Positions 1 through 64,000 of a stretch of DNA of 64,000 nt are shown piece after piece. The stretch lies in the IMG/VR virus record IMGVR_UViG_3300038393_002131; one strand, written 5' to 3'. The translations under genes were made by a program, and so were the position numbers. Each line of letters opens with the position of its first letter. Within the stretch, counting starts at the first letter, position 1. The notes beneath the pieces are model-generated. The model made no database searches, was not told the origin of the DNA, and saw only the letters and a list, made by a program, of their open reading frames with translations. Source of the stretch: a virus (lineage: Duplodnaviria > Heunggongvirae > Uroviricota > Caudoviricetes).

Positions 1-74
1 TCCTGCGCGGTCTCGGCGGTGCGGGTGAGCGACTGTGCGGCTTCCAGAGCGGCGGTGGTGGTCGTGGTGGTCAT
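1..74 (-). CDS. hypothetical protein, N-terminal fragment (gene continues left of window)
   Basis: ATG at 74 preceded by GAGGAG RBS; reads MTTTTTTAALEAAQSLTRTAET to the window edge; lies downstream of the stop of gene 105..632. Confidence 0.4.
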   Translation of the reverse strand, partial: MTTTTTTAALEAAQSLTRTAETAQ

Positions 75-104
75 GGTGGGTGGCTCCTCGGGTGGTCGGG
101 GTGG

Positions 105-632
105 TCAGCGGGCCCACACGGGGGCGTGCTTGGTGCCGTCGGGGCAGGTCGTCGAGCCGTCGAGCGAGCCGACGAACCGGGGGTAGCCGTGGATCGGGAT
201 GCCGCACCCGGCGCACGCGTACGCGGCCTTGGCTTCCACGCTGGTCTGCGTCGAGGCGTAGACGCGGACCGGGATGACGACCGTGACGCCGTTGTGGGCC
301 ATGGCGCGCTCGTGGTGGAAGAACCACGCGGACCGCTCGGCCGTCTCGCCCGTGTCGGTCAGGGTGTCGCGCTTCACGCACGGGTCCAGCGACCCCGACA
401 TGTCGAGGTGGCCGGAGTGGTGCAGGTGGAAGGACCCCTCGATGCACGTCTGCAAGCCGAGCTCGCCGTGGTCGTGGGCGAAGCGGCGCGTCACGCCGTC
501 GGCGAAGCGGACGACGTCGCCGACGCGGGGGCCGGTCAGGCGGTCGCGGTTGGCGAGACGCTCGGCGAGGATCGCCTGGTCGCGGTCGTCGAGGTGCGCG
601 TTGGCGGTCGTGGTCGTGGCGGTGGCGTTCAT
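105..632 (-). CDS. hypothetical protein (175 aa)
   Basis: ORF-track protein without low-complexity runs; class-I leader hairpin (~655-685) and RBS upstream of the ATG at 632. Confidence 0.55.
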   Translation of the reverse strand: MNATATTTTANAHLDDRDQAILAERLANRDRLTGPRVGDVVRFADGVTRRFAHDHGELGLQTCIEGSFHLHHSGHLDMSGSLDPCVKRDTLTDTGETAERSAWFFHHERAMAHNGVTVVIPVRVYASTQTSVEAKAAYACAGCGIPIHGYPRFVGSLDGSTTCPDGTKHAPVWAR

Positions 633-696
633 GGGATGAGGCTCCTGTTCGTGTGTCGTCGGCCCCGACGCTCGGGGGCCATGGGTCGAGGATGGG

Positions 697-727
697 CCCG
701 GACCCTCGGACGTGTCGAGGGTCCGGG
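697..727 (-). terminator. hairpin terminator after gene 736..1038
   Basis: CCCGGACCCTC / GAGGGTCCGGG 11-bp stem. Confidence 0.45.
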
Positions 728-735
728 CCGGGTGG

Positions 736-1038
736 TCAGCCGCGGCCGTCGCGGAGAGCGATACGGGCGGCCTCGATGCCGTTCAGGCGGCGCTCGAACT
801 GCGACGCCTGCGCCTCCTCCTTCGCGCGGGCCTCCCCCACCAGCGTGCGGGCGTAGGCGCGGGACGCGGTCAGGGCCTCGCGGGTCGTCTGCGCGGCCCG
901 GTACAGCTCGTCCTCAGCCGAGCCGTAGGACGTGGTCGCGGACAGCCACAGGCTCATCGTGACCGGGCCGAGCACGCGCTCCGCCCGCTCCTGCATCGGG
1001 GTCTGCACGGGGGCCGGGGCCTCGGGTGCAAGGGTCAT
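736..1038 (-). CDS. hypothetical protein (100 aa)
   Basis: Protein-like ORF; RBS GGAGGA and leader hairpin ccccggacgcttgcgggg at ~1060-1080. Confidence 0.5.
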   Translation of the reverse strand: MTLAPEAPAPVQTPMQERAERVLGPVTMSLWLSATTSYGSAEDELYRAAQTTREALTASRAYARTLVGEARAKEEAQASQFERRLNGIEAARIALRDGRG

Positions 1039-1122
1039 GGTTCCTCCTGTGTGTCAGGCTCCCCGGACGCTTGCGGGGTGCTGTGCTCATCTTGCGTGAC
1101 TGTGCGCTATCGGGTCAAGGGT

Positions 1123-1323
1123 TCACGCCATGCGGCGGCTCCCGGGCTCCTCGGGGCAGGTGTGGTTGCGGGCCACGGGCCACAGGTCGAGCCGGACGCT
1201 CTGCTGCCCGTCGGGCGTCGTCTGGCGGACCGGGGTCGCGCCGACGGTGAAGCGGAGCATGGTGCCGCAGGACGGGCACGGGGCCTTGATCGTGGCGCGG
1301 ACGCGCGCGCCCTTCTCGGTCAC
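1123..1323 (-). CDS. small zinc-ribbon protein (~66 aa)
   Basis: GTG at 1323 overlaps the TGA of the upstream gene (GTGA); CPSC..CPEE cysteine pairs; the Arg-rich 5' part of track ORF 1123..1596 is rejected. Confidence 0.4.
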   Translation of the reverse strand: MTEKGARVRATIKAPCPSCGTMLRFTVGATPVRQTTPDGQQSVRLDLWPVARNHTCPEEPGSRRMA

Positions 1324-2003
1324 GCGCCGGCCTCCACGTCGCACACGTGCTCGGAGGCGATGCGGGCCAGGGTGCCGAGCGAGTCGGTGTGCTCGGCGTC
1401 GCAGAGGACGTGCCCGCACTTGATGCACGTGACCTCCAAGTCGCTCTTGAGGCCGTCGTCCGAGGCCACCAGCTCGACGCGGTCGAGTTCGAGGTAGAGG
1501 GGCTGGGCCTCGGGCTCGGGCTCGGGCCGCACACTGTTGAGCGGGATCACGAGGTAGTCGTCCACGTCGTCGAAGTCGGGCCGGTCCTCGATCCACGCCT
1601 TAGCCTCGTCCTCGGTGAAGAACGGGCCGTGCAGCGTGCGCGGGGTGTCGCCCTCGGTGGGCTCGGACCCGTCGTGCTCGGTCGTGTACGTGACCTCGAC
1701 GAGGTGCGTGTTGCCGTACGCGGCGTCCGTGCGGACGAGGCCGTACTCGTCGCGCGGCAGGGCGGGCGGCGTGGCGCTGGCGGGGACGGTCGTCCCGGCC
1801 AGGCGCTCGGCCTCGGCCAGCGCGCAGCGCAGCGCACGGACGATGGTCGCCGGGTCGCCGAACAGGATCGACCCGTCCGTCACGAGGGCGACCTCGCCGG
1901 GCCGCATGGGGTCCTCGGGGTCCAGTCGCGCGTTGACCTGCTCGGCGGACTCGACGCGAACGGCGGTGGTGCGGGCGTCAACCCACTCGACGTGGTTGGA
2001 CAT
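1320..2003 (-). CDS. hypothetical protein (227 aa)
   Basis: Coherent acidic protein; leader hairpin at ~2020-2047. Confidence 0.55.
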   Translation of the reverse strand: MSNHVEWVDARTTAVRVESAEQVNARLDPEDPMRPGEVALVTDGSILFGDPATIVRALRCALAEAERLAGTTVPASATPPALPRDEYGLVRTDAAYGNTHLVEVTYTTEHDGSEPTEGDTPRTLHGPFFTEDEAKAWIEDRPDFDDVDDYLVIPLNSVRPEPEPEAQPLYLELDRVELVASDDGLKSDLEVTCIKCGHVLCDAEHTDSLGTLARIASEHVCDVEAGA

Positions 2004-2104
2004 GGGGTGTCTCCTCGGGGTGTCGTGGCCCGCGACGCTCGGCGGGCCGTGGCTTCATGGTGGGCCCGGGCCCTCGGGCGTGTCGAGGGTCCGGGCGTTC
2101 CGGG

Positions 2105-2881
2105 TCAGGCGGGGACGATGTGCGGCAGCACGCCCGTCGTCGCGCCGTAGATCACCCAGCGGGCGTGCCCGGCGCGGACGAGGCCGTCGAGCGTCTTGCG
2201 CTCCCACGGCGTCTCATTGCCGCCCGACCACCGGCCGCGCCCGGCCGGCCACAGGTTGCCGCGTCGGCGCAGCGCGGCGAGGGCGTCGCGCTGGGTGCGG
2301 GTCAGGTCCTTCTCGGCGACGCGCTCGGCGGGCGGCTCCGGGTACCCGCACTCGCGCACGCGGGCGGCGTTGGCCTCGCGCTCGGCGGCGGCTGCCCGCT
2401 CGCGGCGGTCGGCGGTCGCCTTGGTGACGGACGCGTCGAACTCGGGGCCGAAGTGCTGCCCCAGGGCGAGCACGAGCGCCTCGAACGAGCCCTCGGCGTC
2501 GGCGATCAGGTGCGCGGCGGTCATCTCGTCGAGCTGGCACGCGCCGTCGATGTACGGGGCGCTGTGGAAGTTCTCAGCGTCGCGCTCCGGGTCGAACGTC
2601 ACGTACGAGCCGAGGTAGCCGTACGCGGACGACTCCGTGACGGTGAACGCGCGGAGCCGCGCGGCGGGCTCCTCGCGCATCCACGCCAGCAGCTCGGACG
2701 CGACCGTCTCGGCCTCGCCGCACGGGTGCTCCTCCACGGTGATCTGGATGTGGCTCTCGCCCTCGTGGTAGCGGTCCCAGCCGTCGAAGTCGAGGCGGGT
2801 CGTCAGCGCGTCGAGCGTCGCGTCGTCGAACGTGTGCTCGGCGTCCTCGAAGTCGACGGCGAAGTAGGTCCGGTCAGTCAT
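2105..2881 (-). CDS. hypothetical protein (258 aa)
   Basis: Protein-like ORF; leader hairpin ggtcccggcgacgcttggccggggg at ~2895-2920; terminator hairpin upstream at 2937-2972. Confidence 0.6.
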   Translation of the reverse strand: MTDRTYFAVDFEDAEHTFDDATLDALTTRLDFDGWDRYHEGESHIQITVEEHPCGEAETVASELLAWMREEPAARLRAFTVTESSAYGYLGSYVTFDPERDAENFHSAPYIDGACQLDEMTAAHLIADAEGSFEALVLALGQHFGPEFDASVTKATADRRERAAAAEREANAARVRECGYPEPPAERVAEKDLTRTQRDALAALRRRGNLWPAGRGRWSGGNETPWERKTLDGLVRAGHARWVIYGATTGVLPHIVPA

Positions 2882-2936
2882 GGGAAGTCTCCTCGTGTGT
2901 CGGTCCCGGCGACGCTTGGCCGGGGGTGGTGGGGTG

Positions 2937-2972
2937 AACCCTTGCCGGGCCCGGGCGGACCCGGCAAGGGTT
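2937..2972 (-). terminator. hairpin terminator after gene 2980..3966
   Basis: AACCCTTGCCGGG / CCCGGCAAGGGTT 13-bp stem. Confidence 0.5.
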
Positions 2973-2979
2973 CAGCGGT

Positions 2980-3966
2980 TCAGGCGTTGAGGTAGTCGCG
3001 GGCGGCGGCGTCGGGGTCGTCGGCGTTGTCGATGGTGACGTGGTCGGGGTCGTCGTCGGGGTCGTCGTCGCCCATGGCGTGACCGGCGAGGAAGGTCGCG
3101 GCCTCGTCGGGCTTCCCGAGGTCGATGAGCGCGTGGGCGATGTTCTCGGCCTCCGAGCAGGTGAAGTGCCCGCCGACGTGCTGGGCCGTCATCGCGTCGC
3201 CGAGCACGGCAGCGAGCAGACCGGCGGCGGCCTCGGCCGGGGTCGGGGCGGGCTTGCCGTCGCGGAGCGTGCCGTCGAACCCGGCAGCCTCGGCGGTGTC
3301 GAAGTCGACGAGGTCCTCCTCGGCGAAGATGTCACCCGGGTAGACCTGCGTGACCTCGACGCCGGAGAGGCGAGGACCGAAGTAGTGCGGCGACAGCGCA
3401 CCGTCAACAGCGGTCAGAGCGTCGGCCGTGACGCGCTCCGGGTCCTCGTCGCCGTCCTGCGACCCGTCGGGGAGGGTGAGCTCGACGAGGAGGTAGCGCA
3501 CGACATTGCTCGCCTGGTCGTCGTCGGCCCGCTTGAACGGCTGCACGGGGTCGTCGTGGTCCAACACCACGGGATAGCCGAGGTTCGTGAGGCGGGCCTC
3601 GCCGTCGAAGTGCTCGGCGTCACCGCAGACGATTCGGCCCCCGGGGCGGTCGAGGCACGGGCCCTCGTGGTCAACGTGGATGCCACAGGCGTCGGCGCAC
3701 ACGGCGTGCTCCGGGTGCTCCTCGTCGTCGGCGTGCTCGCCGTTCGGGTAGCGGGTCGGTCGGGCGTCGAACGCGGCCTCGTACGCGTCATCGTCAGCCG
3801 CGCGCTCGGGGACGGTCAGTGGCGGCGTCCACCCATCCTCGGCGACCTTGACCTTGAGGCCGTCGTCCCACGCGACGCGGACGGGCGCGCCGTGGGCGTC
3901 GGCCCGGGTCAGCAGCTCGGCGAGGGTGAGGACGTTGGACGCGGACATGGTGTGGATGGTGCTCAT
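2980..3966 (-). CDS. acidic hypothetical protein (328 aa)
   Basis: RBS GAGGAG 7 nt before the ATG; promoter-leader cassette at 3967-4058. Confidence 0.6.
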   Translation of the reverse strand: MSTIHTMSASNVLTLAELLTRADAHGAPVRVAWDDGLKVKVAEDGWTPPLTVPERAADDDAYEAAFDARPTRYPNGEHADDEEHPEHAVCADACGIHVDHEGPCLDRPGGRIVCGDAEHFDGEARLTNLGYPVVLDHDDPVQPFKRADDDQASNVVRYLLVELTLPDGSQDGDEDPERVTADALTAVDGALSPHYFGPRLSGVEVTQVYPGDIFAEEDLVDFDTAEAAGFDGTLRDGKPAPTPAEAAAGLLAAVLGDAMTAQHVGGHFTCSEAENIAHALIDLGKPDEAATFLAGHAMGDDDPDDDPDHVTIDNADDPDAAARDYLNA

Positions 3967-4058
3967 GGTGGCTCCTCAGTGTGTCTGGCCGGGACGCTCG
4001 TCCGGCTCTGCGAGTGACTTTAGCGGCTGTGCACGACAGTGGGGAAGGGTTCGACAGG
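3967..4058 (-). promoter_or_regulatory. promoter-leader cassette (TTCCCC-N18-TAAAGT; hairpin CCGGACGAGCGTCCCGG; GACACAC; GAGGAG)
   Basis: Read directly. Confidence 0.5.
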
Positions 4059-4955
4059 TCAGGCCGCGCCGAACAGGTCAAGGGCGTACTGCTTCGGGGT
4101 GCGCAGCGACGCCAGGACGTCCTCGCGCCACTGGACGGCGTACCGGAGGCAGTTGCGGCAGTCGCCACGGTGCGTGCATCCGGGCATCTTGATCTGCTCG
4201 CGGCGGGCCCCGTACGACCATGCGAGGGAGTCGGCCGAGACGAGGTTGTGGCCGTAGGAGGCGAGGCCCTGAGCCTTGACGCCGAACCCGTGGAGGCGCA
4301 GGCCGCGCGCGGCGAGCGTGCCGGTGATGAGGCCAATCTCGTCGGTGGACTGGCGGCGGCACACGGAGCCGAGGCCGACCAGCTGCTCGTCGGCGAGGTC
4401 GATGCCTGCGGCGGCGTACTGCTCGACGTGGGACAGGTAGTCGTCGAGGGTCCAGCCTTGGAGGACGGGCACCCACGGCGCGGCGGGGAAGTTCTCGCGC
4501 AGGTAGATCAGGTTCTCGATGGTCAGCTCTTGGTGGATCGCGACCGACAGGCCGGTGCCGGCGAACGTGTTGCCGTTCCACGTGCCGCCCGCGATGACGG
4601 CCGGCTCGCACATCCAGTCCTGCGGGGCGCACCACAGCGGGACCGCGCCGTCCTCCATGAACCGGTAGACCATGCCGCCGTACTCGTCCTCGCTCATCGT
4701 CCAGCGGCCGTGCTGCTGCAGCTCGGTGAAGCCACCGGAGTCGAGCGCCCACGCGCACCGGCCCTTGGGGAAGTCGTCGCCCTGGCGGCGGTACTTGGCG
4801 AGGGTGCGGGCCGACACGAACAGCGGCACCGGGCTCGTCTCCATCCAGCGCGGCATGTGGCAGCCGGTGAAGAACAGGAGGTGGCGGGCCGGGTCGTCGC
4901 TCGCACGGTCGGTCGTCCAAGCCGTCTCGACCTCGCGCCACAGCTGCTCGTACAT
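4059..4955 (-). CDS. DpdA/tRNA-guanine-transglycosylase-like protein (putative DNA 7-deazaguanine transglycosylase)
   Basis: Start re-assigned to M41 (MYEQLW) with RBS GAAGGAG; ALDSGGF resembles the TGT catalytic TDSGGFQ motif; C-terminal Cys/His cluster PGCTHRGDCRNC resembles the TGT Zn site. Confidence 0.55.
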   Translation of the reverse strand: MYEQLWREVETAWTTDRASDDPARHLLFFTGCHMPRWMETSPVPLFVSARTLAKYRRQGDDFPKGRCAWALDSGGFTELQQHGRWTMSEDEYGGMVYRFMEDGAVPLWCAPQDWMCEPAVIAGGTWNGNTFAGTGLSVAIHQELTIENLIYLRENFPAAPWVPVLQGWTLDDYLSHVEQYAAAGIDLADEQLVGLGSVCRRQSTDEIGLITGTLAARGLRLHGFGVKAQGLASYGHNLVSADSLAWSYGARREQIKMPGCTHRGDCRNCLRYAVQWREDVLASLRTPKQYALDLFGAA

Positions 4956-5043
4956 GGGGGGCTCCTTCGGTGGTGTCGGCCCCGCGACGCTCGGCGGGGC
5001 ATGGCCCAACCATGCCGGGCCGGGCCGACGGTGGCAACGGTTC

Positions 5044-5079
5044 CCGGCATGGTGCGACCCCCGCGCCGGAGCCATGGCG
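5044..5079 (-). terminator. terminator after the small Lys-rich gene
   Basis: GCGACCCCCGCGCC / GGCGCGGGGGTCGC 14-bp stem. Confidence 0.5.
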
Positions 5080-5105
5080 CGGGGGTCGCAGTCTGTGGGG
5101 GCGGG

Positions 5106-5276
5106 TCAGCCTCTCGCGGCCTTCTTCGCGAGCTTGGTCTGTTCCTTGAGCAACTTCGTTTGCTTCTTCGCGTGGCGCTTGGCCGTCCGCGCGTAGGCGG
5201 CGGCGCGCTCCTTGTCGGAACGGAAGTCGACCGCGCCGAGGGTAGAGACGCTGAGGATCTTGCGGGTGAGGCCCAT
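5106..5276 (-). CDS. small Lys-rich basic protein (56 aa), absent from the ORF track
   Basis: ATG at 5276 with RBS AGGAGCACCC; MGLTRKILSVSTLGAVDFRSDKERAAAYARTAKRHAKKQTKLLKEQTKLAKKAARG; followed by a 14-bp-stem terminator at 5044-5079. Confidence 0.35.
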   Translation of the reverse strand: MGLTRKILSVSTLGAVDFRSDKERAAAYARTAKRHAKKQTKLLKEQTKLAKKAARG

Positions 5277-5318
5277 CGCGGGTGCTCCTAGGTGAGTGTG
5301 GTTGGGATCGGTGTGCGG

Positions 5319-5597
5319 TCAGCGGGCTCGAGTCGCCTCGCGGGCGGTGACGCGGGCGGCGTAGTCCTCGACGCAGAGGGGCCACCCTGCGCGCTCCTTG
5401 GTCGCGGGCCGGGGGCATTCGTCGACGGAGCACGAGACGGCGGGGTCGTCGCCCTGGGGGTCCTCGACCGGTGCCGGGGCCGGCACGGTCGCGGCGCGGC
5501 GCTTGGCGCGCTCCTCCCACACGTAGTTCGCGAGGACGACGAGGGCCAGCAGGGCGAACGCGGCGTACTGCCAGGTCGGGGTGTCGGCGAGGTTCAT
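5319..5597 (-). CDS. small membrane protein (92 aa)
   Basis: One hydrophobic helix (AAFALLALVVLANYVW); 4-nt overlap with the upstream gene. Confidence 0.45.
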   Translation of the reverse strand: MNLADTPTWQYAAFALLALVVLANYVWEERAKRRAATVPAPAPVEDPQGDDPAVSCSVDECPRPATKERAGWPLCVEDYAARVTAREATRAR

Positions 5598-5836
5598 GCG
5601 GCCGACCCCGACACGGGCGAGTCGTTGACGTAGACGCGGAGGGCGGGGTCGTCCTCGGCGGTGTCAATGTCGACGACGAGGTACGGCGCGCCACCGTCGG
5701 ACGGGTGGTGCCAGTAGACAGCGACGCGGGCGGCGTCGTGCTCGACGGCGACAACGGCATCGCCGTGCGGGTGGTCGATGGTGTGCGTGACGCCGCCGTC
5801 CTGCGCGGTGTCACTGGTGACGGTGAGCTCGCTCAC
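5594..5836 (-). CDS. hypothetical protein (~81 aa)
   Basis: GTG start at 5836 with RBS GAGGAG and leader hairpin ccggcgacgctgtgccgg; the Pro/Arg-rich 5' part of the track ORF is rejected. Confidence 0.45.
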   Translation of the reverse strand: MSELTVTSDTAQDGGVTHTIDHPHGDAVVAVEHDAARVAVYWHHPSDGGAPYLVVDIDTAEDDPALRVYVNDSPVSGSAA

Positions 5837-6032
5837 GGGGGTGCTCCTCGGGGTGTCGGTCCGGCGACGCTGTGCCGGTGGGGGTGTGCGACCCGGCGCG
5901 GGTGGGTGGTGGTTGGGGTCACTTGCCCGCGCCGGGCCTGTCGTGGGGTGTTGCCCCGGGCCGGGGCCCTCGCGCTTGGCAGGGTGTGGGTCGTCACCTG
6001 CGTGCGCTCGGGCTCCCGGGGCCCCGGGGAGG

Positions 6033-6689
6033 TCAGGCGGTCTTGGCGAGCCGTGCGGCTCGGGCGGCGTGGTTCTCGGCGACCCACGCGAGCGGGTTGG
6101 TGTAGCCCTGCTCGATGCGGTCGGCGACGGCGTCGTAGAACAGGACGCGATCGGTCGGGCCTTCCTCGTCAAGAAGGGCGGCGGCGGCGGCGCGGTACGC
6201 GTCGAGCACGGGCTGTGCGTCCTCGATGGTCTGTAGGCGGTAGAGCGCGTCGCAGGTGCCGCAGGCGACGGTGATGACGAGCTTGCCCTCCCACTGGCGC
6301 TGCCCGACGAGGCGGAGCACGGGGCTGTTGGCGACCTCGGCGGCGTAGGGCTCGGCGGGGATGGTGCGGCCGTCGTTGGAGGCGGGGCACGGGAGACGCT
6401 TGGGCGTGCCCCACGTCTCGACGTCAGCGGCGGGCGCGCTGTAGTGGCGGGTGTCGGCGTCGGAGAGCCACAGGAGCGCGTCCAGCATGGGGACGTCGTC
6501 GCGGCGGTTCCAGTCCTCGGTCATGCCGGGCTTGTGGCCGTCCTCGTCGGGCCACGGGAACCGGTAGAGCCAGCCGGGCTCGGTGTAGGTGGGGGACACC
6601 TTCATGGCGTCCTCGGCGCGGAGGCCGTAGAGGGACTCGCAGGTGCCGACCTTGATCGACCGGCCGTTGTAGGTGGCGTACTCGCCCAT
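6033..6689 (-). CDS. hypothetical protein (218 aa)
   Basis: RBS GAGAAGGGG; best-formed cassette upstream (TTGACC-N17-TAAAGT plus hairpin) at 6690-6775. Confidence 0.6.
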   Translation of the reverse strand: MGEYATYNGRSIKVGTCESLYGLRAEDAMKVSPTYTEPGWLYRFPWPDEDGHKPGMTEDWNRRDDVPMLDALLWLSDADTRHYSAPAADVETWGTPKRLPCPASNDGRTIPAEPYAAEVANSPVLRLVGQRQWEGKLVITVACGTCDALYRLQTIEDAQPVLDAYRAAAAALLDEEGPTDRVLFYDAVADRIEQGYTNPLAWVAENHAARAARLAKTA

Positions 6690-6775
6690 GGGGATTCCCC
6701 TTCTCGGTGTGTCCTTGTCGGGGACGCTTGTCCCGACACCCCTGACTTTAGGGGCTGTGCACTACAGGGTCAATG
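6690..6775 (-). promoter_or_regulatory. promoter-leader cassette (TTGACC-N17-TAAAGT; hairpin GTCGGGACAAGCGTCCCCGAC; RBS GAGAAGGGG)
   Basis: Read directly; closest match to the sigma-70/SigA-type consensus. Confidence 0.6.
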
Positions 6776-6884
6776 GTTCGCGTGTCGGCGAGTCACGGCA
6801 CCGGCACGGGGCCGGCAGGTGAGGCGGTCAGCCACACCCACACGACCCCGGCCAGCACAGACAGGGCAACGGCCTGCCAGACCT

Positions 6885-8087
6885 TCACGCGACCAGTCCG
6901 GCGCGCTCCATGATGTTGCGTACCACGTCCTCCTCATACTCGTCCCAGCACGCGGCGAGCAGCTGGTCGAGGCGGTCCGGCTCGGCGTCCTCGACTGCCT
7001 GGGCGGCCGTCTCGGCGCGGGTCAGGTAGCGGCCCGTCTCGATCCAGCTCTGCCGCGACGCGCTCGACTCCGTGTCGAGGTCGCCCTCGACGTGCGTCCA
7101 CGTGACGCCGAACCGCTCGGCGAGCTTGCCGGCCACCTGCTCGGCCTCCTCGCTCGTGGGGAAGTCCGCGACGTGCATGGTCGGCCGGGCGGTGTAGGTG
7201 ACGTAGATGCCCCACACGTCGGGGGCCTCGCCGTCCTCGGCGGGCCGGGCCTCGTCCTCGGTGACGCGGACGGCGGTCACCTCGAAGGCGTTGAGGCCGA
7301 CGGCGCGGGCCGGGAGGTACTGGCCGTGACGCTGCCAGTGGTCGAGGGACTCGTGCGACCACAGGTCCGCGTCGACGCGCTCGACGTCGTTCTTCTCGCA
7401 GCGGTCGTCGGTGTCGTCGTCACCCTGCCCGGGGCACCGGTTGTCGTCGTTGCCTCGGTGGATGAACTCGCCGCGGGTGTTGTCGAACCACACGACCGCC
7501 GCCTCGTCGGCATAGTCGATGCAGCGGCCGCACACGGCGACGGTGCGCAGGGCGCGGTCGTGGTTGTAGGTGCCGCCGTCGCGCTTGTCGACGGAGCGCC
7601 AGTAGGCCAGGGCCTCGGCCTCGGCCTGCGGGTCGGGCGTGATGTGGTTCGGCGGGGTCGGGGCCGACTCGTCGGACGAGAAGGCGCGGTGCGGCTCGGC
7701 GTGGCCCCGGAGGGCGAACGAGGTGGCGTTGTCGATGTTGAGGCGGACGGACCGGCCCCGGGTGAGGAGGGCCCGCTCGCCGTCGATGATCGACTGCTCC
7801 AAGTAGCGGATCGCGGACGTCTTGGGCTTGAGCACGCCGCGGCCGATGACCTTCTCGGGGCGGATGCGGTTCGCGCGGACGTCGTCGAGCATCCGCCTGT
7901 CGCGGACGAGCTCGCGGAGGAAGTGCTCCTCGCCCCATCCGAGCAGCTCGCCGCGCCAGATGCCGTCGAGGTAGTCGTTGACGGTGGCCGGGCGGGCCGG
8001 GACCATGCGCACCTCCTCGCGGAGCATGTAGTCGCGCAGGGTGGTCGCGGTGAAGGTGACGGGGGCCTCGGTGGTCGTGGTGCTCAT
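6885..8087 (-). CDS. hypothetical protein (~400 aa)
   Basis: Start re-assigned to M65 (MSTTTTEAP) next to a leader hairpin at ~8105-8125; acidic protein with Cys-rich segment CGRC...C...C. Confidence 0.6.
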   Translation of the reverse strand: MSTTTTEAPVTFTATTLRDYMLREEVRMVPARPATVNDYLDGIWRGELLGWGEEHFLRELVRDRRMLDDVRANRIRPEKVIGRGVLKPKTSAIRYLEQSIIDGERALLTRGRSVRLNIDNATSFALRGHAEPHRAFSSDESAPTPPNHITPDPQAEAEALAYWRSVDKRDGGTYNHDRALRTVAVCGRCIDYADEAAVVWFDNTRGEFIHRGNDDNRCPGQGDDDTDDRCEKNDVERVDADLWSHESLDHWQRHGQYLPARAVGLNAFEVTAVRVTEDEARPAEDGEAPDVWGIYVTYTARPTMHVADFPTSEEAEQVAGKLAERFGVTWTHVEGDLDTESSASRQSWIETGRYLTRAETAAQAVEDAEPDRLDQLLAACWDEYEEDVVRNIMERAGLVA

Positions 8088-8145
8088 GGGATCGTGCTCG
8101 CTCTCTGTGTCGGCCGGGACGCTGTCCGGCGGGGTGTGGGGCCCA

Positions 8146-8175
8146 CCTTGCCCGGCCGGTGTCGACCGGGCAAGG
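8146..8175 (-). terminator. hairpin terminator after gene 8186..8719
   Basis: CCTTGCCCGG / CCGGGCAAGG 10-bp stem. Confidence 0.45.
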
Positions 8176-8185
8176 GTTGTGACGG

Positions 8186-8719
8186 TCAGAGGGACGCGGC
8201 GTCCTCGGCCTCGGCGCGGGCCCGGCCGACGGTCAGGCCACGGTCGTACTCGGCCTGCTGCCAAGGGTTCTCGTACCACGTCGGCTCGGTGCCGTAGTAG
8301 CCGACGGAGTACCCCTCGGCGAACGCGGACGTCTCCTCAACGTTGCAGAGGCAGCCCTCGCGCGCGCCCGGCACGCGCTCTGCCCGCAGACGGCGCACGG
8401 TGCCACCCTCGAGCCGGAGGTCGGCGACGTCGGAGTGCAGCTGGTCGCGCGTCTGGTGGTAGGTGACGAACGTGCCTGGGGTGCCCTTCCGCTCGCCGAC
8501 GAGCATGTAGTGGACGTGCTCGCGGCCAGCGGCCAGCGCCCACCCGACGTGGTTCTCGCCGGTGTCGGCGCACTCGATGATCGGGACGTACGTGCCAGCG
8601 TTCGGGGCGTTGGTCAGGGCCTCGACGACGCGCTTGACGACGGCGTACTCCTCGTCGGTCAGGTCGAGGGCGACACCGAGGGTGTCCTCGCCGGCGAGGT
8701 AGATGAGACGTTCGGACAT
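8186..8719 (-). CDS. hypothetical protein (~177 aa)
   Basis: Start at M71 (MSERLIY); leader hairpin ggccggggacgctggcccgggcc at ~8742-8765. Confidence 0.55.
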   Translation of the reverse strand: MSERLIYLAGEDTLGVALDLTDEEYAVVKRVVEALTNAPNAGTYVPIIECADTGENHVGWALAAGREHVHYMLVGERKGTPGTFVTYHQTRDQLHSDVADLRLEGGTVRRLRAERVPGAREGCLCNVEETSAFAEGYSVGYYGTEPTWYENPWQQAEYDRGLTVGRARAEAEDAASL

Positions 8720-8807
8720 GGGATGGCTCCTTGGGTGTCGTGGCCGGGGACGCTGGCCCGGGCCGGGTGTGTCGAGCATGGCGCCGGGCGCGCGGTCCGG
8801 CAAGGGT

Positions 8808-9020
8808 TCAGATCGGCGACCCGTCCCGCAGGACGACGCCGGGTGCGATGGGGACGACGTTGACGTCGTCCGGGTAGAACGGGAGGCCGAACACGCGGAC
8901 CTGCTCGCAGTGCCGCTCCCACGCCTCACGGAGCGCCGTGAGCGCGGCCTCCGGGGACTCGGCCAGGGCGGTGAAGTCGTAGTGCCTCGTCGAGTAGGTG
9001 GCGAGGAACAGGGCGCTCAC
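8808..9020 (-). CDS. hypothetical protein (70 aa)
   Basis: Compact ORF; 4-nt overlap with 9017..9373. Confidence 0.5.
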   Translation of the reverse strand: MSALFLATYSTRHYDFTALAESPEAALTALREAWERHCEQVRVFGLPFYPDDVNVVPIAPGVVLRDGSPI

Positions 9021-9373
9021 CGGTCGGCCTCGAACCCGGTCGCGGTGCGGGCGTGGAACCAGTCCCCCGTGGGCCCGTACGCGCCGTCGACGCGCAGCCA
9101 GACCTTCCAGTCGGGGCCGAGGACCGCGCGGTAGACGCGGCCGCGCAGGTGGGCGGTGCCGGGCTGGCCTGCGGGCTGGCCGCGGTGGTGGTCCGGGTTC
9201 GGGTAGAGGCCGTGCTCGAGGACCGTGCCGTCGGTGAGGACGACGACGGTGTCGGGCGTGTGCGGCTCATTCGCGGTCGCGGTCGGGCACTCGACGCGCG
9301 GGTGGCGCTGGGTGGCGACGTGGTCGCCCCGGTCGGCGCAGGTGGCGTGCTCGCGGGTGAGGTTGATGGTCAT
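9017..9373 (-). CDS. hypothetical protein (118 aa)
   Basis: Protein-like ORF with RBS upstream. Confidence 0.55.
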   Translation of the reverse strand: MTINLTREHATCADRGDHVATQRHPRVECPTATANEPHTPDTVVVLTDGTVLEHGLYPNPDHHRGQPAGQPGTAHLRGRVYRAVLGPDWKVWLRVDGAYGPTGDWFHARTATGFEADR

Positions 9374-9416
9374 GGGGATGCCCCGTTCTGCTCGATGGTG
9401 CGGGATGGGTGGGCCG

Positions 9417-9779
9417 TCAGGCGACGGCGGGAAGGTCGGCCAGCTCCTGCGCGATGAACCCGACCTCCCAACGGTTGAGGCCGTTAGCGGCGTGCGTCGG
9501 CTTGCCGTGCACGTCCTGCCACGCGGGCAGGTCGTAGCGGGCCACGTCGTAGCGGTCGATGCCGTAGCCGCGCACCACGAGGACGGTGTCGTCGGCCCGG
9601 TAGATCGTGACGGCGAGGTCGACGTCGCGCGGGTCGAGCTCGACGTCGTACTCGATGCGCTCGTGCCCGAGGTACTGGCCGAGGACGTCGAGGCCGGTCA
9701 GCGACAGCAGGCGGGTGCGGCGGCTGACGGTGCCGGTGTGGGCCGGGGTGACGACCGGGATGGTGGACGTGGCGTGCAT
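9417..9779 (-). CDS. hypothetical protein (~120 aa)
   Basis: Start at M22 (MHATSTI); cassette at 9780-9865 (TTCCCT-N17-TACGCT, hairpin with AGAGCGTC loop). Confidence 0.5.
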   Translation of the reverse strand: MHATSTIPVVTPAHTGTVSRRTRLLSLTGLDVLGQYLGHERIEYDVELDPRDVDLAVTIYRADDTVLVVRGYGIDRYDVARYDLPAWQDVHGKPTHAANGLNRWEVGFIAQELADLPAVA

Positions 9780-9865
9780 GGGATGCCTCCGTGGCGTGTC
9801 TCGGTCGGGACGCTCTCCGACCTGATGTGCAGTAGCGTACACCGGCGCAACGACAGAGGGAAGGG

Positions 9866-10033
9866 TCAGCGCAACGTCACGACGAGGCCGGCCAGCATCA
9901 CCACCACCGCGGCGACGACGCCGGCCAGGGCGGGCCCTCCCCCGTCCGTGCGCGGCACCGCCCGCCGCCGGGCATCCCGGGCGGCGAGCGGCACGAACAG
10001 CGCAGCGGCGGCGAGCAGGGCCAGCAGGGTCAC
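9866..10033 (-). CDS. small two-helix membrane protein (~55 aa)
   Basis: GTG at 10033 overlaps the TGA of the methyltransferase gene (GTGA); strongly hydrophobic. Confidence 0.3.
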   Translation of the reverse strand: MTLLALLAAAALFVPLAARDARRRAVPRTDGGGPALAGVVAAVVVMLAGLVVTLR

Positions 10034-11727
10034 GCGGCGTAGGCGTCGGCGACGACGCCCATGATGTCGCGGGAGCACGGCGGGCACACAGCGTTCCCGG
10101 CCATCTTCACGAGGTCACGCTTCGAGGGGGTCTTGCCCTTCTCGTCCTTGACGTCCCACCGGTAGTTGCGCGGGAACGCCATGCCCGCGGCGGCCTCGTG
10201 CGGTTGCAGCATCCGCAGGTAGCACTCTGACACGAGCTCCTCGGCGCGGCGCAGGTCGCCCGGGTCGACAGCCGGGCGGGGCTTGCGCGGGTCGGCGTGC
10301 ACGAGGGACTGGTGCGCGGCCGTGGTGATGGTCCGCAGGTACTCGGTGACGGGCGTGCTCATCTCGGACCCGCCGTGGTTGTTCCGCATGATGAGGGCGT
10401 GGCGGTCAACGGTCGTGACCGTGTCCATCGCGTCGCTGACCGGCTTCGCCGTCTTGCCGTTGCCGTAGTAGGACTGGATCAGGCTCATGTTGCCGCCCGA
10501 GCCGGTGATGGTCCGCAGGAACTCGTCGACGGGCGTGGAGTGGCGGGCCGGGTCGCCGCCCGGGACGCCGTAGTGGCGGGTGATGAGGGCGTGGTGGTTG
10601 CCGGACGCGGTGAACGTCGCCGCGGGCTCGGTCAGCGGCCGCGTCTCGGAGTGGCCGCCGCGCAGCTCGGCCATGAACGGGGCCGTGGCGAGAGCGGTCT
10701 CGGCGCGGGTCGTCTGCGTGCGCAGCGCCTCCCACATCGCCTGCGCGTCCTTGCCGGCGCGGCCCTCGACGGGCACGGCCAGGGCGTACGCCTCGCGGGT
10801 CGTCAGGGTGCGCAGGGCCTCCTCGACGGAGCGGGCGTCCTCGTTCCACGTCCCGCCCGACGGGACGACGGTCGGCGTCATCCAGTAGCGGGCGATCCCG
10901 GCCGCGATCCTCGCGCGGGTCTTGGCCGCGAGGCGGTCGCCGATCAGGTCGCCCTTGAGGGACCAGTCAATCGCGGTGTAGGCGGGCAGGTAGCCCGGCT
11001 CGACGACGGTGCCGCACGCGCCGTGCACGTAGACGTAGGACTGGCGGTAGCGGCCGACGGTCGCGCCGCCCTTCCACGACTGGTTCGCCTCGATCATCGC
11101 GTCGCACTTCGGGCAGTACGCCTTCGGCCGGAGGATCCGGTCGAGGTCGGGGACCGGGTTGCCCTTGATCCACGCCACGATGAAGATGCGGTCGCGGGAC
11201 TGCGGGGCGGGCATCCCGAACGTCTGAGCGTGCATCGCGTTGAGCGACACGACCCGGAACTCGTAGCCGAGCGCGGTCAGCTGGCGGCGCCACTCGTACC
11301 ACGCGAGCCGGTACTTCGCCTGGACGGCAATGTCGACGACGTTCTCCACGATCACGACGGAGTAGCGGTGGTGCTCGACGAACTTGAGCACGTCGAACAT
11401 CAGCAGCCGGGAGCGGTGCGTCGCCTCGTCCGAGAGCGGGTCGGCGAACAGGCCTTCCTCGATCTTCTCGCGGGCCTTGCCCGATGCCTGGGACCACTTC
11501 GTGCACTCCGGGGAGGCCCACAGGACGTCGGTGCGCTTGAAGAACGACGGGCGTTCCATGTGGAGGTCGACGGCGGCGTGGTCGGTGTCGGGGTGGTTCT
11601 GGTTGTGGACCTCGATCGCGAGCTTCCAGTGGTTCGCGGCCTGCGTCACCCGGACACCGGGGATCTGCACCATGCCGGTCGAGGACCCGCCTGCGCCTGC
11701 GAAGTGGTCAGTGACGGTGAGGGACAT
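10030..11727 (-). CDS. DNA (cytosine-5)-methyltransferase
   Basis: Motif I FAGAGG, motif IV-like SPECTKWS, motif VI VIVENV; 565 aa. Confidence 0.85.
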   Translation of the reverse strand: MSLTVTDHFAGAGGSSTGMVQIPGVRVTQAANHWKLAIEVHNQNHPDTDHAAVDLHMERPSFFKRTDVLWASPECTKWSQASGKAREKIEEGLFADPLSDEATHRSRLLMFDVLKFVEHHRYSVVIVENVVDIAVQAKYRLAWYEWRRQLTALGYEFRVVSLNAMHAQTFGMPAPQSRDRIFIVAWIKGNPVPDLDRILRPKAYCPKCDAMIEANQSWKGGATVGRYRQSYVYVHGACGTVVEPGYLPAYTAIDWSLKGDLIGDRLAAKTRARIAAGIARYWMTPTVVPSGGTWNEDARSVEEALRTLTTREAYALAVPVEGRAGKDAQAMWEALRTQTTRAETALATAPFMAELRGGHSETRPLTEPAATFTASGNHHALITRHYGVPGGDPARHSTPVDEFLRTITGSGGNMSLIQSYYGNGKTAKPVSDAMDTVTTVDRHALIMRNNHGGSEMSTPVTEYLRTITTAAHQSLVHADPRKPRPAVDPGDLRRAEELVSECYLRMLQPHEAAAGMAFPRNYRWDVKDEKGKTPSKRDLVKMAGNAVCPPCSRDIMGVVADAYAA

Positions 11728-11799
11728 GGGGTGGCTCCTTCGTTCGTGTCGGTGCCGGGGACGCTGTCCCGGCTGGTGATGCTGAGTTTGGAGCGGGTC

Positions 11800-11839
11800 G
11801 GCCCGGGGGTCAACGGTTTCGGCCGTCGGCCCCCGGGCC
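11800..11839 (-). terminator. hairpin terminator after gene 11845..12150
   Basis: GGCCCGGGGG / CCCCCGGGCC 10-bp stem with an 18-nt loop. Confidence 0.45.
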
Positions 11840-11844
11840 GGGGT

Positions 11845-12150
11845 TCACTGGTTGTAGTCGGTGAAGATGCGCCAGCTGGACCATGAGCCCTCGGGGTCGC
11901 CCTCGATGCTGAGCGCGTCGCGGACGACCTCGAACGGTGCGCCGACGGCGTCGAGGAACGCCTTCGCGAGCAGGACGGAGGCGTAGTTCTCGCCGAAGGA
12001 GTAGACGTGCTCCCACGACGTTGCCGGCGTGACGAGGTCGTTGCCCTCGTCACGGAACCGGCCGGCGGGGTCACGGGCGAGGAGACTCCCGGCCGGGGCC
12101 CATCCGTCGGCCAGCTGGTCGAACTCTCGCGGGGACATTCGGACGGTCAT
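11845..12150 (-). CDS. hypothetical protein (~101 aa)
   Basis: Start at M142 of the track ORF (MTVRMSP); the His/Arg-rich upstream frame is rejected; terminator at 11800-11839 downstream. Confidence 0.5.
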   Translation of the reverse strand: MTVRMSPREFDQLADGWAPAGSLLARDPAGRFRDEGNDLVTPATSWEHVYSFGENYASVLLAKAFLDAVGAPFEVVRDALSIEGDPEGSWSSWRIFTDYNQ

Positions 12151-12215
12151 GACGGCGCGGCTGTCGCGCGGCGGGTGCTGCACGGGTCGTTCTCCCTGTC
12201 GTGGGTGGGTGTGAG

Positions 12216-12809
12216 TCACTTCGTGGTGAAGACGGCGTCCTCGTGTTCGAGGGTCGGGCTGTACTCCATCACGAGGTCGGTGGTGGTGGTGACGCCGTAG
12301 CCGACCTTGAACTTGGCCGTGCGGCCCGGCCGGATGCTCGAGTTGGGGGTGCCCTCGAGGCCCTTGTCGGTGTCGAACACCGCGCTGGCCTCGGTCTCGC
12401 CCGACATGAGGTTCGGGGTGGCGAACAGGTCGAGCTTCTTCTTGGAGCCGTTCTTGATGGTGACGGTGAACATGACGAACTTCTTGAAGCCGTCGGTGCC
12501 CGCGGCGTACGTCGACGGGGTGAACTTCTTGGGCGTGGAGACGGTGACGCTGGTGCCGTCCTCCCACGTCCACGTCTGGCCGAACCGGATCTCGGACGGG
12601 GCCTCGGGCTCGTCCGGCGTGGTGGCGGCGTCCTCGGCCGTCGTGTCGGTGTCGGGGGTGGGGAAGTTGCCGGGGTCGCTCGTCGTCGACGAGGAGGCGG
12701 CAGCCGGGGCCTTGCCCGGCGTTGCGGCGTTGATGGTGCCGGTGCCGCAGCTGGCGAGGGCCAGGACGCTGAGGCTGGCGGCGGCGATGACGGTGGTGAG
12801 CTTCTTCAT
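12216..12809 (-). CDS. secreted lipoprotein (~197 aa)
   Basis: ATG at 12809; signal peptide MKKLTTVIAAASLSVLALASCG with a lipobox; Thr/Pro-rich linker then beta-rich domain; the track's 5' extension is rejected. Confidence 0.65.
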   Translation of the reverse strand: MKKLTTVIAAASLSVLALASCGTGTINAATPGKAPAAASSSTTSDPGNFPTPDTDTTAEDAATTPDEPEAPSEIRFGQTWTWEDGTSVTVSTPKKFTPSTYAAGTDGFKKFVMFTVTIKNGSKKKLDLFATPNLMSGETEASAVFDTDKGLEGTPNSSIRPGRTAKFKVGYGVTTTTDLVMEYSPTLEHEDAVFTTK

Positions 12810-12852
12810 GGGTTGGTGTTCCTGTTCGGTGTGAGTTCTGCTGCGCGGGTGG

Positions 12853-13389
12853 TCACTTGGAGTCGGTGATGGTGATGTTCGTGCCGTGGTCCGGGTGGAA
12901 GGTCCACCGTGCGGTGAACTGCTCCCACGAGTCGGTCTGCGTGCCGTCCATGGCGCGGGTCTGGCCGATGTGGTCCATGACGCGCGACGGGGCCTTGAGG
13001 AAGGCGAGGACGCACTCGGCGCTGCCCCACGCGTCGGGGCCAGGGTTCTCCTCGGCGGACGCGTTGCGGATCGTGAGGGTGTGGCCCTCGTCCTCGGGCT
13101 GGGCGTGCGTCTTGCACTTCGCGACCGCGTCCTCGATGGGCTGCGCCTTGGTGACGGAGGAGTAGATCCCGACGCCCGCGCCGGCGAGGAGGAGCGCGGC
13201 CACCGCGCCGCCGATGAGGACAGGCCTGCGGTGGTGCTTCTTCGGGGCCGGGGCGCGGGTCGCGCCGGGGGCGATGCCGTCGAGGTCTGCCCATCCGGCA
13301 GTCGGGGCGGCACTGTGAGGCGGCAGGTCGGATGCGGCGGGCTGGGCAGGCGGCGGGTAGGGACCGTACGGCGTGGGCTGATCGGACAT
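12853..13389 (-). CDS. membrane-anchored protein with Pro-rich N-terminus (178 aa)
   Basis: Single TM helix (VLIGGAVAALLLAGAGVGIY) followed by a Cys-containing ectodomain. Confidence 0.55.
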   Translation of the reverse strand: MSDQPTPYGPYPPPAQPAASDLPPHSAAPTAGWADLDGIAPGATRAPAPKKHHRRPVLIGGAVAALLLAGAGVGIYSSVTKAQPIEDAVAKCKTHAQPEDEGHTLTIRNASAEENPGPDAWGSAECVLAFLKAPSRVMDHIGQTRAMDGTQTDSWEQFTARWTFHPDHGTNITITDSK

Positions 13390-13458
13390 GGGTGGATCTC
13401 CCCTTCTCGGGTGTCGGTGATGAGGACGCTGACTCAGGTGGTGCTTGCGGGTCGTGCT

Positions 13459-13494
13459 CCCCTGTGCTCAGCCAGTCTCGACCGAGCACAGGGG
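13459..13494 (-). terminator. hairpin terminator after gene 13527..13919
   Basis: CCCCTGTGCTC / GAGCACAGGGG 11-bp stem. Confidence 0.45.
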
Positions 13495-13526
13495 GTTGTC
13501 ACAGGTTTGGACGAATCGGGCGACTG

Positions 13527-13919
13527 CTACGCGGGCGGGCCCGACATGTTGCGGATGAGGGCCTGCCAGTCGGTGTGCTCGAGCCACGTCTTTTCCATCA
13601 GGTGCGCTGTCACGTTGAGCAGCTTGCGGTGGGTGCGGATCCGCTCGACGGGGAAGGAGTAGTCGTTGTTGCCTGGGCGCGGGTCGCAGGCGTCGTGGTG
13701 GGCGCGCCAGTGCACCTCGTCGGGCATGGCGGCGAAGTCGGCCATGGAGTAGGAGACGAAGCCGTGCTCGTCGGTGTGCTCCTTCTCGAAGGCCCGATAC
13801 TCCTCCTCGCGGCGGTTCACCTCGGCGATGTCGATGTGCAGGTGCCCCTCGGTGTCGGCGATGGGCTCCTTGCACACGGCGCAGGGCCACGTCAGGTCGG
13901 TCGTCTCGATGTTCGTCAT
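13527..13919 (-). CDS. hypothetical Cys/His-containing protein (130 aa)
   Basis: CAVC...H..H cluster; terminator hairpin at 13459-13494 downstream. Confidence 0.55.
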   Translation of the reverse strand: MTNIETTDLTWPCAVCKEPIADTEGHLHIDIAEVNRREEEYRAFEKEHTDEHGFVSYSMADFAAMPDEVHWRAHHDACDPRPGNNDYSFPVERIRTHRKLLNVTAHLMEKTWLEHTDWQALIRNMSGPPA

Positions 13920-13932
13920 GGTCGCGATCCTG

Positions 13933-14490
13933 TCAGGCGGTGACAGCGGCGAGGAGGACCCGCGCTCGGGGCTCGCGGTCGCCGTAGATGTCCGGGTGTG
14001 AGGCCGCGTCGGCGAGGTACTTCTCGGCGACCTCGCGGACGTCGTCGAGCTCGTCAGCGGTGAGCCGGTCGAGGCTCGGGGCCTCAGCCTCCCCGTAGAT
14101 GAAGTCGGTCGCCACCTCCCAGCCGACGCGGCAGATGTTCATGAACGCGGAGCGGTCATAGAACGCGGCCTTGTAGAAGATGCTCACGCGGCGGATGCCG
14201 CGCTCGTCGACGATGTAGGACCACATGGCGTGGGAGGACCCCTCGCGCTTCCACCCGTCGGGCAGGGTCGCCGGGCGGAACATCGGGTCCTCGGGGTCCG
14301 GGTCGCCGAAGGTGAAACCGAGCGCGGCGAAGTCCTCTGGTTCGCCGTGGTTGAGGCGCGTCGGCAGGTACGTGCCACCGACGACCTCGGTCTGCCCGGC
14401 GCGCTCCTGCGCCTCGATGCCGCCCGGGGACGCGCTGATGGCGAGCTTGACGATGTTGTCGTCCTTGCTGGTGTTGCGGGGCTTGGTCAC
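13933..14490 (-). CDS. hypothetical protein (~186 aa)
   Basis: GTG at 14490 overlaps the TGA of gene 14487..14933; RBS GAAGGA; the Arg-rich 5' half of the track ORF is rejected. Confidence 0.5.
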   Translation of the reverse strand: MTKPRNTSKDDNIVKLAISASPGGIEAQERAGQTEVVGGTYLPTRLNHGEPEDFAALGFTFGDPDPEDPMFRPATLPDGWKREGSSHAMWSYIVDERGIRRVSIFYKAAFYDRSAFMNICRVGWEVATDFIYGEAEAPSLDRLTADELDDVREVAEKYLADAASHPDIYGDREPRARVLLAAVTA

Positions 14491-14933
14491 GGTCGGTCCT
14501 TCACGGTGGTCGATGGAACAGGGAGGTGCCGGTCGAGGATCGCGAGGACAGCCTCGTCCTCCATCCAGCCGTGCGTGTCGTCGTCGCCCTGGGCGGCGAG
14601 GAACACCTCCGGCTCGTCGGCCATGACGTCGTGCGGCCAGTCGGAGTAGTCCGTCGGCCAGCCGGGCTGCCCCAGCTCGAGCGTCCAGTGGCCGTGACGG
14701 GCCCGGAAGTAGAACGGGCGACCGTCGACGTTGCGGCCGGTTGCCTGCGTCGGGCACGCGCCGCCGAGCTCGGCGATCTCGTAGTCGCGGCCGGCGCGGA
14801 TGCGCTCCCAGCGTGCGGCCTCGCGGATCTTGCCGCAGTCGTCGCACGGGACGGTGTCGGCCCACAGGACGAGGGCGTCGAACGTGGTGCCGCAGTCCGG
14901 GCAGGTGCGGGCCTCGGTGTCGAAGAAGCCCAC
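14487..14933 (-). CDS. hypothetical zinc-ribbon protein (148 aa)
   Basis: CPDC...CDDC pairs at the N-terminus. Confidence 0.55.
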   Translation of the reverse strand: MGFFDTEARTCPDCGTTFDALVLWADTVPCDDCGKIREAARWERIRAGRDYEIAELGGACPTQATGRNVDGRPFYFRARHGHWTLELGQPGWPTDYSDWPHDVMADEPEVFLAAQGDDDTHGWMEDEAVLAILDRHLPVPSTTVKDRP

Positions 14934-14936
14934 GGG

Positions 14937-15449
14937 TCAGCCCTGCTTTCGGAGGTCGTTGGCGAGGGCGACGATCTTGGACTGTCGCTCGCGCGGGAGG
15001 GCGGCCAGCTGCTCGGCGAGAGCGCGCTCGGCGGCGGTGATCGGCTTGCGGAAGATGCGGTTCGACTCGGCGACCCTGGGGTTCACGGGTCGGGCCGGGG
15101 CGCGGTAGGTCTGGCGGATGCGCTCTGCCTGGGCGGCGTCCTCGGCGGCCCACGCCTCGTAGGCCGTCATGTCCGGGCCGTGGTTGTGGTCGGTCTGGCG
15201 GTCGATCACGTCGAGGTTGCCCTGCACCCACTGCTTCGCGTCGTTCACGGACCAGAACTCGGCCGTGCCGGTCAGGTCAGGGTCCACGACTGCCCGCCAC
15301 GCCCAGCCGTCCCGAATGCCATCCTCGGGGGCGAGCGGGGTCTTGACGAGGACGGGCGCGTCGCGGCCGGCGCGCTCGATCACGATGGGGTGGTCGAGGC
15401 ACATGTGGCTCCCATTCGGGAGGCGCTTCCAGCGGAGTCGCGTGGTCAT
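14937..15449 (-). CDS. hypothetical protein (170 aa)
   Basis: Protein-like ORF in the operon. Confidence 0.55.
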   Translation of the reverse strand: MTTRLRWKRLPNGSHMCLDHPIVIERAGRDAPVLVKTPLAPEDGIRDGWAWRAVVDPDLTGTAEFWSVNDAKQWVQGNLDVIDRQTDHNHGPDMTAYEAWAAEDAAQAERIRQTYRAPARPVNPRVAESNRIFRKPITAAERALAEQLAALPRERQSKIVALANDLRKQG

Positions 15450-15452
15450 GGC

Positions 15453-15692
15453 TCAGGCTCCGTAGGTGGGGAGGTCGAGGGACGGGGTGTCGTCGTGGCC
15501 ACCCCGGGCCCGACCGGCCTCGTCGTCGTCGGCGCGGGCGTCCTGCTCCCGCTCGATCGCGAGCCGCAGGTCGAGCGTGTCGTCGTCGTCGAGGTCCTCG
15601 AGGACGTCCGCGGCGGCGGCGAGCTCGTCGTCGGTGCGCCGGGCCGGTGCGCGGCCGATGGCGCGGGCCTCGTCGATGGTCATGCTGCTCAT
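15453..15692 (-). CDS. small acidic protein (79 aa)
   Basis: Type-example promoter-leader cassette immediately upstream at 15693-15782. Confidence 0.5.
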   Translation of the reverse strand: MSSMTIDEARAIGRAPARRTDDELAAAADVLEDLDDDDTLDLRLAIEREQDARADDDEAGRARGGHDDTPSLDLPTYGA

Positions 15693-15782
15693 GGGGATGC
15701 CCCTTCTGTGTGTCGCGGGCCGGGACGCTTCCGACCCCCTGTGAGGGACTTTAGCGGCTGTGCACTAGCAGGGCAAGGGTTG
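15693..15782 (-). promoter_or_regulatory. type example of the reiterated early promoter-leader cassette
   Basis: Minus sense: TGA-CAACCCTTGCCC(-35)-N17-TAAAGT(-10)-...GGTCGGAAGCGTCCCGGCC hairpin-CGCGACACACAGAAGGGGCATCCCC-ATG. Confidence 0.6.
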
Positions 15783-16829
15783 TCACGCCGACACGCTCGA
15801 CGCGGCCAAGGCGCGCTCGTCGATCACCGCGGCGAGCCGAGCCCCGACCCACTCCCCCAACTTCGCGTGGACACAGTTGCCGAGCATCGTGAACCGGGCC
15901 GACGGCGGCACCCCGGGCACATCGGTCCAGCCGTCGTCGAACCCGGACAGCCGCTCCCACTCCGTGAGGGTCAGAGTGCGGAGCCGGCCGTCGTCGACGA
16001 GCAAGTGCTTCTGCCGCAGCGGGCCGCCCGGGTCGTAGCAGGCGAGGGTGTTCGCGACCTCGGACCGGACCCACGTCTCCCAGCCGCCCTCCTCGATGGA
16101 GGCACGGGCGTTCGCGGACTTGCGCCACACGGTCACGGCGTCGCGGCGACGTCCTCCACTAGGGCGAGCAGCTCCGGGTCGACTCGCGCCATGCCCGGGG
16201 AGAGCAGCCGCGGCAGGAACTTCCGGGCCTGTGCCGGTGTCATCCAGCACTGACCAGGCGACGGTGGGATCTCCCGAACGATGTCCGACCAAGATGATTC
16301 GCGGACGGTCTTGGAGGGTGTCAAGGTGTCCCCCGTCCAGCAGGCGCCACGCGTACCCATACCCGAGGTCCCCCAAGGCACTTTGCGCGTGCCACCAATC
16401 GCGGCCGCCGTTAACGGTGAGAGACCCGTCGGGATTCTCGATGACGACCCACTCGGGTCGGGCCTCGTCGACGAGCCTGATCTGCTCGTAGAACAGGCTC
16501 GAGTCTTTGCCTCGGAGGCCGGTTCGTTTCGTGGCTCCCTTGCTGGTCTGCTTGCAGGGGAATCCCCCCACAAGGACAGTTGGGTCACCGAGGTCTGCTC
16601 CGTTGACATTGCGCACGTCCTCCAAGATCGGGATGCCTGGGAAGCGCGTGGCGAGCACGGAGCGGGCGTGGACGTCCTTCTCCACCATGACGGTGCAGCG
16701 CATGCGGGCGTGCATTCCGAGGTCGAGTCCTCCGATGCCGGAGAACAGGGACGCGAACGTCGTGGGTGTGTGCATGGGTTGGCGCTTCCTGTGTGTCGCG
16801 CGGGGTCGCTTTCCCGCGTCACAGCCCAT
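15783..16829 (-). CDS. DNA (cytosine-5)-methyltransferase, Dcm-like
   Basis: Motif I FASLFSGIGGLDLG, motif IV GFPCKQTS, motif VI-like VVIENP; 348 aa. Confidence 0.8.
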   Translation of the reverse strand: MGCDAGKRPRATHRKRQPMHTPTTFASLFSGIGGLDLGMHARMRCTVMVEKDVHARSVLATRFPGIPILEDVRNVNGADLGDPTVLVGGFPCKQTSKGATKRTGLRGKDSSLFYEQIRLVDEARPEWVVIENPDGSLTVNGGRDWWHAQSALGDLGYGYAWRLLDGGHLDTLQDRPRIILVGHRSGDPTVAWSVLDDTGTGPEVPAAAALPGHGASRPGAARPSGGRRRDAVTVWRKSANARASIEEGGWETWVRSEVANTLACYDPGGPLRQKHLLVDDGRLRTLTLTEWERLSGFDDGWTDVPGVPPSARFTMLGNCVHAKLGEWVGARLAAVIDERALAASSVSA

Positions 16830-16947
16830 TTAGCTGGTGTGCGCTATGGGGGGTCAATGGGGTGGAAGCTACGGTTCAGCTAAGACGTCGTGATCGGCAG
16901 GTTCTCGTGCCGCCATGTGCCGCCTGAGCTGCGGAAACGGGCATGCG

Positions 16948-16981
16948 AAAGGCCCGCCCCGGGCGTGCGGGGCGGGCCTTT
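16948..16981 (-). terminator. terminator after the LysM gene
   Basis: AAAGGCCCGCCCC-gggcgtg-CGGGGCGGGCCTTT then a T-rich run in minus sense. Confidence 0.55.
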
Positions 16982-16989
16982 CGTGAGGG

Positions 16990-17445
16990 TCAGCGCGCGT
17001 ACGGGTTGACCGCGACGCACTCCTTCGGGAGGGCCTTGATGATGAGCCACTGGCCCGGCTTGATCGCGGTGCCGTGGAGGCCGTTGAGCTTCTTGATCGT
17101 CTTGTAGGCCATGCCGTTGCCGTACGCCTTGACGGCGAGGTTCCAGAGCGTGTCGCCCTTGCGGACGACGCGGGCGTAGGGCCACTGGACGAACGTGTCG
17201 TCGGCGCACAGCTCGGCGACGATCGCACGAACCTTGCTGTACTTCGGGGAGGCCTTGATCTGGCCGACCGAGTAGTTCCACGGGAAGGTGTTCCCGTCGA
17301 TGGTGCAGGCCTTCTTCGTCCACGTGGACTGGAACTCGCACTCGATGGGGACGGTGTAGCCGGGGCCGGCGTTGGCGGCGGTCGCGGCCGCGCCGATGAG
17401 GATGCCGGTGGCGGCGAGGGTGGCGGCGATCTTGGTGCGGATCAT
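16990..17445 (-). CDS. secreted LysM-domain protein (151 aa)
   Basis: Signal peptide MIRTKIAATLAATGILIGAAATAANA; C-terminal LysM (VVRKGDTLWNLAVKAYGNGMAYKTIKKLNGL...IKPGQWLII); own promoter-leader at 17446-17506 and terminator at 16948-16981. Confidence 0.7.
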   Translation of the reverse strand: MIRTKIAATLAATGILIGAAATAANAGPGYTVPIECEFQSTWTKKACTIDGNTFPWNYSVGQIKASPKYSKVRAIVAELCADDTFVQWPYARVVRKGDTLWNLAVKAYGNGMAYKTIKKLNGLHGTAIKPGQWLIIKALPKECVAVNPYAR

Positions 17446-17506
17446 GGGGTGTCGGTCCTGCTTTCGTGTCGTGGCCGGGGACGCTTCCCGGCCGGTGAAA
17501 CGGACA
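17446..17506 (-). promoter_or_regulatory. promoter-leader cassette of the LysM gene (TTGTGT-N17-TAATGT; hairpin CCGGGAAGCGTCCCCGG)
   Basis: Read directly. Confidence 0.5.
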
Positions 17507-17947
17507 TTAGCGACCTAACGCTAGTGACACAAGGGAATCGTCGTCGGAGTAGACGACGCGCTCGATACCGGCGGCCGTGAGGAGCTTCTGGCAACCGGGG
17601 CATGGCGGGTCGGTGATGTACGCCGTCGCTCCTCGAGCGTCGGCCCGGTCGGCGTACAGGAGTGCGTTCGCCTCGGCGTGGACGGCGACGCAGTACCCGG
17701 GCGAGCCGGGCCGGTCGTAGTCGCCGAGGCCGGCCACCTGCTCGTAGGTGAGGAGGCCTCGCGGGCACTCCCCCGCCAGGCATGACGCTCCCCCGGACGG
17801 GCCGCCGTTGTAGCCGGTGCTGACGATCCGGTGGTCCTTGACGAGGACGCAGCCGACGGTGCGGCGGCGGCAGTCGGCTCGAGCGGCAACGGCCGTCGCG
17901 ATGCCGGCGAAGTAGTCGTCCCAGCCGGGTCGGGTCAGTTGTTCCAT
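17507..17947 (-). CDS. dCMP/cytidine deaminase-family protein
   Basis: Start at M72 (MEQLTRPG); zinc ligand motifs HAEANAL and PCPGCQ. Confidence 0.8.
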   Translation of the reverse strand: MEQLTRPGWDDYFAGIATAVAARADCRRRTVGCVLVKDHRIVSTGYNGGPSGGASCLAGECPRGLLTYEQVAGLGDYDRPGSPGYCVAVHAEANALLYADRADARGATAYITDPPCPGCQKLLTAAGIERVVYSDDDSLVSLALGR

Positions 17948-18423
17948 GCGTTCCTCGCGTCGTTGTCGGGTGGGGGCGGGCAGGGGGTGCGTGTGCCGTC
18001 GTTGGCGAACAGGGCCCAGCCGTGCGCGGTGCGCACCGGGACGCGCTCGGCGTCGACGAACTGGCCGTTGCGCGGGATCGCGTAGCCGTCGCGCTCGAAC
18101 GTCTCCCGGTCGTGGTCCTTGTCGCGGTGGCAGCCGTCGCCGGCGTTGCCGGACCCGCACAGGGTGAGCAGCCAGCCAGGGCCGTTGATCGTGGCGGCGA
18201 GTTCGCCGTGGGTGCCGCCCGCTCCGCGGCCGCGGCGGTGGTCGAGGTCCCGGGCGGGTTTGCCGCAGCGGACGCAGCGGCCGCCGTCGCGCGCGTGCAC
18301 GAGTGCGCGCGTGTCTGTGGTGGGGCCGGTGTCGCGGTGCGCGCGTGGTGCGCGCGTGGTGCGCGCGTGCGGTGCGCGCGCAGGCGCGGGGCTGGTGCGC
18401 GCGGCCGGGGCCGCGGCCTTCAT
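17935..18423 (-). CDS. HNH endonuclease-like protein (~162 aa)
   Basis: Start at M93 (MKAAAP); CVRCGKPARDLDHRRGRG...N...CHRDKDH pattern; the N-terminal region is encoded by GTGCGCGCG tandem repeats. Confidence 0.5.
   Translation of the reverse strand: MKAAAPAARTSPAPARAPHARTTRAPRAHRDTGPTTDTRALVHARDGGRCVRCGKPARDLDHRRGRGAGGTHGELAATINGPGWLLTLCGSGNAGDGCHRDKDHDRETFERDGYAIPRNGQFVDAERVPVRTAHGWALFANDGTRTPCPPPPDNDARNAWNN
18290..18420. repeat. tandem GTG(G/C)TGCGCGCG repeats inside the HNH gene 5' region
   Basis: gtggtgcgcgcgtggtgcgcgcgtgcggtgcgcgcgcagg..., encoding an HARTTRAPRAH-like reiterated peptide. Confidence 0.5.
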
Positions 18424-18509
18424 GGGTGCTGTCCTCCTGAGGGTGGACCCCGACGCTAGAGGGGTCCGGCGGGAGAGCGGCTTGTCGCCTCTCCCGAGCG
18501 GGGTCCGTT

Positions 18510-18749
18510 TCACCCGGTCGCCCCCGTCTTGTCGGCGGCCTTGCGGCGTTTGAACTCGGCGAAGGATGCCGAGCATCGCGGGCACAGCGTCTCGACGCCC
18601 TGGGTCCATCCGCGGCCGCGGAGGTCGACGTGTGCGGCCTCGCGGTCCTCCTCCTCGGAGATCTCCTCGTTGGCGCAGGCCCCGCAGGACGCCACCCATG
18701 CCGGGGTCAGGTCAAGCACGGGTCGGCTCCTTCGGGAGTGCGGCCTCAA
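18510..18749 (-). CDS. small Cys-containing protein (start uncertain)
   Basis: CGAC...CPRC pairs; likely starts at an internal GTG (VLDLTPAW). Confidence 0.4.
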   Translation of the reverse strand: MRPHSRRSRPVLDLTPAWVASCGACANEEISEEEDREAAHVDLRGRGWTQGVETLCPRCSASFAEFKRRKAADKTGATG

Positions 18750-18966
18750 CGACGGCCAGCGCGCCCATGATCGTCGCGTAGCGGGTCTTGAACGCGGCGT
18801 GGTCCTGCGCCCGGTAGGCCGCGCGCGACTTCGCGGTGTCGCAGCACTCGTCGTGCATGACGTCGCGCGCCGGCGCGGTCGATTGCAGGTTGCGCTCCGT
18901 CTCGAACTTCCGGTCGTAGAGGGCCGCGCGGATCTCGTGCAGTTCGTCGACGGTCAGGTCAGCCAC
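18712..18966 (-). CDS. hypothetical protein (84 aa)
   Basis: Protein-like ORF. Confidence 0.45.
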   Translation of the reverse strand: MADLTVDELHEIRAALYDRKFETERNLQSTAPARDVMHDECCDTAKSRAAYRAQDHAAFKTRYATIMGALAVVEAALPKEPTRA

Positions 18967-19576
18967 GGTCCCGTCCTTTCAGGGTTGGTCGCCAGCCAGG
19001 GGGCGGCGGTGAGGGACGCCCGCACGGTGTTCCGGGGGCGTGGAGGTCGTCGCACAGGCGGCAGGAGCCGTCAGGGCGGGCCGCAGCGCGGCCGCGGGGG
19101 CGCGAGGTCGTCATGGTGCGTCGCGGGGCCGGAGCGGGCCGCGCAGGCGCAGGAGGAGCGATCAGGGCGTCCAGCTCGTCGACGTCGTCGTCGAGGTCGT
19201 CCTCGTCGTCGGGGGGTGGGGTCGCGTCGTCGGGCGGCCACGACCCGTTCATCGAGTAGTCGTCCGGGTCGAGGTCCCACACCTCATCGGTGAGGGAGTC
19301 CCACACCTGATCGTGCTGGCAGTCCGGGCAGCGGAACGCGCGCAGCTGGTGGCCGCCGATCCGGTGCACGCCGGGCAGGGGTGTGACGATGCCCTTCGCG
19401 GTGACGCGCGACTCGAGCGAGCCGCAGTCCCGGCACGCGCCCATGTCCTTCGGCGGCGGGCACACGAACATCGGCGTCTCGGCCTGCCACGGCTCCCACT
19501 CGACGGGGGCACCGTCCCATCGCGGAGGCAGGTCGAACTCCCGCGCCAGGACGAGCAGGTCGGTCACGCCGGCCAC
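18959..19576 (-). CDS. hypothetical Cys-rich acidic protein (205 aa)
   Basis: CPPP..C.DC and CPDC motifs; the C-terminal Pro/Arg-rich tail is uncertain. Confidence 0.45.
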   Translation of the reverse strand: MAGVTDLLVLAREFDLPPRWDGAPVEWEPWQAETPMFVCPPPKDMGACRDCGSLESRVTAKGIVTPLPGVHRIGGHQLRAFRCPDCQHDQVWDSLTDEVWDLDPDDYSMNGSWPPDDATPPPDDEDDLDDDVDELDALIAPPAPARPAPAPRRTMTTSRPRGRAAARPDGSCRLCDDLHAPGTPCGRPSPPPPGWRPTLKGRDRG

Positions 19577-19776
19577 CGTCGGAGCGGGATCGCGATGTCG
19601 TGGTCGCAGTCGAGCACGATGACGCGCACGGGCCGTGCCTGCTCCTCGTAGCCCTCTTGGTCGTCGAACTGGTCGAACACGGGCACGCTCACCTTGCAGG
19701 TGTCGCAGTAGGCCCAGCCGTGCTCGTCGACGACGGGCTCGTCCGGCGCGGGCGGGCAGTCGAACCGGTCAGCCAC
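19564..19776 (-). CDS. hypothetical protein (~70 aa)
   Basis: GTG at 19776 overlaps the upstream stop; CDTC motif. Confidence 0.4.
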   Translation of the reverse strand: MADRFDCPPAPDEPVVDEHGWAYCDTCKVSVPVFDQFDDQEGYEEQARPVRVIVLDCDHDIAIPLRRWPA

Positions 19777-20047
19777 GGCGGGCCTCCCGGGCGTGGTGCG
19801 CGCGCAGCTGCGCCACGGCGGTGTTGCGCTCGATGAGGGCGGCGTCGCGCTCCCGCTCGGCCTTGCGGAGCCGGTCGTGCACGTCGCCAGCGAGGCCGCG
19901 GCGGCGAAGCTCGGCCTCGACCTGCCGGGCGACGTCGGCCCAGCCCCACGCGTCACGGACGCCGAGGAGGGCCTGCCAGATCGCGAACGCGACCGGCTCG
20001 TCACGCAGGTCCGGGTGCGGGCCGGGTCCGATGGTCTGCGCGCTCAT
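19769..20047 (-). CDS. hypothetical protein (~92 aa)
   Basis: ATG at 20047 overlaps the stop of the upstream gene. Confidence 0.45.
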   Translation of the reverse strand: MSAQTIGPGPHPDLRDEPVAFAIWQALLGVRDAWGWADVARQVEAELRRRGLAGDVHDRLRKAERERDAALIERNTAVAQLRAHHAREARRG

Positions 20048-20382
20048 CAGACCTCCCACCAGTAGACGCCGGGCCACACGCCTGACCCCTCGGCTGTCGC
20101 CGGCCAGAGGTGGCGGCTGTGGTCGCCGCACGTCTTGGGCGAGCACGGCGTCCACCGGAACAGTCGGCCCGGGTCGGGGGCTCGGTCGCGGAGTCGGCGC
20201 GCGTAGTAGAGCGCCGTCTCGAGGTAGTCGTCCGGGTGGTCCTGCGGGTAGGTCGGGTACAGGTCGACGAGCCAGTGCGCCATGAGGGAGCGAAGCGCCG
20301 TCGTGCGGGCCTTGGCCGGGTCGCTGGTGCCGCGCACGACGACACCGCCCTCCTCCATCCAGTGCGCGACGAGGTCAGCCAC
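20047..20382 (-). CDS. hypothetical protein (~111 aa)
   Basis: GTG at 20382 overlaps the upstream TGA; the Thr/Ser/Arg-rich 5' part is rejected. Confidence 0.45.
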   Translation of the reverse strand: MADLVAHWMEEGGVVVRGTSDPAKARTTALRSLMAHWLVDLYPTYPQDHPDDYLETALYYARRLRDRAPDPGRLFRWTPCSPKTCGDHSRHLWPATAEGSGVWPGVYWWEV

Positions 20383-20761
20383 CGAGCACCTCCTGCGCGG
20401 CCGAGCACAGCGGCTCGCGGCAGAACCGGAACGCGCCCGGGTGCAGCTGCGCGTCGTGCTCGCCCTCGACGATGCCGACGAGACGCTCGGCGGCCGAGCC
20501 GTCGACGTGCGGCTCGTTGCAGTAGTCGTCCGGGTCACAGTCGCCGTCGGCGCAGTGGGCACGGTCGCACTCGTCCTCGCCCGGGCCGGGGAACCGCATG
20601 GACAGGTGGCGCACGCCGTCACCCATGCGGGTCGGCAGGGTGTGGCCGGCGATGGTGATGGTGCCGTCGCCGATGGCGGTGATCTCGCCCTGGACGCCGA
20701 CGAGGCACACGGCGTCCTTGGCGCCGACCTTCCACTCGACGATCTTCTTCGTGTCGGTCAT
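20375..20761 (-). CDS. hypothetical Cys-rich protein (~128 aa)
   Basis: ATG at 20761 overlaps the MazG stop (ATGA); CDRAHCADGDCDPDDYC motif. Confidence 0.45.
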   Translation of the reverse strand: MTDTKKIVEWKVGAKDAVCLVGVQGEITAIGDGTITIAGHTLPTRMGDGVRHLSMRFPGPGEDECDRAHCADGDCDPDDYCNEPHVDGSAAERLVGIVEGEHDAQLHPGAFRFCREPLCSAAQEVLGG

Positions 20762-21396
20762 GAGCACGGCTCCATGGGGGCCTCGGCCGTGCGGAACCGG
20801 CGCTGGGACACCGTCCACCACTTCCGGCGCACGACGTCCTCGACGGACTCGATGCCGAGGGCGCGGGCAGCGCCGAGCGCGCTGATGATGACGTCGGCGA
20901 CCTCGAGGTGCGCCTTCTCGCGGTGCTCGGCCGCGTCCTGGCGGGGCTCGGTCGACTTGATGGTGTGCCCGAGCAGCTCGCCGGCCTCCTCGGCGACCTT
21001 GGCGACCTTGCCGATGAGGGTGCCCTCGCCGAGCTCGCGCAGGTGCCACTCCCACACGTCGTCGGTGAGGTCGTCGAGGGACAGTGCCTCCTCGGCCTTG
21101 ACCTCGGCGAGGACGGCGCGCTGGCGCTGCTCGTCGGCCTCGTCGGCGTAGACCTCCCACGCGTGACGCCCGTCGAACTTGCACCGCTCCCCGAGGGGGA
21201 ACGTCGTGTCGTGTGTCTCGCACCACGCGAAGTCCATGGGCGGCTGGTGGCGCATGTCGCACGGGGTTGGCGCGAGCAGGGCGAGCACGCGCTCGATCGC
21301 GTCCTTGTCGGCGCAGCCAGCCCACTCCTCGGTGGTGCCGTGCCACGCCTGATAGATCTGCTCGGCGGTGACGGGGATCGTGATGTTGTCAGCCAC
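20758..21396 (-). CDS. MazG-like nucleotide pyrophosphohydrolase
   Basis: C-terminal EEAGELLGH...EVADVIISALGAARALGIE resembles the MazG/NTP-PPase EExGE helix pair. Confidence 0.7.
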   Translation of the reverse strand: MADNITIPVTAEQIYQAWHGTTEEWAGCADKDAIERVLALLAPTPCDMRHQPPMDFAWCETHDTTFPLGERCKFDGRHAWEVYADEADEQRQRAVLAEVKAEEALSLDDLTDDVWEWHLRELGEGTLIGKVAKVAEEAGELLGHTIKSTEPRQDAAEHREKAHLEVADVIISALGAARALGIESVEDVVRRKWWTVSQRRFRTAEAPMEPCS

Positions 21397-21913
21397 GGGG
21401 GGCCTCCTCAGAGTTCGCGATGGAGAGCAGGACGTCCGCGTGACAGGGCTGGTCGAGCGGGCACCAGCAGGCGAGCGTCTTGCCCTCCAGTTCGGCGCGG
21501 ATCATGTGCTCAGTGACGGTGTGGTGCTCGCTCTCGAACCGCTTGCCGGTCCAGAACGTCGCGAGGTGGCCGCGGTTGGACGGGTAGGCGCCGAGCATCC
21601 CCCGGTCCGGCTCGAGGATCGTGCGCCGGTACAGCTCGACGATCTCCTCCCGGGTGGCGTAGCGGACCCGGTACTCGGTGACGGTGCCGTCGGGGTGGAA
21701 GTAGTCGTGGCGCATGCCGTCGGCGCTGACCCGGCCCTCGTACTCGTACGTCTCCGGCTTGCTCGGCTGGAAGCGGACGAGGCCGTAGGGCGTGCGGTAG
21801 GCGAAGGGGTTGCCCCACTTCGACCCGCGGCCGACGTAGACGGCCCCCTCGGGCATGCGCCAGCCCTTGACGCGGCGGCGCTGGATGCGCTGGGGCATGG
21901 TGCTCCCGTTCAT
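21389..21913 (-). CDS. DUF4326-family protein
   Basis: N-terminal RIQRRRVKGWRMPEGAVYVGRGSKWGNPF signature. Confidence 0.7.
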   Translation of the reverse strand: MNGSTMPQRIQRRRVKGWRMPEGAVYVGRGSKWGNPFAYRTPYGLVRFQPSKPETYEYEGRVSADGMRHDYFHPDGTVTEYRVRYATREEIVELYRRTILEPDRGMLGAYPSNRGHLATFWTGKRFESEHHTVTEHMIRAELEGKTLACWCPLDQPCHADVLLSIANSEEAPRG

Positions 21914-22161
21914 CCGTCCTCACCCCGCGCCGTGTCGTAGTCGTACAGGGCGATGGACAGGGCCTCGTCGGCGCGCTCCACGGTGCGGAATGCGCCGATC
22001 ACCGGGGCGATGTTCTGGCCCTGGGCGCGCTTCGTGCCGGCGCGGCGGGCCGCTGCCTTGGCCTCGTCGGAGAGCCGGTGCAGGGCGTTCTTGAGCTCCT
22101 CCGCGGCGGCCGCGACGCGCTCGGCCTGCTCGCGTGTCTCCTCGGCGACGCGGGCGCTCAC
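21910..22161 (-). CDS. hypothetical protein (83 aa)
   Basis: Helical, Ala/Glu-rich. Confidence 0.45.
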   Translation of the reverse strand: MSARVAEETREQAERVAAAAEELKNALHRLSDEAKAAARRAGTKRAQGQNIAPVIGAFRTVERADEALSIALYDYDTARGEDG

Positions 22162-22499
22162 GAGGTCACCGCCGCGGGGACGCGGCCCTGCGCGTTGATG
22201 CGCCGGGCGAGGTCGACGAGGAGGTCGGACGGGTACAGCTGGCGGGCGGCGTCAGCGAGTACGTCGGCGAGGGCGTCGGCGACGTCCGGGCCGAACGCGG
22301 CGATGAGCCTTGCCTCGTCGGCGGATGCGCACTCAGCGACGGTGTCCCACTGACCATCGAGCGACTCGACGTCGGCGCCGCTGGCGACCCACGGACCGGG
22401 GATGACGCCGTCGTGGACGTTGAGCGGGTTCGAGCCGACGACGCGCGCGTGGGCCTTGAGGCGGACGGCGGCCGCGGCGAGGTCGGCGTGCGCGCTCAT
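22158..22499 (-). CDS. hypothetical protein (~113 aa)
   Basis: ATG at 22499 overlaps the upstream stop. Confidence 0.45.
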   Translation of the reverse strand: MSAHADLAAAAVRLKAHARVVGSNPLNVHDGVIPGPWVASGADVESLDGQWDTVAECASADEARLIAAFGPDVADALADVLADAARQLYPSDLLVDLARRINAQGRVPAAVTS

Positions 22500-22807
22500 G
22501 CGAGCATCCAGCCGCGGGTGACCTCCGAGAGGCGGGGGTCGTCGTCGGACGGGCCGTTGACGACCTCGTCGATGAGGGTCGCGGCCCACTCGAGCGCGTC
22601 TTGCTCGTCGGTGACGCCGCGATAGTTCGAGGCGTGCTCGTTGATGCAGCCGTCGGTCGCGCACACGGGACGGAACGTGCCGTCGGCGGTGACCGTGACG
22701 GACGGCTCGTGGCCCTCGACCATGGCGAATCCCTTGAGCGGGATCCGCGGGAGGGCGTCGGCGCGGCCGGTGGCGAGCAGCGCGGGGGTGCGGGTTGCAC
22801 GGGTCAT
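22496..22807 (-). CDS. hypothetical protein (103 aa)
   Basis: Cassette at 22808-22899 (TTCCAC-N17-TAACGT, hairpin with AAAGCGTC loop, RBS AAGAGGGG). Confidence 0.5.
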   Translation of the reverse strand: MTRATRTPALLATGRADALPRIPLKGFAMVEGHEPSVTVTADGTFRPVCATDGCINEHASNYRGVTDEQDALEWAATLIDEVVNGPSDDDPRLSEVTRGWMLA

Positions 22808-22899
22808 GGGGATGCCCCTCTTGTGTGTCGTGGCCGGGGACGCTTTCCCAGCCGGTGACCCGACGTTAGCAGATGTGCACTACTGGTGGAAGGGTTGGG
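22808..22899 (-). promoter_or_regulatory. promoter-leader cassette (TTCCAC-N17-TAACGT; hairpin with AAAGCGTC loop)
   Basis: Read directly. Confidence 0.5.
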
Positions 22900-23316
22900 T
22901 CAGAAGTCGGGGTCGAAGTCCGGGTCGTCGCGCAGCGCAGCCAGGTTCGCGTCGACGAGCAGCTCGTCGGCCACGTCGTTCGCGACGTCGATCGCGTTGC
23001 GGTGCGAGACGGTCCACACCTCAGCCTCGTGGACGTCACGGAACGGGCCATCCGGGCACGGGCCGACGACGAGGACGTGCACGAAGTACGGGTACGCCGG
23101 GTCCGGTGGCGTCGCGTGGCGGCACACCAGCATCCGGGCCTCCCCGCGCGGGGACACCTCGTCGTCGGCGAGGCCGAGGTCGATCCGGGCGCGGACCGCC
23201 CACGCGTCGATCTCGTCCTGGGAGTACCACGTCGTCCGGTCGCGCCAGTAGAGGGCGGCGAGACCGGTCAGGATCGTCGAGATGGACAGGAGGACGGTGG
23301 CGATGCGGGTGCGCAT
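22900..23316 (-). CDS. membrane-anchored protein (~139 aa)
   Basis: Start at M22 (MRTRIATVLLSISTILTGLAALYW TM helix); class-II motif and a hairpin upstream. Confidence 0.5.
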   Translation of the reverse strand: MRTRIATVLLSISTILTGLAALYWRDRTTWYSQDEIDAWAVRARIDLGLADDEVSPRGEARMLVCRHATPPDPAYPYFVHVLVVGPCPDGPFRDVHEAEVWTVSHRNAIDVANDVADELLVDANLAALRDDPDFDPDF

Positions 23317-23366
23317 GGCCTGCACGGTGACCGGTCGGGGGGCTTGTGTCGCGTCCACGCATGGCG

Positions 23367-23400
23367 CAGCCCCCGGCACAGGGGATGGACCGGGGGCTGC
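23367..23400 (-). terminator. hairpin terminator after the DUF1643 gene
   Basis: GCAGCCCCCGG / CCGGGGGCTGC 11-bp stem. Confidence 0.45.
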
Positions 23401-23428
23401 GTGGCTCGAGGGTAACCGCTGAGGGGTG

Positions 23429-23950
23429 TCAGTCCCGAGAGGGCCACGGTGTGAGCGGCGACGCGGAGGGCATGTAGAGCGGGTGCCGGGGCGCGCCGCG
23501 GGCCGTCTCGCCGAGGGCGGTGAGGCGGTCCATGCCGGGGAAGGTCAGGACGTGCTCGACGCGGTCAGGGCGGGCGTTGACGCCCCACGCGGCGACGATC
23601 GGTGCGTCGCGGCGGGCGGCCTCCCGGACGGCGGTCTGGATGGCGAGGTCGTTGTCGGGGCCGACCGGGTCGTCCACGCGCCACAGCCCGTCCGGGTCGG
23701 TCGAGCGGTACGCGTAGAGGTTGACGACGGTGATGCCGTCGAGGCCCCACGCCTTCGCGAACCCGATGCATCGGGTGATCGTCGGGTCGTCGACGAGGGC
23801 GTCGGCGGTCGACGGGTTCAGCATCACGAACGTCGCCGGGCGCGGGTCGGGCGTGAACCGCCACTGCCGGGTCAGGGAGTAGCGGTACCGGCCGCAGTCG
23901 GACAGGAGCGCGTGGCTGGCCGGCACATCGAACGGCAGCGTGCCCGTCAT
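23429..23950 (-). CDS. DUF1643-family protein
   Basis: YRYSLTRQW...FVMLNPSTADA...NLYAYRSTDP pattern; terminator at 23367-23400 downstream. Confidence 0.65.
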   Translation of the reverse strand: MTGTLPFDVPASHALLSDCGRYRYSLTRQWRFTPDPRPATFVMLNPSTADALVDDPTITRCIGFAKAWGLDGITVVNLYAYRSTDPDGLWRVDDPVGPDNDLAIQTAVREAARRDAPIVAAWGVNARPDRVEHVLTFPGMDRLTALGETARGAPRHPLYMPSASPLTPWPSRD

Positions 23951-24375
23951 GACGCGGCCCGCAGTCGCCGGTGGCCGCCGGTGAGCTTCGGGTTCGCCTC
24001 ATTCGTGGCCTGTGCCAGGCGTCGGCGCGCCGCCGCGAGGGTGTTCTCCGCGAGGAGGTCCTCGGCGGCCTGCGCCCGGATCATGTCGTTGTCCCGCTCG
24101 GCGCGAGCCACCCGGATCTGCTCGTTGATGGCCTCGCGTTCGGCGTAGGCCGCCACGACTGCGCGGCGAGCCTCGACGGCCTCGGCCCGGATCGCGGCCA
24201 GTTCGCGCCGCTCCTCGACGATGGCGGCCGTGCGCGGGTCGGCGTTGAGGGCCCGGATCACGGCGTTGATGTTGTCGAGGAAGCGGCGTTGCGCCGCCCA
24301 CGGCATCGCCTTCCACGTCGCCTCGGTGACCGGCTGGATGAACTGCACGTCGCCCGAGGGGCGGCCGCCGCTCAT
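23947..24375 (-). CDS. hypothetical coiled-coil protein (~143 aa)
   Basis: Start at MSGGRPSGD; Ala/Glu/Arg-rich helical C-terminus. Confidence 0.45.
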   Translation of the reverse strand: MSGGRPSGDVQFIQPVTEATWKAMPWAAQRRFLDNINAVIRALNADPRTAAIVEERRELAAIRAEAVEARRAVVAAYAEREAINEQIRVARAERDNDMIRAQAAEDLLAENTLAAARRRLAQATNEANPKLTGGHRRLRAAS

Positions 24376-24683
24376 GACGCGCTCCGGCCGGGCATGGGCC
24401 GACGCAGCCGCGCGGCCAGGGCGTGCGAGCCCTTCGGGGTGCGGGTCCAGCGCGGCCGATCGCCGGAGCGGTCCATGACGACGAAGCCGTGGCGGCACAG
24501 CTGGCGAACCTTGAGGATGCGGCCGTCCTCGTCGAGGGGCACGCGGTGCCCGGTGAGGGCCTGCGCGGTGAGGTCGTCGTCGTCGATCCACACGCCGTCG
24601 GCGGGGATGAGGTGCAGGACGTGGAGCAGGTAGCCCGGGAGCGGCTGCATGCGGCGGCGCCGGTCCGGGCGGGTGTCGGTCAT
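24372..24683 (-). CDS. hypothetical protein (~103 aa)
   Basis: ATG at 24683 overlaps the upstream TGA. Confidence 0.45.
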   Translation of the reverse strand: MTDTRPDRRRRMQPLPGYLLHVLHLIPADGVWIDDDDLTAQALTGHRVPLDEDGRILKVRQLCRHGFVVMDRSGDRPRWTRTPKGSHALAARLRRPMPGRSAS

Positions 24684-25837
24684 GCGGCGGCCCTCGCGGG
24701 GGCGGCCGCCTTGGCGGCCTCGCGGGCGGCGGCGGACAGGGCGCGCTTGGCGGCGAGGCGATCCTCGCGCTGCTGGGCGCGCTCCTCGGCGACCGCCGGG
24801 TGGTCGTTCGGGATGACGGCCGCGGACGGGTCGAGCAGACCGAGGTCGATGCACACCTCGACCGGGTTGCCGTCACCGTTGCGGAACTTCCACAGCAACT
24901 CCGCGAGCTCGACGCGGCGGGCCGGGCCCTCGGCGTCGATCTGACGGATGCCGAGGCGCTTGAGCATGCGGGTGAAGTTGCGCTCCATGGTGTCCCACGC
25001 GGTGTGCTCGGGAGTGTCCTCCTGCGGCTGGGGGCCGAGGACCTGCGTGGTGAGCGCGCGGCCGCCGAGGGTCGGGTTGCGCAGCGCCAGGGCGAGCCGG
25101 TCGAGCTTGTCGTGGCACGCCTCCTCGATGATCGTCCACGGGTGCTCAGGCAGCGCCCGGTAGTCGAGGGTGCCGTCCTCGTCGTAGTAGGCGGGCGGGT
25201 AGTAGCCCGCGCGGCGGGCCATGTGCCGGGTCGTGGCGATGCTCATGGGCGTCAGGCCCGGGCCCGGTTCGGCGGGCTTGTCGCCGACCTTGCGGGCGAG
25301 GGCTGCGATGGCGTCGGCGACGCGGCGGTCGATGAGGTTCTGCTCGCCCCGGCCGACGATGGAGATCATCTGGTGCAGGCCAGCCACCGAGTGCTTCTCC
25401 TGCCACCTGAGCCCGTATCCGAGGGCCTGCATCTGCCGGACCATCAGGACGTACGGGGCCGGGTCCACGCGGTGCCGCCCGGCGAGGTCGGCGGGCTTGA
25501 CCGCCATGATGCGTGCCGCTGACCGGCCGCTGAGCCGGAGGGTCTGGCGGGCGCGGGCGATGGTGTTCTGCGACACGCCGGCGACCTTGGCGAGGTGGGC
25601 CTCGGTCACGCCGGGGATGGCGAGGCAGTTGTCGACGTGGGTGAGCACGGCGGCGACCTTCGGCTCGCCGATGGTCTTGGAGTTGATGCCGCGGTTCCGC
25701 AGGGACGTGAGCTGCTTGTTGCGGCGCTGCTTGGCGGCGCGGCAGTCGGTGCAGGCGCAGCCGCGGTGGCGGCCCTTCGGTGTGCCGTGCGGGAAGTCAG
25801 GGTGGTTGACGTCGCGGATGACGGGCGTGCGTGGCAT
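24680..25837 (-). CDS. helix-turn-helix DNA-binding protein (~385 aa)
   Basis: Start at M100 (MPRTPVIRD) with a leader hairpin at ~25855-25875; HTH-like VAGVSQNTIARARQTL; divergent from the sigma-factor operon. Confidence 0.55.
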   Translation of the reverse strand: MPRTPVIRDVNHPDFPHGTPKGRHRGCACTDCRAAKQRRNKQLTSLRNRGINSKTIGEPKVAAVLTHVDNCLAIPGVTEAHLAKVAGVSQNTIARARQTLRLSGRSAARIMAVKPADLAGRHRVDPAPYVLMVRQMQALGYGLRWQEKHSVAGLHQMISIVGRGEQNLIDRRVADAIAALARKVGDKPAEPGPGLTPMSIATTRHMARRAGYYPPAYYDEDGTLDYRALPEHPWTIIEEACHDKLDRLALALRNPTLGGRALTTQVLGPQPQEDTPEHTAWDTMERNFTRMLKRLGIRQIDAEGPARRVELAELLWKFRNGDGNPVEVCIDLGLLDPSAAVIPNDHPAVAEERAQQREDRLAAKRALSAAAREAAKAAAPARAAA

Positions 25838-26119
25838 GGGGATACCCCTCGGAGTGTCGGGGCCCGGGACGCTGTCCGGGCGGGTGGTTCGTGGGGCTGA
25901 CTGTAGTGCCGCACAGTCGCGCAACGCAAGGGTGCCGGGCCCCAGGCCCGTTTCCTGTATCGGGGCAAAATCCCCCAACCTACCCGGACAGGGTTCGCAT
26001 GTAACATTCAGGAAGGACCGGCCGATAGCGGTGCGACCCTCAAGCAGAGCGGGGTTGGTAAGGCGGGTCCTAGCAGTGGTTCCTTCACCCAAACCCCTGA
26101 CTCGGAGCAGTACCAACCC
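25838..26119. promoter_or_regulatory. 282-bp divergent control region between the HTH regulator (minus) and the sigma-factor operon (plus); lower GC and lacks the standard cassette
   Basis: No class-I hairpin before the sigma gene; the minus side has a hairpin at ~25855-25875. Confidence 0.45.
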
Positions 26120-26815
26120 ATGATCCTCGCCCAACGGCGCAAGGCCGGCATGCCCGAAGATGAGGCCCGCCGGGCCGACATCGAAGCCCTAGCACAACGA
26201 GCTGCAGCAGGCTCGGAGGACGCCCTGAGCGACCTGTTCGAGACGCTGCACGACGCGACGTACCGGTTCATCTACCGGCAGGTTCGCAACCCACATCTGG
26301 CCGAGGACCTCGACGGCAAGACGTGGATGAAAATCGTCCACAAGATCAGCACCTACACCACGTCGCCATCCGGGTTCGAGTCGTGGGTCTACACCATCGC
26401 CCGCAACACTGTGCGCGACGAGTTCCGCTCCATGCCCCGCTCCCGTGAGATCCCGACGGCCGACATGCTCTCGGTGGGCATGCCGACCAGCCTCGTCTCG
26501 CAGGACGCCACGCCGGAGGAGACCGCCCTGGACGCCGAGCGCGTCGGCGAGATGCGGGTGGCTATCGCGAAGGCGCTCGAGTCGCTCCCGCCGAACCAGC
26601 GGCGCGCGCTCGTGCTGCGGTTTTTCGACGGGCTCGACGTAGTGCAGGTGGCGTCCGTGATGCAAACGACGCCGTCGAACGTTCGTAATTTACAGAGCCG
26701 TGGTGCACGTCGGCTCGCGTCCCAACTACCCGACCTCCGACTGCTGTCCATGAGGACTGTCGGTGGGGAAAAGGTGATCGCTAATGCCCAAGGAGAACGC
26801 CATGCGACTCGATGA
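26120..26815 (+). CDS. ECF-type sigma-70 family RNA polymerase sigma factor
   Basis: Region-2-like YRFIYRQVRNPHLAEDLDGKTWMKI and region-4 HTH RRALVLRFFDGLDVVQVASVMQTTPSNVRNLQSRGARRL. Confidence 0.85.
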   Translation: MILAQRRKAGMPEDEARRADIEALAQRAAAGSEDALSDLFETLHDATYRFIYRQVRNPHLAEDLDGKTWMKIVHKISTYTTSPSGFESWVYTIARNTVRDEFRSMPRSREIPTADMLSVGMPTSLVSQDATPEETALDAERVGEMRVAIAKALESLPPNQRRALVLRFFDGLDVVQVASVMQTTPSNVRNLQSRGARRLASQLPDLRLLSMRTVGGEKVIANAQGERHATR

Positions 26816-27182
26816 TGAGACGGTTGCCGGCATCCTCGACGGGTCCATCTCCCCTGGCCGGTCCGGGCGGGGTCTGCGTGAGGTCGCCGAGGCCCTGACG
26901 CCTCGCATCGCTCCGCGGGAGGCCCACCGCGCCCAGCTCAAGCACGCCATGCTGCGCGAGTTCCGCCGCCAGAACGCGGCCGCCCTCGTCGACACCCTTG
27001 ACGTCGACGCGTCGGTCGAGACGCGCCCGCTGACGGGGCACGCCCCGGTCGCGTTCGTGTCCGAGGGTGTCCGCATCGACGTCGCTGACCTTGACCCGGT
27101 CGACGCCCGCGAGTCCCTCGACGACCTCGCACTGGTGATCTCGCTCGCTGGCGAGGCCGCGACCCACAAGCGCACCAGGTGA
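26802..27182 (+). CDS. hypothetical protein co-transcribed with the sigma factor (possible anti-sigma or adaptor, ~126 aa)
   Basis: ATG at 26802 with AAGGAG RBS 6 nt upstream; overlaps the sigma gene 3' end in another frame; high-GC3 coding. Confidence 0.45.
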   Translation: MRLDDETVAGILDGSISPGRSGRGLREVAEALTPRIAPREAHRAQLKHAMLREFRRQNAAALVDTLDVDASVETRPLTGHAPVAFVSEGVRIDVADLDPVDARESLDDLALVISLAGEAATHKRTR

Positions 27183-28327
27183 CCGTCCTCGGCCGCAAGT
27201 CGGCCCTCGATGACCTGACCGTCATCGTCAGCCCGGCGGTGAAGCGTGACGCGTACGTCGTGTCCCCGCAGGTCGGCGGCAAGACGCTGGTGCTGCGCAA
27301 GGACCAGACGTTCGAGAACGCCGTCGAGCGGCTGAGTGAGCTGTTCCCGAAGGAGCACGCGGACGACGTGCGCCGGTTCGTGCGCAAGCACATGCCGGAC
27401 GCTCCGACGTTCGACTCGATCCTTGAAGGGACCGCGCCTGCGCCCTCGTGGATGCAGAAGATGGGCGATGACGGCGAGGGCCGGCCCATGACGCGACGGG
27501 CGAAACTGACGACGGCCGCGCTGGTCACGGTGATCGCCGCGGCGTCGCTGGGTGGTGTGGCCGCGGTGCGGTCCATGACGGAGTCGATGTTCGACGACGC
27601 GGCGTTCACGTCCCTGACGAGGGCGGCGCACCTCGAGTGCCGCATCCTCGACTCTGACACCGCCGAGTGCCGCAACCCCGTCAAGGGCACGGTGTGGCGC
27701 GTCCTGGCCGACGAGGGCAACGATGACCTTCCGCCGTCGTACCGGTTCCTGTCCGGGCAGCAGATGGCGGTGATCTACATGTTCCCGTCGGCCGAGGCGC
27801 GGCTGAACTACCCGAACCGGGCCGCGTACGAGCGTGTGTGGGACTACATGACGGCGCGGGACAAGATCATGATCGGCGCGACGGACGCCCCCGTCCTGGC
27901 GGCGCTGGCTGGCGCGGTCGACGAGTCGTTCCTCGACGGTGTCCCGCAGACGCCGGCGACCACGTCGAGGGGGAAGCCGCCGACGATCACCAACCTGCTG
28001 CCAACCCCCACCAAGAGCATCCCCACCGAGAAGCCGTGGCCGACACCGACGGGCGGCTCGCCCACGATGCTGGGCCCGGCCTACGGCGGGTCCTCACCGT
28101 CGCCTGAGCCGTCGTCACCGGACACGGGCACCCCGCAGCCGCCCGGGGCCGTTGACGAGCCAGTGGGCAGCACGGACCCGGATCAGCCGGGCGCGGACCC
28201 GGCGACCCCGGCCCAGCCTGCGACACCTGCCAACCCGCAGCCGTCGGTCAGCGACACGCAGAAGCCGGGGATCGGCGTCCAGCTGCCCGGTGTGTCGATC
28301 ACGCTGCCGCTGTCGATCGGGCTCTGA
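27179..28327 (+). CDS. single-pass membrane protein with Pro/Thr-rich extracytoplasmic C-terminus (382 aa; candidate transmembrane anti-sigma factor)
   Basis: ATGA overlap with the upstream gene; TM helix LTTAALVTVIAAASLGGVAAV at ~118-140; Pro-rich tail. Confidence 0.6.
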   Translation: MTVLGRKSALDDLTVIVSPAVKRDAYVVSPQVGGKTLVLRKDQTFENAVERLSELFPKEHADDVRRFVRKHMPDAPTFDSILEGTAPAPSWMQKMGDDGEGRPMTRRAKLTTAALVTVIAAASLGGVAAVRSMTESMFDDAAFTSLTRAAHLECRILDSDTAECRNPVKGTVWRVLADEGNDDLPPSYRFLSGQQMAVIYMFPSAEARLNYPNRAAYERVWDYMTARDKIMIGATDAPVLAALAGAVDESFLDGVPQTPATTSRGKPPTITNLLPTPTKSIPTEKPWPTPTGGSPTMLGPAYGGSSPSPEPSSPDTGTPQPPGAVDEPVGSTDPDQPGADPATPAQPATPANPQPSVSDTQKPGIGVQLPGVSITLPLSIGL

Positions 28328-28333
28328 ACAGCC

Positions 28334-28365
28334 GAAGGGCCCCCACCGTCTGTGGTGGGGGCCCT
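28334..28365. terminator. bidirectional hairpin terminator between the convergent sigma operon and ssb
   Basis: GAAGGGCCCCCAC-cgtctg-GTGGGGGCCCTTC, perfect 13-bp stem. Confidence 0.6.
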
Positions 28366-28390
28366 TCGTCGTGCTACCCGGCCGGGACGA

Positions 28391-28966
28391 TCAGAACGGG
28401 GGCTCGTCGGAGTAGGCCGCGCCGCCCTGCGCCGGCTGACCCCAGCCGCCGCCCTGCTGGCCGCCCTGAGCCTGCTGGCCCCAGCCGCCGCCGTTGCCCT
28501 GCTGGCCGCCGCCCGTGGCCCACGGGTCGGCGCCGCCGCCGGACTGGCGGTAGCCGCCGGAGCCCTCGCCGTTGCCGAACCCGCCCTGGCCGGACTTGTC
28601 GCGCATGGTCCGGTTGACCTTGGCCGTGGCGCTGCGAAGCGACGGGCCGATCTCGTCCACGTCGAGCTCGACGACGGTGCGCTTCTCGCCTTCCTTCGTC
28701 TCGTACGACCGGGACTTGAGCCGGCCCTGCAGGATGACGCGCATGCCGCGCTGCAGGCTCTCGGCGACATTCTCGGCCGCCTCGCGCCAGACCGAGCAGC
28801 GCATGAACAGCGTCTCGCCGTCCTTCCACTCGTTCGCCTGCTTGTCGAACTGGCGGGGCGTCGAGGCCACCGTGAAGTTCGCGACCGCAGCACCGGAGGG
28901 AGTGAAGCGCAGCTCGGGGTCGGCAGTCAGGTTGCCGATGATCGTGATGACAGTCTCACCGCTCAT
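28391..28966 (-). CDS. ssb: single-stranded DNA-binding protein
   Basis: Start at [13 protein letters not shown]; OB-fold SSB N-terminus; Gly/Gln-rich tail ending DEPPF. Confidence 0.9.
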
Positions 28967-29053
28967 GATGGGTGTTTTCCTTCTCGTTGTGTCGTGCCCC
29001 GGGACGCTTGTCCGAGGCGGTGAGCACACCGTACCGGCGTGCTACGACAGTGG

Positions 29054-29311
29054 CTAGGGTTTCGGTTGCGTGGCGTTCATAGCGCGCTCCACGCGGCTGA
29101 GGATGCGCACGACGTCCCAGCCGAGGAGCGCGATCAAGGCCATGAACCCGGCGACGACGGCCATCGCTTCGGCCCGGTCATCGCGGCCCGCGATCATCGA
29201 CCACACCATCGCGATCAGGAACAGGCCCGTGATCGCCGTGGCTCCCCATGGAAGGAGCCTGCGGTAGAACACCAGCCGGGTCTCGCCGAGGACGCGCTGC
29301 AGTGGTGGCAT
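29054..29311 (-). CDS. small two-helix membrane protein (~86 aa)
   Basis: Start at M27 (MPPLQRV); hydrophobic segments ITGLFLIAMVWSMIAG and AVVAGFMALIALLGW. Confidence 0.45.
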   Translation of the reverse strand: MPPLQRVLGETRLVFYRRLLPWGATAITGLFLIAMVWSMIAGRDDRAEAMAVVAGFMALIALLGWDVVRILSRVERAMNATQPKP

Positions 29312-29454
29312 GGGTGGGTGAGGGTCCTTCCTGTCCGAGCCCGACGCTGCTGGGCTCCCCGAGTTGCACCCACCATCCGGCGGGGCCAACGGTATCCATG
29401 GTAGGTCGCCGCGGGCATTCGGGGTGCTGGTTCGGGCAGACTCGTGCAGCGTGG

Positions 29455-30096
29455 TTACTCGACGACCTCGGCGATGACCTCACCGATGTCGACGGTGTCT
29501 CGGTCTGCGTCAGAACCGATCTGAGCCGGCGTCGCCGCCGCGGCCAGGGCCTCGGCGAGGTTGCCGGTGATCTTGTCGGCCAGCTCGGGGACGTTGACGG
29601 TGACGTCGACCTGCCCGTTGACGTTCTGGTCGACCGTGACCTGCTTGCCGAAGTGGCTGCGCTCCTGCCGTTCGAGCCACCACGCGGCCGCGCGCCAGTC
29701 CGGGGGTGTGCGCTTCTCGGACTTCTCCTCGACGACGTTGCCCTCGGTGTCGCGGTACTTGCGGGTCGTGACCTCGGTGACCTGCCCGCCGACCGCGGAC
29801 TTGCGGATGAGCGCGGCCGAGGTGACGGTGGCGTGCGCGCGGGCCTTGAGGATCTTCTCGTACAGCTCGAGGTACTTCGTCTCGACGGGGTCGGGCTCCT
29901 CCCCCGCCGCTCGGGCGTTCTGCTCGTTGTGGCCGCGGCGCATCCAGTCCTCGAAGGTGCGCTTGGAGATCCCGACGTAGTCGGCGGCCAGGCCCATGGG
30001 AGTGCCGATCTTGGTGGCCTCGATCAGCTTCTCCTCGACGTCGCGGTCGAGGAGGGTGGGGCGGCCGGGTTCCCGGCGCGAACGGCGGCGAGACAT
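29455..30096 (-). CDS. HTH DNA-binding protein (possible terminase small-subunit-like)
   Basis: Basic N-terminus MSRRRSRREPGRP then HTH (LAADYVGISKRTFEDWMRRG); acidic C-terminus; function uncertain. Confidence 0.4.
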   Translation of the reverse strand: MSRRRSRREPGRPTLLDRDVEEKLIEATKIGTPMGLAADYVGISKRTFEDWMRRGHNEQNARAAGEEPDPVETKYLELYEKILKARAHATVTSAALIRKSAVGGQVTEVTTRKYRDTEGNVVEEKSEKRTPPDWRAAAWWLERQERSHFGKQVTVDQNVNGQVDVTVNVPELADKITGNLAEALAAAATPAQIGSDADRDTVDIGEVIAEVVE

Positions 30097-30099
30097 GGG

Positions 30100-30741
30100 T
30101 CAGTCGTCCTTTCCGGGGATGAACTCGTGGTAGCAGTTGGGGCACATGACGATCCGGTCCTTGGCCGGGGTCGGGGTGTCGTCCCCGAGGAGGTCGTCCT
30201 CGTCGTCGTCGACACGGGCTGGCTCGGTGTCGTCGTCGAGGCCGTCGCGGTCCGGGTCGTAGACGCGGAACAGGTCGTCGAGCTCGTCGGCGCCGAAGCC
30301 GATGCCGTCGAACAGGGCCGCGTCGGCGGCGTGCACGTCGTGCAGCATCTCGGCCAGGAGGCGGTCATCCCAGCCGCCGGCGACGACCAGCTGGTTGTGC
30401 AGGATGATGAACGCCTCGGCGTGGGCGTCGCTCTTGGACGACCATCCGCGCTGGATGGGGACGAGCCACTCGCCGTCCTCGTCGATCATGATGCCGTCGG
30501 GGATCTGCTCGCCGCGGGCCTTCATGTCGACGAGGGCCTTCGTGCGGCCGTGGCCGGCGACGAGCCGCTGCGTGCGCTCGTCGAGGATGGCCGCGTCGGC
30601 GAAGCCGTGCTCCTCGATCGAGGCGTTGATGTCCGGATCGGAGTGCTTCTTCGGGTTCCGGAAGGCTGGGGGCACGTCGCAGAGCCGCACGTAGTCGATG
30701 CGGCGCGGTGCCAGGGGAATGCGAGAGGGCTCGGTCACCAC
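30100..30741 (-). CDS. ParB-like nuclease-domain protein
   Basis: DYVRL...NPKKHSD...IEEHGF...LVAGHGRTKAL matches the ParB N-terminal fold; C-terminal CPNC zinc ribbon; start uncertain (GTG ~30741). Confidence 0.6.
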   Translation of the reverse strand: MVTEPSRIPLAPRRIDYVRLCDVPPAFRNPKKHSDPDINASIEEHGFADAAILDERTQRLVAGHGRTKALVDMKARGEQIPDGIMIDEDGEWLVPIQRGWSSKSDAHAEAFIILHNQLVVAGGWDDRLLAEMLHDVHAADAALFDGIGFGADELDDLFRVYDPDRDGLDDDTEPARVDDDEDDLLGDDTPTPAKDRIVMCPNCYHEFIPGKDD

Positions 30742-30936
30742 AGAAACGTGGACGACCGAGCCCTCTTGTGTCGCGTGCTCGTCAGCGGACCCGCAGCGCC
30801 TCACGGGCCGGGCCGGGGCGAGCCGTCTCGTTGCGGCGGAAGATCCACCGCTCCAAGCGGATCCACCACGGCGTCGGCAGCTCGCGCGCCGGACGTGTCG
30901 TGCCGTCGGGCAGTCGCTCGAAGTTCTGCGGCCCGG

Positions 30937-31236
30937 TCACTGCTGGGCGTCCTTGCAGGACGGGTCGGCGACCATGCTGATGGCGCGGGCCTCGCTCTGG
31001 CCGGAACCGACCGTCGAGGTGCTGTAGCGGATGCCATCGACGCAGACGGTGGCGATGTTGCCGTAGCCGTCAGGCATTTCGATGATCGTGACCGGCTTGT
31101 TGATGCGGGGCCCGATGGGGGCGTCCTTGAACGTCTCCTGCGCCTTGTCCATGAAGCCGGACGCCCCGCAGGCTCCGAGGAGCCCGACGGCGGCGGTCAC
31201 GGCGACGAGCGCGGCGGCCGCGCGGCGGCGGGTCAC
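30937..31236 (-). CDS. small lipoprotein (~99 aa)
   Basis: GTG at 31236 overlaps the TGA of the SPFH gene (GTGA); signal peptide with lipobox AAVGLLGACG. Confidence 0.5.
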   Translation of the reverse strand: MTRRRAAAALVAVTAAVGLLGACGASGFMDKAQETFKDAPIGPRINKPVTIIEMPDGYGNIATVCVDGIRYSTSTVGSGQSEARAISMVADPSCKDAQQ

Positions 31237-32138
31237 TTCGCCCCCACGAGGATGCTCGCCCCCGGACCGCCCATGCCGCAGTTGAAGGTGGCCGGGAGCG
31301 GGCCGTTCTTCTGGACGTCCCACGCGTTGACGACCTCGAGGCAGTAGCGGACCTGCGCGGCCGGGGTCAGTGCGCCCTCGCGCTCACGCAGCTTGGCCGT
31401 GTCGGCGTCGATCTTGGCGCGCTCCTGCTCGGCGAGAGCCGTCGCCACGTTGTTGTTCGCGATGACGGTCCGCTCGAGGCTCTTGGCCGTGGCGGCATCG
31501 AGCTGGACGCCCTTGATCGAGACGGAGTCGATGAGGATGCCGTCGTCGACGAGGCGGGCCCCCAGGCCCGTCTTGACCGCGTCGCTGATGGGCCTGATGT
31601 TGGCGCCGGCACGGGCAGCGTTCGGGGCGTACTGGCCGATGACCTCACGGAAGGCGTCCTGAGCCTCGGAGAGCACGAGCGAGTCGCGGACGGTGTCGAA
31701 GGTCTTGTACTTCTTCCAGAGGTCCTCGGCCTTGGCCGGGTTGATGCGCCAGCGGACGACGGCGTTGACGATGCCGTTGCCGCCCGAGCTGTTCTTGTCG
31801 GTGCCGGCGAACGCGACGCTGACGGCGTTGCCCTTGGAGTCGTCGAGGTCGGACAGGTCGAGCGGCTGCGCCAGGGTGGAGAACTCCTCGACCTCGGACC
31901 ATGGCGAGAGCATGTGGGCGCCGGACTGGATGGTGTCGCGGTACTGCCCGAAGGAGGTCTGGATCGCGACGGCGCGAGCATCGACCTTCGTGAAGGACGC
32001 GAAGCCGGTCACGAGGAGCAGGAGGACGAACGCGACGGCGGCGATGGCCGCGGCACCGCCGTTGCGGCCGACGATCGCGACGGCAGTGGTGATGAGCACC
32101 ACGAGCAGCGCGACGACAGCAAAGATCACGTAGAGCAT
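31233..32138 (-). CDS. SPFH/band-7 (stomatin/prohibitin-like) membrane protein
   Basis: Start at M124 (MLYVIFAVVALLVVL TM helix); SPFH-like core (TSFGQYRD...GAHMLSPW) and coiled-coil C-terminus; class-I leader hairpin at ~32165. Confidence 0.65.
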   Translation of the reverse strand: MLYVIFAVVALLVVLITTAVAIVGRNGGAAAIAAVAFVLLLLVTGFASFTKVDARAVAIQTSFGQYRDTIQSGAHMLSPWSEVEEFSTLAQPLDLSDLDDSKGNAVSVAFAGTDKNSSGGNGIVNAVVRWRINPAKAEDLWKKYKTFDTVRDSLVLSEAQDAFREVIGQYAPNAARAGANIRPISDAVKTGLGARLVDDGILIDSVSIKGVQLDAATAKSLERTVIANNNVATALAEQERAKIDADTAKLREREGALTPAAQVRYCLEVVNAWDVQKNGPLPATFNCGMGGPGASILVGAK

Positions 32139-32262
32139 GACGGGTTTGGGTTCCCTTCTCAGGTGTCGGGTGACCGGGACGCTTGTCCGGTCAGTCGCAG
32201 CATAGAGGAAGCCCGCGCGTTGGGGGGTTCCAACGCGCGGGCTCCGGTCGTGTGGGTGTCGT

Positions 32263-32499
32263 TCAGACGTAGGCGTTCTCGCGGCGCCAGTTGCGGGCGT
32301 GGTTCTTCGCGTGGGCCCGGGCCCGGGACACATGCCCGATGTGCCAGTGGTTGCCCCACAGGCACTTGTACGCCCGGAACTTCCCGCCGTACTGCGCGCG
32401 CATCGAGGGGATGCCAGCCGAGGCGTCAGCCTTCGTCTCGTGCTGCTGCTTGCCGAGGCACATCGACTCGAACGACTCGTCGTTGTGGTGGTGGGCCAT
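32263..32499 (-). CDS. small His/Cys-rich protein (78 aa; possible HNH-like metal-binding)
   Basis: MAHHHNDESFESMCLGKQQHE...KCLWGNHWHIGH; leader hairpin at ~32530. Confidence 0.4.
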   Translation of the reverse strand: MAHHHNDESFESMCLGKQQHETKADASAGIPSMRAQYGGKFRAYKCLWGNHWHIGHVSRARAHAKNHARNWRRENAYV

Positions 32500-32631
32500 G
32501 GGTACATCGCTCCTTCGGTGTCGAGCCCGGGACGCTTTCCGGGCTGTTGGGGATGACGGTAGAACGAGCGGGGGGCACCGTCAACGGTTCTCGTCGACGA
32601 CGCCCCCGGCTTGGTTGCGGCACAGGGCCGG

Positions 32632-33636
32632 TCAGGTGCGGGCCTTGATGTAGGCGACCATGTCGTTCCACCGCTGCACGTCGGCGGTGTTCGTCGACAG
32701 GATGCTGGAAAGGTCGTGGCCGCGGTCGGCGGCGACGACGGTCTTGTGCTCCTGGCCCGCCTTCGTCAGCCAGTAGTCGGTGGCGGTGAGCGCGGACACC
32801 GGTTCGACGCCGTCGTTCTCGCCCTTGATCGCGTAGATGGCGGGCTTGTTGGCGCCGTAGTACGTCTCGGGCTTGAAGCTCGTCCACTTGCCGCCGCACA
32901 TCGACCACGTCGGCTCGTAGGAGCAGCCGATGGTGGAGGTCATGTACCCGAAGGACTTGACCATGGTCGGCGTCGACGGGTCGCCGGTGTTGTAGCCGAG
33001 GACGATGTCGGCGGTGCGGTGCGGCTGCAGGACGGCGCCGACAGACGCGGCGACGGTGACGCTGTTGTAGAAGCCAGCGCCGAGGGTCACCAAGTGCCCG
33101 CCGGCCGAGTGGCCGAACGCTGCGACGCGGGTCGAGGATGACCCGAACTGTGCCGCGTTGGTCTTGAGCCACTGGATCGCGAGCTCGGTGTCGATGCGCT
33201 GCGCCGGCCAGCGGTCGCCGGGGTTGACAGTGCCGGAGCCGTCCGGGCGGTACTGGTCGGCGGCGAGGCGGTAGTCGATGTTGTAGACGACGAACCCGGC
33301 TGCGAAGAACTTCTGCGCGACCTGCGTGATGGTCGACTCGGTGCGGTAGGAGTTGTGCCACCAGCCGCCGTGCACGACGACGATCGCGGGGTGGGTGCCG
33401 GGTGCCCAATCGGCGTCGTAGTAGACGTCGCCGACTTGGTCCTCGGGGCTCGAGGTGCCGTACTGGTAGGTGGCGACGGTGGTGCCGTCGCTGAGGGCCT
33501 TGATGATCCGCTTCGGGGAGGTGGCTGTCGGGGTGGCCGCGCCGGTCGCGGGTGCCGTCAGCACGATCGCGGCGACGGTGGCGAGGATAGCGACGAGGGC
33601 CGCGAGGATGGACGTGCGGCGACTTCGAGAGCTCAT
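32632..33636 (-). CDS. secreted alpha/beta-hydrolase esterase/lipase (Tat-type signal)
   Basis: Start re-assigned to MSSRSRRTSILAALVAILATVAA (RR signal) with a leader hairpin at ~33660-33685; HGGG-type oxyanion motif VVHGGWW and nucleophile elbow GHSAGG. Confidence 0.7.
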   Translation of the reverse strand: MSSRSRRTSILAALVAILATVAAIVLTAPATGAATPTATSPKRIIKALSDGTTVATYQYGTSSPEDQVGDVYYDADWAPGTHPAIVVVHGGWWHNSYRTESTITQVAQKFFAAGFVVYNIDYRLAADQYRPDGSGTVNPGDRWPAQRIDTELAIQWLKTNAAQFGSSSTRVAAFGHSAGGHLVTLGAGFYNSVTVAASVGAVLQPHRTADIVLGYNTGDPSTPTMVKSFGYMTSTIGCSYEPTWSMCGGKWTSFKPETYYGANKPAIYAIKGENDGVEPVSALTATDYWLTKAGQEHKTVVAADRGHDLSSILSTNTADVQRWNDMVAYIKART

Positions 33637-33716
33637 GACGTGGGTGTTCTTTCTGCTGGGCGCCCGGGACGGTGAGTGTCCGATTCGGGCGTGGTGGATG
33701 GATTTGAGCATGAAAG

Positions 33717-33808
33717 GGCCCGCAGCTGTCCGCGACCCGCGGGATTTGAACCCGCGCGCCCCTTCGCGGAAAGAGGCATGCCTACCTGGCCGTCAGCTGC
33801 GGGCCCAA
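33717..33808 (-). other. tRNA-like structured element (T-arm-like GGTTCAAATCC hairpin inside a 13-bp stem); not a canonical tRNA
   Basis: Minus-sense CGCGGGTTCAAATCCCGCG hairpin, AGGCATGCCT palindrome and outer GGGCCCGCAGCTG/CAGCTGCGGGCCC stem; no acceptor, D or anticodon arms could be fitted. Confidence 0.3.
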
Positions 33809-33835
33809 TGACGGGGACCTTGGCCGGGTAGGAGT

Positions 33836-33853
33836 CGTTGTGTCGCGTCCTCA
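33836..33853 (+). repeat. class-II motif copy (overlaps the stop of 33851..34132)
   Basis: CGTTGTGTCGCGTCCTCA. Confidence 0.55.
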
Positions 33854-34132
33854 GCCGACGGGCTCCCACTCGCTGCGCACGACCCACGCCCGGAACTGGC
33901 CGTGCCACGCGTCCGGGCTCGGGCAGAGGTACGGGTTGCAGTGCATGAGCATCGGCGGGAATCCGAGGCTGCTCGTCTCGAGGTGGCCCCAGCCGCGGTC
34001 GAGGCGGACCTTGACGCCCGTGGCGGCGACGGCCCGCGCCCACTCGGGCGCGCCGAGCGCGGCGTGCACCTCGGCCATGGCGGCGTTGATCTCGGCCGGC
34101 GTCATGACGGTTGTGTCAGTGAGCGTCGCCAC
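33851..34132 (-). CDS. hypothetical protein (93 aa)
   Basis: Its stop is embedded in the class-II motif TGAGGACGCGACACAACG. Confidence 0.4.
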   Translation of the reverse strand: MATLTDTTVMTPAEINAAMAEVHAALGAPEWARAVAATGVKVRLDRGWGHLETSSLGFPPMLMHCNPYLCPSPDAWHGQFRAWVVRSEWEPVG

Positions 34133-34664
34133 GGGCGGCCTCCTCGTCCATGCAGGCGCCGCGCAGCGCGCCGGTGCCGTCGAGGCGCTCGGGGCAGGCG
34201 AGGCCGGGCCCGTCCTCGGGGCCGTGGTTGTGGACGGTCGGGCCCGTGACGGGCTCGTCGTAGCCGAGCGGGAACAGCTCGTGGATCTGCGCGGCGTCGA
34301 CGTCGAGGTTGTCCTGCTGGCGCTTCATCGCGAGGTCCATGAGGTCGATCGCGGCGAGGTCCTGGGCGTAGTCCTCGCCGTCGGCCGGCGCTAGGCGGCG
34401 GGCGAGGAACAGAGGCAGGGCGACCACATCGCTCGGGCGGGTGCCGTCGCGGAAGCCTCCCTCGAGGTCGAATGCGGGCAGGCCGCGATCGAGTTCGCCC
34501 TTGAGCTGGTGGCGCAGGGTGTTGGCCTGCTCGACGACGTCGCGCAGGTCGGTCAGGATCGAGCGGACCCTGTCGGCGCGGGCGCTGAGCTCGGCGGCGT
34601 GCTCGTCGAAGTCGGCGTGGATGTCGGCGTTCGTGCGGGCATCGGTGGGCATGGTGGCGGTCAT
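34116..34664 (-). CDS. hypothetical protein (~182 aa)
   Basis: Start at MTATMPTDART; cassette at 34665-34750 (TTGCCC-N17-TACGCT, hairpin with ACAAGCGTC loop, RBS GGAGGA). Confidence 0.45.
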   Translation of the reverse strand: MTATMPTDARTNADIHADFDEHAAELSARADRVRSILTDLRDVVEQANTLRHQLKGELDRGLPAFDLEGGFRDGTRPSDVVALPLFLARRLAPADGEDYAQDLAAIDLMDLAMKRQQDNLDVDAAQIHELFPLGYDEPVTGPTVHNHGPEDGPGLACPERLDGTGALRGACMDEEAARGDAH

Positions 34665-34799
34665 GGGTCCTCCGGTCGTGTCGGGGATCGGGACGCTTGT
34701 CCGATCACTCGGTAGCGTACAGGCGCTAAAGGTCCCGGGCAAGGGTCAGGGCCACCCGCGTCGCTACGACGGGTGACCCTGACCGGGATGCTCGGTGTG

Positions 34800-35696
34800 T
34801 CAGCCGGTGGCCGTGTCGCCCTTCCGCTCCTCGTCGGCCTGCGGGAGGTCGAGCTCGGGGCGGGTGGCGCCGGTCGAGGCGAGGTAGTCCTCGAACCACT
34901 CGCTCACCCAGCGGCGGGTCGTGGCCGGGTTCTTCGGCGACTCGATCGTGCGGTGGATCGCGGACGCGTCCGGCTTGGCCTGCGGGTCGGCGGCCAGCAT
35001 CCGGTCGAACTCCGCTCGGGCGGCCTCCTTGAGCGGGTCCACGAGCGGCCGCAGGTTGGCCGGAGACTCCGCGGCCGCCGGCGGCGTCGCCTGGGCGGCC
35101 TTGGCCGGAGCCGGAGCCGGAGCCGGGGCTTTCGGGGCGGCCTTGCGCGGCGCCGGCGCAGCGGCCGGGGCGTTCTCGTCGCCCAGCTGGCGAAGATCGA
35201 ACTGCACCTTGTCGGGGTCGTCGGCCAGGACGTGCGCCGAGACGCCGCCGTCGATGGCGCGGCCGAGGAGGTGGATGCCGTAGGCGACGATGATCGGGAT
35301 GGCCGACACGAACCCGATGACGAGCCAGATGGGCGGCTTGGCGCCGGTGATCGCGGACAGGGCGTGGACGATGTTGCCGGCCACCGACAGCCCGAGGGCG
35401 TAGCCGAGGCCGACCCACTCCGACGCGCGCTTGCGCAGAGGCTCGTTCATCGACTGCGACCGGACGATCCCGAACGCGCAGATGATGCCGAACCCGTCGA
35501 TGGCCAGCGGGAGCAGGAACGCGATCGGTCCCATGTTGATGTACTCGCCGACCCAGCGGAGGGCCACGAAGGAGATCGCGGCCGCGATGACGGCCACGGC
35601 GACGACGATGAGGAGGGTGACGCGCTCGAGGCGCTGGTTGCGCTTGTCAGCCAGGGTGAACCCCCGGCTGGTGGGGATCTTGAAGCGGGGGGCCAT
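34800..35696 (-). CDS. integral membrane protein (4 TM helices, Ala/Pro-rich linker; DUF2637-like)
   Basis: Four hydrophobic helices in the first ~150 aa, then an APAAAPAPRKAAPKAPAPAPAPAKAAQ linker. Confidence 0.55.
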   Translation of the reverse strand: MAPRFKIPTSRGFTLADKRNQRLERVTLLIVVAVAVIAAAISFVALRWVGEYINMGPIAFLLPLAIDGFGIICAFGIVRSQSMNEPLRKRASEWVGLGYALGLSVAGNIVHALSAITGAKPPIWLVIGFVSAIPIIVAYGIHLLGRAIDGGVSAHVLADDPDKVQFDLRQLGDENAPAAAPAPRKAAPKAPAPAPAPAKAAQATPPAAAESPANLRPLVDPLKEAARAEFDRMLAADPQAKPDASAIHRTIESPKNPATTRRWVSEWFEDYLASTGATRPELDLPQADEERKGDTATG

Positions 35697-35792
35697 GGGT
35701 TGACGCCCTTCCTGTGGAGTCTGGACACTCCACGGTATTGCGCGGCTGTGCGGTTTCGCTTGCGACGCGCCCGCACAGCCGCGCGGGCCGGG

Positions 35793-36752
35793 TCAGAAGT
35801 CGATCTGGTCGGCGAGGACGGTCCGCAGCGGCACCGGGACGGCCGACTCGGTGATCCGTCCGACGATGCGCGCGTCGAACATCGTGAGCAGCTGCTCCTT
35901 GTTGAGGTTCGTCGTGATGATGGTCGCCTTGCCGGCCTCGAGACGGGAGCCGACGAGGGCGAGGGTGTGGGTGTTGACGAACGACGTGACGGCCTTGGTG
36001 GGGTCGAGCGCGGCCCCGAAGTCGTCGACGATGAGGAGCTTGGCGTCGTTGAGGCGGCGCAGGTAGGCGTCCTGCTCGGCCTTCCGCTCCGGCTTGTTGG
36101 TGTAGTCCATCCGGTCGAGGAACTGCCGGTGGGTGACGAACATGGTGCGGATCGGCCGGTCGCGGCGGACCGCGTAGTGGCCCGCGGCGATGGCCGAGGA
36201 CGTCTTGCCGGTCCGGGTCGGGCCGACGAGCACGACGTTGAGCTTCACCGGGAACGGCTCGTCGAGCGCGTCGATGAACTGGCCGAGGACGCGCTTGGCG
36301 AACGGGTCCTGCACGTCGGCCAGCTGCCACGCGGCGAGGGCTGCCTTGTTCGCGGCCGTGACCGACTCGCGCCAGGCGCGCATGATGCCCTCGTTCTGAG
36401 CCTCGCGCGGGTCCTGCCACGACGCGGAGTGGTCGTCGCCGGGGAGTTTCTCCTTGGGCGTGAGGATGGCCGCGTTCTCCATGAGGTGCTTGGCCTTGGC
36501 GAGGAGGCTCGCGGCGCGGGCGTCGGCGCGGGCCTTCTCGTCGGCGATGCGCTCGGCCTCGATGCGCTCGGCCTCGGCGAGGGCCCGCTCGTACTGCTCG
36601 CGGGTCTGCGTGGTCGTGGGCAGGGCCGGGACCATCTGGCCCTCGGAGCCCTCGACGAGCGAGGTGGTGTCGGGGTGGGTCGTGTCCATCACGGGCGTGT
36701 CTGCCTTCCGGTCGCTTACGGAGGGGGTAATCGGGTCGGGCTGGGTGGTCAT
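35793..36752 (-). CDS. DnaC/IstB-like AAA+ helicase loader
   Basis: Start at MTTQPDP overlapping the upstream stop (ATGA); Walker A VGPTRTGKTS, Walker B LLIVDDFG; the Arg-rich 5' extension of the track ORF is rejected. Confidence 0.75.
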   Translation of the reverse strand: MTTQPDPITPSVSDRKADTPVMDTTHPDTTSLVEGSEGQMVPALPTTTQTREQYERALAEAERIEAERIADEKARADARAASLLAKAKHLMENAAILTPKEKLPGDDHSASWQDPREAQNEGIMRAWRESVTAANKAALAAWQLADVQDPFAKRVLGQFIDALDEPFPVKLNVVLVGPTRTGKTSSAIAAGHYAVRRDRPIRTMFVTHRQFLDRMDYTNKPERKAEQDAYLRRLNDAKLLIVDDFGAALDPTKAVTSFVNTHTLALVGSRLEAGKATIITTNLNKEQLLTMFDARIVGRITESAVPVPLRTVLADQIDF

Positions 36753-37855
36753 GAGGTGCGGCGCTGCTGCGGCTGGTCGAACCATGCTGCGGCGCGGGCC
36801 GCGGCCTCCTCCTCGGACTCTGAGGCTGCGGGGAGGGACGAGCCGTCCTTCCAGACCTCGTCGCTGTACGAACTGTGCCGGGGGCCGAAGCGGCTGTCCA
36901 CGGTCGCGAGGTTGGTGCCGCCCATCTCCTCGCGGAGCAGTCGGCGGAACTGCGGCATGGGTGGCTGCTCGGAGCCGCTCTTGCACAGGGCGAGCTTGAT
37001 CTGGTCCTCGGTTGCGCCGTCCGTCAGGGCGACGTCGACGTAGGACTTGCGCAGGGCCTCGACGATGCGGGCCTTGCCGACGATGGGTGCGCCGGTCTTC
37101 TTCTCGAACCAGTCGAGGTAGCCCCGGACGATCCGGTAGCCCTGCTCGCGCTGGGTCTCGACCTTCGCCTCGACGACGACGCCTTCGAGCGCGAGAGTGC
37201 CGTCCGCCTGTCCCTCGTCATTGCTGATGAGGGACGAGTCCCGGCCGCCCGACGCGTCAGCGGCGGGGGTAGTTGGTTCTTTGTTGGGTTCTATGGACGG
37301 TTTGGGTGACATGGGTGTCACCCCTAGTGCGTCACCGGTGTCACCCCTGGGCGTCACAGGTGTCACCCCTGAGGCCTCATCCGGCAGGGGTGACAGTTTG
37401 GCACCCCTGTTATCCACAGGGTCACCCGTACTGTCAAGCGGTGCCTCGGTCAGGGGTGTCAGATTGGCACCCCTGTTCGCTGCTGCCTTGGTCCCGCCAG
37501 CCTGTCCGTGACCGGCGAACTGGTCGCGGCGTCCCGGCTCCCGCTCGTCCTTCCACGCCTCCCGGTCCTCGTCCGTCAGGGCGATCTCGTAGGCGATCGG
37601 GCGGTACCGCTCGGGGATGCGCGGGTCGATGACCGACTGGTCACCCTCACGGATCCAGCCATCCTCGAGGAGGACCGCGATGTGCCGCTGCACGGTGCGC
37701 ACCGAGCAGTTGGCGTACTCGGCCAGGAGTTTGGCCCCGGCGTACGCGCAGGTGCCGTCCTTGTGGGCGTGGTTCGCCAGCCCGAGGAGCACCAGCTTGC
37801 GGGTGGAGTCGCCGACGTTCATCGAGAACACGGCCGACATGGCTTCGATGCTCAC
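36749..37855 (-). CDS. replication initiator-like protein with N-terminal winged-HTH; iteron cluster inside its coding sequence
   Basis: GTG at 37855 overlaps the upstream TGA; HTH KLLAEYANCSVRTVQRHIAVLLEDGWIRE; the central Pro/Val/Thr/Gly linker is encoded by GGTGTCACCCCT repeats. Confidence 0.6.
   Translation of the reverse strand: MSIEAMSAVFSMNVGDSTRKLVLLGLANHAHKDGTCAYAGAKLLAEYANCSVRTVQRHIAVLLEDGWIREGDQSVIDPRIPERYRPIAYEIALTDEDREAWKDEREPGRRDQFAGHGQAGGTKAAANRGANLTPLTEAPLDSTGDPVDNRGAKLSPLPDEASGVTPVTPRGDTGDALGVTPMSPKPSIEPNKEPTTPAADASGGRDSSLISNDEGQADGTLALEGVVVEAKVETQREQGYRIVRGYLDWFEKKTGAPIVGKARIVEALRKSYVDVALTDGATEDQIKLALCKSGSEQPPMPQFRRLLREEMGGTNLATVDSRFGPRHSSYSDEVWKDGSSLPAASESEEEAAARAAAWFDQPQQRRTS
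37305..37480. repeat. iteron-like cluster: direct and inverted copies of GGTGTCACCCCT (putative replication origin)
   Basis: Three direct copies of ~23-bp unit GCGTCAC(C/A)GGTGTCACCCCT, inverted AGGGGTGACA at ~37386, two copies of TTGGCACCCCTGTT, variants AGGGTCACCCG and CAGGGGTGTCAG. Confidence 0.6.
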
Positions 37856-38205
37856 GCGATCACCGCCAGCGCGTAGCGGTTGCGGGCCGTGGGCTGGCCG
37901 TTGCGGTACTCGAGGCGCTTCTGGCGGGTGATGACGCCAGCGCGGACCAGCTCGCCGAGGAACTGGCGGGCGCGGCCCTGGGTCATACCGGACGTTTCGG
38001 CGACCTCAATGAGGCCGAGCCAGCGGGCGCCATCCCGGGACAGGACGAGCATCGCGGCGGCGATCTTGAACGCCCCGTCGGTCAGCGGCCGCGCCACGAG
38101 AGCGGCGAGGGTGGCCGCTGCATCAACGGTCGGGGGGTTCTGGATGGGGAGGTGCGTGTCGGCTGCGAGTGCGTGTGCCGACGGGACCCTTGCGGGTACA
38201 GTCAT
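37852..38205 (-). CDS. winged-helix DNA-binding protein (~117 aa)
   Basis: Start at M96 (MTVPARV) with RBS GGTGAGGA; C-terminal wHTH-like GMTQGRARQFLGELVRAGVITRQ. Confidence 0.5.
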   Translation of the reverse strand: MTVPARVPSAHALAADTHLPIQNPPTVDAAATLAALVARPLTDGAFKIAAAMLVLSRDGARWLGLIEVAETSGMTQGRARQFLGELVRAGVITRQKRLEYRNGQPTARNRYALAVIA

Positions 38206-38414
38206 GAGTGTCCTCACCGGAGACGTGGTAGTTGCTTGGTGGGGCTGACGGCGGCGATCTGCTCGACACACCCGGGGCCAACCGGGGAGCGGAGAGGCCG
38301 CCGTCGTCTTTCCATGTGGAGTTCTGCCGCCGAACGTACGCCCGGGGCAGGCGGCAGCACGGGAGGCGCGCCGCGAGGTGGGGGGAAGCATGGGTGGGGT
38401 CCTTGCCTTGGTGC

Positions 38415-38777
38415 CTAGGCCGAACGCTGACGGCCAGTCCTCTTGAGGTGGTTGCGGGTCTCTGCCGACTTGAAGTCGTGACCAGCCCACACACCGTACC
38501 GCTCGTCACGCTCTAGCGCGCCCTGTAGACACGCCGCCGCCACCGAGCATCTTCCGCAGACCTGCCGGGCCTGCTCGAGCATCATCTCCGCCTCAGCCTG
38601 TTTGAGCGGGTAGCTGTGCTCGCCCTCGTCCGGGCTGGCGTAGGGGAAGAAGATCTCCGGGTCCTCGTCGCGGCACGGCTCGGGCGTCGGCGGCTCGGCC
38701 GGCATGGCGGCGAGGGTCATGACGCCCCGTTCCCGGCGGGCGGGCCGGTCGGAGCGGGCGTCGCGCTCGGCGCGCAT
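38415..38777 (-). CDS. WhiB-family transcriptional regulator
   Basis: Four Cys in WhiB spacing (C..DPEIFFP...C.RCSVAAAC); only the 3' ~100-120 codons of track ORF 38415..40262 are judged coding; start 38720 or 38777. Confidence 0.7.
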   Translation of the reverse strand: MRAERDARSDRPARRERGVMTLAAMPAEPPTPEPCRDEDPEIFFPYASPDEGEHSYPLKQAEAEMMLEQARQVCGRCSVAAACLQGALERDERYGVWAGHDFKSAETRNHLKRTGRQRSA

Positions 38778-38842
38778 CATCCGGTTGCCGCCGGCGAGGT
38801 TCGCGAGGACCTCGGACTCGGGGACGATGAACGGCGCGCGCC

Positions 38843-39499
38843 TCATGCCGCGGACTCCTCGCCCTGGTGCGCGACGACCGTGCCCTCGATAGTGGCGTGG
38901 GCCTCGAGCTGCCGGTCGGCGGCCGCGACGAGCGCGTCGATGTCGAAGTCGGCCGCGAGCTGGTCGAGGACCTCGTCGCGGGCGTCGCGCTTCTCCTGCG
39001 CGCCGGCGCCGGTGAACGGCGTGAACCGGGTGGTGGTCGCCGGGCCGGCCGCCTTGTAGGCCAGGCCGGGGATCGTCTCGCCGGTGTTCTTGTTGTAGAC
39101 CGTGCCGTCCTCGGCGACCGCGACGTTCTTCGGGTCGGTCATCGTCTTGAGGACGTTGCCGCGGACGGTGACCTTGACCTCGAGCGCGCCGGGGTTCGTC
39201 TCCTCGAGGTGCTCGATGAGGTCGCCCTCGTCGGCCACGTAGAACGAGCCCTTGGGCTCGACGACGGTGACGGTGCCGATGTGCACGCCGTCGTGCAGGA
39301 CCTCGATGGACTTCTGCCGGCCCTCGACGCCGGGGTTGTTGAAGCGGTCGAGCAGCTGCTCGTCGGCGGCGGCGCGCATCTTCGTCGTGAGGCCCTTGGC
39401 CTTGGACACGATGCGGTCGGCGACCATGTGCGCGAGGTACTGCTGCGCGGCCGTGGCGAAGCCGATGCCGCCGGTGCTGGGGTCGGTGACCTGAGTCAT
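38843..39499 (-). CDS. hypothetical protein (~219 aa)
   Basis: Start at M31 (MTQVTDPS); first minus-strand gene after the divergent switch region. Confidence 0.5.
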   Translation of the reverse strand: MTQVTDPSTGGIGFATAAQQYLAHMVADRIVSKAKGLTTKMRAAADEQLLDRFNNPGVEGRQKSIEVLHDGVHIGTVTVVEPKGSFYVADEGDLIEHLEETNPGALEVKVTVRGNVLKTMTDPKNVAVAEDGTVYNKNTGETIPGLAYKAAGPATTTRFTPFTGAGAQEKRDARDEVLDQLAADFDIDALVAAADRQLEAHATIEGTVVAHQGEESAA

Positions 39500-39764
39500 G
39501 GGGGTTCTCTCCCGTGTGTCGGCCGGGGACGCAATCCCGGCGTGTGGCTGCAGTTTCGCACACCCGCTCATCTCGGGCAAGGGTTGCAACTAGACACGCG
39601 GCGCGCCGACTGCACAAAGTGCACCGGCTGCAGTGCACTTTCGGCCGACACCCCTGACACCACCCCCAACGCGCAGGCGCGCGACAGGCGCGCACGCGCG
39701 CGTACGCGCGAGGAATGCATTCTGTCAACTCCGGCCCCACCCGCCCCTGCTCTACGATTGGCGC
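39500..39764. promoter_or_regulatory. divergent switch region with operator-like palindromes and GCGCGC repeats
   Basis: TGCACAAAGTGCA palindrome; inverted repeat AAAGTGCAC-N8-GTGCACTTT (~39608-39640); then CAGGCGCGCACGCGCGCGTACGCGCGA. Confidence 0.5.
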
Positions 39765-40241
39765 ATGGCGGACCGGGTTGTATCTCCACGGGCCCGAGCG
39801 GCGTTCGTCCTCGCGGCCCTCGCCGTCGACCTCGCCGACGCGTCCCGTGACCTCGTCGCCGACATCGCGACCCCGCACCGCCCGGGCGAGCTCACCTACC
39901 GGGTGCGGCAGCAGCTGCGTGTCGCGTCCGTCGCGGCCGTCGATCTCGCCCTCATGATCGAGGCCTACGACGGCGCGTCGTGGGATGTCCTGGCCGACCG
40001 GTCGCTGGTGCCGGCCGCCGAACTCGAGGCCCGGTACGAGCCGGTCCTCACCTCGTGGCGCGCGGGCGTGTGGGCCCTGCCGCCGAACGGTGTCGTCTAC
40101 GCGCAGTTCCTCCCGGCGTTCCAGCTCGAACCGGACCTTGACACTGCGGCCGCGCTCGACAGCTGGTGCGCGCGCGCACGGGACCCGCGCGACGAGATCA
40201 GCGGCGACGGGCCGGTGGTGCGCGCGCTCACCACGTTGTAG
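39765..40241 (+). CDS. hypothetical protein (~159 aa), plus strand
   Basis: High-GC3 coding signal with Ala/Val/Leu-rich sequence; preceded by the palindrome-rich region 39590-39764 and followed by a bidirectional terminator at 40291-40318; start uncertain. Confidence 0.45.
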   Translation: MADRVVSPRARAAFVLAALAVDLADASRDLVADIATPHRPGELTYRVRQQLRVASVAAVDLALMIEAYDGASWDVLADRSLVPAAELEARYEPVLTSWRAGVWALPPNGVVYAQFLPAFQLEPDLDTAAALDSWCARARDPRDEISGDGPVVRALTTL

Positions 40242-40290
40242 CGCGCGCGGGCGTGCGCGCACCGACGGGGAATCGCGCGCGCACGACGAA

Positions 40291-40318
40291 GGGCGGGCAG
40301 TCGAGTGACTGCCCGCCC
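40291..40318. terminator. bidirectional hairpin between the plus gene 39765..40241 and the minus ATPase gene
   Basis: GGGCGGGCAGTC-gagt-GACTGCCCGCCC, perfect 12-bp stem. Confidence 0.55.
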
Positions 40319-40353
40319 TCCCCTTGTCCGCTGCGTGCGCGTGCGCGTGCGCG

Positions 40354-41949
40354 TCAGGCGTTGACCGGCTCGCCCGCGCGGTCGGCCGCGTCGACGTCGT
40401 GCGCGCCGATCAGCTCGGCCCACATGCGGAACGTGCCCTTGCCGATGCCCGCGTACGCGTCGGCCTCAGCCGTGCGTCCCTGCGCCCGCAGGCCCTCGAT
40501 GACGCCCGGGCGCATCTTGAGGGCGTGGGCCTTGAGGACGAGCGTGTCGAGGCCCGTGACGTCCTCCGCGCCCGACTCGGCGACGATGGACGCGACGAAC
40601 TGCGCAGGGGTCGCGCCGAGCACCGACGCCTGCCCCTCCAACTCGGAGAGGATGAACGTGCGCTGCAGGTCGCGCGGCTGCTTGGCGCGCGCGGTCTGCT
40701 TCGCCTGGTACTCGTTGTTCGCGCGCTGGCCCTCCGGCTCGGTGCGCGTGTCCGGCTCGGTCGCGGGCGCGCTCTGCGCGTGCACGGGCTGGTCCTGCTG
40801 TGCGCGCGCCTCGCGCGCACCCTCACCCTGCGGCGCGCGCGCGGCCTCGTCCTGCTGCGCGGGCGCACCGGCGGTCTGCTGCGCGCGCTCCCGCTCGGCG
40901 CGCGCGGCCGCGATCTGCTGGTCGACCTGCGCGCGCCACCCGGCGACGAGCTGCACGCCGTTGACCGGGGTGCCGTCGGGAGCCTGCGTGTGGATGCCTG
41001 CGAGGGTCCGCTCGCCGTACTTGGTGTAGACGTCGCGAAGTGCCGGGAGCCGGGCCTCGACGTCGTCGAGGTTGACGGCGGCCTGCACGTCACCGAGGAA
41101 CTCGTCGACGAGGATCACGTCCTCATCCGCCCCCGGGCCGTCTGCCGTGGACATGATGTTGTGCGACCGCTGGCCGACCTCGGCCGCGTCGGCGAGACCC
41201 AGCACCCGCCAGAACGCATCCATGGAGAAGTCGGGGAATGCGGTGCTCCGGTCGTAGACGCCGGTCTTGACCGGCTCCCGCCGCACCGACCGGGTGCCGG
41301 TGACGTACCACTCCCGGTACTCCGGGGCCTCGACCACGGCACCGACGTCTGACGCAAGGCCCTTCTGAGCCTTGATCTTCCAGTGACGGTCCTTGGTCGG
41401 CTTCCCGGCCGCGTCCATGACCACCTGATTCTCGAGCAGGGCTGTCACGATGACGGGGCCGTCGTGGGCGCGGAGGACGTCGACGACGTCGTACCAGTCG
41501 TTCTTGGCCTTGTTCCACAGGTCGGGGTGGACGGTGACCTCGTCGTCAGGGCTGTAGGGCTTGTTGTACTTCTCGGCGGCCTTCTTGGCGCGACGGTGTG
41601 CGGCCTCGTTGGCCTTGTCCGAGAGGAGCTCCCACCAGCGGCCGGCGCCGTCGAGGATGAGCAGGTTCGGCTTGCTCGGGTCGACGCGCGGCTGGGTGGA
41701 GGCGTCCTTGAGGGCCTCGAGCATGCCGCGGTGGGTGCCGTCGTGCAGGGCGATGTCGAAGCGGGCGCCGGGGATCAGGCCGTACTCGTCCGGGTCGTCC
41801 TCACCGCAGGACACGACGAAGCCGTGACCGACGAGCGGCGAAGCGGTCGCCTCGATCGCGGTGTAGGTCTTGCCCTTCTTCTCGCCAGCGGCGAGGAGGG
41901 TGATGGGCCAGGACGGGAGGCCGGTGGGCTTGCGGAACGTGGTTGCCAC
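40354..41949 (-). CDS. P-loop NTPase (RecA-like/AAA-type ATPase, ~531 aa)
   Basis: GTG at 41949 with RBS GGAGAA and class-I leader hairpin; Walker A AAGEKKGKT near the N-terminus, Walker-B-like LLILDGAG; acidic/Gln-rich C-terminal half. Confidence 0.55.
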   Translation of the reverse strand: MATTFRKPTGLPSWPITLLAAGEKKGKTYTAIEATASPLVGHGFVVSCGEDDPDEYGLIPGARFDIALHDGTHRGMLEALKDASTQPRVDPSKPNLLILDGAGRWWELLSDKANEAAHRRAKKAAEKYNKPYSPDDEVTVHPDLWNKAKNDWYDVVDVLRAHDGPVIVTALLENQVVMDAAGKPTKDRHWKIKAQKGLASDVGAVVEAPEYREWYVTGTRSVRREPVKTGVYDRSTAFPDFSMDAFWRVLGLADAAEVGQRSHNIMSTADGPGADEDVILVDEFLGDVQAAVNLDDVEARLPALRDVYTKYGERTLAGIHTQAPDGTPVNGVQLVAGWRAQVDQQIAAARAERERAQQTAGAPAQQDEAARAPQGEGAREARAQQDQPVHAQSAPATEPDTRTEPEGQRANNEYQAKQTARAKQPRDLQRTFILSELEGQASVLGATPAQFVASIVAESGAEDVTGLDTLVLKAHALKMRPGVIEGLRAQGRTAEADAYAGIGKGTFRMWAELIGAHDVDAADRAGEPVNA

Positions 41950-42042
41950 GGGTGGTTCTCCATCTGCTGTCGGGCCCGGGGACGCTCTCCCGGGGTACGT
42001 CTTTAGTAACTGCACGCTATCGCACATCGGCGACAGCGCCAA

Positions 42043-42146
42043 GGGTTTGAGTATGCACGCGCCCTAAGACAGTGACGCGCGCACCCGAACCGGTCGGATG
42101 CGCGCGTCAGAGGACGTGCGATGCGCGTGCAGGACGCGCGCGGAGA
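42043..42146. repeat. GCGCGC-rich intergenic repeat block upstream of the ATPase gene
   Basis: ACGCGCGC, GACGCGCGCAC, GATGCGCGCG, GCGATGCGCGTG, GACGCGCGCGG, GTGCGCGCGCGG. Confidence 0.5.
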
Positions 42147-42740
42147 TCAGTACCGTGCGCGCGCGGCCGGCCGCGAACGGCCAGTGCTGCCACCGCCGCC
42201 TGCGCGCGCAGCGCGCGCCTGCTGCTTGCGCGCGCGCTTCTGCTCACGGACCTTCTCCTCCTCCTCGTCGAGGATCTGGCGCGCGCGCTCGGGCGTGATC
42301 GTCTCGCCGGCCAAGAGCAGCTGGTAGACGCGCTCCTTGGTGCGCGCGCGGGGGTTTGGTGAGGTGTCGAGGATGCCAGCGCGCGCCTTCTCGAGCTTGT
42401 TGATCTCCAAGAGGATCTGCCGCTCGTGGCCGACCATGTTGCGGAACATCTCAGTGTTCCTGCGCCGCTCCTTGGTCGAGATGTCCTCACCGCTGCGCGC
42501 GCGCACCTCGCTATTGGCGCTGTTCACGAGGAACGTCGCCGCGGCGACCGACCGGCGAATAAGGCGGGGGTCGCGGAACGCGGCCTGGCGTGAGGCGTCC
42601 TCGACAGTGCGCACCGGAAGCATGATGGAGTCAGCCAGGAGCTCGGCGTACTGCCGCTCATCGAGTACGTGCTCGAGCTGCGAGACGAGAATGTCGACGC
42701 GCGCCTTGTCGGGAATCGGACGGGGCGGATCGGTTGACAT
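42147..42740 (-). CDS. hypothetical protein (~197 aa) with basic Lys/Arg-rich C-terminus
   Basis: Start at M34 (MSTDPPRP); lies just downstream of the long non-coding region 42741-43251. Confidence 0.5.
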   Translation of the reverse strand: MSTDPPRPIPDKARVDILVSQLEHVLDERQYAELLADSIMLPVRTVEDASRQAAFRDPRLIRRSVAAATFLVNSANSEVRARSGEDISTKERRRNTEMFRNMVGHERQILLEINKLEKARAGILDTSPNPRARTKERVYQLLLAGETITPERARQILDEEEEKVREQKRARKQQARAARAGGGGSTGRSRPAARARY

Positions 42741-43251
42741 GTGGGGTTCTCCCGGTGGGGTGTCGGTGAGCGTGGACGCTGTTCCGCTGTAAGCGCATCG
42801 TAGCGACGACGCAAAGCGCGCGCTGCTAGACGCGCACACCCCTATTGCAATGCGCGCGCACTCACGCTTCGCGATATGAGAGATGGCCGCTCGGTCTACC
42901 GGAGGGTTCGTGTGCCGGATCGTAACCGTAGCGTTCGGCGTCCCCGTCGCTTAGTCGCGACACCACATGTCGTGGCGACCAGGCCCAACCCATGAAGGAC
43001 CTTTTGACTCGCGCGCTCAAATGGTGTTGATCCGCCGTACACGCGACAGTTTCCTGTCCCGTGGACACAACAGCGGCACCGCTTTTGAGCACCTGTGACG
43101 ATCGACCTCCGGCAGCCCGAGCGGCCACCTCTGCGGTCAGTGTAGCGAGCCGAACCTAAATATGCGTGGTGGGGCTAGCGCAAGGTTCGAGCAAGATGTA
43201 CCGCGCGCGTGCGCGCGAACCACTATGGGCGCGCACGCGCGCGGCGTGTCG

Positions 43252-43614
43252 TCAGGCCGCCTCGAGCTCGTCGAGGCCCGGGCCGTCATCCTTCGGCTTC
43301 GGCGTGGTAGCCGCCTCGATGACCTGCGCAAGGCCAGTCGCCTTGTAGAACCGCTGGTAGAAGGTCTCGCAGGAGGCGTAGATCGACAGGAGCACCGCGA
43401 CGAAGTCGCCGGGTCCCTCGATGTGGCTGTTCGACAGGGTCAGCACCGTGCCGATGACGGCGGCCGCGGCCACCGAGATCAGGGTGCGGGTGCGCGCCGA
43501 GAACGTCGGCCGCGACACGAGCGACACGATGACGGGCGTGACCGCGCCGACGACGGCGCCGATCGCGACGGCGTTCGTCGTCAGGTACGTGAGCAGGGTG
43601 TGCAGGAACTCCAT
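43252..43614 (-). CDS. holin-like membrane protein (~120 aa, 3 predicted TM helices)
   Basis: Start at MEFLHTLL with RBS GGGAGGG; three hydrophobic helices and a charged C-terminus. Confidence 0.45.
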   Translation of the reverse strand: MEFLHTLLTYLTTNAVAIGAVVGAVTPVIVSLVSRPTFSARTRTLISVAAAAVIGTVLTLSNSHIEGPGDFVAVLLSIYASCETFYQRFYKATGLAQVIEAATTPKPKDDGPGLDELEAA

Positions 43615-43684
43615 GGGCCCTCCCGGGGGATGCGGGCCCGCGGGTCGGGCCACAACGCGCCCGAGGGTGGCCGCGAGGGGGTGC

Positions 43685-44248
43685 TTACGTCGCGGCCTCG
43701 GCGGTCGCGGTGGTGACCTCGACCTTGACCTCGGCGGCCGGCGGCGTGCGGGGCGGGAACAGGGGTGGGATGGGCGGCAGGTCCTCGACGCCTACGGCCT
43801 TCATCCGAGCCAGGGCGAGGTGGTCCCACACGGAGTGCTCGACGAGCAGCATCCGCTGGGTGTGCTGGTCGGATTCGAGCTGCCCTACCCGGGAGATGAG
43901 CTCGAGGGTGCGGGTGTCCTGCTGACTGATGATCCCGGCCTGCCGGGACACCTCACGCTGCATCGGCTCGACGAGGGTGAGCGCGATCTGCGTGAGCTTC
44001 TCGGCGGCGTCCGCGTCGGTCTTGTCGGTCTCGGCCTTGACCTTGTCGGCCTCCGCGCTGAGCTTCTGCCGCTCGGCGCGGGCCTTGATGAGGGCGGAAA
44101 CACCCGCAAGGCCGCCGACCGCGCCGACAGGTCCACCGATCGCGACGGCGTAGGTCAGCCACGTTGGCAGCTCGGTCATGGGGTGGTGGCTTTCGTCTCG
44201 TCGGGGTGGTCGCGCGGGGTCGGACCCCCGGGAGGCTGACGAGCCCAT
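43685..44248 (-). CDS. membrane-anchored coiled-coil protein (187 aa; lysis-accessory or spanin-like candidate)
   Basis: RBS GGAGGA before the ATG at 44248; one TM helix then an extended helical region and a Pro-rich C-terminus. Confidence 0.45.
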   Translation of the reverse strand: MGSSASRGSDPARPPRRDESHHPMTELPTWLTYAVAIGGPVGAVGGLAGVSALIKARAERQKLSAEADKVKAETDKTDADAAEKLTQIALTLVEPMQREVSRQAGIISQQDTRTLELISRVGQLESDQHTQRMLLVEHSVWDHLALARMKAVGVEDLPPIPPLFPPRTPPAAEVKVEVTTATAEAAT

Positions 44249-44302
44249 CCCGGGGGTCCTCCGCGAACCCCACCGCGGGACGCACGATCCCTGACGGCCG
44301 AG

Positions 44303-44320
44303 GCTTGTGTCGCGTCCTCG
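44303..44320 (+). repeat. class-II motif copy between the Tal gene and the lysis-region gene
   Basis: GCTTGTGTCGCGTCCTCG. Confidence 0.55.
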
Positions 44321-44327
44321 CGCGGGG

Positions 44328-47300
44328 TCAGCGGGTGTACGTGATGCGCAGGAGCGGCTTGCCGCTGGCGGTGTGGTTGGCGAACCCGAGGTAGTTCGTG
44401 CGCGACCCGCTCACGCCGGGGCCGATGATGACGACGCGGTAGCCGTTCTTGATGACGTTCCACGACCCGACCGGCAGCGTGACCCACTTGCCCTGCCCCT
44501 CGGTGAACGAGATGTAGTTCCCGTACGAGGAGTCGGCCGAGGGTGAGACGGCCGTCGCGTTCGAGATGTTCGTGAGGTTCTGCATGCCGAACCGCTGCGA
44601 CCCGCCGCTCGAGGAGTAGGTGCTGACGCACTTCACGTAGACCTCGACCTTCTGGATGGTCGTCGAGGCGGTGATCGCGCTCGTGATCGTCTTGCCCGGC
44701 TCGGAGCCGCCCGTCGCGGGGTCGGTGAAGGCGATGTGCGCGAACTGGTTGCCGTTGGTCGACGAGTAGTAGCCGGAGAGGACCTTCCCGCTGTCGACGG
44801 CCGTGTTGATGGTGTTGTCGCCGTAGGGGCTGTTGCCGCGGCGGGTCTGGCTGCCCGATGCGGTCCAGTACGTGACGTAGGTCTTCTTCTGCGTCGTCGG
44901 GGTGACGCCACCGGTGGAGTCCGTGCCGCCGGTGTAGAGGGTGCCGCCGCCCTTGTTGCTCTGCCAGGTGTCGGGCACGTCGACCCCGAGGTCCTCGACG
45001 ATGCACTCGAGCGGGTGCGGCGCGGAGGAGCCGCCCCAGTTCTCGAGCTTGAGGTAGTCGGTGGCCCCGGCGAAGGTCGTGCCGACGGTCAGCATCATGC
45101 GGATGTTCCGGGGGGTAGACCCGGCCGCGACGAGGCTCTCCTGCATCGTGAGTGCCGGGATCGGGACGGGCACGCCGTTGGCGGGGAATGGCACGAACAC
45201 GGCCCGTGCGACCTGGCTGTTGCCGGGGATCGACGGCGTCGCGGCCGCGACGTCAGGGCCGCTCGAGATGGTGTAGCGCAGGCGGACGGTGCCGACCATT
45301 CCGGGCGCGCCGGTGTTGGCGGTGAGGGTGCCGCCGGTGAACACGAGGCGGTAGAGCCGGCCCGGCTGGTGCAGCCAGGACACCTCGTAGATGCCGTACT
45401 CGGTGCGGATCTTGTCGATGGTCAGCGCGTCGCGGCGGTAGACCTGCTGGATGGCGCCCTGCGGCAGGCGCGCCATGCGGTCGGCGTGGTCCTCACCGCC
45501 GGGCAGGATCAGCCCCGGGTAGTCGTCGAGGCCGTTCGCGGCGTCGACCGTGTTGACGACGGTCAGCCCGGTGAAGGAGCCGGCGCCCGTGTCGGACACG
45601 CCCGCGACCGCGGCCCCGTCACGGTTGACGGTGAAGTAGGCGGGCCGGTTGGACACCAGCGCGGTCGCCTCGTCGCCCTCGTTATTGAACAGGCGCAGTC
45701 CGGCCGACGTCAGCTCGGAGGCCCCGCCGGCGCCCGCCTCGACCACGGACACGTCATCGAGGTAGACGTAGGTGTCCGCGGCGACGTTGGAGACGGTGAA
45801 CCGCAGCGCGCAGAACAGGTCGGTGGCCGCCGGGTCGACGACGATGTCGCCGCTGTCGCCGCTGTAGGAGCTGCTCGTGATCGACGTGAACGCCGAGTAG
45901 GGCGGGTTCGTCACACCGTCGGACACCGCCACGGGCGCGGCCTCGTTCAGCGTCGACGAGCTCGAGCCGAAGATGGCCTCGACGGTGAGGTTGGCGACGC
46001 CGGCGCCGGACGCGCCAGCACCGTTCGACAGGGCGTACCAGTTGACCCGGTACGTCTTGCCCGCCTCCACTGCGAATGTCGACGTGTAGCCCCGGGCGAT
46101 GGTCGCCGTGCTGCCGGTGGTGTCGACGCCGATGACGAGCCGGCGCACGCCGGTGCGGGCCTTGCCGATGGACCGGTAGACGGTCGCGCCGGTGCCTGTG
46201 CGCGCCTGCCGCCACTGGTAGGTGAGGCCCTGTCCGGGGTCGGTGAAGTAGGTCAGGGCCGAGGTGTCCTCGAACCCTGGGTCGGCGACAAGGTTCGAGC
46301 GCAGCACGCCCATCTGCAGCTTGTCGAGGGTGACCGCGCCGGCCTCGATGGAGTCGGCCTTGATGCTGTTGGCCTTGATGTGCTGGGCCTCGATCGACCC
46401 GTCGACGAGGAGACGGCCAGTGCCGCGGCCGCGGACGCGGATCGCGATGGACTGCGCGGCGGTTTGCTCGGTGCCGTTGGCGTGGTTGAAGAAGATCTGC
46501 CCGACGCGCATGCGGGTGACGCCGGCGTTGGCGACCACCTTGGCGCTGTAGCGGGTCCACACCGTCGGCACGATGAGGTTCTCGACCGGGTAGAGGCCGC
46601 TGACGACACCAGTCGTCTCGGTCCCGATGGCCGTGCTGGTCGCGGCGTGGTTCCCGTCCTGATCGCGGAGCTCGACGTAGATGCGCGAGTTCGGCTTGTC
46701 GGCCTTCACCCACATCTCGAACAGGTACTCGCCACCAGATTCGGGAACGTCCCACCACAGCGACGGCGGCTGATGCGTCGACGCGCCAGCAGCGCTCTTG
46801 AACACGCCGCGGATCTCGGTCGGCCGGTCGACGGTGTCGAGGGTGAACGTGGACGTCGTCGGGAACAGGCCGCCGAGGGTGCCCCACTCCCCGGTGCCGT
46901 TCGGGACGAGGTTGGTGGCGCCGCCGATGATGAGCTGGTCGGCGCCGATGGTGTGGGCCCTGATGATGACGCCGTCGATGGTGTCGGCCTGGATCTGCCC
47001 GCCGTCGATCTTGGTCTGCCCGGAGAAGGTCCACGTGTCGACCCGGGCCTTGGTGTTGGAGGAGTCGGAGAGGGCCTGATCGATGTCGTCGAGGATCTGC
47101 TGCGGCAGGTCGCCCGTGACGAGCGGCTCGGTCGCGATCGACTGCACCGCGGACGGCATCGACCGGTTGCCGTTGACGTCGACGGCGACGAGCCGGAAGT
47201 ACCACGTCTCCCCGTACGGGAGCCCGGTCACGAGCGCGACCGCGTCGGCCTGGTAGAGCCGGTCAACGGTGATGACGCCGCCGGCGAACCCGGAGGACAG

Positions 47301-49001
47301 GCACCGCTCGACGACGACGTGGTCGAAGTCCTCGGGCATCGCCGCAGGCCCGGGCAGGCCCATGCCGTCCCAGCGGCACGACACGACCCCGGCCTTCTGC
47401 GTCAGGACCGGGTCGGTGGGCATGATCGGGGGCGTGGTGTCGACCGGCATGTAGACCGCTTCGGAGTACGTCCAGTCCGACCGGTTGCCGAAGATGTCCT
47501 TGGCGAGCACGCGCGCCCGGACGAGGTCCATGGGCTTGAGCCCGTCGACGAGCTCCTGGGTGTCCTTCGACGTCTTCGCCGCCGACCATGGCGACCCGTT
47601 GATCGCGACCTGCACCTCGTAGCCGTCGAGGTCCTCGAGGATCGTGCCGTCGGAGTCCTGATCGACGAACGGCCATGTGATCGTCGCTTTCGACCGCCAC
47701 ACCTTGCGGATGCCCTCGTCGTACAGGCTGCTGTCACCGGTGACGGTGCACGCCGCGGGCTGCACCGGCGGGATGGTGTCGCGCTGTGGTGCGCGGGGCG
47801 CGGGCAGCCGGACACCGGTGGAGCCGTTGGTGATCGCGGACACCTGTTGCGCGGTGCGCGTCGTCTGCTTGACGAACAGGTCGGCCAGCTCGATCGAGCA
47901 GGTGGGCGCCCGGAACGTGTCGCCCCAGTTCTTCGTGATCGAGCGCACGAGGAGCGGCTGGAACGTCTGCGAGTCGATCTTGGCCCGGTCGTAGTAGATC
48001 CGGTCGCCGACGAAGAAGTCGATGCCCGGCCGCGGCCAGTACTCGCCCGGCCCCGGAGGGTTCATCACCATCTCGAGGGTGAAGGCCTCCTTGAACTGCT
48101 GATGCTGCGACAGCTCACGGTTGCCGAGGTTCGTCAGCTGCGCCGTCTTGGTCAGGCGCCCGTCCGAGGCGAACCCTTCGCGCCGGCCGAACCGGGACGC
48201 GGTGCCGGTGTTGGCGACCTGCACGGTGGCCTTCTTGTCGGCGTCGCCGGCGGCGAGGACGTGGGAAAGGATGTTGCGCCGCGACCGCTTCCGCGGCGCC
48301 GACTGGACGTTCTGGCCGTACCGGAGCATGTCGCTCTTGGTGCCGAAGTACGTGTCGGGCACGAACAGGCGCAGCGTGCGGCCCTCGACGCGGGCGTCGA
48401 CCCAGCCGTCGTTAATCATGTCCGTCACCAGCGAGAGCAGGTTTGTGCCCGCGGGGTAGGTGATGTCGTACTTCTTGGGCCACGCCCGGCCGGCCGAGTC
48501 GGTCGCGGTCACGAAGTCGTACTGCAGCTCGTTGAGGCCGCCGCGGATCTTCGCCTCGTTGATGAGGACGGCCACGATGTTGCCCGGCGTCGCGTCGTCG
48601 AACTTGTACTCCGGCTTGAGGCCGTAGAGGTTCGACCCGGACGCGTTGGCGCCCTTCGGGTAGACGACAGCCTGCTCGAGCACCGACATGTAGCCGCGCG
48701 CGGAGCAGGTCACCCACCGCTTGCGGGTCAGGGCGCTGGCCGGGTCGTCCGTGTCGTCCTCGAGGATGAACAGGTCGCTCGACACGATGCCGTCCTCGTT
48801 GACCGCCAGGAACAGCTCGTCCCGGTCGAGGAAGGCGTTGTTCACCCCGTCGCGCAGGTACTTGAACGTCATCGTGCCCGGCTCGTTGTCGACCGTCTGG
48901 ATGGACAGGTCGGTGAAGTCGGGCATCAGCCCAAGAGCCGTGCCGTTTCGGTCGTACGCGCGCAGAAAGACACCCATAGTGGCCGGACAATGACCGGCCA
49001 C
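44328..49001 (-). CDS. tail-associated baseplate hub / receptor-binding minor tail protein (Tal-like, 1557 aa)
   Basis: Immediately downstream of Dit and TMP; the N-terminal ~350 aa resembles siphovirus Tal (gp27-like) domains, followed by a long beta-rich region; GTG start at 49001. Confidence 0.75.
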   Translation of the reverse strand: MAGHCPATMGVFLRAYDRNGTALGLMPDFTDLSIQTVDNEPGTMTFKYLRDGVNNAFLDRDELFLAVNEDGIVSSDLFILEDDTDDPASALTRKRWVTCSARGYMSVLEQAVVYPKGANASGSNLYGLKPEYKFDDATPGNIVAVLINEAKIRGGLNELQYDFVTATDSAGRAWPKKYDITYPAGTNLLSLVTDMINDGWVDARVEGRTLRLFVPDTYFGTKSDMLRYGQNVQSAPRKRSRRNILSHVLAAGDADKKATVQVANTGTASRFGRREGFASDGRLTKTAQLTNLGNRELSQHQQFKEAFTLEMVMNPPGPGEYWPRPGIDFFVGDRIYYDRAKIDSQTFQPLLVRSITKNWGDTFRAPTCSIELADLFVKQTTRTAQQVSAITNGSTGVRLPAPRAPQRDTIPPVQPAACTVTGDSSLYDEGIRKVWRSKATITWPFVDQDSDGTILEDLDGYEVQVAINGSPWSAAKTSKDTQELVDGLKPMDLVRARVLAKDIFGNRSDWTYSEAVYMPVDTTPPIMPTDPVLTQKAGVVSCRWDGMGLPGPAAMPEDFDHVVVERCLSSGFAGGVITVDRLYQADAVALVTGLPYGETWYFRLVAVDVNGNRSMPSAVQSIATEPLVTGDLPQQILDDIDQALSDSSNTKARVDTWTFSGQTKIDGGQIQADTIDGVIIRAHTIGADQLIIGGATNLVPNGTGEWGTLGGLFPTTSTFTLDTVDRPTEIRGVFKSAAGASTHQPPSLWWDVPESGGEYLFEMWVKADKPNSRIYVELRDQDGNHAATSTAIGTETTGVVSGLYPVENLIVPTVWTRYSAKVVANAGVTRMRVGQIFFNHANGTEQTAAQSIAIRVRGRGTGRLLVDGSIEAQHIKANSIKADSIEAGAVTLDKLQMGVLRSNLVADPGFEDTSALTYFTDPGQGLTYQWRQARTGTGATVYRSIGKARTGVRRLVIGVDTTGSTATIARGYTSTFAVEAGKTYRVNWYALSNGAGASGAGVANLTVEAIFGSSSSTLNEAAPVAVSDGVTNPPYSAFTSITSSSYSGDSGDIVVDPAATDLFCALRFTVSNVAADTYVYLDDVSVVEAGAGGASELTSAGLRLFNNEGDEATALVSNRPAYFTVNRDGAAVAGVSDTGAGSFTGLTVVNTVDAANGLDDYPGLILPGGEDHADRMARLPQGAIQQVYRRDALTIDKIRTEYGIYEVSWLHQPGRLYRLVFTGGTLTANTGAPGMVGTVRLRYTISSGPDVAAATPSIPGNSQVARAVFVPFPANGVPVPIPALTMQESLVAAGSTPRNIRMMLTVGTTFAGATDYLKLENWGGSSAPHPLECIVEDLGVDVPDTWQSNKGGGTLYTGGTDSTGGVTPTTQKKTYVTYWTASGSQTRRGNSPYGDNTINTAVDSGKVLSGYYSSTNGNQFAHIAFTDPATGGSEPGKTITSAITASTTIQKVEVYVKCVSTYSSSGGSQRFGMQNLTNISNATAVSPSADSSYGNYISFTEGQGKWVTLPVGSWNVIKNGYRVVIIGPGVSGSRTNYLGFANHTASGKPLLRITYTR

Positions 49002-49023
49002 GGGTGCTTAGGTCGCGCCCTCC

Positions 49024-49842
49024 TCAGCAGAGGTAGCAGCGTCGGCCGTACACGCCGATGTGCGTCTTGGCGTCGCTGTTGGTGCCCTGCAGCTGGACGC
49101 TGGGCCGGTCCCCCGGCCTGGCCGCGCTCAGCGTGAGGAACCGGCGCCCGGTCGGGTTGATGAGCGCCTGGTTCGCGGTCGTGCCAGAGGAGTCCACCGA
49201 CCACGACGCGGCCTTGAACCGGATCCATGCCCCCGACGGGATCGTGCCCATGTAGGTCAGCGAGTCGCCGTACCCGCCGTCGGTGTTGTCGATGAGCTTC
49301 GGGTTCGTGATCCGGCCGAAGATCGTGAACTCGAGCATCTCGAGCGGCGCCGTCGACGTGGCGAAGTCGTCGAGGTAGAGGGTGTGCGGCATCGTCGACG
49401 ACGGGATGGAGTCCATGCGGTAGGTCTGCACCGACTGCCACACCCCGATCGGCACCGTGAAGGTGATCGAGGCGCGGTACCCGTGCATGCCGAGGTGCGT
49501 CGGGGAGATCGTGCCGGACACCTCGACGTTGGCGTAGACGATCTCGCCACTGGACATCTGCCGCTTCACCTGCACGAGCCGGTGCGGCCGGTACACGGCC
49601 CGCAGCAGGGTCCGCCACGCGTCGTCGGCCTTCTGCCGGGTGTCGCCCATGAGCCACATCTGGATGGTGAACTTGCCCTCCCCGATCACCTTCGGGGTCC
49701 AGATCGAGCCCGACCGGTTCGCGACCGTCAGGTTGTCACCGACCATGGCTGCGACCTCGTCGAGGCCGTCGCGGATCTCCCAATCCCGCACCGTGCCGTC
49801 GGTGAGCTCCCACTCGTCGAACCAGATCCGCTCACGCGCCAT
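49024..49842 (-). CDS. distal tail protein (Dit-like minor tail protein)
   Basis: 272 aa directly after the TMP (ATGA overlap with the TMP stop), beta-rich; position-based call. Confidence 0.65.
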   Translation of the reverse strand: MARERIWFDEWELTDGTVRDWEIRDGLDEVAAMVGDNLTVANRSGSIWTPKVIGEGKFTIQMWLMGDTRQKADDAWRTLLRAVYRPHRLVQVKRQMSSGEIVYANVEVSGTISPTHLGMHGYRASITFTVPIGVWQSVQTYRMDSIPSSTMPHTLYLDDFATSTAPLEMLEFTIFGRITNPKLIDNTDGGYGDSLTYMGTIPSGAWIRFKAASWSVDSSGTTANQALINPTGRRFLTLSAARPGDRPSVQLQGTNSDAKTHIGVYGRRCYLC

Positions 49843-52800
49843 CAGTAGTCATCTCCTGCGAAAAGCCCGAACTGGCCGATGTCGCGAGTCACCTTCGTGA
49901 TCGTCGTGCTCGCCGTCTCCTGGGCGGGGTTGCTGATGAGGACCGAGCCGGGCTCGAACACGATCGAGGGGCCGCTGGCGACCGCGGGCGTAGCCGACGA
50001 CGCGCGGGGCGTGCTCGCCGTGGACGTCACCCGGCTCGCGCCGACCTGAGCCGCCTGCGGCATGAGTGCCGCACCGAACCGGTCCGCGACCTCCTCGAGG
50101 ATTGCCATGGACCGGGCCCGCTTCGCCGGGGACAGCGGAATGTAGGCCTCTCCCCCGGTTTCCGGCTCGGCCCACACTCGCCAGTCGCCGGCGTTGGCGA
50201 TCTCGGCGAGGTGGTTCTCGGTGCCGCGCGCGAACGCCTTGAGGCCCTCGCGGATGCCGCCGTTGCGGAAGAAGTCGACGATGCCGCCGTTCTTCTTGTC
50301 GAGGCCCCTGCGGTCGAGCTGCCGCTCGTTGTGGGCGACGAGGGCGCCCTGATGCCCGACGGTGCGGTAGATCGTCGTCAGCGAGACGGTCTTGTCGTGC
50401 ACCGAGTCGAGGAGACGCTTGGCGAGAGCGACCGCGGCCCGAATCGCCATCGTCTCGGCGGTGATCTGGACCTTCTTCTGCTTGGGGACATCACCGATCG
50501 CGTCAGACAGCCCGTCGACGGTCTCGGTGGTGTAGCCGTATTCCCGCGCCATGGCCTCGGCAGCGGCCTTGGAGCCGAGCATCTTCGTGGCAACGTTGAC
50601 GAACTCGCCCTTGGCCTTGTTCATCGCGGCGCGGGTGGCGTCGACGCCCTCGCCGTTCTTGAGCATGGCCTGCCAGTTGGCGATCGCGTCCGTGCGCAGC
50701 CCCTTGAGCACGCCCTGGTTCGACCGGCCGGCCTTGCTGCTCAGGTCGAGCTTGCCCGTCGCCTTGTCGACGGTCTTGACGTACTCCCCCATGTGGGACT
50801 TCGCCTCGGCGAGAGTGGCGTTGTAGGTCGCCTGCGCCGTGTCGGCGTCGACCTCCGCGTCGGAGATCCCGAGGAGGGTCGCCTTGAGCCGGACCTGCGC
50901 GTCGCGGGCGGCGTCGGTCGCCGTCGCGAGGGCATCCGCCGCGGCCTTGTAGCCGTTGACCTTCGGGGTGGCGCCGGCCGCCGCGTTGCCGTTCTCGTCG
51001 AACAGGACCTTGGCCCGCTGGGCGCCCTGCGAGGCGCGGTCCATCGAGGCGCCGAGGCCCTCCATGATGTCGGCGTCGTCCTTGACGAACAGCCAGTCGA
51101 TTCCGGCGATGTCGTCGAGCTTCTGCTTGGCGTTCTCGAGGTCGGGGCCGCCGTTGAGGGCGGCCTTGGCGAGGTCGTCGAAGTTGAAGCCGAGCTCCTG
51201 CACCCGCTTGATGTCCTCGGCCGACAGGTCACCGAGGAGGGCCTCCTTGACGGTGGCGACGCTCTGGCCGGTGAAGGCGCCGGTCTGCTTGTCGATCGTG
51301 CCGGTGAGGGCGTCGCCGATCTCCTTGGCCTTCGCCTCGTTCTCCATCCACACCGAGATCCCGGCGGCCGCGGCCGACAGCGCGATGCCCCACGGGCCGC
51401 CGAGCAGCCCCATGAGCCCGGACGCGGCCGACTTCGCCCCACTGAGGGCACCCTTGAGGCCCTTGCCCATCCCGGCGCCGCCGCCGTAGCCGAGGGCGCC
51501 GGTGAAGCCGGACATCTGGTCGCGGAACTTGCCGATGTTGCCGCCGGACTTCACCGCGGCCTCGCCGACCATCCTGATGCCGGTGGACAGGTTGCCCCAG
51601 CCGGTCGTCTTGGTGAACGCCTGCAGCTTGGGCCGCAGGAGCAGGAACGCGGACAGGGCGATGGTGGCCGCCTGGACGGGCTTGGGCCAGCCGGCGAGGA
51701 TGCCGGAGAACGACGCGAGCATGGCGAGCGTGGCACCCATGGACAGGGCGCCGCCGGCGCGGACGGTCGCGAAGAACTTGGCGACGATCGGGATGATGCC
51801 CGTGAAGAACCGCAGCGACCGGAACATCAGGAACGCGCCGAGCAGCACGCCGAGGTTCGACGCGAGCTGCGGGCTGGCCTCGAGCAGCGCCATGACGGCG
51901 GTCAGCCACTCGTTGAGGACGCCGAGGACGCTGGCGAGCGGAGACCCCGCGGCGGACAGCTCGGCGAGGATCGTCACGAGGTTGGACACGAACGTGATGA
52001 CCTGCGGGCCGAGGCTCTCGCCGAGCAGCCGCAGGCCCTTCTCGAGCGCCGGGATCAGCTTGGCGGCGATGAGGTCGAGCAGCGCGGCGGTGTGGCCGTC
52101 GGAGGACAGGCGCGCGAGGGCCTTGGCGAGCTCGACGATGACGCGGCCGGCGGCGCGCGCGACCGGCTCGACGGACTCGAACCAGTCGGCGATCTTCTGC
52201 TGGCCCTCGACGGAGGAGGTCCAGTCGTGGAAGGCCTGGATCTGCTCCTGCAGGGTGCGCAGCAGCGAGTCGCCCGTGGCGCGGCCGGCGCGGAACATGT
52301 CCGCCAGCGCGCCGCCGAGGTTCTTGGTCATGTCCCACAGCTGGGCGGCCTTCTGGTAGCCAGTCTCGAACCCGGCCGCGAGGCGGGCCTGCTCGTCGGC
52401 GGTGTCGCCGATGCCCTGGGCCCACTTGCCGAAGTCGCGCAGGACGTCGCCGAGTTTGCCCACGAGCGGCGCGGCCGCGGTCGCGAGGTTGACGGCGCCC
52501 TTGGCGGCGCCGAGGAGGGCGGAACCGAACCCGTCGACGAGGCCGCGCAGCGAGTAGAAGATCGTGTTCGCCTGCCCCTTGAACAGGGGCGTGCGCAGCC
52601 ACGCAGCGGTCTGCTTGGCCGTCTCCCCCATCTCGGTGGCGACACCCTTGAGGCCCTTGCGCAGGATCGGCATGAGGACCTTGCCGGTGGGCTCGATGTC
52701 GTCCTTGAGCGGCTTCCAGAACGCCCCCGAGACCTGCTTCTTGAGCTTGTCGAGCTCGGGTCGGAGCTTCTCGAACTCCTTGCGGATCGGGACGAGGTAC

Positions 52801-53567
52801 TCGGGGACCTTCTTCATCGGCCCGAACAGGTGACCGAACGCGATACGGGTGACACCCATCGCGGTGGCCCACCCCATGAATAGGGCGGGGGCGGCACCCA
52901 CGAGGTTGAAGATCGGCGCGAGGGAGGACCCCATGGCGACGAGGCCACCGAGGGAGCCGCCGATCGCGGCGATGGCAGGCTGGATCACCGACGCGATGCC
53001 GAGGTACACCGTCGGCATGAACGCCGACCGGGCGTTGCCCTCGGGCTTGAGCCAGCCGGGCAGCTTGAAGTCGGAGGACTTCTGCTTCTCGTCGGCCTTG
53101 ACCTTGACCTTGATCGGGTTGGCGTCGGCGATGGCCTGGCCCTTGACGCGGGCCGCGAAGATCGACCGGAGGAACCCCTCGCCGTCGGCGCGCAGCGGCA
53201 GCCGGAGCCACCCGCGGCGGCCCTTCTGCTGGGCCTCGACCTTGGCCTTCTCCTTCTCGACGGCCTCGCCGAGCCCGTCGACGACGACCTTGATCTTGGC
53301 TTCCGCGCCGGCGGCCTTGGCCGCGGCCGCCATCTTCGCCTTGAGGCCGTCGGTGTCGATCTCGACGGCGATCTTGGCGGTGACACCGGCCGCGGCCTCG
53401 TCCACGGCAGCCTTGAGCTTGTCCCGCAGCCCCGCCTTGTCGATCTCGACTTCGATCTTCGCGGCGAGGTTGCGCGTCTCCTTCTCGATCGCGGCCTTGA
53501 GCCGCTCGCCGAAGCCCTTGGTGTTGGACTCAACGGGGATCTCGAGGGTGCCTGCGACGTCACTCAC
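49842..53567 (-). CDS. tail tape measure protein
   Basis: 1241 aa, Ala/Gly/Lys-rich helical with central hydrophobic segments; GTG start with RBS GAGGGTGG; follows the frameshifted chaperone pair. Confidence 0.9.
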   Translation of the reverse strand: MSDVAGTLEIPVESNTKGFGERLKAAIEKETRNLAAKIEVEIDKAGLRDKLKAAVDEAAAGVTAKIAVEIDTDGLKAKMAAAAKAAGAEAKIKVVVDGLGEAVEKEKAKVEAQQKGRRGWLRLPLRADGEGFLRSIFAARVKGQAIADANPIKVKVKADEKQKSSDFKLPGWLKPEGNARSAFMPTVYLGIASVIQPAIAAIGGSLGGLVAMGSSLAPIFNLVGAAPALFMGWATAMGVTRIAFGHLFGPMKKVPEYLVPIRKEFEKLRPELDKLKKQVSGAFWKPLKDDIEPTGKVLMPILRKGLKGVATEMGETAKQTAAWLRTPLFKGQANTIFYSLRGLVDGFGSALLGAAKGAVNLATAAAPLVGKLGDVLRDFGKWAQGIGDTADEQARLAAGFETGYQKAAQLWDMTKNLGGALADMFRAGRATGDSLLRTLQEQIQAFHDWTSSVEGQQKIADWFESVEPVARAAGRVIVELAKALARLSSDGHTAALLDLIAAKLIPALEKGLRLLGESLGPQVITFVSNLVTILAELSAAGSPLASVLGVLNEWLTAVMALLEASPQLASNLGVLLGAFLMFRSLRFFTGIIPIVAKFFATVRAGGALSMGATLAMLASFSGILAGWPKPVQAATIALSAFLLLRPKLQAFTKTTGWGNLSTGIRMVGEAAVKSGGNIGKFRDQMSGFTGALGYGGGAGMGKGLKGALSGAKSAASGLMGLLGGPWGIALSAAAAGISVWMENEAKAKEIGDALTGTIDKQTGAFTGQSVATVKEALLGDLSAEDIKRVQELGFNFDDLAKAALNGGPDLENAKQKLDDIAGIDWLFVKDDADIMEGLGASMDRASQGAQRAKVLFDENGNAAAGATPKVNGYKAAADALATATDAARDAQVRLKATLLGISDAEVDADTAQATYNATLAEAKSHMGEYVKTVDKATGKLDLSSKAGRSNQGVLKGLRTDAIANWQAMLKNGEGVDATRAAMNKAKGEFVNVATKMLGSKAAAEAMAREYGYTTETVDGLSDAIGDVPKQKKVQITAETMAIRAAVALAKRLLDSVHDKTVSLTTIYRTVGHQGALVAHNERQLDRRGLDKKNGGIVDFFRNGGIREGLKAFARGTENHLAEIANAGDWRVWAEPETGGEAYIPLSPAKRARSMAILEEVADRFGAALMPQAAQVGASRVTSTASTPRASSATPAVASGPSIVFEPGSVLISNPAQETASTTITKVTRDIGQFGLFAGDDY

Positions 53568-54482
53568 TCACGCCACCACCCTCAGCGGCGACGGCGGCGT
53601 CGGCCGGCGGCGTCGGGACGTGACGGATCGCGCCCATGGCCTTCATGACGGCGACGGCACCGGTGGCCGTCACCCCACCACTGGCGTTCGTCACGGGCTC
53701 GTCCGAAGGCTCCGGCGGCGCAGCGGACCCGCCGGAACGGGCCCGCTGCAGGGCGGCGTTGATCGAGTCCCAAGGTCGCTCGATCAGCACGGGGATCTCG
53801 CGCACGCGGCGCGGCTCCGTGTTCATCAGCCCGACCTCCTCAATCAGCTGTGCCAGTAGCTCGTGTGTCATGTCCCAGCGGCCCTTGCCGGTGGGCGTGT
53901 GGATCAGGGCGTCTCCGGGGAGGCCCCGGAGGAGTGCCGTCAGGCGACGGACTCCGATGAACCCGCCTCGGGCGCCTGGGCGTCGCCAGACGGCTCGGGG
54001 GTCGAGTCCGGGGTAGCGGCCAGCGAGGTCGGCTTCGACGTCGGACCAGCGGTCGTGAACGAGCCGGCCGACGCGAAGGCTTCCCCCAGCGACGTCCCGT
54101 ACAGGCGGAACAGGCCGGACACGAGGCGGCCGAGGTCGGGCACCGACGGGCGCTTCGTCTTGAAGGTCGCCCACTGCTCCTCGCCGAACAGCAGCTCGAG
54201 GGAGGCGTAGAACGCCGCGATGACCTCGGCCGGCAGGGCCGGTCGCAGGACGAGCAGGTCGACGGCCCGCTCGCCGATGTCCTTGCCCTTGCCGTCCTCG
54301 TCCTTGAACAGGGCGACGATGAGGCCGGACAGGTCGAACTCGGGCGCGAGGAACGGGTCGAACGTGTCGGCCGGGAGCTCGGACGGGAGCGTGTACTCCG
54401 CGCCGCCGAGCTTGACGATGATGCCCTCGGGGAAGGCGGACTCTCGGCGCGCGGCGTCGAGGTCGAGAATGTTGCTGGTCAT
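53560..54482 (-). CDS. tail assembly chaperone -1 frameshift product (GT-like)
   Basis: A -1 frame is open across the G stop and continues to 53560, ending just before the TMP start; candidate slip site is the run ACCCCCGAG near the G 3' end. Confidence 0.4.
53940..54482 (-). CDS. tail assembly chaperone (G-like)
   Basis: Start re-assigned to MTSNILDLD (RBS GAAGGGA); between the major tail protein and the TMP; acidic. Confidence 0.6.
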   Translation of the reverse strand: MTSNILDLDAARRESAFPEGIIVKLGGAEYTLPSELPADTFDPFLAPEFDLSGLIVALFKDEDGKGKDIGERAVDLLVLRPALPAEVIAAFYASLELLFGEEQWATFKTKRPSVPDLGRLVSGLFRLYGTSLGEAFASAGSFTTAGPTSKPTSLAATPDSTPEPSGDAQAPEAGSSESVA

Positions 54483-54662
54483 GATGGTCGGGGTGTCCCT
54501 TCGGCTGGGAGTGGCGCGGGTGGGCCGCATGTCGTGGCCGAAGGTGCACGGGCGAGGGTGCTTGTGTCGCGCCCTCGGGGGTGGATGCGCGAACGGCCCG
54601 CCCCCGGGTGGGGAGCGGGCCGTCGCAGCGACCGGGTTTGGTGTCCTACCGGGTGGCGCCGA

Positions 54663-55241
54663 TCAGGCGGCCGGGTCGAACGCCGGGTCGTTGGTGAGGG
54701 TGTACCACGGGTCGGCGCTGTCGCTGCCGAGGACGGCGAGCTTGAGCGGCAGACGCGACTCGGCGCCCTTGTGCAGCTGCAGGGACACGCCCTCCATCTG
54801 GAACACGCGGGGCACGATCGTGCGGTAGATGAGGTCGCCCTTCTTGACCTGCACGATGGCCGCGACCTCGGTCCGCTCGCCGATCTTCGGCGGGACGAAC
54901 TTGAACTGCTTGGGCGTGGTCGCCGGCAGGATCTCGGTGATGCTGCCGCCGCCGTAGACGGCCTTGAAGTTGGCGCCGTTCCACTGCTGCAGGTCGACGG
55001 AGACGGTGGCCGACTCGCCGGTCTGGTAGCGCAGGGTCGGGAAGTTGGACTGCGCCGACTTGACCTCGCCGAAGGTGGGCTCGGTGGCGAAGGTCAGCGA
55101 GTCCTCCGGGGTGTAGCCGACGTTGAACCAACCCGTTCCGGGGTCGGCCGTGCAGTCGACGGGTGCGACGGTGCCCTTGGCAGCCAGCCACACGTCGGTC
55201 CGTGTGGGGACCTGGATTTCGTTCTCGTTGAACTCGGTCAT
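54663..55241 (-). CDS. major tail protein
   Basis: 192 aa beta-rich protein immediately upstream of the chaperones and TMP (canonical order). Confidence 0.6.
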   Translation of the reverse strand: MTEFNENEIQVPTRTDVWLAAKGTVAPVDCTADPGTGWFNVGYTPEDSLTFATEPTFGEVKSAQSNFPTLRYQTGESATVSVDLQQWNGANFKAVYGGGSITEILPATTPKQFKFVPPKIGERTEVAAIVQVKKGDLIYRTIVPRVFQMEGVSLQLHKGAESRLPLKLAVLGSDSADPWYTLTNDPAFDPAA

Positions 55242-55305
55242 GATGGTGGGCTCTCCACTCCCTCGGTAGGTGTCCGGTCAGTGGGAGAGGTTGACGAGTC
55301 GCACG

Positions 55306-55323
55306 GCTTGTGTCGCGTCCTCA
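55306..55323 (+). repeat. class-II motif GCTTGTGTCGCGTCCTCA (copy whose TCA is the TGA stop of gene 55321..55746)
   Basis: One of at least 10 same-orientation copies. Confidence 0.6.
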
Positions 55324-55746
55324 CTGCGGCGGCAGGATCGTCACGTTGAGAGTGGCGACGTAGCGCAGCTGCCCGGAGGTGAGGGGCTGGCGGGTGATGC
55401 CGCCCTGAATGTTGAGCCGGGACAGCACTGCTCGCCCCGACGGGTGTGCCCCGTCGGGGATGCGGTTGGCGAACCGGAGGACCTTGGCGAGCATGCGGAA
55501 CAGGGCCGCGGACCCGACCGAGCCGTCCATCGGGCCGTACAGCTCGAGGGTCACCTCGTGCACCATCCGGCCGCGCATCGTCGACATCTCGCCGGTCGAG
55601 CCGGGGATGACGCGCAGGTGCGGGAACGGTGCTTCGAGCAGCCCGGAGACACGGTCGGGGCCACCGAGGATCTCGGTGACCTCGGCCGCGTTGAGGAACC
55701 GCCAGATGACCTCCCCGACCGGATCGACGTCGGAGAGGTCACCCAT
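55321..55746 (-). CDS. head-tail joining / tail terminator-like protein (141 aa)
   Basis: Position directly before the major tail protein; ATGA overlap with the upstream gene. Confidence 0.45.
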   Translation of the reverse strand: MGDLSDVDPVGEVIWRFLNAAEVTEILGGPDRVSGLLEAPFPHLRVIPGSTGEMSTMRGRMVHEVTLELYGPMDGSVGSAALFRMLAKVLRFANRIPDGAHPSGRAVLSRLNIQGGITRQPLTSGQLRYVATLNVTILPPQ

Positions 55747-55991
55747 CAGTCAGCTCGCTTCGCGACGCCGGCGACGATCAGGTCGTGCGCGACCTGCGGG
55801 TGCACACTGGCCGTCTCGCCGGGGTTGTAGGCCTTGTCGCCGATGTAGCCGGCGGACAGGTGGCCGACGAACTCGACCTTGACGCCGGGGTCGGCGGCCT
55901 TGACCTCGGTCGTGTCGGTGAGGGCCTTGTTCTCGAGGCCCTCAGGCTGCGTGGACTTGTCCTGGGTGCGGGTTGCTGCGCTCATGGGCAC
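55746..55991 (-). CDS. small head-tail connector-region protein (81 aa)
   Basis: Position; GTG/ATG start after a class-II motif. Confidence 0.4.
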   Translation of the reverse strand: MPMSAATRTQDKSTQPEGLENKALTDTTEVKAADPGVKVEFVGHLSAGYIGDKAYNPGETASVHPQVAHDLIVAGVAKRAD

Positions 55992-56011
55992 GGACTGTGC
56001 GCCGCCGCCGT

Positions 56012-56029
56012 GCTTGTGTCGCGTCCTCA
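56012..56029 (+). repeat. class-II motif copy (overlaps the stop of 56027..56637)
   Basis: GCTTGTGTCGCGTCCTCA. Confidence 0.6.
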
Positions 56030-56637
56030 GATCCCGAGGCGAGCCTTCATCGTGCCGACGACGCCGTGCATCCAGTAGGTGCCCTCGGCGATGAACCCGC
56101 CCGGGTAGACGTCGCCGTACTCCGCGGGGATGACGTACTTGCCCTTGGCGTACACCTTCCCCGACACGGTCGTGCCGACGGCCTTGGCCGGGGTTGACCC
56201 GACGAACCGGGCCATCCCGTTGGGTGCCACCTCGAGTTTGCAGCGGCAGTGCACCACGTTGACGTAGTGCCCTGGCGTGGTGTCGCGCGGCGCGAGCATG
56301 TAGACCTTCGACCCGGCCAGCGGCGCGTCACGCAGGGAGTGCCCGCCACCGGCGCTGATCTTGGCGGGGATGGACCCGGGGTGCTCGACGTCCCACTGGT
56401 AGGCGTCGAGCTCGAACCGCAGGTTGGCCGGGATCTCCTCGCCGCTGATCGACCGGTGCGTCCTGCGGACGAACGCGTCGCCGACGTCGATCCACTTCTT
56501 CGTGTCCGGGGCGGTGATCTTCGCCTCGGCCTCGGTGGCCCGAACGACCTCCTGCACGTTGTTGACGATCATCCGCGCGACCAGCTGGTCGAGCCCCTTG
56601 ACGGGGGTGAACTTGCCGCCGCTCACAGCGTGTAGGG
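56027..56637 (-). CDS. head-tail connector-region structural protein (~203 aa)
   Basis: Start re-assigned to VSGGKFTPV (GTG ~56637); the Arg-rich 5' part of the track ORF is rejected. Confidence 0.45.
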
Positions 56638-56895
56638 CGGCGACGCGTCGCAGGTGACCTTGACGAAGTCGACGTAGTCGTAGCCGGGGACCTGCACGGG
56701 CTTGGCGCTGCGCACGACGAACTCGCGGTCGCGCGCGTCGACGAGTACGTCGCCGGGTTCGAGCGGCCAGAGCGCGATGTCTGCGCGCGCGGTCCATGGC
56801 ATCGTCGTCGACGACTGGCCCTCGGGCGGTTCGGTGATCGCGCCGGGGTAGGCGGCCGTGTCCGGCTCGAACCCGGCCGCGGCGACGGGCATCCC
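56623..56895 (-). CDS. hypothetical structural-module protein (~90 aa)
   Basis: Start at MPVAAAGFEPD; the upstream 56896-57055 is a GCGCGC-rich non-coding repeat. Confidence 0.4.
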   Translation of the reverse strand, partial: GMPVAAAGFEPDTAAYPGAITEPPEGQSSTTMPWTARADIALWPLEPGDVLVDARDREFVVRSAKPVQVPGYDYVDFVKVTCDASPPYTL

Positions 56896-57055
56896 GTGCG
56901 CGTCGCGGTCGAACTTCCGGGGCTTCTTGCGCGCGCGCAGTTGCGTGTTGGCGAGGAGGACGGCCACCGTCACCACCCCCCGCGTGCACGCGCACGGTGC
57001 ACGCGCGCGAGCTCGGGGCGGTGCGCGCGCATGCGCGCGGTGTCGAGCGCGCGCA
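56896..57055. repeat. GCGCGC-rich intergenic repeat block inside the structural module
   Basis: GCGTGCACGCGCACGGTGCACGCGCGCGAGC...GTGCGCGCGCATGCGCGCGG...GCGCGCGCATCAG. Confidence 0.5.
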
Positions 57056-57661
57056 TCAGTACCCCCGCACCCACGTCGTGCCGTAGTTCGGCCACAGCGG
57101 CCCGGGCCGCGACGGGCGCACGTACACCGCGCGGCGGCGGTACCGGTCGAGCGTCTTGAGCTTGGGCAGCGAACCGACCGCGCCATCCTCGGACGGGCGC
57201 GCGACCATCTGCAGCGACTGGCCCTCGGCCGAGATCGACGTGACGTCCGGGTGCTTGGGGAAGCCGTAGGACTCGTCCTCGCGCAGGGTGCGCATCGTGT
57301 GCGCGGTGACGTAGCGGACGATCGGCGCGGTGCCGGGCCCGTTGAGCCCGACGTAGAACGTGACGGTCCACGACTCGTCGTCGGCCTGCACGCGCGTCTT
57401 GACGGCGTAGTCGTCGTCGAACTGGTGACCGTCGGGCCACGCCCGCCACGAGTCGGGGTCGTAGCCGGGCATCGGGTAGATGCCCTCGAGGACCCGCTCC
57501 TCGGGGATGAGGGGCCGGTTGAGGAACCCTTCGACGTCGGCCTGGCAGTCGAAGATCGCGTCGCTGATCGAGTCGAGTTGCAGCTGCGAGGGGTTGACGA
57601 GTCGCATCCGCGAGGCGATCACCTGCGGAAGCACGACGAGGGTGTTCGGGTCAGCCGCCAC
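57056..57661 (-). CDS. hypothetical structural-module protein (201 aa)
   Basis: Protein-like ORF between the head and tail modules. Confidence 0.45.
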   Translation of the reverse strand: MAADPNTLVVLPQVIASRMRLVNPSQLQLDSISDAIFDCQADVEGFLNRPLIPEERVLEGIYPMPGYDPDSWRAWPDGHQFDDDYAVKTRVQADDESWTVTFYVGLNGPGTAPIVRYVTAHTMRTLREDESYGFPKHPDVTSISAEGQSLQMVARPSEDGAVGSLPKLKTLDRYRRRAVYVRPSRPGPLWPNYGTTWVRGY

Positions 57662-57722
57662 GGCTCCTCCTTCGCGTGGGTGTGGCGGCCCGCGCCCGCC
57701 GGTGCGGACGCGGGCCAGTGGG

Positions 57723-58310
57723 TCACTCCTGCTCGGCGTCCTGCTCGGTGGTCGACTCGGCGAGCGAGGCGTTCATGAACTGCGAGAGGCGGGCGACGGC
57801 GTCACGGCCGATGCGGGACCCGCGGGCCAGCACGAGACGCGACATCGGGTCACGCTGGCCGGGGAAGTACCGGTGCTCGATGAGGCGGGCCTTGACGACG
57901 TAGATCGACCCGTTGGGGAACTCGAGCTCGAAGGCGTCCTCGGGGCGGATCGGCTTGTTGGTGGCCTCGTCGACGATGACGGAGCGCGGGCCCTGGGGCT
58001 CGTTGCGCACCATCTCGGCCGCGAGGTTGCCCTCGGCGCCGTCGACACGACCGACCGTGCCGAGGCCGATGTTCGGCTCGGCCGGGATCGGCTTCTCGGT
58101 CGGGGGCTCGAGCTGGGCGGTGGCGGGGATCTTGACCTCGCCGCCCTCGACGGGCTCCGAGACGTCGCCAGAGCCCTCGCCCTGCTCGCCGGCGGCCGCG
58201 TCCGCGGCCTCCTGCTCGGCCTGCTCCTGGGCGGCCAGCTCGGCAGCCGCAGCCTCCGCGGCGGCCTTCTCCTCGGCGGCCTTCTGAGCCGCGGTCTTGC
58301 GTGTTGCCAT
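57723..58310 (-). CDS. Ala/Glu-rich hypothetical protein (195 aa)
   Basis: N-terminal low-complexity helical AAEEKAAAEAAAAELAAQEQAEQEAAD then a globular C-terminal part. Confidence 0.45.
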   Translation of the reverse strand: MATRKTAAQKAAEEKAAAEAAAAELAAQEQAEQEAADAAAGEQGEGSGDVSEPVEGGEVKIPATAQLEPPTEKPIPAEPNIGLGTVGRVDGAEGNLAAEMVRNEPQGPRSVIVDEATNKPIRPEDAFELEFPNGSIYVVKARLIEHRYFPGQRDPMSRLVLARGSRIGRDAVARLSQFMNASLAESTTEQDAEQE

Positions 58311-58432
58311 GTCCCCTCCAAGGGCGATGTCGGTGGTGTTCGTGCGATGAACACGCGGAGGGTGTCTGGCGTGGCGTGCTTGTGTCGCGCCGTGGGCGGC
58401 CCGTCAGGTCACGAGCCGCCCACCGCGATCGG

Positions 58433-58900
58433 TCACACGTAGGTGTAGGCCGCGACCTTCGTGACGGTGCCGCTGTCGTCGACGAGGGCGATGTCGGCCG
58501 GGCCCGCGGAACCGGCCGGGGTCGTCACCGTCAGCTGACGCTCGGACACGATGTTGAGCGTGTTGCCCGCGGCGCCGTCGAACGTCACCGACGTGACGCC
58601 GTCGAGGAACTCGCCCGTGATAGTGACGGTGGTGCCGCCCACGGCCGGACCCTGGGCCGGCTCGACGAGGGTGACCTTCGCCGGGTCGAACAGGTTGTTG
58701 ATCTGCTGCTGCGTCAGGACGGTCCCGGCCTTGAACCCGAGGGTGAGGATCGAGCCGTCGGGACGGGGGTCGTTCGCGCCGTAGGTCTGGCGGACCATCA
58801 GGTCCTCGGTGAGGACGAGCGGCTTCTGCGACGCGGGGACGTCGGCCGTGGGGACGGTGGACTTGGTGACGCGAGTGCCGTTGGTCTTGAACAGCCTCAT
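58433..58900 (-). CDS. Ig-like (IPT/TIG or BIG-type) domain protein, possible head or tail decoration
   Basis: Start at MRLFKTNGT; C-terminal VTITGEFLDGVTSVTFDGAAGNTLNIVSERQLTVTTPAG is Ig-fold-like. Confidence 0.5.
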   Translation of the reverse strand: MRLFKTNGTRVTKSTVPTADVPASQKPLVLTEDLMVRQTYGANDPRPDGSILTLGFKAGTVLTQQQINNLFDPAKVTLVEPAQGPAVGGTTVTITGEFLDGVTSVTFDGAAGNTLNIVSERQLTVTTPAGSAGPADIALVDDSGTVTKVAAYTYV

Positions 58901-58955
58901 GATGGGTCGTGCCTTCCTGTGTGGTGGATATCCGCCCGGGACGCTGCCCGACCGC

Positions 58956-59543
58956 TCACCCTTGCGTCGCCTCCTCGCGCGCCACCAGCGAGCCACCGAC
59001 CGCGAGGCAGACACGCGTGTGCAGCTGGTCGATGCTCCCGTCGTTGACGATCACGGCGTCGAAGTCGTAGCCGTCGAGGGCAACCTCGCTGATGTGCACC
59101 TCACCGTCGGGGCCGACCGCCGGCCCGACGCCTGGGCGTTCGATCCGCAGCACGATCCCGCCGCGGGACCGGATGGCCTCAGCCTCGTTCGGGAACCGGC
59201 AGTCGACGAACACCGCTCCCCCGTCGCCGAGCCGGTCGAACGCGGCCCGCACCCACACGTCCTCGTCGATGTCACGCATGGCCTTCCCGAGCCGCTGCTG
59301 GGTGCGGCGCACGCCCGGGAACAGGTCCTTGGCGCGCTCGATGCCGTACGCGTCGATGAGCGCGGCGTAGGAGTAGGTGATGCCGTTGTGCACGATCTGC
59401 GGGTCGAGGGCGTACGCGGCGTCCTTGAGCGGCTGGGAGAACTTCGCGATCTGGAAGGCGGCCCGGGCGAGGATCTTCGCGGCCTCGTCCTTGCCGACGC
59501 GGGCGTACCCCGACAGGCCAACGAACACAGGGCGGTTCACCAT
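58956..59543 (-). CDS. P-loop nucleotide kinase (dNMP kinase-like)
   Basis: Start at MVNRPVFVGLSGYARVGKDEAAKIL (Walker A with a GKD as in T4-type dNMP kinases). Confidence 0.5.
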   Translation of the reverse strand: MVNRPVFVGLSGYARVGKDEAAKILARAAFQIAKFSQPLKDAAYALDPQIVHNGITYSYAALIDAYGIERAKDLFPGVRRTQQRLGKAMRDIDEDVWVRAAFDRLGDGGAVFVDCRFPNEAEAIRSRGGIVLRIERPGVGPAVGPDGEVHISEVALDGYDFDAVIVNDGSIDQLHTRVCLAVGGSLVAREEATQG

Positions 59544-59821
59544 GGCGTGTCCTCGGCCTCGTCGTCGATGTGGGAGTCGACCCCGACCAGCGACTTCTCG
59601 AGGCAGTCGAGGCACAGCCCGTCGAACGGGCCTTCGTCGTTGCCGCACTCGTGGCAGAGCGGGATGGGCGCGTCGAGGGTGGGCGAGCAGTCGACGCACT
59701 GGCCGAACTCGTCGAGCTCGTCGACCTCGCGCTGGCAGCCGACGCACACGGCGGGGACCTCGGGGGCCTCGTCGTCGTCAGGGATGATCGCGGTCATGGC
59801 GGGAAGGGACCACGGCGACAC
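59537..59821 (-). CDS. Cys-rich zinc-finger protein (start 59821 or 59797)
   Basis: CVGC...CVDC...CHEC...CLDC four Cys pairs. Confidence 0.45.
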   Translation of the reverse strand: MSPWSLPAMTAIIPDDDEAPEVPAVCVGCQREVDELDEFGQCVDCSPTLDAPIPLCHECGNDEGPFDGLCLDCLEKSLVGVDSHIDDEAEDTPW

Positions 59822-59845
59822 GCCTACGGTCGCGTCCTCAACCCT

Positions 59846-59920
59846 TGCGTCCGTAGCGCACAGTCGCTAACGTCACGGGCAAGGGCGGAAGCGTCCCGCC
59901 CATGACACCAAGGAGAGCCA
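59846..59920 (+). promoter_or_regulatory. plus-orientation copy of the cassette driving the small gene 59921..60079
   Basis: CAACCCTTGCGT-N17-TAACGT then GGCGGAAGCGTCCCGCC hairpin, ATGACACC, AAGGAGAG; shows the element orientation follows the gene. Confidence 0.5.
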
Positions 59921-60079
59921 TGGAATCCTGGCAGGCCCCCACCCTCGTAGCGATCATCGTGCTGGTCATGGTCGTGGCGATGGTCGCGTTGGCCGTGCAC
60001 ATCACCCGGTTCCAGCGCCGAGTGCGCCGGAACCGCCGGACGGCCCGATGGGTCGAGCGTCGAGAGGGTGACGACTAGA
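59921..60079 (+). CDS. small membrane protein (52 aa), plus strand, absent from the ORF track
   Basis: ATG at 59921 preceded by RBS AAGGAGAG, a sense-orientation leader hairpin GGCGGAAGCGTCCCGCC and a promoter TTGCGT-N17-TAACGT; MESWQAPTLVAIIVLVMVVAMVALAVHITRFQRRVRRNRRTARWVERREGDD. Confidence 0.45.
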
Positions 60080-61427
60080 GCGCCTTGAGGGTCGACACCT
60101 CGGGGGCGTCCGGCCGCAGGATCCGCAGGTCGTCCCAGCCGTCCTCCGTCGTGGAGAACACGAGCAGCCCCGGCATCGACACCTCACCCGACAGGCGGGT
60201 GAACCAGTCGCTCCCGTTGTCCAGCGTCGGCGCCTGAACCCACAGTCGACCCTCGCCGCACTCCTTCGCAGCGAAGTGGTGCAGGTGCCCGGTCAGGAGG
60301 ATCTTGGCGTCGGTGACGGGCTGGTTGCCGAACACCTGCCCCTTCCACCACTCGACGGCCTTGCCGCCGGTGAACTGGTGGCCGTGGGCGAGGCCGACGG
60401 TGAGCCCGCCGAGGTCGAGCGCGAGGGTGTCGCGCCACGGGTCGGGGTAGGCGAACCGGACGTGGCCGTACGCGTCGGGGTTGCGCGAGTAGCCGTCCTG
60501 CACCTGTGACAGGACCTCGAGGCCCCAATCGTCCGACGGTGGCCCGACGGGGTCCTTGCCCTCGCGCTGCTGGGCGTGGTTGGAGCCGCAGGAGGCCGCC
60601 AGGACGCGCGGGAACGTCCGGGCAAGGTAGTCGAGCCCGTGGTACGTCAGGCGCCGGTGGACGCGGATCTGCTGCGTCATGAGCAGGTCGTTCGTGTACT
60701 TCTGGCTGGTGACGTTGTTGAAGCCCTCGACGCAGTCGCCGGCGTCGAGCCACGCGGCCTCTGTCGCGGGCCGGCCGAGGGCCTTGAGGTCGCGGACGTG
60801 GTCATCGAGCATGTCGAGGCACTCACGGAACCGGCCGACCAGCTGCTCGGTCCCGCCGAGCATGGCGACCTTGCCAGCTTGCGGGTCGGCGTAGGCCACG
60901 TTGAGGGAGCGGCGCTTGGCCTCGACCGGCTTGGGCCGCTGCCGCCGCTTGCGCATCACGTCGGCGAAGATCGCGGCGACGTCGTCGTCGTGGACGCGCT
61001 GCCGGTCCTTCTCGACGGCGAACCGGTACCGCCACACCGGCATCCGGGTGGCGGCGCTCTTGGTGTAGCGGGACTTGCCTGCGGCGGCACGCTCGTCGGC
61101 GTCGGGCCACTCGACGAACTGCTCGTCGCGGCCCCACGCGCCCGGGTCGTACTTCGCCTCGACGAGCCGCACCGTCCACCCGGGAGGCACTGTCATCCCG
61201 AGGGATTCGACGAGCCCCTTCCACGCACCCTCGTCATGCTGGACTGCAAGATCGGTGGCCGCGGTCGTCACCATCATCGACCCGTCGTCGGCGACCTTGA
61301 ACCCGGCCTCCCAGCCCTTCGGCGCGGCCGCGGGCCGGTACGTCACCGGCTGAGGCGGTTCGGTCGTGTCATGGCCGCCACCGACGGCCACGAGCGCGTC
61401 GAGGTCGTCGAGAATGCCGCCGTTCAT
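60075..61427 (-). CDS. calcineurin-like metallophosphoesterase (~450 aa)
   Basis: Start at MNGGILDD (ATGA overlap with the upstream gene); motifs GDCVEG, LAHGHQ and LTGHLHH. Confidence 0.65.
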   Translation of the reverse strand: MNGGILDDLDALVAVGGGHDTTEPPQPVTYRPAAAPKGWEAGFKVADDGSMMVTTAATDLAVQHDEGAWKGLVESLGMTVPPGWTVRLVEAKYDPGAWGRDEQFVEWPDADERAAAGKSRYTKSAATRMPVWRYRFAVEKDRQRVHDDDVAAIFADVMRKRRQRPKPVEAKRRSLNVAYADPQAGKVAMLGGTEQLVGRFRECLDMLDDHVRDLKALGRPATEAAWLDAGDCVEGFNNVTSQKYTNDLLMTQQIRVHRRLTYHGLDYLARTFPRVLAASCGSNHAQQREGKDPVGPPSDDWGLEVLSQVQDGYSRNPDAYGHVRFAYPDPWRDTLALDLGGLTVGLAHGHQFTGGKAVEWWKGQVFGNQPVTDAKILLTGHLHHFAAKECGEGRLWVQAPTLDNGSDWFTRLSGEVSMPGLLVFSTTEDGWDDLRILRPDAPEVSTLKAL

Positions 61428-61849
61428 CGCGGGCACCGGCAACCCGTGACGGTGCCCCGCTTGCGGTGCCGACGCAGCGTGTACGCCGCCACGACGGCGC
61501 CCGTGCGGTTCGTGAGCACGGTCGCGACCCCGGCCGCCGGGTAGGCGTCGTCGTCGACGCGCTTGCGCACCTCGGCCGCGACGGTCTCGTCGGTGGCCGC
61601 GATCCGGGCCAGGGCGACGGAGACGCTGCACACGGGCCCGGGCTTGGCTGGCGCGGAGACGAGCTCGGTCAGATCGTCGAGGATGCCGACGACGTCAGCG
61701 GGGGAGTCATGGGAGAGGTTGCGTGTCACGTCGCGCACGATGAGGGAGGCCCGGCCCTTGCGTCGCGCCCTCGCGTGGACGGTGGCTGTCAGGGCGGCCG
61801 CGTAGCGTCTGCTCTCGGTGGTCGACCGGCACCCATTCACATCAACCAT
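61424..61849 (-). CDS. hypothetical protein (~141 aa)
   Basis: Start at MVDVNGCRS; located after the capsid-gene terminator. Confidence 0.45.
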   Translation of the reverse strand: MVDVNGCRSTTESRRYAAALTATVHARARRKGRASLIVRDVTRNLSHDSPADVVGILDDLTELVSAPAKPGPVCSVSVALARIAATDETVAAEVRKRVDDDAYPAAGVATVLTNRTGAVVAAYTLRRHRKRGTVTGCRCPR

Positions 61850-61917
61850 GAATGCTCGTCGTGTCACGTTCACTTGCGTCACCGCCCCTGACGCACCGCG
61901 CCGGCCACCAAAGACGC

Positions 61918-61951
61918 GAGAGGCCCCCCACCCGAAGGTGGAGGGCCTCTC
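61918..61951 (-). terminator. intrinsic terminator after the major capsid gene
   Basis: 15-bp GC stem (one mismatch), loop CGAA, followed in minus sense by TCTTTGG. Confidence 0.6.
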
Positions 61952-61983
61952 GTCATGACAGGCCGTCAGGGACGACCCGTGGC

Positions 61984-63282
61984 TCACGCCGGGACGGTCC
62001 AGCTGCCCACGACGAAGCTCTCCGGGCGAGCGACCTCGAGCGCCAGGCGCTCGGTCGCGAGGAAGGTGCACGCGCCGTCCGTGAAGTTGGTCCCGTGCTC
62101 CGTGCTCGCGACGACCTTGACGCTCTCGCGGTCGTGCAGCTGGGCGCCGGTGCCGAACGCGCCGACGAGGAACTTCGCGTCGTCCATGGCGGTCGTCTCG
62201 ACGACCCGGAGGCGCCAGACGCGCTTCTCGGCGCCGATCGCGACGGAGACGGCGACACGGAACGCACCCGTGCTGTCCTCCTCGACCTCCACGGCCTCCC
62301 ACATCGTCGGCGAGAGAACGATGCCGTTCATCTCGTACTCCGCGAGGAGACCCTTGGTGATCGCGCGGCGGATCTGGACCGAGTAGCCGTCGGCGGCGAG
62401 ACCCGTGTAGGCCTGGACGCCGGGGCTGTTGAACAGACCCGTGATCTTCTCGCCCGACCCCGTGGAGTGCAGGAGGTCGTTGTCCTCGGCGTACTTGACG
62501 CCCTCGACGAGGCGGTTGTTGATGAACGACTTGAGTCGCCCGTCGTCCGCGAGGATGTTGACGTGCGCGTCGAGCGAGTGCTTGATCTCCGCGACGGGGA
62601 ACAGCACGGGCTCGAGGCGCAGCTTCGACTTCGGCGCGCGGCCGAACACGTCGTCGTCGGCGCCGGTGGCCGGGGACACGCCGTCGGCGGCGTAACGCTG
62701 CGCGACCTGCGCGGCGTTGTTCGTCCAGCCGAGCTCACGGAGCCCCGTCAGGACGGACGCCTTCGTGGTCGACTTCGGGAACAGGTCCCGAATGTGCATC
62801 TTGCGGTAGGCGCGCTCCGCGATGCCGAGGTCCTGGTTGGTGCCGAGGGCCTGGAACTCGTGGCTGCCGGCCGCGAAGTTGTAGAGGGACTTGCCCTCGA
62901 GCTGGACGGTGATGTTCGACACGTTGTCGAACCCGGCCTTCGCGGCGCGCTGGTAGGCCTCGGCGTCGGTGAACGCGTCACCGAGCGACTTGCCCTCGAG
63001 GCGGCCGGCGCCGGCGTCGAGCGCGGCCTCGGACGGACGCTCGGGGGCGTTGAGGTAGTCGTAGCCCTCGGCGACCTTCTCGACGGCGTCGATGAAGCTC
63101 TTGGCCTCGGCGGCCTCCATGACGGCGGTCTTGTACTTCGTGTACTCCTCGCGGGAGATCTCGAAGCGGCCCTTCTCGTCGGTCTTGAAACCGGAGGCGA
63201 TGCCCTCGATGTCGGCGTTCTTCTGCTCGAGGTCGGCCTTGGCCGCGGCGAGCATGCTCTTGTCGAGCGTGGCGGTGCTCAT
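61984..63282 (-). CDS. major capsid protein (HK97-like, with an N-terminal scaffold-like helical segment)
   Basis: 432 aa; N-terminal coiled-coil-like ~100 aa then a mixed alpha/beta domain; own promoter region and strong terminator. Confidence 0.75.
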   Translation of the reverse strand: MSTATLDKSMLAAAKADLEQKNADIEGIASGFKTDEKGRFEISREEYTKYKTAVMEAAEAKSFIDAVEKVAEGYDYLNAPERPSEAALDAGAGRLEGKSLGDAFTDAEAYQRAAKAGFDNVSNITVQLEGKSLYNFAAGSHEFQALGTNQDLGIAERAYRKMHIRDLFPKSTTKASVLTGLRELGWTNNAAQVAQRYAADGVSPATGADDDVFGRAPKSKLRLEPVLFPVAEIKHSLDAHVNILADDGRLKSFINNRLVEGVKYAEDNDLLHSTGSGEKITGLFNSPGVQAYTGLAADGYSVQIRRAITKGLLAEYEMNGIVLSPTMWEAVEVEEDSTGAFRVAVSVAIGAEKRVWRLRVVETTAMDDAKFLVGAFGTGAQLHDRESVKVVASTEHGTNFTDGACTFLATERLALEVARPESFVVGSWTVPA

Positions 63283-63501
63283 GATGTTTGGGGGTCCTTT
63301 CCCGTGTTCGCTGGCTGCGTGTGGCTGGTGTCAGCTCGTCCGCCCGGCCAGCGCCGGGACAGCCCGTCTAACGGAGCGGGAAGGTGTCAGGGGCGAAATG
63401 CTTGTGTCGCGTCCTCACGCGATAGCGTTGACTCGCTAAAGTCGTGCGGGTAGCGTTCGCAGGGCCGGGAAGCGTCCCCGGCAGACACACACGGAGGACC
63501 A
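63283..63501. promoter_or_regulatory. divergent promoter region between the capsid gene (minus) and a plus-strand operon
   Basis: Plus: class-II motif at 63400-63417, TTGACT-N17-TAGCGT, sense hairpin and RBS before 63502; minus: hairpin CCCGGCGCTGGCCGGG and RBS GAAAGGA before 63282. Confidence 0.5.
63400..63417 (+). repeat. class-II motif copy upstream of the capsid gene and of a plus-strand promoter
   Basis: GCTTGTGTCGCGTCCTCA. Confidence 0.6.
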
Positions 63502-63888
63502 ATGACCCTGTCGTTTGACGACTTGCTGACCGAGCCAGCACCGCCCGCCGCGCGGACCGAGAACAGGCCGCACGTGCTCGTGCTCACCTACGACGAGGAC
63601 GGCGACGCCGAGTTCGACATCGAGCACCACGACGACTGCCCGACTGTGGCCCGCTGGGACGGCGAGGTGCTCGACTACGACTGCGCCGTCGGCATGGAGG
63701 TCGCCAGCTCAGGCATCGAGTTCTCGTTCAGCGGCACCCCGGAGGAGGACCACTCCTACGCCGAGCCGCTGCGGGTGCCCGGCCGCTACCTCATCGAGTG
63801 GTGGACCGAGACCCACCGCGGGTTCGACTACACCGAGTACGACGCCGGGCTCCGGCTCGTCTACCCCGAGGAGGCCCACCGTGGCTGA
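63502..63888 (+). CDS. hypothetical acidic protein (128 aa), plus strand
   Basis: RBS GGAGGA, sense-orientation leader hairpin GCCGGGAAGCGTCCCCGGC and promoter TTGACT-N17-TAGCGT upstream. Confidence 0.5.
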   Translation: MTLSFDDLLTEPAPPAARTENRPHVLVLTYDEDGDAEFDIEHHDDCPTVARWDGEVLDYDCAVGMEVASSGIEFSFSGTPEEDHSYAEPLRVPGRYLIEWWTETHRGFDYTEYDAGLRLVYPEEAHRG

Positions 63889-64000
63889 TGACGTGGTTCG
63901 CCTCGAAACCAACATCGCACTGGATACCGCGGACGTGATCCGAGACGAGATGGCGCGCACGGACGCGAACATCACCGACACGGTCACGGCCGCCGTCGCC
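63881..64000 (+). CDS. hypothetical protein, N-terminal fragment (continues beyond window)
   Basis: GTG at 63881 overlapping the upstream stop by 8 nt; open to the window end. Confidence 0.35.
   Translation, partial: MADDVVRLETNIALDTADVIRDEMARTDANITDTVTAAVA

Follow-up and report, generated by a model that had tools for sequence, protein, structure and literature searches.

An ECF sigma factor and two uncharacterized partner proteins share a conserved operon in Streptomyces-type phages

ECF sigma factor genes are typically co-transcribed with the genes for their anti-sigma factors, whose sigma-binding domains fall into three known classes (PMC6101532). Among the class I proteins (RseA, RsiW, RskA, ChrR; zf-HC2/RskA), the anti-sigma gene lies just downstream of the ECF sigma gene. 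Class III is represented by RsbN, the partner of sigma-BldN in Streptomyces (PDB 6DXO/6C03), which has a 117-aa cytoplasmic region, one transmembrane (TM) segment and a large ectodomain (PMC6101532). Streptomyces RsbN sequences end in a low-complexity Pro/Gly/Ser tail, and bldN and rsbN are ~270 bp apart with a BldN-dependent promoter. Anti-sigma factors diverge much faster than sigma factors, as documented for RsbN (PMC4255298), so no sequence similarity is expected even for a true functional analog.

Two further systems, which serve here as analogies, combine a sigma factor with a small anti-sigma factor and a separate sensor: CnrH-CnrY-CnrX of Cupriavidus and EcfG-NepR-PhyR. CnrY is membrane-anchored, CnrX is a periplasmic metal sensor, and PhyR is a soluble response regulator. 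Phage-encoded sigma factors are also already known. Those we compared are the sigma factor of phiEco32 and 7-11, which is accompanied by an inhibitor of host RNA polymerase, T4 gp55/gp33, and SPO1 gp28 and gp33/34. The "anti-sigma" of phiEco32 and 7-11 is aimed at the host polymerase and not at the phage sigma factor, and none of these systems has a TM partner or homology to the partner proteins described below. We know of no phage sigma factor shown to be under the control of its own membrane-embedded partner. In the phage systems compared, the sigma factor supplied by the phage redirects the host core polymerase to a compact phage-specific promoter word present in few, well-conserved copies (PMC4331800).

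We analyzed a 64,000-nt stretch of DNA (hereafter the window) from a high-GC, Streptomyces-type phage, in which a host-like alternative sigma gene and two uncharacterized partner genes form one operon. We read the trio as a conserved, uncharacterized candidate module for control of a phage sigma factor.

Operon layout and conservation in relatives

Three overlapping plus-strand genes occupy positions 26120-28327 (Table 1). An ORF scan placed them where the initial annotation had, and their reading as a three-gene operon with overlapping genes was borne out. A GC3-based gene map agreed that they are the only multi-gene plus-strand unit in the window, across which GC skew changes sign only at 26-30 kb.

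Table 1. Features of the sigma operon and its surroundings
Feature	Position in window	Strand	Basis
Divergent gene, 385 aa	24680-25837	minus (early cassette also minus)	
Intergenic control region, divergent	25838-26119	.	Alignment A6, leader motif
ECF sigma factor	26120-26815	+	Pfam r2/r4_2, TIGR02937, PDB match
ORF2, small acidic soluble protein	26784-27182	+	Start kept in relatives, family homology
ORF3, membrane protein, 382 aa (whole gene)	27179-28327	+	ORF scan
ORF3 cytoplasmic N-domain, aa 1-107	27179-27499	+	Alignments A5/A9, model
ORF3 TM segment, aa 112-130	27512-27568	+	Hydropathy, positive-inside ratio
ORF3 extracytoplasmic globular domain, aa 133-255	27575-27943	+	Invariant columns in A9
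ORF3 Pro/Thr/Ser-rich tail (aa 256-362), C-terminal motif and stop	27944-28327	+	Composition
Hairpin, probable bidirectional terminator	28333-28368	.	Fold z-scores
SSB gene, convergent to ORF3	28391-29029	minus	

The genes are tightly interlocked. Codons of the sigma C-terminal tail (EKVIANA) also serve as the ribosome-binding site (RBS) and start of ORF2, and the GTG start of ORF3 overlaps the ORF2 stop codon (GTGA). ORF2 had been given as a 126-aa protein; the corresponding ATG (26802) does have its own AGGAG, but the start kept in relatives, ATG 26784, gives a 132-aa protein whose gene overlaps the sigma gene by 32 nt. Between ORF3 and the convergent SSB gene, we confirmed the previously proposed terminator hairpin, a perfect 15-bp GC-rich stem with a 6-nt loop (z = -3.8 and -4.1 for the two strands). 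It carries no T-tract, was missed by a T-tract-based terminator scan, and probably acts in both directions.

The trio recurs in at least nine independent loci, more than would be expected by chance. In every relative inspected the order is sigma, small protein, membrane protein, with genes 2 and 3 always directly downstream of the sigma gene. The 4-nt overlap between genes 2 and 3 was found at all seven loci measured, and the sigma gene overlaps gene 2 by 17-32 nt at five of these seven. The trio is present in the L004/L018/L019 clade (57%, 51% and about 45% identity), in L149, L150, L151, L152, L155 and L156, in Streptomyces phage Gilgamesh (gp92/gp91/gp90; MN234216), and in a prophage-like region of one Streptomyces chromosome. 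Identity of the membrane protein among relatives drops to ~23%, and homology of the small-protein family, a member of which is present in every locus of the module, spans the whole set. Of 1.84 billion representative proteins, 47 belong to the membrane-protein family, with the sigma factor present in every context inspected, and the small-protein family has at least nine known members. Judged by these searches, both families have so far been met only beside this sigma factor, and ORF2 and ORF3 each define an unannotated protein family.

In Gilgamesh, the three genes are annotated as "RNA polymerase sigma factor" and two "hypothetical proteins," and our literature search found no published work on the function of the module. 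The initial annotation had called the arrangement unusual in a phage, which is overstated given that the same module sits unrecognized in this cultured Streptomyces phage. Gilgamesh gp91 belongs to the ORF2 family (HMM 2.2e-7, hhalign 93.9%) and gp90 to the ORF3 family. The two loci share gene order, overlaps (17 nt and 4 nt in Gilgamesh), a convergent SSB gene and orientation against the neighboring genes. However, identity between the trios is only ~35%, 15% and 23%, and gp90, at 556 aa, exceeds ORF3 in length and carries an additional conserved segment past the ectodomain. The role of the module is directly testable, since Gilgamesh has a genetically tractable host in S. lividans.

The sigma factor and its relationship to BldN

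The sigma gene product (231 aa, pI 9.0) matches PF04542 Sigma70_r2 at aa 39-104 (nt 26234-26431; E = 3.1e-12, 46.5 bits versus a gathering score of 24) and PF08281 Sigma70_r4_2 at aa 147-199 (nt 26558-26716; E = 3.9e-12, 46.1 bits versus 25.7). Pfam returned no region 1.1 or region 3. The protein also scores 84.3 bits on TIGR02937 (sigma70-ECF, cutoff 42.9). By these profile matches, the phage gene encodes a genuine ECF (group 4) sigma factor, as first proposed, and the Sigma70_r2/r4 domains named in that proposal are both there. An alignment of relatives shows that the start codon (ATG 26120) and its GGAG RBS are kept, and the linker of roughly 40 aa bears a conserved REIPTADML.

In sequence comparisons, Streptomyces BldN is the nearest cellular kin of the phage sigma factor and its closest solved and closest curated relative. 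The best PDB match is sigma-BldN (6dxo_A, 7.5e-23), and the top-scoring NCBIfam model is the BldN family (TIGR02952, 121.3 bits). That score lies under the cutoff of 206.45, and we rejected assignment as a BldN equivalog. We also rejected membership of the BldN family on the basis of a pro-region and an rsbN neighbor: only ~23 residues precede the conserved core, compared to ~85 in the longest BldN ORFs, and nothing downstream has RsbN homology. The context also differs, being a phage and not a chromosome.

This kinship raises the alternative that the sigma factor is a BldN mimic acting mainly on host genes (the chaplin/rodlin/bldM regulon) during infection or lysogeny, with its partners keeping it silent until needed. 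The protein is as close to cellular BldN (33% identity) as to the Gilgamesh sigma factor (35%), and development that depends on BldN restricts the spread of phages (PMC10117723). Relatives of the Gilgamesh type are temperate or integrated, and the operon alone is oriented opposite to the lytic genes, which is common for genes expressed in lysogeny. However, the shortfall against the equivalog cutoff (121 versus 206 bits), the missing long N-terminal pro-region and a sigma-4 recognition helix unlike that of BldN all speak against mimicry. Gilgamesh has tyrosine integrases, whereas neither the window nor the 10 kb to its right showed an integrase, and promoters of the form CGTAAC-N17-CGTTG are at most putative targets of the phage sigma factor. 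We consider host genes highly improbable as the main target.

The partner proteins and the anti-sigma question

The initial annotation saw in the operon a classic ECF sigma/anti-sigma topology. The gross traits of a TM anti-sigma factor are indeed present: a single-pass, N-in protein, a gene adjoining that of the sigma factor, and overlapping genes in all loci. Homology, however, supports this reading for neither partner. Searches of Pfam, NCBIfam, PHROGs and PADLOC found no anti-sigma domain in ORF2 or ORF3, including zf-HC2 and RskA, the models first suggested, as well as RsdA or any other anti-sigma model. ORF2, ORF3 and their relatives (eight and 27, respectively) gave no such match in Pfam or NCBIfam even at E ≤ 10, and both ORF2 and the cytoplasmic domain of ORF3 lack an HxxxCxxC motif and any Cys. 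We rejected both proteins as class I anti-sigma factors (zf-HC2/RskA/RsdA) for want of a profile match and of HxxxCxxC. Homology to class III was rejected as well, since sequence and profile searches of the PDB with both partners were null, the RsbN chain being absent from all profile results. When the ORF2 family was compared with the N-terminus of RsbN by hhalign, the probability was 0.3%, and hhalign of ORF3 against RsbN aligned only the TM segment (P = 0.05). Fold searches with the partner models, which are of low confidence (pLDDT 46-47), returned nothing. As no search produced an anti-sigma match, what points to such a role is gene context and membrane architecture.

ORF3 contains a single hydrophobic segment (mean KD 2.03), just before which lies a basic cluster. 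Among 27 family members, Lys and Arg residues on the N-side and C-side of this segment stand at 114:27, which places the N-terminus in the cytoplasm. By this measure ORF3 is a single-pass, N-in/C-out protein, and the description of a 382-aa membrane protein of this topology held up. The cytoplasmic domain and the ectodomain are conserved (52-55% and 47-49% identity to the L004 clade, respectively), while the TM segment and the tail are not. In the N-domain, three short strands are followed by helices bearing the family signature, Q-[ST]-F-x-N-A-V ... L-P-x-x-H-P-D-x-V-R-x-L-V-R-x-H-L-P-D-A-P, and Pro57 and Arg69 are invariant (alignments A5/A9). Its structure is predicted as beta strands plus two helices and not as a helical anti-sigma domain, in a low-confidence model that reaches pLDDT 76-80 only at aa 40-75.

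We weighed whether ORF3, first put forward as a candidate TM anti-sigma factor, works alone in the conventional manner of RsbN or RseA, its N-domain binding the sigma factor and ORF2 being accessory or unrelated. Topology and domain sizes are right: as in RsbN, a cytoplasmic part (~110 residues in ORF3) is followed by one membrane crossing, a large ectodomain and a Pro-rich tail of low complexity. No other part of ORF3 is as conserved as the cytoplasmic domain, and weak CUE/three-helix-bundle-like matches of the helical portion point to a protein-binding module. Set against this, the predicted three strands and two helices fit none of the three anti-sigma classes (PMC6101532). In gene position and N-in topology ORF3 resembles the class I proteins, but it has no ASD-I match, Zn-binding motif or cytoplasmic Cys, its N-domain is not predicted as four-helix, and it shows no homology to any anti-sigma factor. 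Further, ORF2 is conserved as strictly as ORF3 and overlaps both neighbors, a pattern not readily expected of an unrelated passenger. An anti-sigma function of ORF3 by itself therefore appears unlikely.

Between the membrane segment and the tail, ORF3 has a globular, mainly beta ectodomain of ~120 aa, a candidate sensor domain for which PDB and Pfam searches gave no match. Cys154 and Cys164 are invariant here (A9 columns) and probably form a disulfide. Pro makes up 26% of the tail (aa 256-365) and Ser+Thr another 25%, in keeping with the Pro/Thr-rich extracytoplasmic domain described initially; the conserved two-cysteine ectodomain had been missed. Before the stop codon, a short hydrophobic motif, GIGVQLPGVSITLPLSIGL, is common to L004/L018/L019 and to P0007, P0008, P0009, P0011 and P0013.

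A disulfide-type ectodomain on a long Pro/Thr stalk is typical of wall-spanning surface proteins. Both partners might accordingly have an envelope function (superinfection exclusion, cell-wall interaction or lysis timing) and merely share a transcript with the sigma gene. The complete absence of anti-sigma homology would agree with this, as would the position of the module next to lysin A in Gilgamesh and L151. However, gene order and 4-nt overlaps are kept down to ~23% identity and the partner families have been met only beside the sigma factor, which argues for a physical or functional complex, and PADLOC gives no match. We regard a purely envelope-related role as quite improbable.

ORF2 is acidic (pI 5.6), contains no Cys or TM segment, and has no match in Pfam, NCBIfam, PHROGs, PADLOC or PDB sequence and profile searches. 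The N-terminal half is predicted to consist of a short helix (aa 11-18), a helix, an invariant Pro40 hinge and a long helix to ~aa 70; the model (pLDDT 46) has helices at 11-18 and 28-71, the latter long and containing Pro40. It is followed by a short strand region with the conserved motif h-x-h-A-D-h-E/D-x-I/L-x-P (invariant D102) and by a C-terminal helix. This predicted helix-helix-Pro-long-helix N-terminus, an order also found in RsbN(1-91), makes ORF2 a candidate sigma-binding or adaptor subunit and a predicted sigma binder at least as good as ORF3. The initial annotation had assigned ORF2 no specific role, listing it among the downstream proteins for interaction tests.

Such an ORF2 might itself be a soluble anti-sigma factor similar to NepR or CnrY, with ORF3 a membrane sensor that captures it on a signal and thereby frees the sigma factor. 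By analogy, a small ORF2 with a membrane sensor ORF3 would fit the CnrH-CnrY-CnrX and EcfG-NepR-PhyR scheme; to our knowledge, neither system has sequence or predicted fold similarity to the phage partners. ORF2 is soluble and acidic while the sigma factor is basic, its predicted helices follow the order of the RsbN three-helix domain with its PKP hinge, and its second conserved module, at the C-terminus, could dock onto ORF3. ORF2 helix 3 (HRAQLKHAM) has the R..L...M spacing of the RsbN contacts R67/L70/M74, with "RAQL..AM" lining up with R67-M74. This match is within chance expectation (we estimate ~0.3 such matches), the RsbN similarity is not significant (BLAST and hhalign null), the ORF2 model is of low confidence, and a membrane-bound anti-anti-sigma factor of such a fold has no known precedent. 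Partner switching of this kind is thus rather unlikely.

Upstream control and a proposed transcription switch

The control region is shared with a divergent 385-aa gene. This gene had been labeled an HTH regulator; we detected no HTH and no Pfam or NCBIfam match, and its only match is phrog_1590, of unknown function. Its minus-strand early cassette (25839-25935) contains a Shine-Dalgarno sequence, a leader hairpin (AGCGTC...CGACAC, 25854-25873) and TTGCGT-N-TACAGT. As already noted in the first reading, no such cassette lies upstream of the sigma gene. On the plus strand, three blocks are kept with the L004 clade (alignment A6): CGCATGTA[A/G]CAT at 25997-26008, a possible -10 element (TAACAT/TAGCAT); CCCTCA..AG.G.GGGG at 26037-26058; and the sigma RBS CGGAGCAG at about 26102-26109. 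We found no sigma-70/HrdB consensus promoter on the plus strand of this region, and the class II motif, described below, is not present there. More distant relatives have candidate HrdB-like promoters upstream of the sigma gene, where no autoregulatory ECF-type promoter is conserved across relatives. The operon may thus be read by the host polymerase from its own promoter, and neither from an early cassette nor from an ECF promoter recognized by its own sigma factor.

The trio probably serves to switch phage transcription, and we give an even chance to the locus being a conserved three-protein transcription-control module of a Streptomyces-type phage family. In the mechanism we propose, coupled translation would yield the three proteins in fixed proportion, and they would form a complex. 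The small acidic protein, the ORF3 cytoplasmic domain or both would bind the sigma factor and hold it inactive at the membrane, making the partners a two-polypeptide functional equivalent of a TM anti-sigma factor such as RsbN. They differ from RsbN in having no sequence or profile similarity to it, in the presumed division of its function between two polypeptides, and in overlapping genes. The disulfide-type ectodomain on its Pro/Thr stalk may sense something outside the membrane; the freed sigma factor could then replace the host sigma factor on host core RNA polymerase and turn the enzyme to phage-specific promoters.

If this is correct, a virus can tie its transcription program to a signal from beyond the cytoplasm, in a host that is multicellular and undergoes development, and a function is gained for two protein families so far without annotation (with 47 and at least 9 known members). 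Given the likeness of the sigma factor to BldN, and the limit that BldN-driven development sets on the spread of phages in Streptomyces (PMC10117723), the module could connect phage infection to host development. A more specific version, which we hold only tentatively and think rather unlikely, is that a wall-spanning sensor (ORF3) and an adaptor (ORF2) constitute an unrecognized two-polypeptide anti-sigma class gating a BldN-like sigma factor, so that late transcription or the lysis/lysogeny decision answers an extracytoplasmic cue. Cues suggested for such a sensor are cell-wall state, hyphal development and damage from neighboring infections.

The only candidate target of the sigma factor in the window, and a weak one, would be the class II motif, which had been proposed as its promoter. 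The motif itself is real: a compact, contiguous 17-mer without conserved flanks, present in 13 copies, all on the gene strand, versus 0.73 expected. However, we found no conserved -35 or -10 partner, and what links the motif to the sigma factor is co-occurrence; the first 50 kb of Gilgamesh contain no comparable repeated word. The motif looks no less like a leader or processing element than like a promoter. The copies sit upstream of middle and late genes, and the motif has CGACAC in common with the early 5′ leaders.

An ECF sigma factor operon and its conserved neighborhood

The interval 26120-28327 is occupied by three plus-strand ORFs, all coding by GC3 frame analysis, the first of which encodes an ECF sigma factor. 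Pfam searches detected Sigma70_r2 and Sigma70_r4_2 above threshold and no other domain, and NCBIfam placed the protein within the ECF superfamily (84 bits vs a cutoff of 43). The best specific NCBIfam model is the BldN family, whose score of 121 bits falls below the cutoff of 206; the protein is thus BldN-like and not a BldN ortholog. The best solved structure is 6dxo_A (7.5e-23), the sigma-BldN of the RsbN-BldN complex. Identity to Streptomyces BldN is 33% across 194 residues, on par with the 35% identity to the sigma factor of the cultured Streptomyces phage Gilgamesh. The start codon, ATG 26120, and its GGAG are kept in relatives.

The three-gene anatomy described in the initial annotation held up, with two corrections, one to the label of the divergent gene and one to the domain layout of ORF3. 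ORF2 had been assigned a start at ATG 26802 (126 aa); this codon does have an AGGAG of its own, but its conservation does not extend to the sister clade. We place the start upstream (see table), giving 132 aa. The C-terminal sigma tail GGEKVIANA (26762-26788) is kept between clades whereas the remaining tail is not, and its EKVIANA portion reads GGAGAAAAGG…ATG of ORF2 in another frame. Because these bases double as the ORF2 Shine-Dalgarno element and initiation codon, we attribute the conservation to a dual-coding constraint. The GTG initiation codon of ORF3 shares bases with the stop codon of ORF2 (GTGA).

The divergent gene upstream had been labeled an HTH regulator, a label that we could not support: Pfam and NCBIfam gave no match, and its sole match is phrog_1590, a family of unknown function. 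It carries a Cys-containing motif (HGTPKGRHRGCACTDCRAAKQRRNK) at its start and is a conserved neighbor of the sigma operon by tblastn in four relative loci (L004, L005, L017 and L025); in L152 the divergent gene is of equal length (385 aa).

The window has a G+C content of 70%, carries nearly all its genes on the minus strand and encodes phage structural and replication proteins, including the major head protein, tape measure, tail proteins, a DnaC-like loader, a methyltransferase and an SSB. Among 50,697 deposited phage records we found no close relative; megablast with 25500-28500 and tblastn of ORF2 or ORF3 against these records returned zero matches. Several JGI samples (3300037418, 3300037466 and 3300037419) yielded assemblies of this same phage, with its proteins also found on a contig as long as 134 kb. 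No known RNA families were found anywhere in the window. A second plus-strand block runs beyond the right end of the window (locus L158) and encodes DUF5131, a metallophosphatase, an 891-aa AAA_10 (VirB4/TraG-like) ATPase and a Peptidase_M23 protein; such an accessory arm is unusual in a siphovirus-like genome.

Features of the sigma operon and its surroundings (window positions)
Feature	Position	Strand	Remarks
Sigma gene	26120-26815	+	
ORF2 start	ATG 26784	+	within last sigma codons; overlap with sigma 32 nt
ORF3	27179-28327	+	
ORF3 C-terminal motif	28265-28324	+	aa 363-382
Perfect 15-bp hairpin	28333-28368		between ORF3 and convergent SSB gene
Divergent upstream gene	24680-25837	-	385 aa; start 25837, not longest ORF (GC3)
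Early cassette, promoter example	6744-6778	-	
Early cassette, leader examples	8735, 11746, 17466, 22825, 25854, 28989, 32518	-	
Class II word	23342, 30764, 33836, 43683, 44303, 49006, 54560, 55306, 56012, 58378, 58960, 61756, 63400	-	17 nt each
Structured element	33712-33810	-	99 nt
Tape measure	49842-53567		
Major head protein	61984-63282		
Second plus-strand block	63502-63888	+	from 63502, beyond right window end

Conservation of the three-gene module

The three-gene overlapping unit is strictly conserved. The closest sigma homolog (57%) lies on a 3.5-kb contig (L004) that matches the window in its three genes, their 32-nt and 4-nt overlaps, the divergent neighbor and the convergent SSB. Two further contigs (L018 and L019) belong to this sister clade, whose identity to the window is 57% for sigma, 51% for ORF2 and ~45% for ORF3.

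ORF2 and ORF3 returned self matches only in a word-indexed search of 5.8 billion proteins, and the ORF3 family was found only by exhaustive HMMER search. Searching with ORF3(1-260) against 1.84 billion representative proteins yielded 47 relatives (17/47 below 1e-10). IMG/VR scans with ORF3 alignments A2 and A11 were empty, a scan with alignment A10 recovered one relative, and a scan with the sigma alignment A3 recovered unrelated crAss-like sigmas only. In all contexts looked up, which for the wider family were L149, L150, L151, L152, L155 and L156, an ECF sigma gene is followed by a gene for a 120-141-aa protein and then, with a 4-nt overlap, by the ORF3 relative.

Gilgamesh carries the same module beside a convergent SSB as gp92/gp91/gp90, annotated as a sigma factor and two hypothetical proteins. 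The ORF3 counterpart gp90 can be aligned over the N-domain, TM segment and ectodomain. A small-protein HMM built from the window clade detects the proteins of L149 (1.8e-6) and L150 (4.4e-5), and an enlarged HMM detects gp91 (2.2e-7; hhalign 93.9%). Judging from these profiles, the small proteins are homologous throughout the module set. As Gilgamesh is in culture, the module offers a clean lead that can be tested.

L151 (JBITEK010000001.1 75934-93547), a module copy of the Gilgamesh kind, sits in a 1.48-Mb contig of genome assembly GCA_044455105.1, accompanied by an SSB, an Amidase_2 lysin and a DnaC-like gene. In Gilgamesh itself (L157, 1-50000), two tyrosine integrases are encoded along with an FtsK-like translocase. 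At least this branch is therefore temperate or integrated.

We rejected one apparent module member, L020 (Ga0247821_10000172), a phage-like 38-kb contig with a sigma 32% identical to that of the window but different downstream genes and no relatives of ORF2 or ORF3. Actinophages have therefore acquired BldN-like sigmas in more than one context.

The partner proteins and their relation to RsbN

ORF2 (pI 5.6) is Cys-free and without a hydrophobic segment. ORF3 (382 aa) has a single hydrophobic segment at aa 112-130, and across 27 family members the N-side flank of this segment holds 114 Lys+Arg vs 27 in the C-side flank, which places the N-terminal ~110 residues in the cytoplasm. Outside the membrane lies a ~120-aa domain with two invariant cysteines (C154 and C164). 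Next comes a tail composed of 26% Pro and 25% Ser+Thr, leading to a short conserved hydrophobic motif at the C-terminus. The cytoplasmic domain (52-55% identity) and ectodomain (47-49%) are conserved, whereas the TM segment and tail (27-32%) are not. The ORF3 layout in the initial annotation, a cytoplasmic N-domain, one membrane pass and a Pro/Thr-rich exterior, is therefore correct as far as it goes, but the conserved globular ectodomain went unmentioned.

The ORF3 C-terminal motif, read in the window and in five family members (P0007, P0008, P0009, P0011 and P0013), has the form …V-T-I-x-L-P-x-x-x-I-G-L/F and may be a wall- or membrane-anchoring signal. The C-terminus of Streptomyces RsbN is likewise Leu/Pro-rich (…LPPLLPGLLPGLGID).

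ORF2 and ORF3 each define a new protein family, and neither family was seen outside this context. Neither protein matched Pfam, PHROGs, NCBIfam or PADLOC; given the empty PADLOC search, we rejected a defense-system reading. Searches of the PDB by sequence and family profile matched only the low-complexity tail, and individual Pfam scans of 8 ORF2 and 27 ORF3 relatives at E<=10 showed no consistent match. AlphaFold models from single sequences were of low quality (pLDDT 46 for ORF2 and 47 for ORF3) and were weighed for secondary structure only; Foldseek searches of the PDB with these low-confidence models gave nothing below E = 0.4. Of the sigma/anti-sigma pairing proposed initially, the HMM searches thus recovered the sigma domains but no anti-sigma domain in either partner.

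ECF sigma factors are generally co-transcribed with their anti-sigmas. We compared the partners with the most relevant candidate, RsbN, the anti-sigma of BldN, extracted from 80 fetched Streptomyces bldN-rsbN loci. The extracted proteins are ~400 aa long; a single TM segment separates their cytoplasmic N-domain from the ectodomain, and they carry a Pro/Gly/Ser tail. Profile-profile comparison was null for ORF2 (probability 0.3%), and for ORF3 the TM segment alone aligned, so RsbN homology was seen in neither partner. RsbN-like proteins diverge far faster than BldN (PMC4255298), so this null result cuts against a partner being an RsbN much more than against its working like one.

In RsbN, 117 cytoplasmic residues precede a TM segment at 118-139 and an ectodomain of 272 aa, and its sigma-binding part consists of three helices, with a PKP hinge preceding a long helix 3 that touches sigma-2 through R67, L70 and M74 (PMC6101532). 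ORF3 mirrors the membrane plan, and ORF2, in its low-confidence model, mirrors the helix-helix-Pro-long-helix order. Within helix 3, ORF2 HRAQLKHAM and RsbN QRAQLVAAM are identical at 6/9 positions, a match that we estimate to occur ~0.3 times by chance and treat as a lead only, as we do the resemblance of 'RRAERVARALED' in L150 to RsbN.

The step from constant co-occurrence to regulation of sigma by the partners is inferred from the co-transcription rule and the RsbN-like membrane plan. We consider the chances about even that the two proteins make up a membrane-linked system controlling the sigma factor, with the remaining probability divided over which protein contacts sigma. Alternatively, they may serve an unrelated envelope function. 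Phage sigma factors are well known, as are transmembrane anti-sigmas. Their pairing in a phage is uncharacterized, as is the lack of a recognizable anti-sigma domain in either partner; our literature searches found no description of the sigma/ORF2/ORF3 module.

Repeated upstream elements and candidate sigma targets

The window contains two classes of repeated upstream elements. The early cassette comprises an HrdB-like promoter (TTGACC-N17-TAAAGT) and a leader hairpin (…GGGAC-AGC-GTCCC…) whose ..GAC-AGC-GTC.. top is conserved, then CGACAC and an SD. Its leader word, AGCGTC-N5-16-CGACAC, occurs in 18 copies vs 0.71 expected, all on the minus strand from 653 to 42760, and the copies at 25854 and 28989 precede both genes flanking the sigma operon. 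So strong a conservation of the early 5′ leader hints at a common function, either post-transcriptional or as an operator.

Upstream of the sigma operon we found neither the early cassette, as the initial annotation had stated, nor the class II word. The blocks CGCATGTA[A/G]CAT and CCCTCA…GGGG are conserved there, and distant relatives have plausible HrdB-type −10 boxes (TACGAT, TAGGAT and TATGCT) 90-130 nt upstream of sigma. The BldN-type rsbN promoter consensus derived from 24 rsbN promoters, CGTAACC-N16/17-CGTTG, is absent, with one chance-level GTAAC-N-CGTT elsewhere. An autoregulatory ECF promoter was rejected, as the GTAAC-N17-CGAT upstream of sigma in the window is not kept in the L004 clade or other relatives.

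The second class, the class II word GAGGACGCGACACAAGC, was initially proposed as a target promoter of the sigma factor. It is the top repeated 11-mer of the window, with 13 copies (<=3 mismatches) vs 0.73 expected, all on the minus strand, co-oriented with genes, from 23342 to 63400. It often lies directly after a stop codon, with the next start 5 to 120 nt further downstream, and many copies begin within or directly after a TGA stop. No conserved sequence flanks the word and nothing is conserved 16-17 nt away on either side; it therefore lacks −35/−10 architecture, and we rejected it as a canonical ECF promoter. Other phage sigmas are known to use compact promoters with a single element (PMC4331800), which still allows the word as a candidate target, and the CGACAC that it shares with the early leaders makes an RNA-level role in processing or as a leader equally plausible. 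The class II word would thus be a compact promoter of non-canonical type or else a processing/leader site in the RNA. None of the loci fetched from other phages contains the word, and Gilgamesh 1-50 kb has no analogous repeated 11-mer. The sigma factor may instead act mainly on host BldN-type genes.

Just downstream of one class II word lies a structured element in which a 13-bp closing stem (GGGCCCGCAGCTG/CAGCTGCGGGCCC) surrounds three hairpins, one with a tRNA T-arm sequence (GCGGGTTCAAATCCCGC). ARAGORN and Rfam made no call on this element, which folds with an MFE of -59.7 kcal/mol (z = -4.9) and could be a tRNA-like RNA or an attachment-site relic.

Follow-up and report, generated by a model that had tools for sequence, protein, structure and literature searches.

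An SPFH-lipoprotein gene pairing and a structured RNA ahead of the packaging genes of a Gilgamesh-like actinophage

Genes and features of the locus

The locus lies within a 64,000-nucleotide stretch (the window; IMG/VR record IMGVR_UViG_3300038393_002131) from an uncultured soil phage that is kin to Streptomyces phage Gilgamesh. Independent metagenome gene calls match all five open reading frames listed by the initial annotation, on the minus strand and at the same coordinates, and these genes can be taken as real. A sixth reading frame, encoding a 52-amino-acid peptide (orf52) that is itself coupled to its neighbor by a GTGA overlap, had been overlooked. Three of the six genes encode exported or membrane proteins. 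The description of five extracytoplasmic or membrane-associated products thus holds for the esterase, the SPFH protein and the lipoprotein, but not for the mini-protein and the ParB-like protein, neither of which has a hydrophobic segment.

Table 1. Positions of the genes and RNA features in the window
Feature	Position	Strand	Size or stability	Basis
Small-terminase-like protein, partner of ParB-like protein	29455..30096	-	213 aa	phrog_4102, Gilgamesh gp85
ParB-like N-terminal-domain protein, C-terminal CxxC	30100..30741	-	213 aa	phrog_620, synteny
Hairpin enclosing RBS and GTG start of ParB-like gene	30725..30765	-	dG -37.7, z -5.5
orf52, soluble basic/aromatic peptide	30782..30940	-	52 aa	metagenome gene call, homologue in a relative
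Small lipoprotein	30937..31236	-	99 aa, mature ~76 aa	lipobox, GTGA overlap
SPFH/Band-7 membrane protein	31233..32138	-	301 aa	Pfam, PHROG, homologue alignment
Leader hairpin motif CCGGACAAGCGTCCCGG, then GACAC and RBS, upstream of SPFH gene	32174..32190	-		motif count
GC-rich 16-bp hairpin after mini-protein gene	32208..32245	-	dG -34.6 kcal/mol, z -5.8
C/H-rich soluble mini-protein	32263..32499	-	78 aa	phrog_14788, family consensus
Alpha/beta-hydrolase, BD-FAE/carbohydrate-esterase type, N-terminal signal peptide	32632..33636	-	334 aa	Pfam, alignment, hydrophobicity
Structured RNA element	33716..33806	-	91 nt	covariation, MFE, covariance model

The assignment of the esterase to the alpha/beta-hydrolases is upheld by Pfam, with matches to BD-FAE (PF20434; 6.1e-23, 81.9 bits against a gathering cut-off of 26.8) and to Abhydrolase_3 (2e-9). 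The protein carries HGGW and GHSAGG motifs. H89-G90-G91 and the Ser-Asp-His triad that defines BD-FAE enzymes (S177, D275, H307) are invariant among homologues, and C238 and C247 are nearly so. The nearest PDB entries are an acetyl xylan esterase/carbohydrate esterase pair (6xyc and 6tkx, about 5e-22), which share the HGG oxyanion motif, the GxSxG nucleophile elbow and the Asp/His residues. However, the phage protein belongs to a distinct HGGWWHN subfamily found mostly on phage-like contigs, several of which carry homologues, often beside tRNA genes. A scan of 185,579 species genomes found homologues at 50% identity or more in only two, and the enzyme is kin to rare chromosomal esterases of Actinomycetes. 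A subfamily almost confined to phage-like contigs could alter receptors by modifying wall glycans.

The N-terminus is hydrophobic over residues 6-35, with a mean KD of 2.82 over the 18 residues of the h-region. Signal-like N-termini and the two conserved cysteines throughout the family support the proposed export, but not its assignment to the Tat pathway. Tat signals are characterized by S/T-R-R-x-F-L-K, a moderately hydrophobic h-region and conservation in orthologues, whereas here the twin arginine lies in SRRTSIL, with T-S-I following it, and precedes a very hydrophobic, Sec-like core. Most of 20 homologues lack RR and have KK or RK in its place. The family is not always exported, as the phage homologue L077 has no signal peptide. 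A LysB-like lipid esterase had also been suggested, and mycobacteriophage LysB (mycolylarabinogalactan esterase) is likewise a phage-encoded serine esterase with GxSxG. The evidence gives this identity no support: acetyl-xylan esterases are the nearest structures, neither Pfam nor PHROG gave a cutinase or PE-PPE match, and no lysin gene was found nearby or elsewhere in the window. In contrast to LysB, the enzyme has a signal peptide and lies outside a lysis cassette, and relatives of the phage infect non-mycolate hosts.

The mini-protein matches phrog_14788 (4e-7), in a family with 67 cluster representatives at E<1e-3 and the consensus C-x-G-K ... Y-x-C-x-[FW]-[CG]-x-x-W-H-[IV]-G-H. Searches of Pfam and PDB returned no match, and a small zinc-binding domain is the probable reading of its sequence. 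The hairpin that follows its gene is likely a terminator or a module boundary; a consensus terminator scan did not call it, owing to its weak T-run.

The ParB-like protein matches phrog_620 (6e-25), phrog_498 (3e-23) and, among the PADLOC models, the N-terminus of MTase_II (9e-13). PADLOC defence models gave no match for the esterase, the mini-protein, the SPFH protein, the lipoprotein or orf52. The earlier ParB-like call is backed by PHROG, while the protein falls below the threshold of the Pfam ParB model (no match at E<=0.1). It is 49% identical to Gilgamesh gp84, and the small-terminase-like product of the adjacent gene (phrog_4102, 1.4e-25) is 45% identical to Gilgamesh gp85, annotated as the terminase small subunit. 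The order ParB-TerS-SSB is kept in three metagenomic relatives (L023, L085 and L089) and in Gilgamesh (gp84-gp85). The N-terminal domain is homologous to those of gp84 and of gene 1 of Microbacterium phages Terij, Margaery and MementoMori (38-49% identity), in which the ParB-like gene also stands directly upstream of the small terminase. Because of the synteny in Gilgamesh and the three relatives, the gene is placed in a conserved ParB-like/TerS module, apart from the envelope genes, and the single five-gene envelope cluster originally proposed resolves into three modules. The start of the ParB-like gene is enclosed in a hairpin whose equivalent in L023 shows compensatory changes (z -6.9).

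The SPFH-lipoprotein cassette

Hundreds of actinophage genomes carry annotated Band-7/SPFH genes, and we know of no function for any of them. The domain assignment in the window was confirmed by a match to Band_7 (PF01145) over residues 51-242 (E 2.6e-16, 60.6 bits against a gathering cut-off of 23.6) and to phrog_200 (2.9e-44), and homologues annotated as band-7-like membrane proteins occur in 365 phage records. Two hydrophobic segments lie within residues 1-54, separated by a short basic loop. Both this basic inter-TM loop and two C-terminal cysteines are conserved in the alignment. In two homologues (L043 and L068) a lipobox replaces the TM segments; the anchor is otherwise conserved. From the positive-inside rule and these homologues, the SPFH domain is predicted to lie outside the cell membrane. 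The same family includes Blueeyedbeauty gp130, Circinus gp161 and LeBron gp49. Identity to the Streptomyces phage proteins is 44-55%, with the N-terminal double hydrophobic segment and the C-terminal cysteine pair in common. Gp49 of Mycobacterium phage LeBron has been described as 'NKF; TMD, Band-7-like' and is mildly toxic on overexpression (PMC13148394).

The GTG start of the lipoprotein gene overlaps the SPFH stop codon as GTGA, and the coupling noted in the initial annotation stands. Its signal peptide, MTRRRAAAALVAVTAAVGLLGAC, has the features expected of a signal peptidase II substrate, namely a basic n-region, a hydrophobic h-region and a lipobox of the form [LVI][ASTVI][GAS]C. In the lipobox (L-G-A-C), residues L20, A22 and C23 are invariant across 14 homologues, as are two further cysteines. 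AF2 models the protein as a small beta domain (pLDDT 65), for which PDB offered no fold match, and searches of PHROG, Pfam and PDB revealed no resemblance to a characterized protein. A second GTGA overlap joins the lipoprotein stop codon to the GTG start of orf52, which lies between the lipoprotein and ParB-like genes. In one relative (L073/P0026) an orf52-homologous peptide (ERMPDGSTRPAR..PTPWWIRLER) is fused ahead of the lipoprotein signal peptide.

The hairpin motif in the leader of the SPFH gene precedes many genes of this phage, with 15 matches where 2.9 are expected. The common leader architecture consists of a -35-like box, a -10-like box, the hairpin, GACAC, an RBS and ATG. The mini-protein gene and the SPFH gene each have a promoter-like leader of this kind, and the esterase gene has a degenerate one. 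GACAC flanks the SPFH-lipoprotein-orf52 cassette on both sides.

The pairing of SPFH and lipoprotein genes recurs in other phages. They abut or overlap in the window and in L073, L058 and L066, with both gene orders represented, and this tight adjacency spans three divergent phage lineages. In L035, L043 and L068 they are no more than 2 kb apart. However, 33 of ~40 loci with a lipoprotein homologue lack any SPFH gene within 5 kb, and the SPFH genes sampled from Streptomyces phages (genomes of ~126-133 kb, e.g. Circinus and Blueeyedbeauty) have no lipoprotein neighbor, whereas that of the window heads a three-gene coupled cassette. The partnership is therefore not obligatory. The earlier likening to bacterial SPFH-partner pairs is right in that the pairing recurs, but the two genes need not occur together and the lipoprotein is not an NfeD protein. 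SPFH proteins commonly act with an operon partner, as in HflKC-FtsH and SPFH-NfeD. Like QmcA/YbbJ and HflK/HflC-FtsH, the cassette joins an SPFH scaffold to a small membrane-associated partner co-expressed from an overlapping gene, and as in HflK/C the SPFH domain probably faces outward. It differs from the bacterial pairs in having a single Band_7 gene, with no tandem paralogous pair as in HflK/HflC, and a lipid-anchored small beta protein (on the modest AF2 model) in place of an NfeD-domain partner; a Pfam search gave no match of any kind for the lipoprotein or orf52.

Slot content across relatives and the RNA at its upstream edge

The content of the interval between the structured RNA and the ParB-like gene varies among relatives. 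In Gilgamesh the RNA is followed directly by ParB-TerS and the interval is empty. The order in L089 is RNA-esterase-ParB, without the mini-protein, and in L023 and L085 it is RNA-esterase-mini-protein-ParB; three lineages, including these two, have the mini-protein downstream of the esterase. The SPFH-lipoprotein pair was seen only in the window and in the short contig L073. The esterase (with or without mini-protein) and the SPFH-lipoprotein-orf52 genes thus occur independently of one another. This independence, the 16-bp hairpin between them and the promoter-like leader of each indicate that they are separate modules in the window. The first consists of an exported carbohydrate-esterase-type serine hydrolase, with a Sec-type signal and a probable disulfide, and a cytoplasmic mini-protein that probably binds zinc. 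The second is a cassette complete in itself, with a leader of its own, encoding the SPFH protein, the coupled lipoprotein and the coupled 52-aa peptide. Modules would probably move between genomes via recombination at the flanking repeated leader sequences (hairpin-GACAC), and the locus illustrates the swapping of accessory modules between conserved leaders.

With confidence evenly balanced for and against, the region is described as an accessory slot of variable content, a 'moron' insertion site, in the early/middle part of the genome of a large Gilgamesh-like actinophage. With the same middling confidence, the slot contains two separate accessory modules just ahead of the conserved DNA-packaging genes, and, again at even weight, that its edges are the conserved structured RNA upstream and the ParB-like/small-terminase-like module downstream. 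This estimate covers structure and modular organization, and an envelope-remodelling or exclusion function taken alone is rated lower. Gene identities, coupling between genes, variation of the modules from relative to relative and the repeated SPFH-lipoprotein pairing are established findings. Most of the parts are ordinary; the SPFH-lipoprotein pairing and the structured RNA are new.

The structured RNA lies upstream of the esterase, outside the cluster as first delimited. It is predicted to fold into a cloverleaf in which a 13-bp stem closes off three hairpins, with an additional loop-to-3' pseudoknot. All 34 of the proposed pairs are standard in four lineages, and seven pairs are changed on both sides, a number reached in none of 500 shuffles. 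The MFE z-scores range from -3.0 to -4.3. In Gilgamesh, a covariance model recovers this fold ahead of gp84, with covariation in the pseudoknot as well. Compensatory changes extend over five lineages, Gilgamesh among them. The element has no match in Rfam, the best being tRNA-like families at E>1, and ARAGORN called no tRNA.

Possible functions of the envelope-directed genes

If the predicted topologies are correct, an infecting phage would install an SPFH ring, together with the partner lipoprotein, on the outer face of the membrane, the lipoprotein being anchored on the same outward side as the SPFH domain, and the wall would receive a secreted deacetylating esterase. The envelope of the infected cell would be altered by both. 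Tentatively, and at somewhat less than even probability, such remodelling would exclude other phages or the phage's own progeny through a block to entry or adsorption, which we infer to be most plausibly the purpose of the envelope change. T5 Llp and TP-J34 Ltp, which act in superinfection exclusion, are also small phage lipoproteins expressed outside the structural genes; the likeness is one of logic only. The lipoprotein described here is small and disulfide-containing, with a beta-rich mature domain (in the same modest model), and, as noted, it resembles no characterized protein in PHROG, Pfam or PDB.

The genes could instead be unrelated passengers, neutral or nearly so, that have hitch-hiked into a recombination-prone site and serve no joint purpose at the envelope. 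The differing slot content of close relatives is consistent with this, as is the presence of the esterase and lipoprotein families at many unrelated phage positions, often among tRNA genes. However, the catalytic residues, lipobox and cysteine pairs are strictly conserved in divergent homologues, and the coupling and repeated SPFH-lipoprotein adjacency in distant lineages point to selection; this explanation is considered unlikely.

Somewhat less likely still is modulation of host membrane proteases, in which the phage SPFH protein would mimic HflK/HflC and enclose or regulate FtsH or another complex, with the lipoprotein as cofactor, thereby keeping membrane proteins of the phage or the host stable in the infected cell. 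The Band_7 domain, N-terminal anchor and outward-facing domain reproduce the HflK/C layout, and operon partners are common among SPFH proteins. Against it, the SPFH gene is single and not one of a paralogous pair, its partner has no NfeD domain, the present analysis found no FtsH link, and the lipoprotein is missing beside most phage SPFH genes. A lysis accessory, with the esterase as a LysB or wall loosener and the SPFH protein and lipoprotein tuning a holin or late membrane breakdown, is the least probable. It does suit an exported serine hydrolase and two membrane-located proteins, and Gilgamesh encodes its lysin A in the same general region, three genes past TerS. Against it, the window encodes no homologue of that lysin A, and searches detected no lysin or holin family beside the cluster or anywhere else in the window. 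The best esterase families (BD-FAE/Abhydrolase_3, acetyl-xylan esterases, with no cutinase/PE-PPE match) point elsewhere. Streptomyces and Intrasporangium-type organisms, the closest relatives, are non-mycolate, and one or both modules are missing from relatives, which is unexpected for lysis machinery.

Returning to envelope remodelling and exclusion, a broader but rather doubtful reading links a previously undescribed SPFH-lipoprotein scaffold with a new class of RNA. The SPFH protein and the small 'DAP-motif' lipoprotein, with orf52, would build a phage scaffold on the outward side of the membrane, serving either to keep superinfecting phages out or to protect the membrane itself. The cloverleaf-plus-pseudoknot RNA at the head of the ParB-like/TerS operon would represent a cis-regulatory or tRNA-like class that could control the packaging genes and mark an insertion hot spot for envelope-directed morons. 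The recurrent coupled lipoprotein and the predicted outward topology offer a concrete, testable handle on the Band-7/SPFH genes of actinophages. The RNA combines clear covariation with a place outside the families of Rfam, and its presence in the cultured phage Gilgamesh makes it directly amenable to study.

Gene order and modular composition

The window is part of an uncultured phage genome, with a G+C content of ~70% and almost all genes on the minus strand. Soil-metagenome contigs from JGI and Logan, up to 134 kb long, encode identical proteins, and a nucleotide search of sequenced phages with the region gave no match. Among cultured phages, the closest is Streptomyces phage Gilgamesh (129 kb; host Streptomyces lividans; capsid identity 60%), on which a literature search found no papers. 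In descending coordinates along the minus strand, the major capsid protein gene is followed by the tape measure protein and tail genes, then by a WhiB-like gene, a replication initiator, a DnaC-like loader and a DUF2637 membrane protein, and, after two small genes, by the genes considered here. Next come a small-terminase-like gene (TerS), SSB and a divergent block whose last gene is a sigma factor; beyond this block lie DNA methyltransferases, a deaminase and a DpdA-like queuine tRNA-ribosyltransferase.

The initial annotation treated five consecutive genes as one envelope-directed cluster. The observation itself is largely right, but its unifying interpretation is right only in part. Local tblastn against fetched relatives separates the genes into three modules: esterase with mini-protein, SPFH with lipoprotein and a further gene (orf52), and ParB-like gene with TerS. 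On the metagenomic contig behind loci L089 and L101 the esterase is followed directly by ParB, and in the related loci L023 (the contig of L088) and L085 by the mini-protein and then ParB. Among the relatives compared, SPFH and lipoprotein are found only in the window lineage and on a short contig (L073), directly upstream of ParB. Gilgamesh has the ParB-like gene (gp84), TerS (gp85), SSB and the divergent hypothetical/sigma block, and its compared 62-111 kb stretch contains no esterase and no SPFH. In circularly permuted Microbacterium phages the ParB-like homologue is gene 1, immediately ahead of terminase. Judged from these gene orders, the ParB-like gene is part of a conserved module with TerS, in front of which the remaining genes have been inserted.

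The ParB-like product matches phrog_620 (6e-25) and is 49% identical to Gilgamesh gp84, and Pfam ParB fails to reach E 0.1. The ParB-like assignment rests on PHROGs and gp84. The extracytoplasmic or membrane association once assigned to the product is wrong, as it has no hydrophobic segment. A hairpin with a dG of ~-38 kcal/mol sequesters the ribosome binding site (RBS) and GTG start codon of this gene, and is conserved in L023 with compensatory changes. It could act in translational control or as a terminator.

At least nine minus-strand genes, including those for the mini-protein and SPFH, share one leader architecture. This consists of a -35-like box (aACCCTTGCC or TTGACG), ~17 nt, a -10-like TAnnnT, a small hairpin GGACAAGCGTCCC, GACAC, an RBS and ATG. 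The leader motif occurs 15 times in the window against 2.9 expected, and the esterase leader is a degenerate copy. The mini-protein gene is followed by a 16-bp hairpin (dG -34.6, z -5.8), and GACAC flanks the SPFH cassette on both sides. The modules bear their own expression signals within the window. A scan for consensus promoters and terminators yielded no sigma-70-like promoter and passed over the 16-bp hairpin; the phage itself encodes a sigma-like factor. The shared leaders, the hairpin and the flanking GACAC suggest that the repeated leaders may be recombination joints.

Coordinates of the features discussed, in the window and in relatives
Feature	Sequence	Position	Strand	Remark
Major capsid protein	window	61984-63282	-	
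Leader hairpin starts	window	34702, 32541, 32188, 29013, 22849, 8759, 6733, 4003, 2921	-	
c-di-GMP-II-GCG match	window	33849-33923	-	rejected
Cloverleaf-like RNA	window	33716-33806	-	91 nt; ~80 nt upstream of esterase start codon
Esterase	window	32632-33636	-	334 aa
Mini-protein	window	32263-32499	-	78 aa
SPFH	window	31233-32138	-	301 aa
Lipoprotein	window	30937-31236	-	
orf52	window	30782-30940	-	52 aa
ParB-like start hairpin	window	30725-30765	-	
ParB-like gene	window	30100-30741	-	
TerS	window	29455-30096		
Sigma-like factor	window	~26189-26734	+	
dCMP-deaminase-like gene	window	17507-18160	-	
DNA methyltransferase	window	15783-16829	-	
DNA methyltransferase	window	10030-11727	-	
DpdA-like gene	window	4059-5075	-	
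RNA copy	L023	6389-6478		
RNA copy	L085	~470-560		
RNA copy	L089	~9556-9655		
RNA copy	L022 (Gilgamesh, NC_073461)	17855-17960		
ParB-like start hairpin	L023	7977-8021		
orf52-lipoprotein fusion	L073	933-1316		P0026
Site of tRNA genes and esterase homologue	L025	5764-5834		
Site of tRNA genes and esterase homologue	L028	5703-5915		
Site of tRNA genes and esterase homologue	L077	2721-2987		
Ro60/TROVE-vWA protein	L028	1-353		

A structured RNA upstream of the accessory genes

The cloverleaf-like RNA consists of a 13-bp closing stem and three hairpins, the third of which is T-loop-like. The loop of the second hairpin (UCCGCG) pairs with a 3' segment (CGCGGA) to form a six-base pseudoknot. All 34 pairs are standard in four lineages, and in seven of them both partners have changed (three in the closing stem, one in arm 2 and three in arm 3). 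None of 500 shuffles comes close to this covariation, nor does any slid register, and the G-U pairs place the RNA on the gene strand. In a local search, the covariance model finds the same architecture directly upstream of Gilgamesh gp84 (E 4e-6). There the pseudoknot is UGCGAG/CUCGCA, with two pairs changed on both sides relative to the window, the Gilgamesh pairs being taken from the covariance-model alignment and the MFE fold. This position indicates that the RNA heads the ParB-like/TerS module, with the accessory genes lying between the RNA and ParB.

A pattern scan of metagenomes returned 36 loci, four of which are true copies (L085, L088, L089 and L101); the other 32 are chance GC-rich matches. 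In the Microbacterium phages Cinna and Terij the intergenic space ahead of the ParB-like gene is too small to hold the RNA. The search against Rfam gave no match, only sub-threshold tRNA-like hits (E>1). A reading of GGTTCAAATCC as a tRNA or attP remnant was rejected, since ARAGORN calls no tRNA, no integrase family turned up in those window ORFs that were scanned, and the structure is conserved and covarying. A separate match to the c-di-GMP-II-GCG riboswitch (Rfam 24 bits, gathering score 47.9) falls in the coding 3' end of a 93-aa gene and is probably due to chance.

Proteins of the two accessory modules

All five ORFs of the initial annotation are real, and metagenome gene callers concur. 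For the esterase, the alpha/beta-hydrolase assignment holds (Pfam BD-FAE 6e-23, also Abhydrolase_3 and COesterase). In an alignment of 20 homologues H89-G90-G91, S177 (GHSAGG), D275 and H307 are invariant, and C238 and C247 nearly so. The nearest solved structures are acetyl-xylan/carbohydrate esterases (6xyc and 6tkx, ~5e-22). The suggestion of a LysB-like esterase finds no support, as no cutinase or PE-PPE signal was found. Nearly all family members have a signal-like N-terminus, so that the predicted export is well supported; the homologue from phage L077 has no signal peptide. The proposed Tat route fares less well. Most homologues have KK, RK or single basic residues in place of the twin arginine seen in the window protein (SRRTSIL), and the residues following RR are at odds with the F-L-K pattern. 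The 18-residue h-region is also very hydrophobic (mean Kyte-Doolittle 2.82), a property that favours Sec over Tat. The sequence therefore favours a Sec-type signal.

The HGGWWHN subfamily to which the esterase belongs is scarce in cellular genomes, reaching at least 50% identity in only 2 of 185,579 species genomes. The homologue in an Actinomycetes MAG (64%) lies between a GerE regulator and MoaA. A genome scan identified another in Intrasporangium zincisolvens (53% identity), where the neighbours, judged from their translations, resemble a membrane transporter, a phosphoribosyltransferase and a subtilisin-type protease. By contrast, phage-like contigs of 25-136 kb carry several homologues, in three cases directly behind tRNA genes. 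In the lower-GC phage contigs L025, L028 and L077, the homologues lie in tRNA-rich accessory arms just downstream of tRNA genes. L028 also encodes a Ro60/TROVE-vWA protein; such proteins usually partner Y-RNA-type, tRNA-like RNAs. None of the window ORFs searched against Pfam matched TROVE.

The mini-protein is one of a widely distributed family of 55-100-aa proteins (67 cluster representatives at E<1e-3), and several copies of the unit are present in some larger proteins. Its consensus, C-x-G-K ... Y-x-C-x-[FW]-[CG]-x-x-W-H-[IV]-G-H, points to a small zinc site of the C2H2 or C3H type. The family has no relative in Pfam or PDB. Its earlier placement among extracytoplasmic or membrane-associated proteins was wrong, there being no hydrophobic segment.

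The SPFH assignment holds (Band_7 2.6e-16, above the cut-off; phrog_200 3e-44). Among sequenced actinophages, 365 records contain homologues (255 Mycobacterium, 89 Streptomyces), which usually bear the annotation 'band-7-like membrane protein'. One of them, LeBron gp49, is listed as NKF and is mildly cytotoxic (PMC13148394). A literature search found no functional studies of phage SPFH proteins. The alignment contains two N-terminal hydrophobic segments, separated by a short loop that always has K or R, and a cysteine pair near the C-terminus that most homologues retain. In two homologues (L043 and L068) a lipobox takes the place of the hydrophobic segments. Together with the positive-inside rule, these features suggest that the SPFH domain would lie on the outer side of the cytoplasmic membrane and share a compartment with the lipoprotein.

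The GTGA overlap of the SPFH stop with the lipoprotein GTG start is confirmed in the sequence, and the lipoprotein has the expected basic n-region, hydrophobic core and lipobox (L-G-A-C). L20, A22, C23 and two further cysteines are invariant across 14 homologues. The AF2 model is mediocre (pLDDT 65), and a Foldseek search with it against PDB gave no match below E 0.4. A sixth gene, orf52, was initially overlooked; its GTG start forms another GTGA overlap with the lipoprotein stop, and its product has no hydrophobic segment. It is probably a real gene because a relative has a homologous peptide. In L073, a close relative, this peptide is joined in frame to the front of the lipoprotein signal peptide, which links orf52 to the lipoprotein. 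In the window orf52 is a separate ORF downstream of the lipoprotein, the two parts being in rearranged order.

Members of the lipoprotein family turned up at about 40 loci, counted without de-replication. An SPFH gene is directly adjacent to or overlaps the lipoprotein gene in L058 (SPFH downstream) and L066 (SPFH upstream), and lies within 2 kb in L035, L043 and L068. With the window and L073 added to these five loci, the pairing is above chance, which for a single gene in a genome of 50-150 kb would roughly give at most one locus out of 40. Against this, 33 of these 40 loci lack an SPFH gene within 5 kb, and no lipoprotein gene neighbours the sampled Streptomyces phage SPFH genes. The partnership is thus recurrent but facultative. 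Unlike in SPFH-NfeD pairs, the partner in the window is not an NfeD protein.

Proposed role of the modules and other features of the window

The gene identities, translational coupling, modular distribution and conserved catalytic and targeting motifs are established. The most economical purpose for the modules is remodelling of the envelope of the infected cell, which would exclude other phages or destroy receptors. The phage would place an SPFH assembly and a lipoprotein on the outward side of the host membrane, and would secrete a deacetylating esterase into the wall. The PADLOC defence models gave no match to SPFH, lipoprotein or orf52, nor to the esterase and mini-protein. Alternatively, SPFH may have an HflK/C-like role, regulating a host membrane protease, or the modules may be neutral passengers. 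A lysis role is less likely than envelope remodelling, as neither the surroundings of the cluster nor the rest of the window yielded a lysin or holin family, and the window has no homologue of Gilgamesh lysin A. The proteins themselves are new members, or variants, of kinds already known; what merits follow-up is the SPFH-lipoprotein pairing and the structured RNA.

Elsewhere in the window, the DpdA-like, methyltransferase and deaminase genes suggest that the phage has modified DNA, possibly with 7-deazaguanine, for which Gilgamesh gp114 and gp116 are a named parallel.

Follow-up and report, generated by a model that had tools for sequence, protein, structure and literature searches.

What is the compact, hairpin-rich sequence that stands ahead of the esterase gene in this phage DNA: the remnant of a tRNA gene, an attachment site, or a structured RNA of another kind? 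The question was raised by a sequence-only reading of a 64,000-nt stretch of Caudoviricetes DNA (the window), which flagged positions 33712–33853 as a tRNA-like element. Its leading idea was that a tRNA gene has degenerated here, or that the 3′ portion of a host tRNA is retained as an attP-type core, with a structured RNA as a third option. It is the third option that covariation strongly supports. Judged from comparative sequence analysis, the element belongs to an undescribed RNA family within the structured leader RNAs of phages, and the comparison establishes the family, its fold, the strand that folds and its position ahead of a string of genes.

Parts of the element in the window

A 93-aa ORF with its stop codon at 33851–33853 and the ATG of the esterase gene (33636) flank the element, in a region where the local genes are all on the minus strand. 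The features of this region are as follows.

33839–33852, minus strand: repeat motif GAGGACGCGACACA (earlier called a class-II motif), containing a −35-like CGACAC at 33840–33845
33817–33822, minus strand: −10-like hexamer CAAGGT, 17 nt after CGACAC; predicted transcript start near 33808–33810, about 3 nt before P1
33716–33806, minus strand: whole element, 91 nt, consisting of P1, junction J, P4, P5 and the pseudoknot; 105–109 bits with models R1 and R2; homologous to 34 other loci
33794–33806, minus strand: 5′ strand of P1, GGGCCCGCAGCUG; pairs perfectly with 33716–33728, and 13 of 13 pairs covary across 31 distinct members
33778–33793, minus strand: junction J, A-CGGCC-AGGUA-GGCAU; CGGCC and GGCAU show little or no change in the family, unlike the variable 5 nt between them
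33758–33777, minus strand: P4 hairpin, GCCUCUU (33771–33777), loop UCCGCG (33765–33770) and AAGGGGC (33758–33764); compensatory exchange of U-A and G-C, and strand-specific G.U pairs
33738–33756, minus strand: P5 (earlier called a T-arm), CGCGGG, loop UUCAAAU (33744–33750) and CCCGCG; compensatory changes in 4 of 6 pairs
33729–33735, minus strand: 3′ strand of the pseudoknot, (U)CGCGGA; its partner is the P4 loop UCCGCG (plus A43)
33716–33728, minus strand: 3′ strand of P1, CAGCUGCGGGCCC, directly adjoining the 3′ strand of the pseudoknot
33637–33715, minus strand: remaining leader down to the esterase start codon, poorly conserved (46–72% identity between relatives)
32632–33636, minus strand: gene for a secreted alpha/beta-hydrolase (BD-FAE esterase; Pfam PF20434, E 6e-23), the first gene downstream, identical to P0001 (334 aa)

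Read along the minus strand from 33806 to 33716, the element is GGGCCCGCAGCUG A CGGCC AGGUA GGCAU GCCUCUU UCCGCG AAGGGGC G CGCGGG UUCAAAU CCCGCG GGU CGCGGA CAGCUGCGGGCCC. The hairpin, the outer stem and the AGGCAUGCCU palindrome that had been described earlier are all found. Specifically, the CGCGGG-TTCAAAT-CCCGCG hairpin occupies 33738–33756 of the minus strand, and the perfect 13-bp outer stem is formed by GGGCCCGCAGCTG (33794–33806) and CAGCTGCGGGCCC (33716–33728), exactly these two copies being returned by a DNA pattern search. The AGGCATGCCT palindrome is present at 33774–33783 but is palindromic in the window copy only, so it is not a hairpin of the family; in the relatives its halves are split between two structural parts, GGCAU belonging to the junction and GCC... 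to the 5′ strand of P4. The size needs a small correction, as the element measures 91 nt rather than 92 and the coordinates of the outer stem shift by one base. In addition, the range first assigned to it, 33712–33853, also takes in a repeat motif upstream, GACGCGACACA (33839–33849), and the stop codon of the upstream ORF.

Relatives of the element and their shared fold

BLASTN searches with the region, and with 8 kb around it, gave no match among 50,697 phage records. A viral contig reached through the esterase protein (L001, 55% protein identity) has the element at the corresponding position, and two more variants come from metagenome contig L029 and Logan assembly L056. Among the window and these three variants, all differences within helices preserve pairing, and four pairs are changed on both sides. 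The element is 81–98% identical between copies, against 67–85% for the adjacent esterase genes and 46–72% for the remaining leader, identities that show the element to be under strong selection. The closest cultured phage by capsid protein is Streptomyces phage Gilgamesh (129 kb, 60% identity), and the window is syntenic with its 49–102 kb region. A covariance model made from the four variants has one match in Gilgamesh (33.7 bits, E ~1e-4), at 79.86 kb, in a 400-bp gap directly upstream of the ParB-like gene 84; P1 of this copy has a completely different sequence and retains its pairing.

Exact patterns with window-specific strings recovered only the closest relatives, most of their other matches being chance occurrences inside genes. 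A degenerate core pattern, composed of the columns common to five sequences (the four variants and Gilgamesh), returned 31 IMG/VR loci, all of which were matched full-length by the rebuilt model R2 at 50–82 bits; with the window, L001, L029, L056 and Gilgamesh included, R2 scores span 50–110 bits. The family defined by the degenerate pattern and the covariance model comprises 35 loci and 31 distinct sequences. BLAST also places the element on seven circular Streptomyces plasmids of 125–132 kb, NZ_CP107934 among them, and R2 confirms three of them (126–132 kb) at 56–71 bits. Since the element resides on circular plasmids as well as in phages, its carriers are phage-plasmids. There is one copy per genome. 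The phages also have a DpdA-like gene. The element is absent from the gaps of 10–20 nt upstream of ParB-like genes in Microbacterium phages, and from esterase homologues in other contexts.

The alignment of all 35 sequences (A7) has 93.9% of its cells paired, and 19 of its 31 pairs change on both sides, counts that lean towards the structure because the alignment was fitted to the model. None of 500 shuffles reaches these values, and sliding the partners against each other leaves 39–53% paired. The helices differ in how pairing is kept. P1, every pair of which covaries, has no sequence conservation of its own across the family; P5 is paired in 100% of cells; and P4 shows two covarying pairs together with many alternations between G.U and G-C.

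Furthermore, the P4 loop is complementary to the 3′ tail over 6–8 bp in all 31 distinct members. The complementarity comes in four sequence versions, those of the window group, the main group and two subgroups, with per-version shuffle probabilities of 0.004–0.05.

Window group: P4 loop UCCGCGA, 3′ tail UCGCGGA
L056: P4 loop UCCGUGA (one U.G pair), 3′ tail UCGCGGA
Main group: P4 loop UUGCGAG, 3′ tail CUCGCAG or CUCGCAA
Second subgroup: P4 loop UAGCGAG, 3′ tail CUCGCUG
Third subgroup (13-nt loop): P4 loop CAGCGAG, 3′ tail CUCGCUG

In an ungapped alignment of ten main-group sequences (A9), the pseudoknot helix is 100% paired, and one of its pairs is UA in six sequences and AU in four. Pairing between a hairpin loop and a downstream strand is kept by compensatory change, the signature of an H-type pseudoknot. 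In the window, the P4 loop has 6 nt and is fully engaged in this helix. On the comparative evidence, the fold is a closing helix P1 around an H-type pseudoknot, which consists of P4 and the loop-to-tail helix and carries P5 within its long loop.

The junction strand, N-CGGCC-N5-GGCAU, varies little or not at all outside its five middle bases. Within it, RNAalifold proposes a 3-bp helix P3 (GCC/GGC), which shows no covariation and is a possible addition to the model; in the Streptomyces anulatus plasmid copy, the P3 candidate is extended to GGCC-AUGA-GGCC. A further helix, the acceptor-like 'P2' (CGGCC/GGUCG), was rejected: 27 of 31 members show a C x C mismatch in it, and its 3′ strand is part of the pseudoknot.

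The strand can be assigned from the non-canonical pairs. G.U pairs occur in P1, P4 and the pseudoknot, with zero A.C pairs, and since G.U pairs work on the gene-sense strand only, the fold is placed on that strand, the minus strand. Covariance-model scores are 105–110 bits in the forward sense versus 20–29 bits on the reverse strand. A coding reading of the element was also considered and set aside, because the differences between copies, read by eye, are mostly non-synonymous in the open frame.

These observations bear on whether the element acts as a DNA site, such as an operator, a pac or partition site, or an origin structure, with inverted repeats beside ParB-like and TerS-like genes. It does adjoin such genes, it contains the palindromes GGGCCC, CAGCTG and GCATGC (CCGCGG in relatives), and the sequences of its P4 and P5 helices are nearly invariant in the main group, beyond what pairing needs. 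However, base-pair compensation is superfluous for a site read by protein in duplex DNA, yet pairing survives in 19 pairs that change on both sides; the G.U pairs are functional on one strand only, the sequence of P1 is unconserved across the family, and a loop-to-tail pseudoknot is meaningless in duplex DNA. We therefore regard a DNA site as very improbable.

The T-loop motif of P5 and the tRNA and attachment-site readings

All 31 distinct members close the P5 loop with an invariant G-C pair, and the loop sequence, U-N-N-R-A-N-U throughout, fits the general T-loop motif. The consensus of T-loop terminal loops is (YNNRA)NY in general and UUCRA in tRNA, and the T-loops of FMN and cobalamin riboswitches read UGNRA with mostly U at position 7 (10.1101/2022.12.26.521914). 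The element shares with these loops the length of 7 nt, the G-C closing pair, U1, the purine at position 4, A5 and U7; the window loop is of the tRNA type, (UUCAA)AU, and those of its closest relatives L001, L029 and L056 are of the FMN/cobalamin type, (UGUAA)CU. Unlike in these RNAs, nothing else of a tRNA or of those riboswitches is found in the element. Elsewhere in the family the loop is UUCAAGU in two loci and otherwise UUGAAGU, UAGGAGU, UAGAAGU, UUAGAGU or UACGAGU. The tRNA-like GTTCRANYC sequence is thus kept only in the window and two other loci and is not retained among the homologues; the GTTCAAATC loop is specific to the window lineage. Because the T-loop serves as a docking module in many RNAs (tRNA, RNase P, FMN and cobalamin riboswitches), the P5 loop is not indicative of tRNA descent. 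Bases of the junction strand CGGCC-N5-GGCAU are candidate receptor-base donors for it.

What speaks for a tRNA origin is, first, the window copy itself, which matches the GGTTCAAATCC T-arm consensus exactly: the window has a single GGTTCRAATCC where chance predicts 0.02 copies, and one turns up in 2 of 100 shuffles. Second, esterase homologues in two low-GC phages directly follow a real tRNA-Glu(CUC) gene. However, neither R1 nor R2 matches those tRNA-Glu genes, and the association concerns the esterase, not the element. ARAGORN reports zero tRNA genes in the 64-kb window and in Gilgamesh, in agreement with the earlier remark that no cloverleaf fits, and the Rfam tRNA model has no match in the window at the gathering score or at E ≤ 10. 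Structurally, an acceptor stem and a free anticodon loop are missing: the segment after P5, which would be the acceptor strand, is pseudoknotted with the loop of the neighbouring P4 hairpin, and the 13-bp outer stem is a covarying helix that has no counterpart in tRNA.

The attachment-site version of this idea finds some encouragement in the two tyrosine integrase genes of Gilgamesh, at 1.8–2.8 kb and 18.5–19.6 kb. These lie 60–78 kb from the element. The earlier statement that the window has no integrase is correct for the ORFs of at least 190 aa scanned with PHROGs or Pfam, and it is uninformative, because the window covers only a part of the genome that, to judge from Gilgamesh, is without integrases. 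The 5′ half of the element has no copy in 185,579 species genomes, and a 21-mer spanning the T-arm and the 3′ segment has zero matches in viral contigs. Given the pseudoknot and the non-tRNA loops of the homologues, an attP core is very unlikely, and the comparison as a whole brings both forms of the tRNA reading, the degenerate gene and the attachment core, close to refutation. The name 'T-arm mimic' remains apt insofar as P5 fits the general T-loop motif; it carries no evidence of tRNA ancestry. For annotation, a perfect GTTCAAATC hairpin is thus no evidence of a tRNA or of an attachment site.

A more distant likeness is to the tRNA-like structures of plant RNA viruses, which also have a pseudoknot helix, here of 6–7 bp, directly after the 3′ strand of the T-loop hairpin. 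P5 and the pseudoknot helix could stack to about 12–13 bp, the length of the acceptor and T-arm stack of tRNA. In contrast to the viral structures, the element is internal to an mRNA leader and has no free 3′ CCA end, its pseudoknot partner is the loop of the hairpin preceding the T-like arm, and its carrier is a DNA phage. Aminoacylation of the element is not conceivable without processing.

A search of the window with Rfam 15 gave zero matches at gathering scores, including C4, YrlA/Y RNA, mascRNA and the small ribozymes. Under permissive settings, the best overlapping match, to Plastid-ycf2, scores 14.9 bits on the opposite strand (gathering score 65.7, E 3.8), and mascRNA leads on the same strand with 14.4 bits (gathering score 42.5, E 5). 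For the Gilgamesh leader, the best Rfam match has 20.9 bits against a gathering score of 75. A Y RNA was considered and dropped, as no Ro60 (TROVE) match was found on the window ORFs scanned with PHROGs and Pfam. We found no paper describing the motif, which a catalogue of 10,006 csRNAs from IMG/VR could contain. To our knowledge, very few structured leader RNAs of this kind are known in actinophages.

Predicted promoter and possible function in the leader

In the 30 Gilgamesh-like loci the gene order is a divergent gp83-like gene, the element, a ParB-like gene, a TerS-like gene, variable genes, lysin A and SSB. The gp83-like gene, on the other strand, lies about 270–400 nt upstream in most loci and up to about 1.9 kb in a few. 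The ParB-like gene directly follows the element, its start codon roughly 30–45 nt after it, and the element has this upstream position in every main-group locus that includes that side. No esterase gene is present there in these 30 relatives, and a leader specific to the esterase was accordingly rejected. In the window lineage, the esterase gene is inserted between the element and the ParB-like gene, and the window itself also has an SPFH gene and small ORFs there; its ParB-like gene is preceded by a second copy of the promoter motif of its own and then by a plain hairpin.

The class-II motif that had been noted upstream of the element is indeed there, and it corresponds to a repeat that we now read as a candidate promoter. 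The motif, GAGGACGCGACACAAGC, has nine intergenic copies on the gene strand of the window, and in all nine CGACAC is followed, after 16–17 nt, by a NANNNT hexamer, which is very unlikely by chance at the base frequencies of this strand's complement (A = 0.13, T = 0.17). It is conserved in L001 and L029 at an identical spacing of 32 nt. About 120 nt upstream of the element, Gilgamesh and its relatives have this motif too, again with a hexamer, TACNTT, at the 16–17-nt spacing. We infer that the repeat is a phage-specific promoter, and the predicted start of the window transcript is near 33809, three bases upstream of P1. In the remaining leader (33637–33715), a search returned neither a terminator nor a sigma-70 consensus.

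On these grounds of sequence and position, the element probably belongs to a new family of cis-acting leader RNAs and would bind either a ligand or a protein. We read it as a leader module because a covarying closing helix surrounds a near-invariant, pseudoknotted T-loop core and the start codon is a short distance away. Transcription of the gene strand would begin at the repeated phage-specific promoter and place the element in the 5′ leader of a message that, in the related Streptomyces phage-plasmids, would encode the ParB-like protein, the TerS-like protein, lysin and SSB, and in the window first the secreted esterase. There the element would serve in cis as the module that recognises a small ligand or a protein, and its folded or bound state may determine to what extent the downstream message is produced, retained or translated. 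In the window, where the fold would start about 3 nt from the predicted 5′ end, it may also shield the message from 5′-end-dependent decay.

The closest parallel in architecture is provided by the preQ1-II-type aptamers, three-stem (H-type) pseudoknots that likewise lie in a 5′ leader, pair a hairpin loop with the 3′ tail and embed an extra hairpin, with a highly conserved core; in most members of the present family the start codon follows within 30–45 nt. In contrast, the element has no match to preQ1, SAM-II/V, fluoride or any other Rfam riboswitch, it has P1 as a long extra closing helix, and the Shine-Dalgarno sequence lies outside its pseudoknot. A conserved aptamer-like domain with a covarying closing helix is what a riboswitch would show, and its placement in a 5′ UTR follows from the predicted promoter. 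As for an expression platform, neither a conserved terminator nor a conserved helix sequestering the Shine-Dalgarno sequence was found across the subgroups. Sequestration by the 3′ strand of P1 was tried and discarded: it is good in Gilgamesh and is not kept in the other subgroups. The near-invariance of the P4 and P5 helices is unusual for a plain aptamer and could reflect a protein partner, alternative pairings or catalysis.

Catalysis would make the element a self-cleaving ribozyme of a new class that processes a polycistronic transcript ahead of the lytic and packaging genes. Small ribozyme classes often occur in phage DNA, the pseudoknotted core is near-invariant even inside its helices as the outer stem varies freely, and in L001 and L029 the upstream ORF ends inside P1, so that the element is intercistronic. 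The models of hammerhead, twister, twister-sister, pistol, hatchet and HDV-like ribozymes, however, give no match at E ≤ 10, and the CUGA of the window copy is not conserved in the family. A ribozyme therefore seems improbable to us.

Alternatively, a nuclease, such as RNase III cutting in P1 or RNase P, could release the element from the leader, to act in trans as a stable small RNA, either as an immunity or antisense RNA like c4 of phage P1 and CI of phage P4, or as a decoy that draws off a tRNA-binding factor. RNase P matures both c4 and CI from the leaders of the operons that they control, and they resemble the element in being small folded RNAs in the leader of a lytic or anti-immunity operon of a plasmid-living phage. 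The phage-plasmid hosts of the family, the location in the leader of lytic genes, the compact fold with a 13-bp closing stem that runs on into the pseudoknot helix, and the T-loop hairpin all suit such an RNA. On the other hand, the element has no match to the C4 covariance model or to another Rfam family, neither complementary target sites nor a conserved target for the exposed loop were found (the latter by eye), and there is no free acceptor-like end. In addition, the ORF that overlaps the element in L001 and L029 implies that ribosomes translate some of the RNA molecules as far as the element. We consider action in trans unlikely, though less so than self-cleavage.

A bolder reading is possible but doubtful: the element may define a new class of riboswitch, as its aptamer, or of small ribozyme, that gates the operon for packaging and lysis (ParB-like, TerS-like, lysin and SSB). 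If this were true, a metabolite or cellular signal sensed by RNA would help to decide when the plasmid-prophage commits to virions. The element precedes genes that a phage-plasmid must silence in the plasmid state, which makes it a plausible control point for the switch to virions. Covarying, pseudoknotted conserved leaders are the usual starting point for new riboswitches, ribozymes and protein-binding operators, and this one is experimentally accessible, both in the cultured phage Gilgamesh on Streptomyces lividans and in sequenced Streptomyces strains whose circular plasmids include the element.

Lifestyle and host of the phage group

The window shares synteny with Gilgamesh, a cultured Streptomyces phage of 129 kb, over a stretch bounded by the capsid gene on one side and the DpdA-like gene (4059-5075) on the other. 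In addition, the element, a 91-nt pseudoknotted leader RNA (33716-33806, minus strand), is present on circular Streptomyces plasmids of 125-132 kb (NZ_CP107934, CP108533, CP109288, NZ_CP108441, NZ_CP107821, NZ_CP070374 and NZ_CP122459). The group comprising the window phage and Gilgamesh thus lives as phage-plasmids, and the host of the window phage is probably Streptomyces or a close relative.

Reading frames and hairpins upstream of the element

In two close relatives, L001 (2614-2781) and L029 (~330-480), a small conserved CxxC ORF ending ...CPLFHDATQTPPIRKGA(R/P)RWARS* spans the promoter motif upstream of the element. Its stop codon is the UGA formed by element residues U12-G13-A14, and ribosomes therefore terminate inside P1, the closing 13-bp stem, in these loci. 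In the window, an ORF unrelated to the CxxC ORF stops 45 nt earlier. The model of the c-di-GMP-II-GCG riboswitch gives a weak match at 33849-33923 on the minus strand (24 bits, gathering score 47.9, E 0.067), which falls within the ORF upstream of the element and is probably due to chance.

In Gilgamesh, two further hairpins are located between promoter and element (29775-29855 of its locus, L063; 79,774-79,854 of the record), the first having GACGUC in its loop region, the second a CAUCCGGAACGA loop. Both are kept in Gilgamesh-like loci and absent from the window lineage, and they may be part of a larger leader structure.

Start and neighbourhood of the esterase gene

Mechanical ORF calling yields a 359-aa ORF for the esterase (32632-33711), since past the UGA in P1 no further stop codon interrupts this frame within the element. 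The true start codon, the ATG at 33636, precedes a signal-peptide sequence, and the resulting 334-aa protein also occurs, without any difference, on nine metagenome contigs, the largest of 134 kb.

In two low-GC, tRNA-rich phages, an esterase homologue lies directly 3′ of a genuine tRNA-Glu(CUC), and a strong σ70 promoter follows:

L052, 2264-2335
L054, 2345-2416

Covariance models built from the element family found no match to these two tRNA genes, so the adjacency is probably coincidental.

Promoter-like and other repeats in the window

The motif (t)GAG-GRCGCGACACA-AGC occurs in nine intergenic copies, all followed, 16-17 nt past CGACAC, by a CAnnnT-type hexamer.

First bases, minus strand: 63413, 58391, 56025, 55319, 54573, 44316, 33849, 30777, 23355

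The family is common to the window and Gilgamesh, where the −10 sequence is TACNTT, and looks like a phage-specific promoter family. Several copies have start codons nearby with no visible ribosome-binding site, which suggests that their messages may be leaderless.

A second family, D9, is a 35-nt repeat that reads TTGACC, 17 nt, TAAAGT on the gene strand, the arrangement of a σ70-type promoter. These promoters probably drive the right-arm early genes.

Repeat D9, five copies, read on minus strand: 1089-1123, 4016-4050, 6744-6778, 15747-15781, 22862-22896

Directly 5′ of start codons, another repeated unit combines three parts in this order: a G+C-rich hairpin, CGACAC and a ribosome-binding site.

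Hairpin-CGACAC-ribosome-binding-site unit (repeat families D5, D13 and D15), examples, minus strand: 11737-11779, 17457-17499, 22816-22858, 1993-2053, 4945-5005
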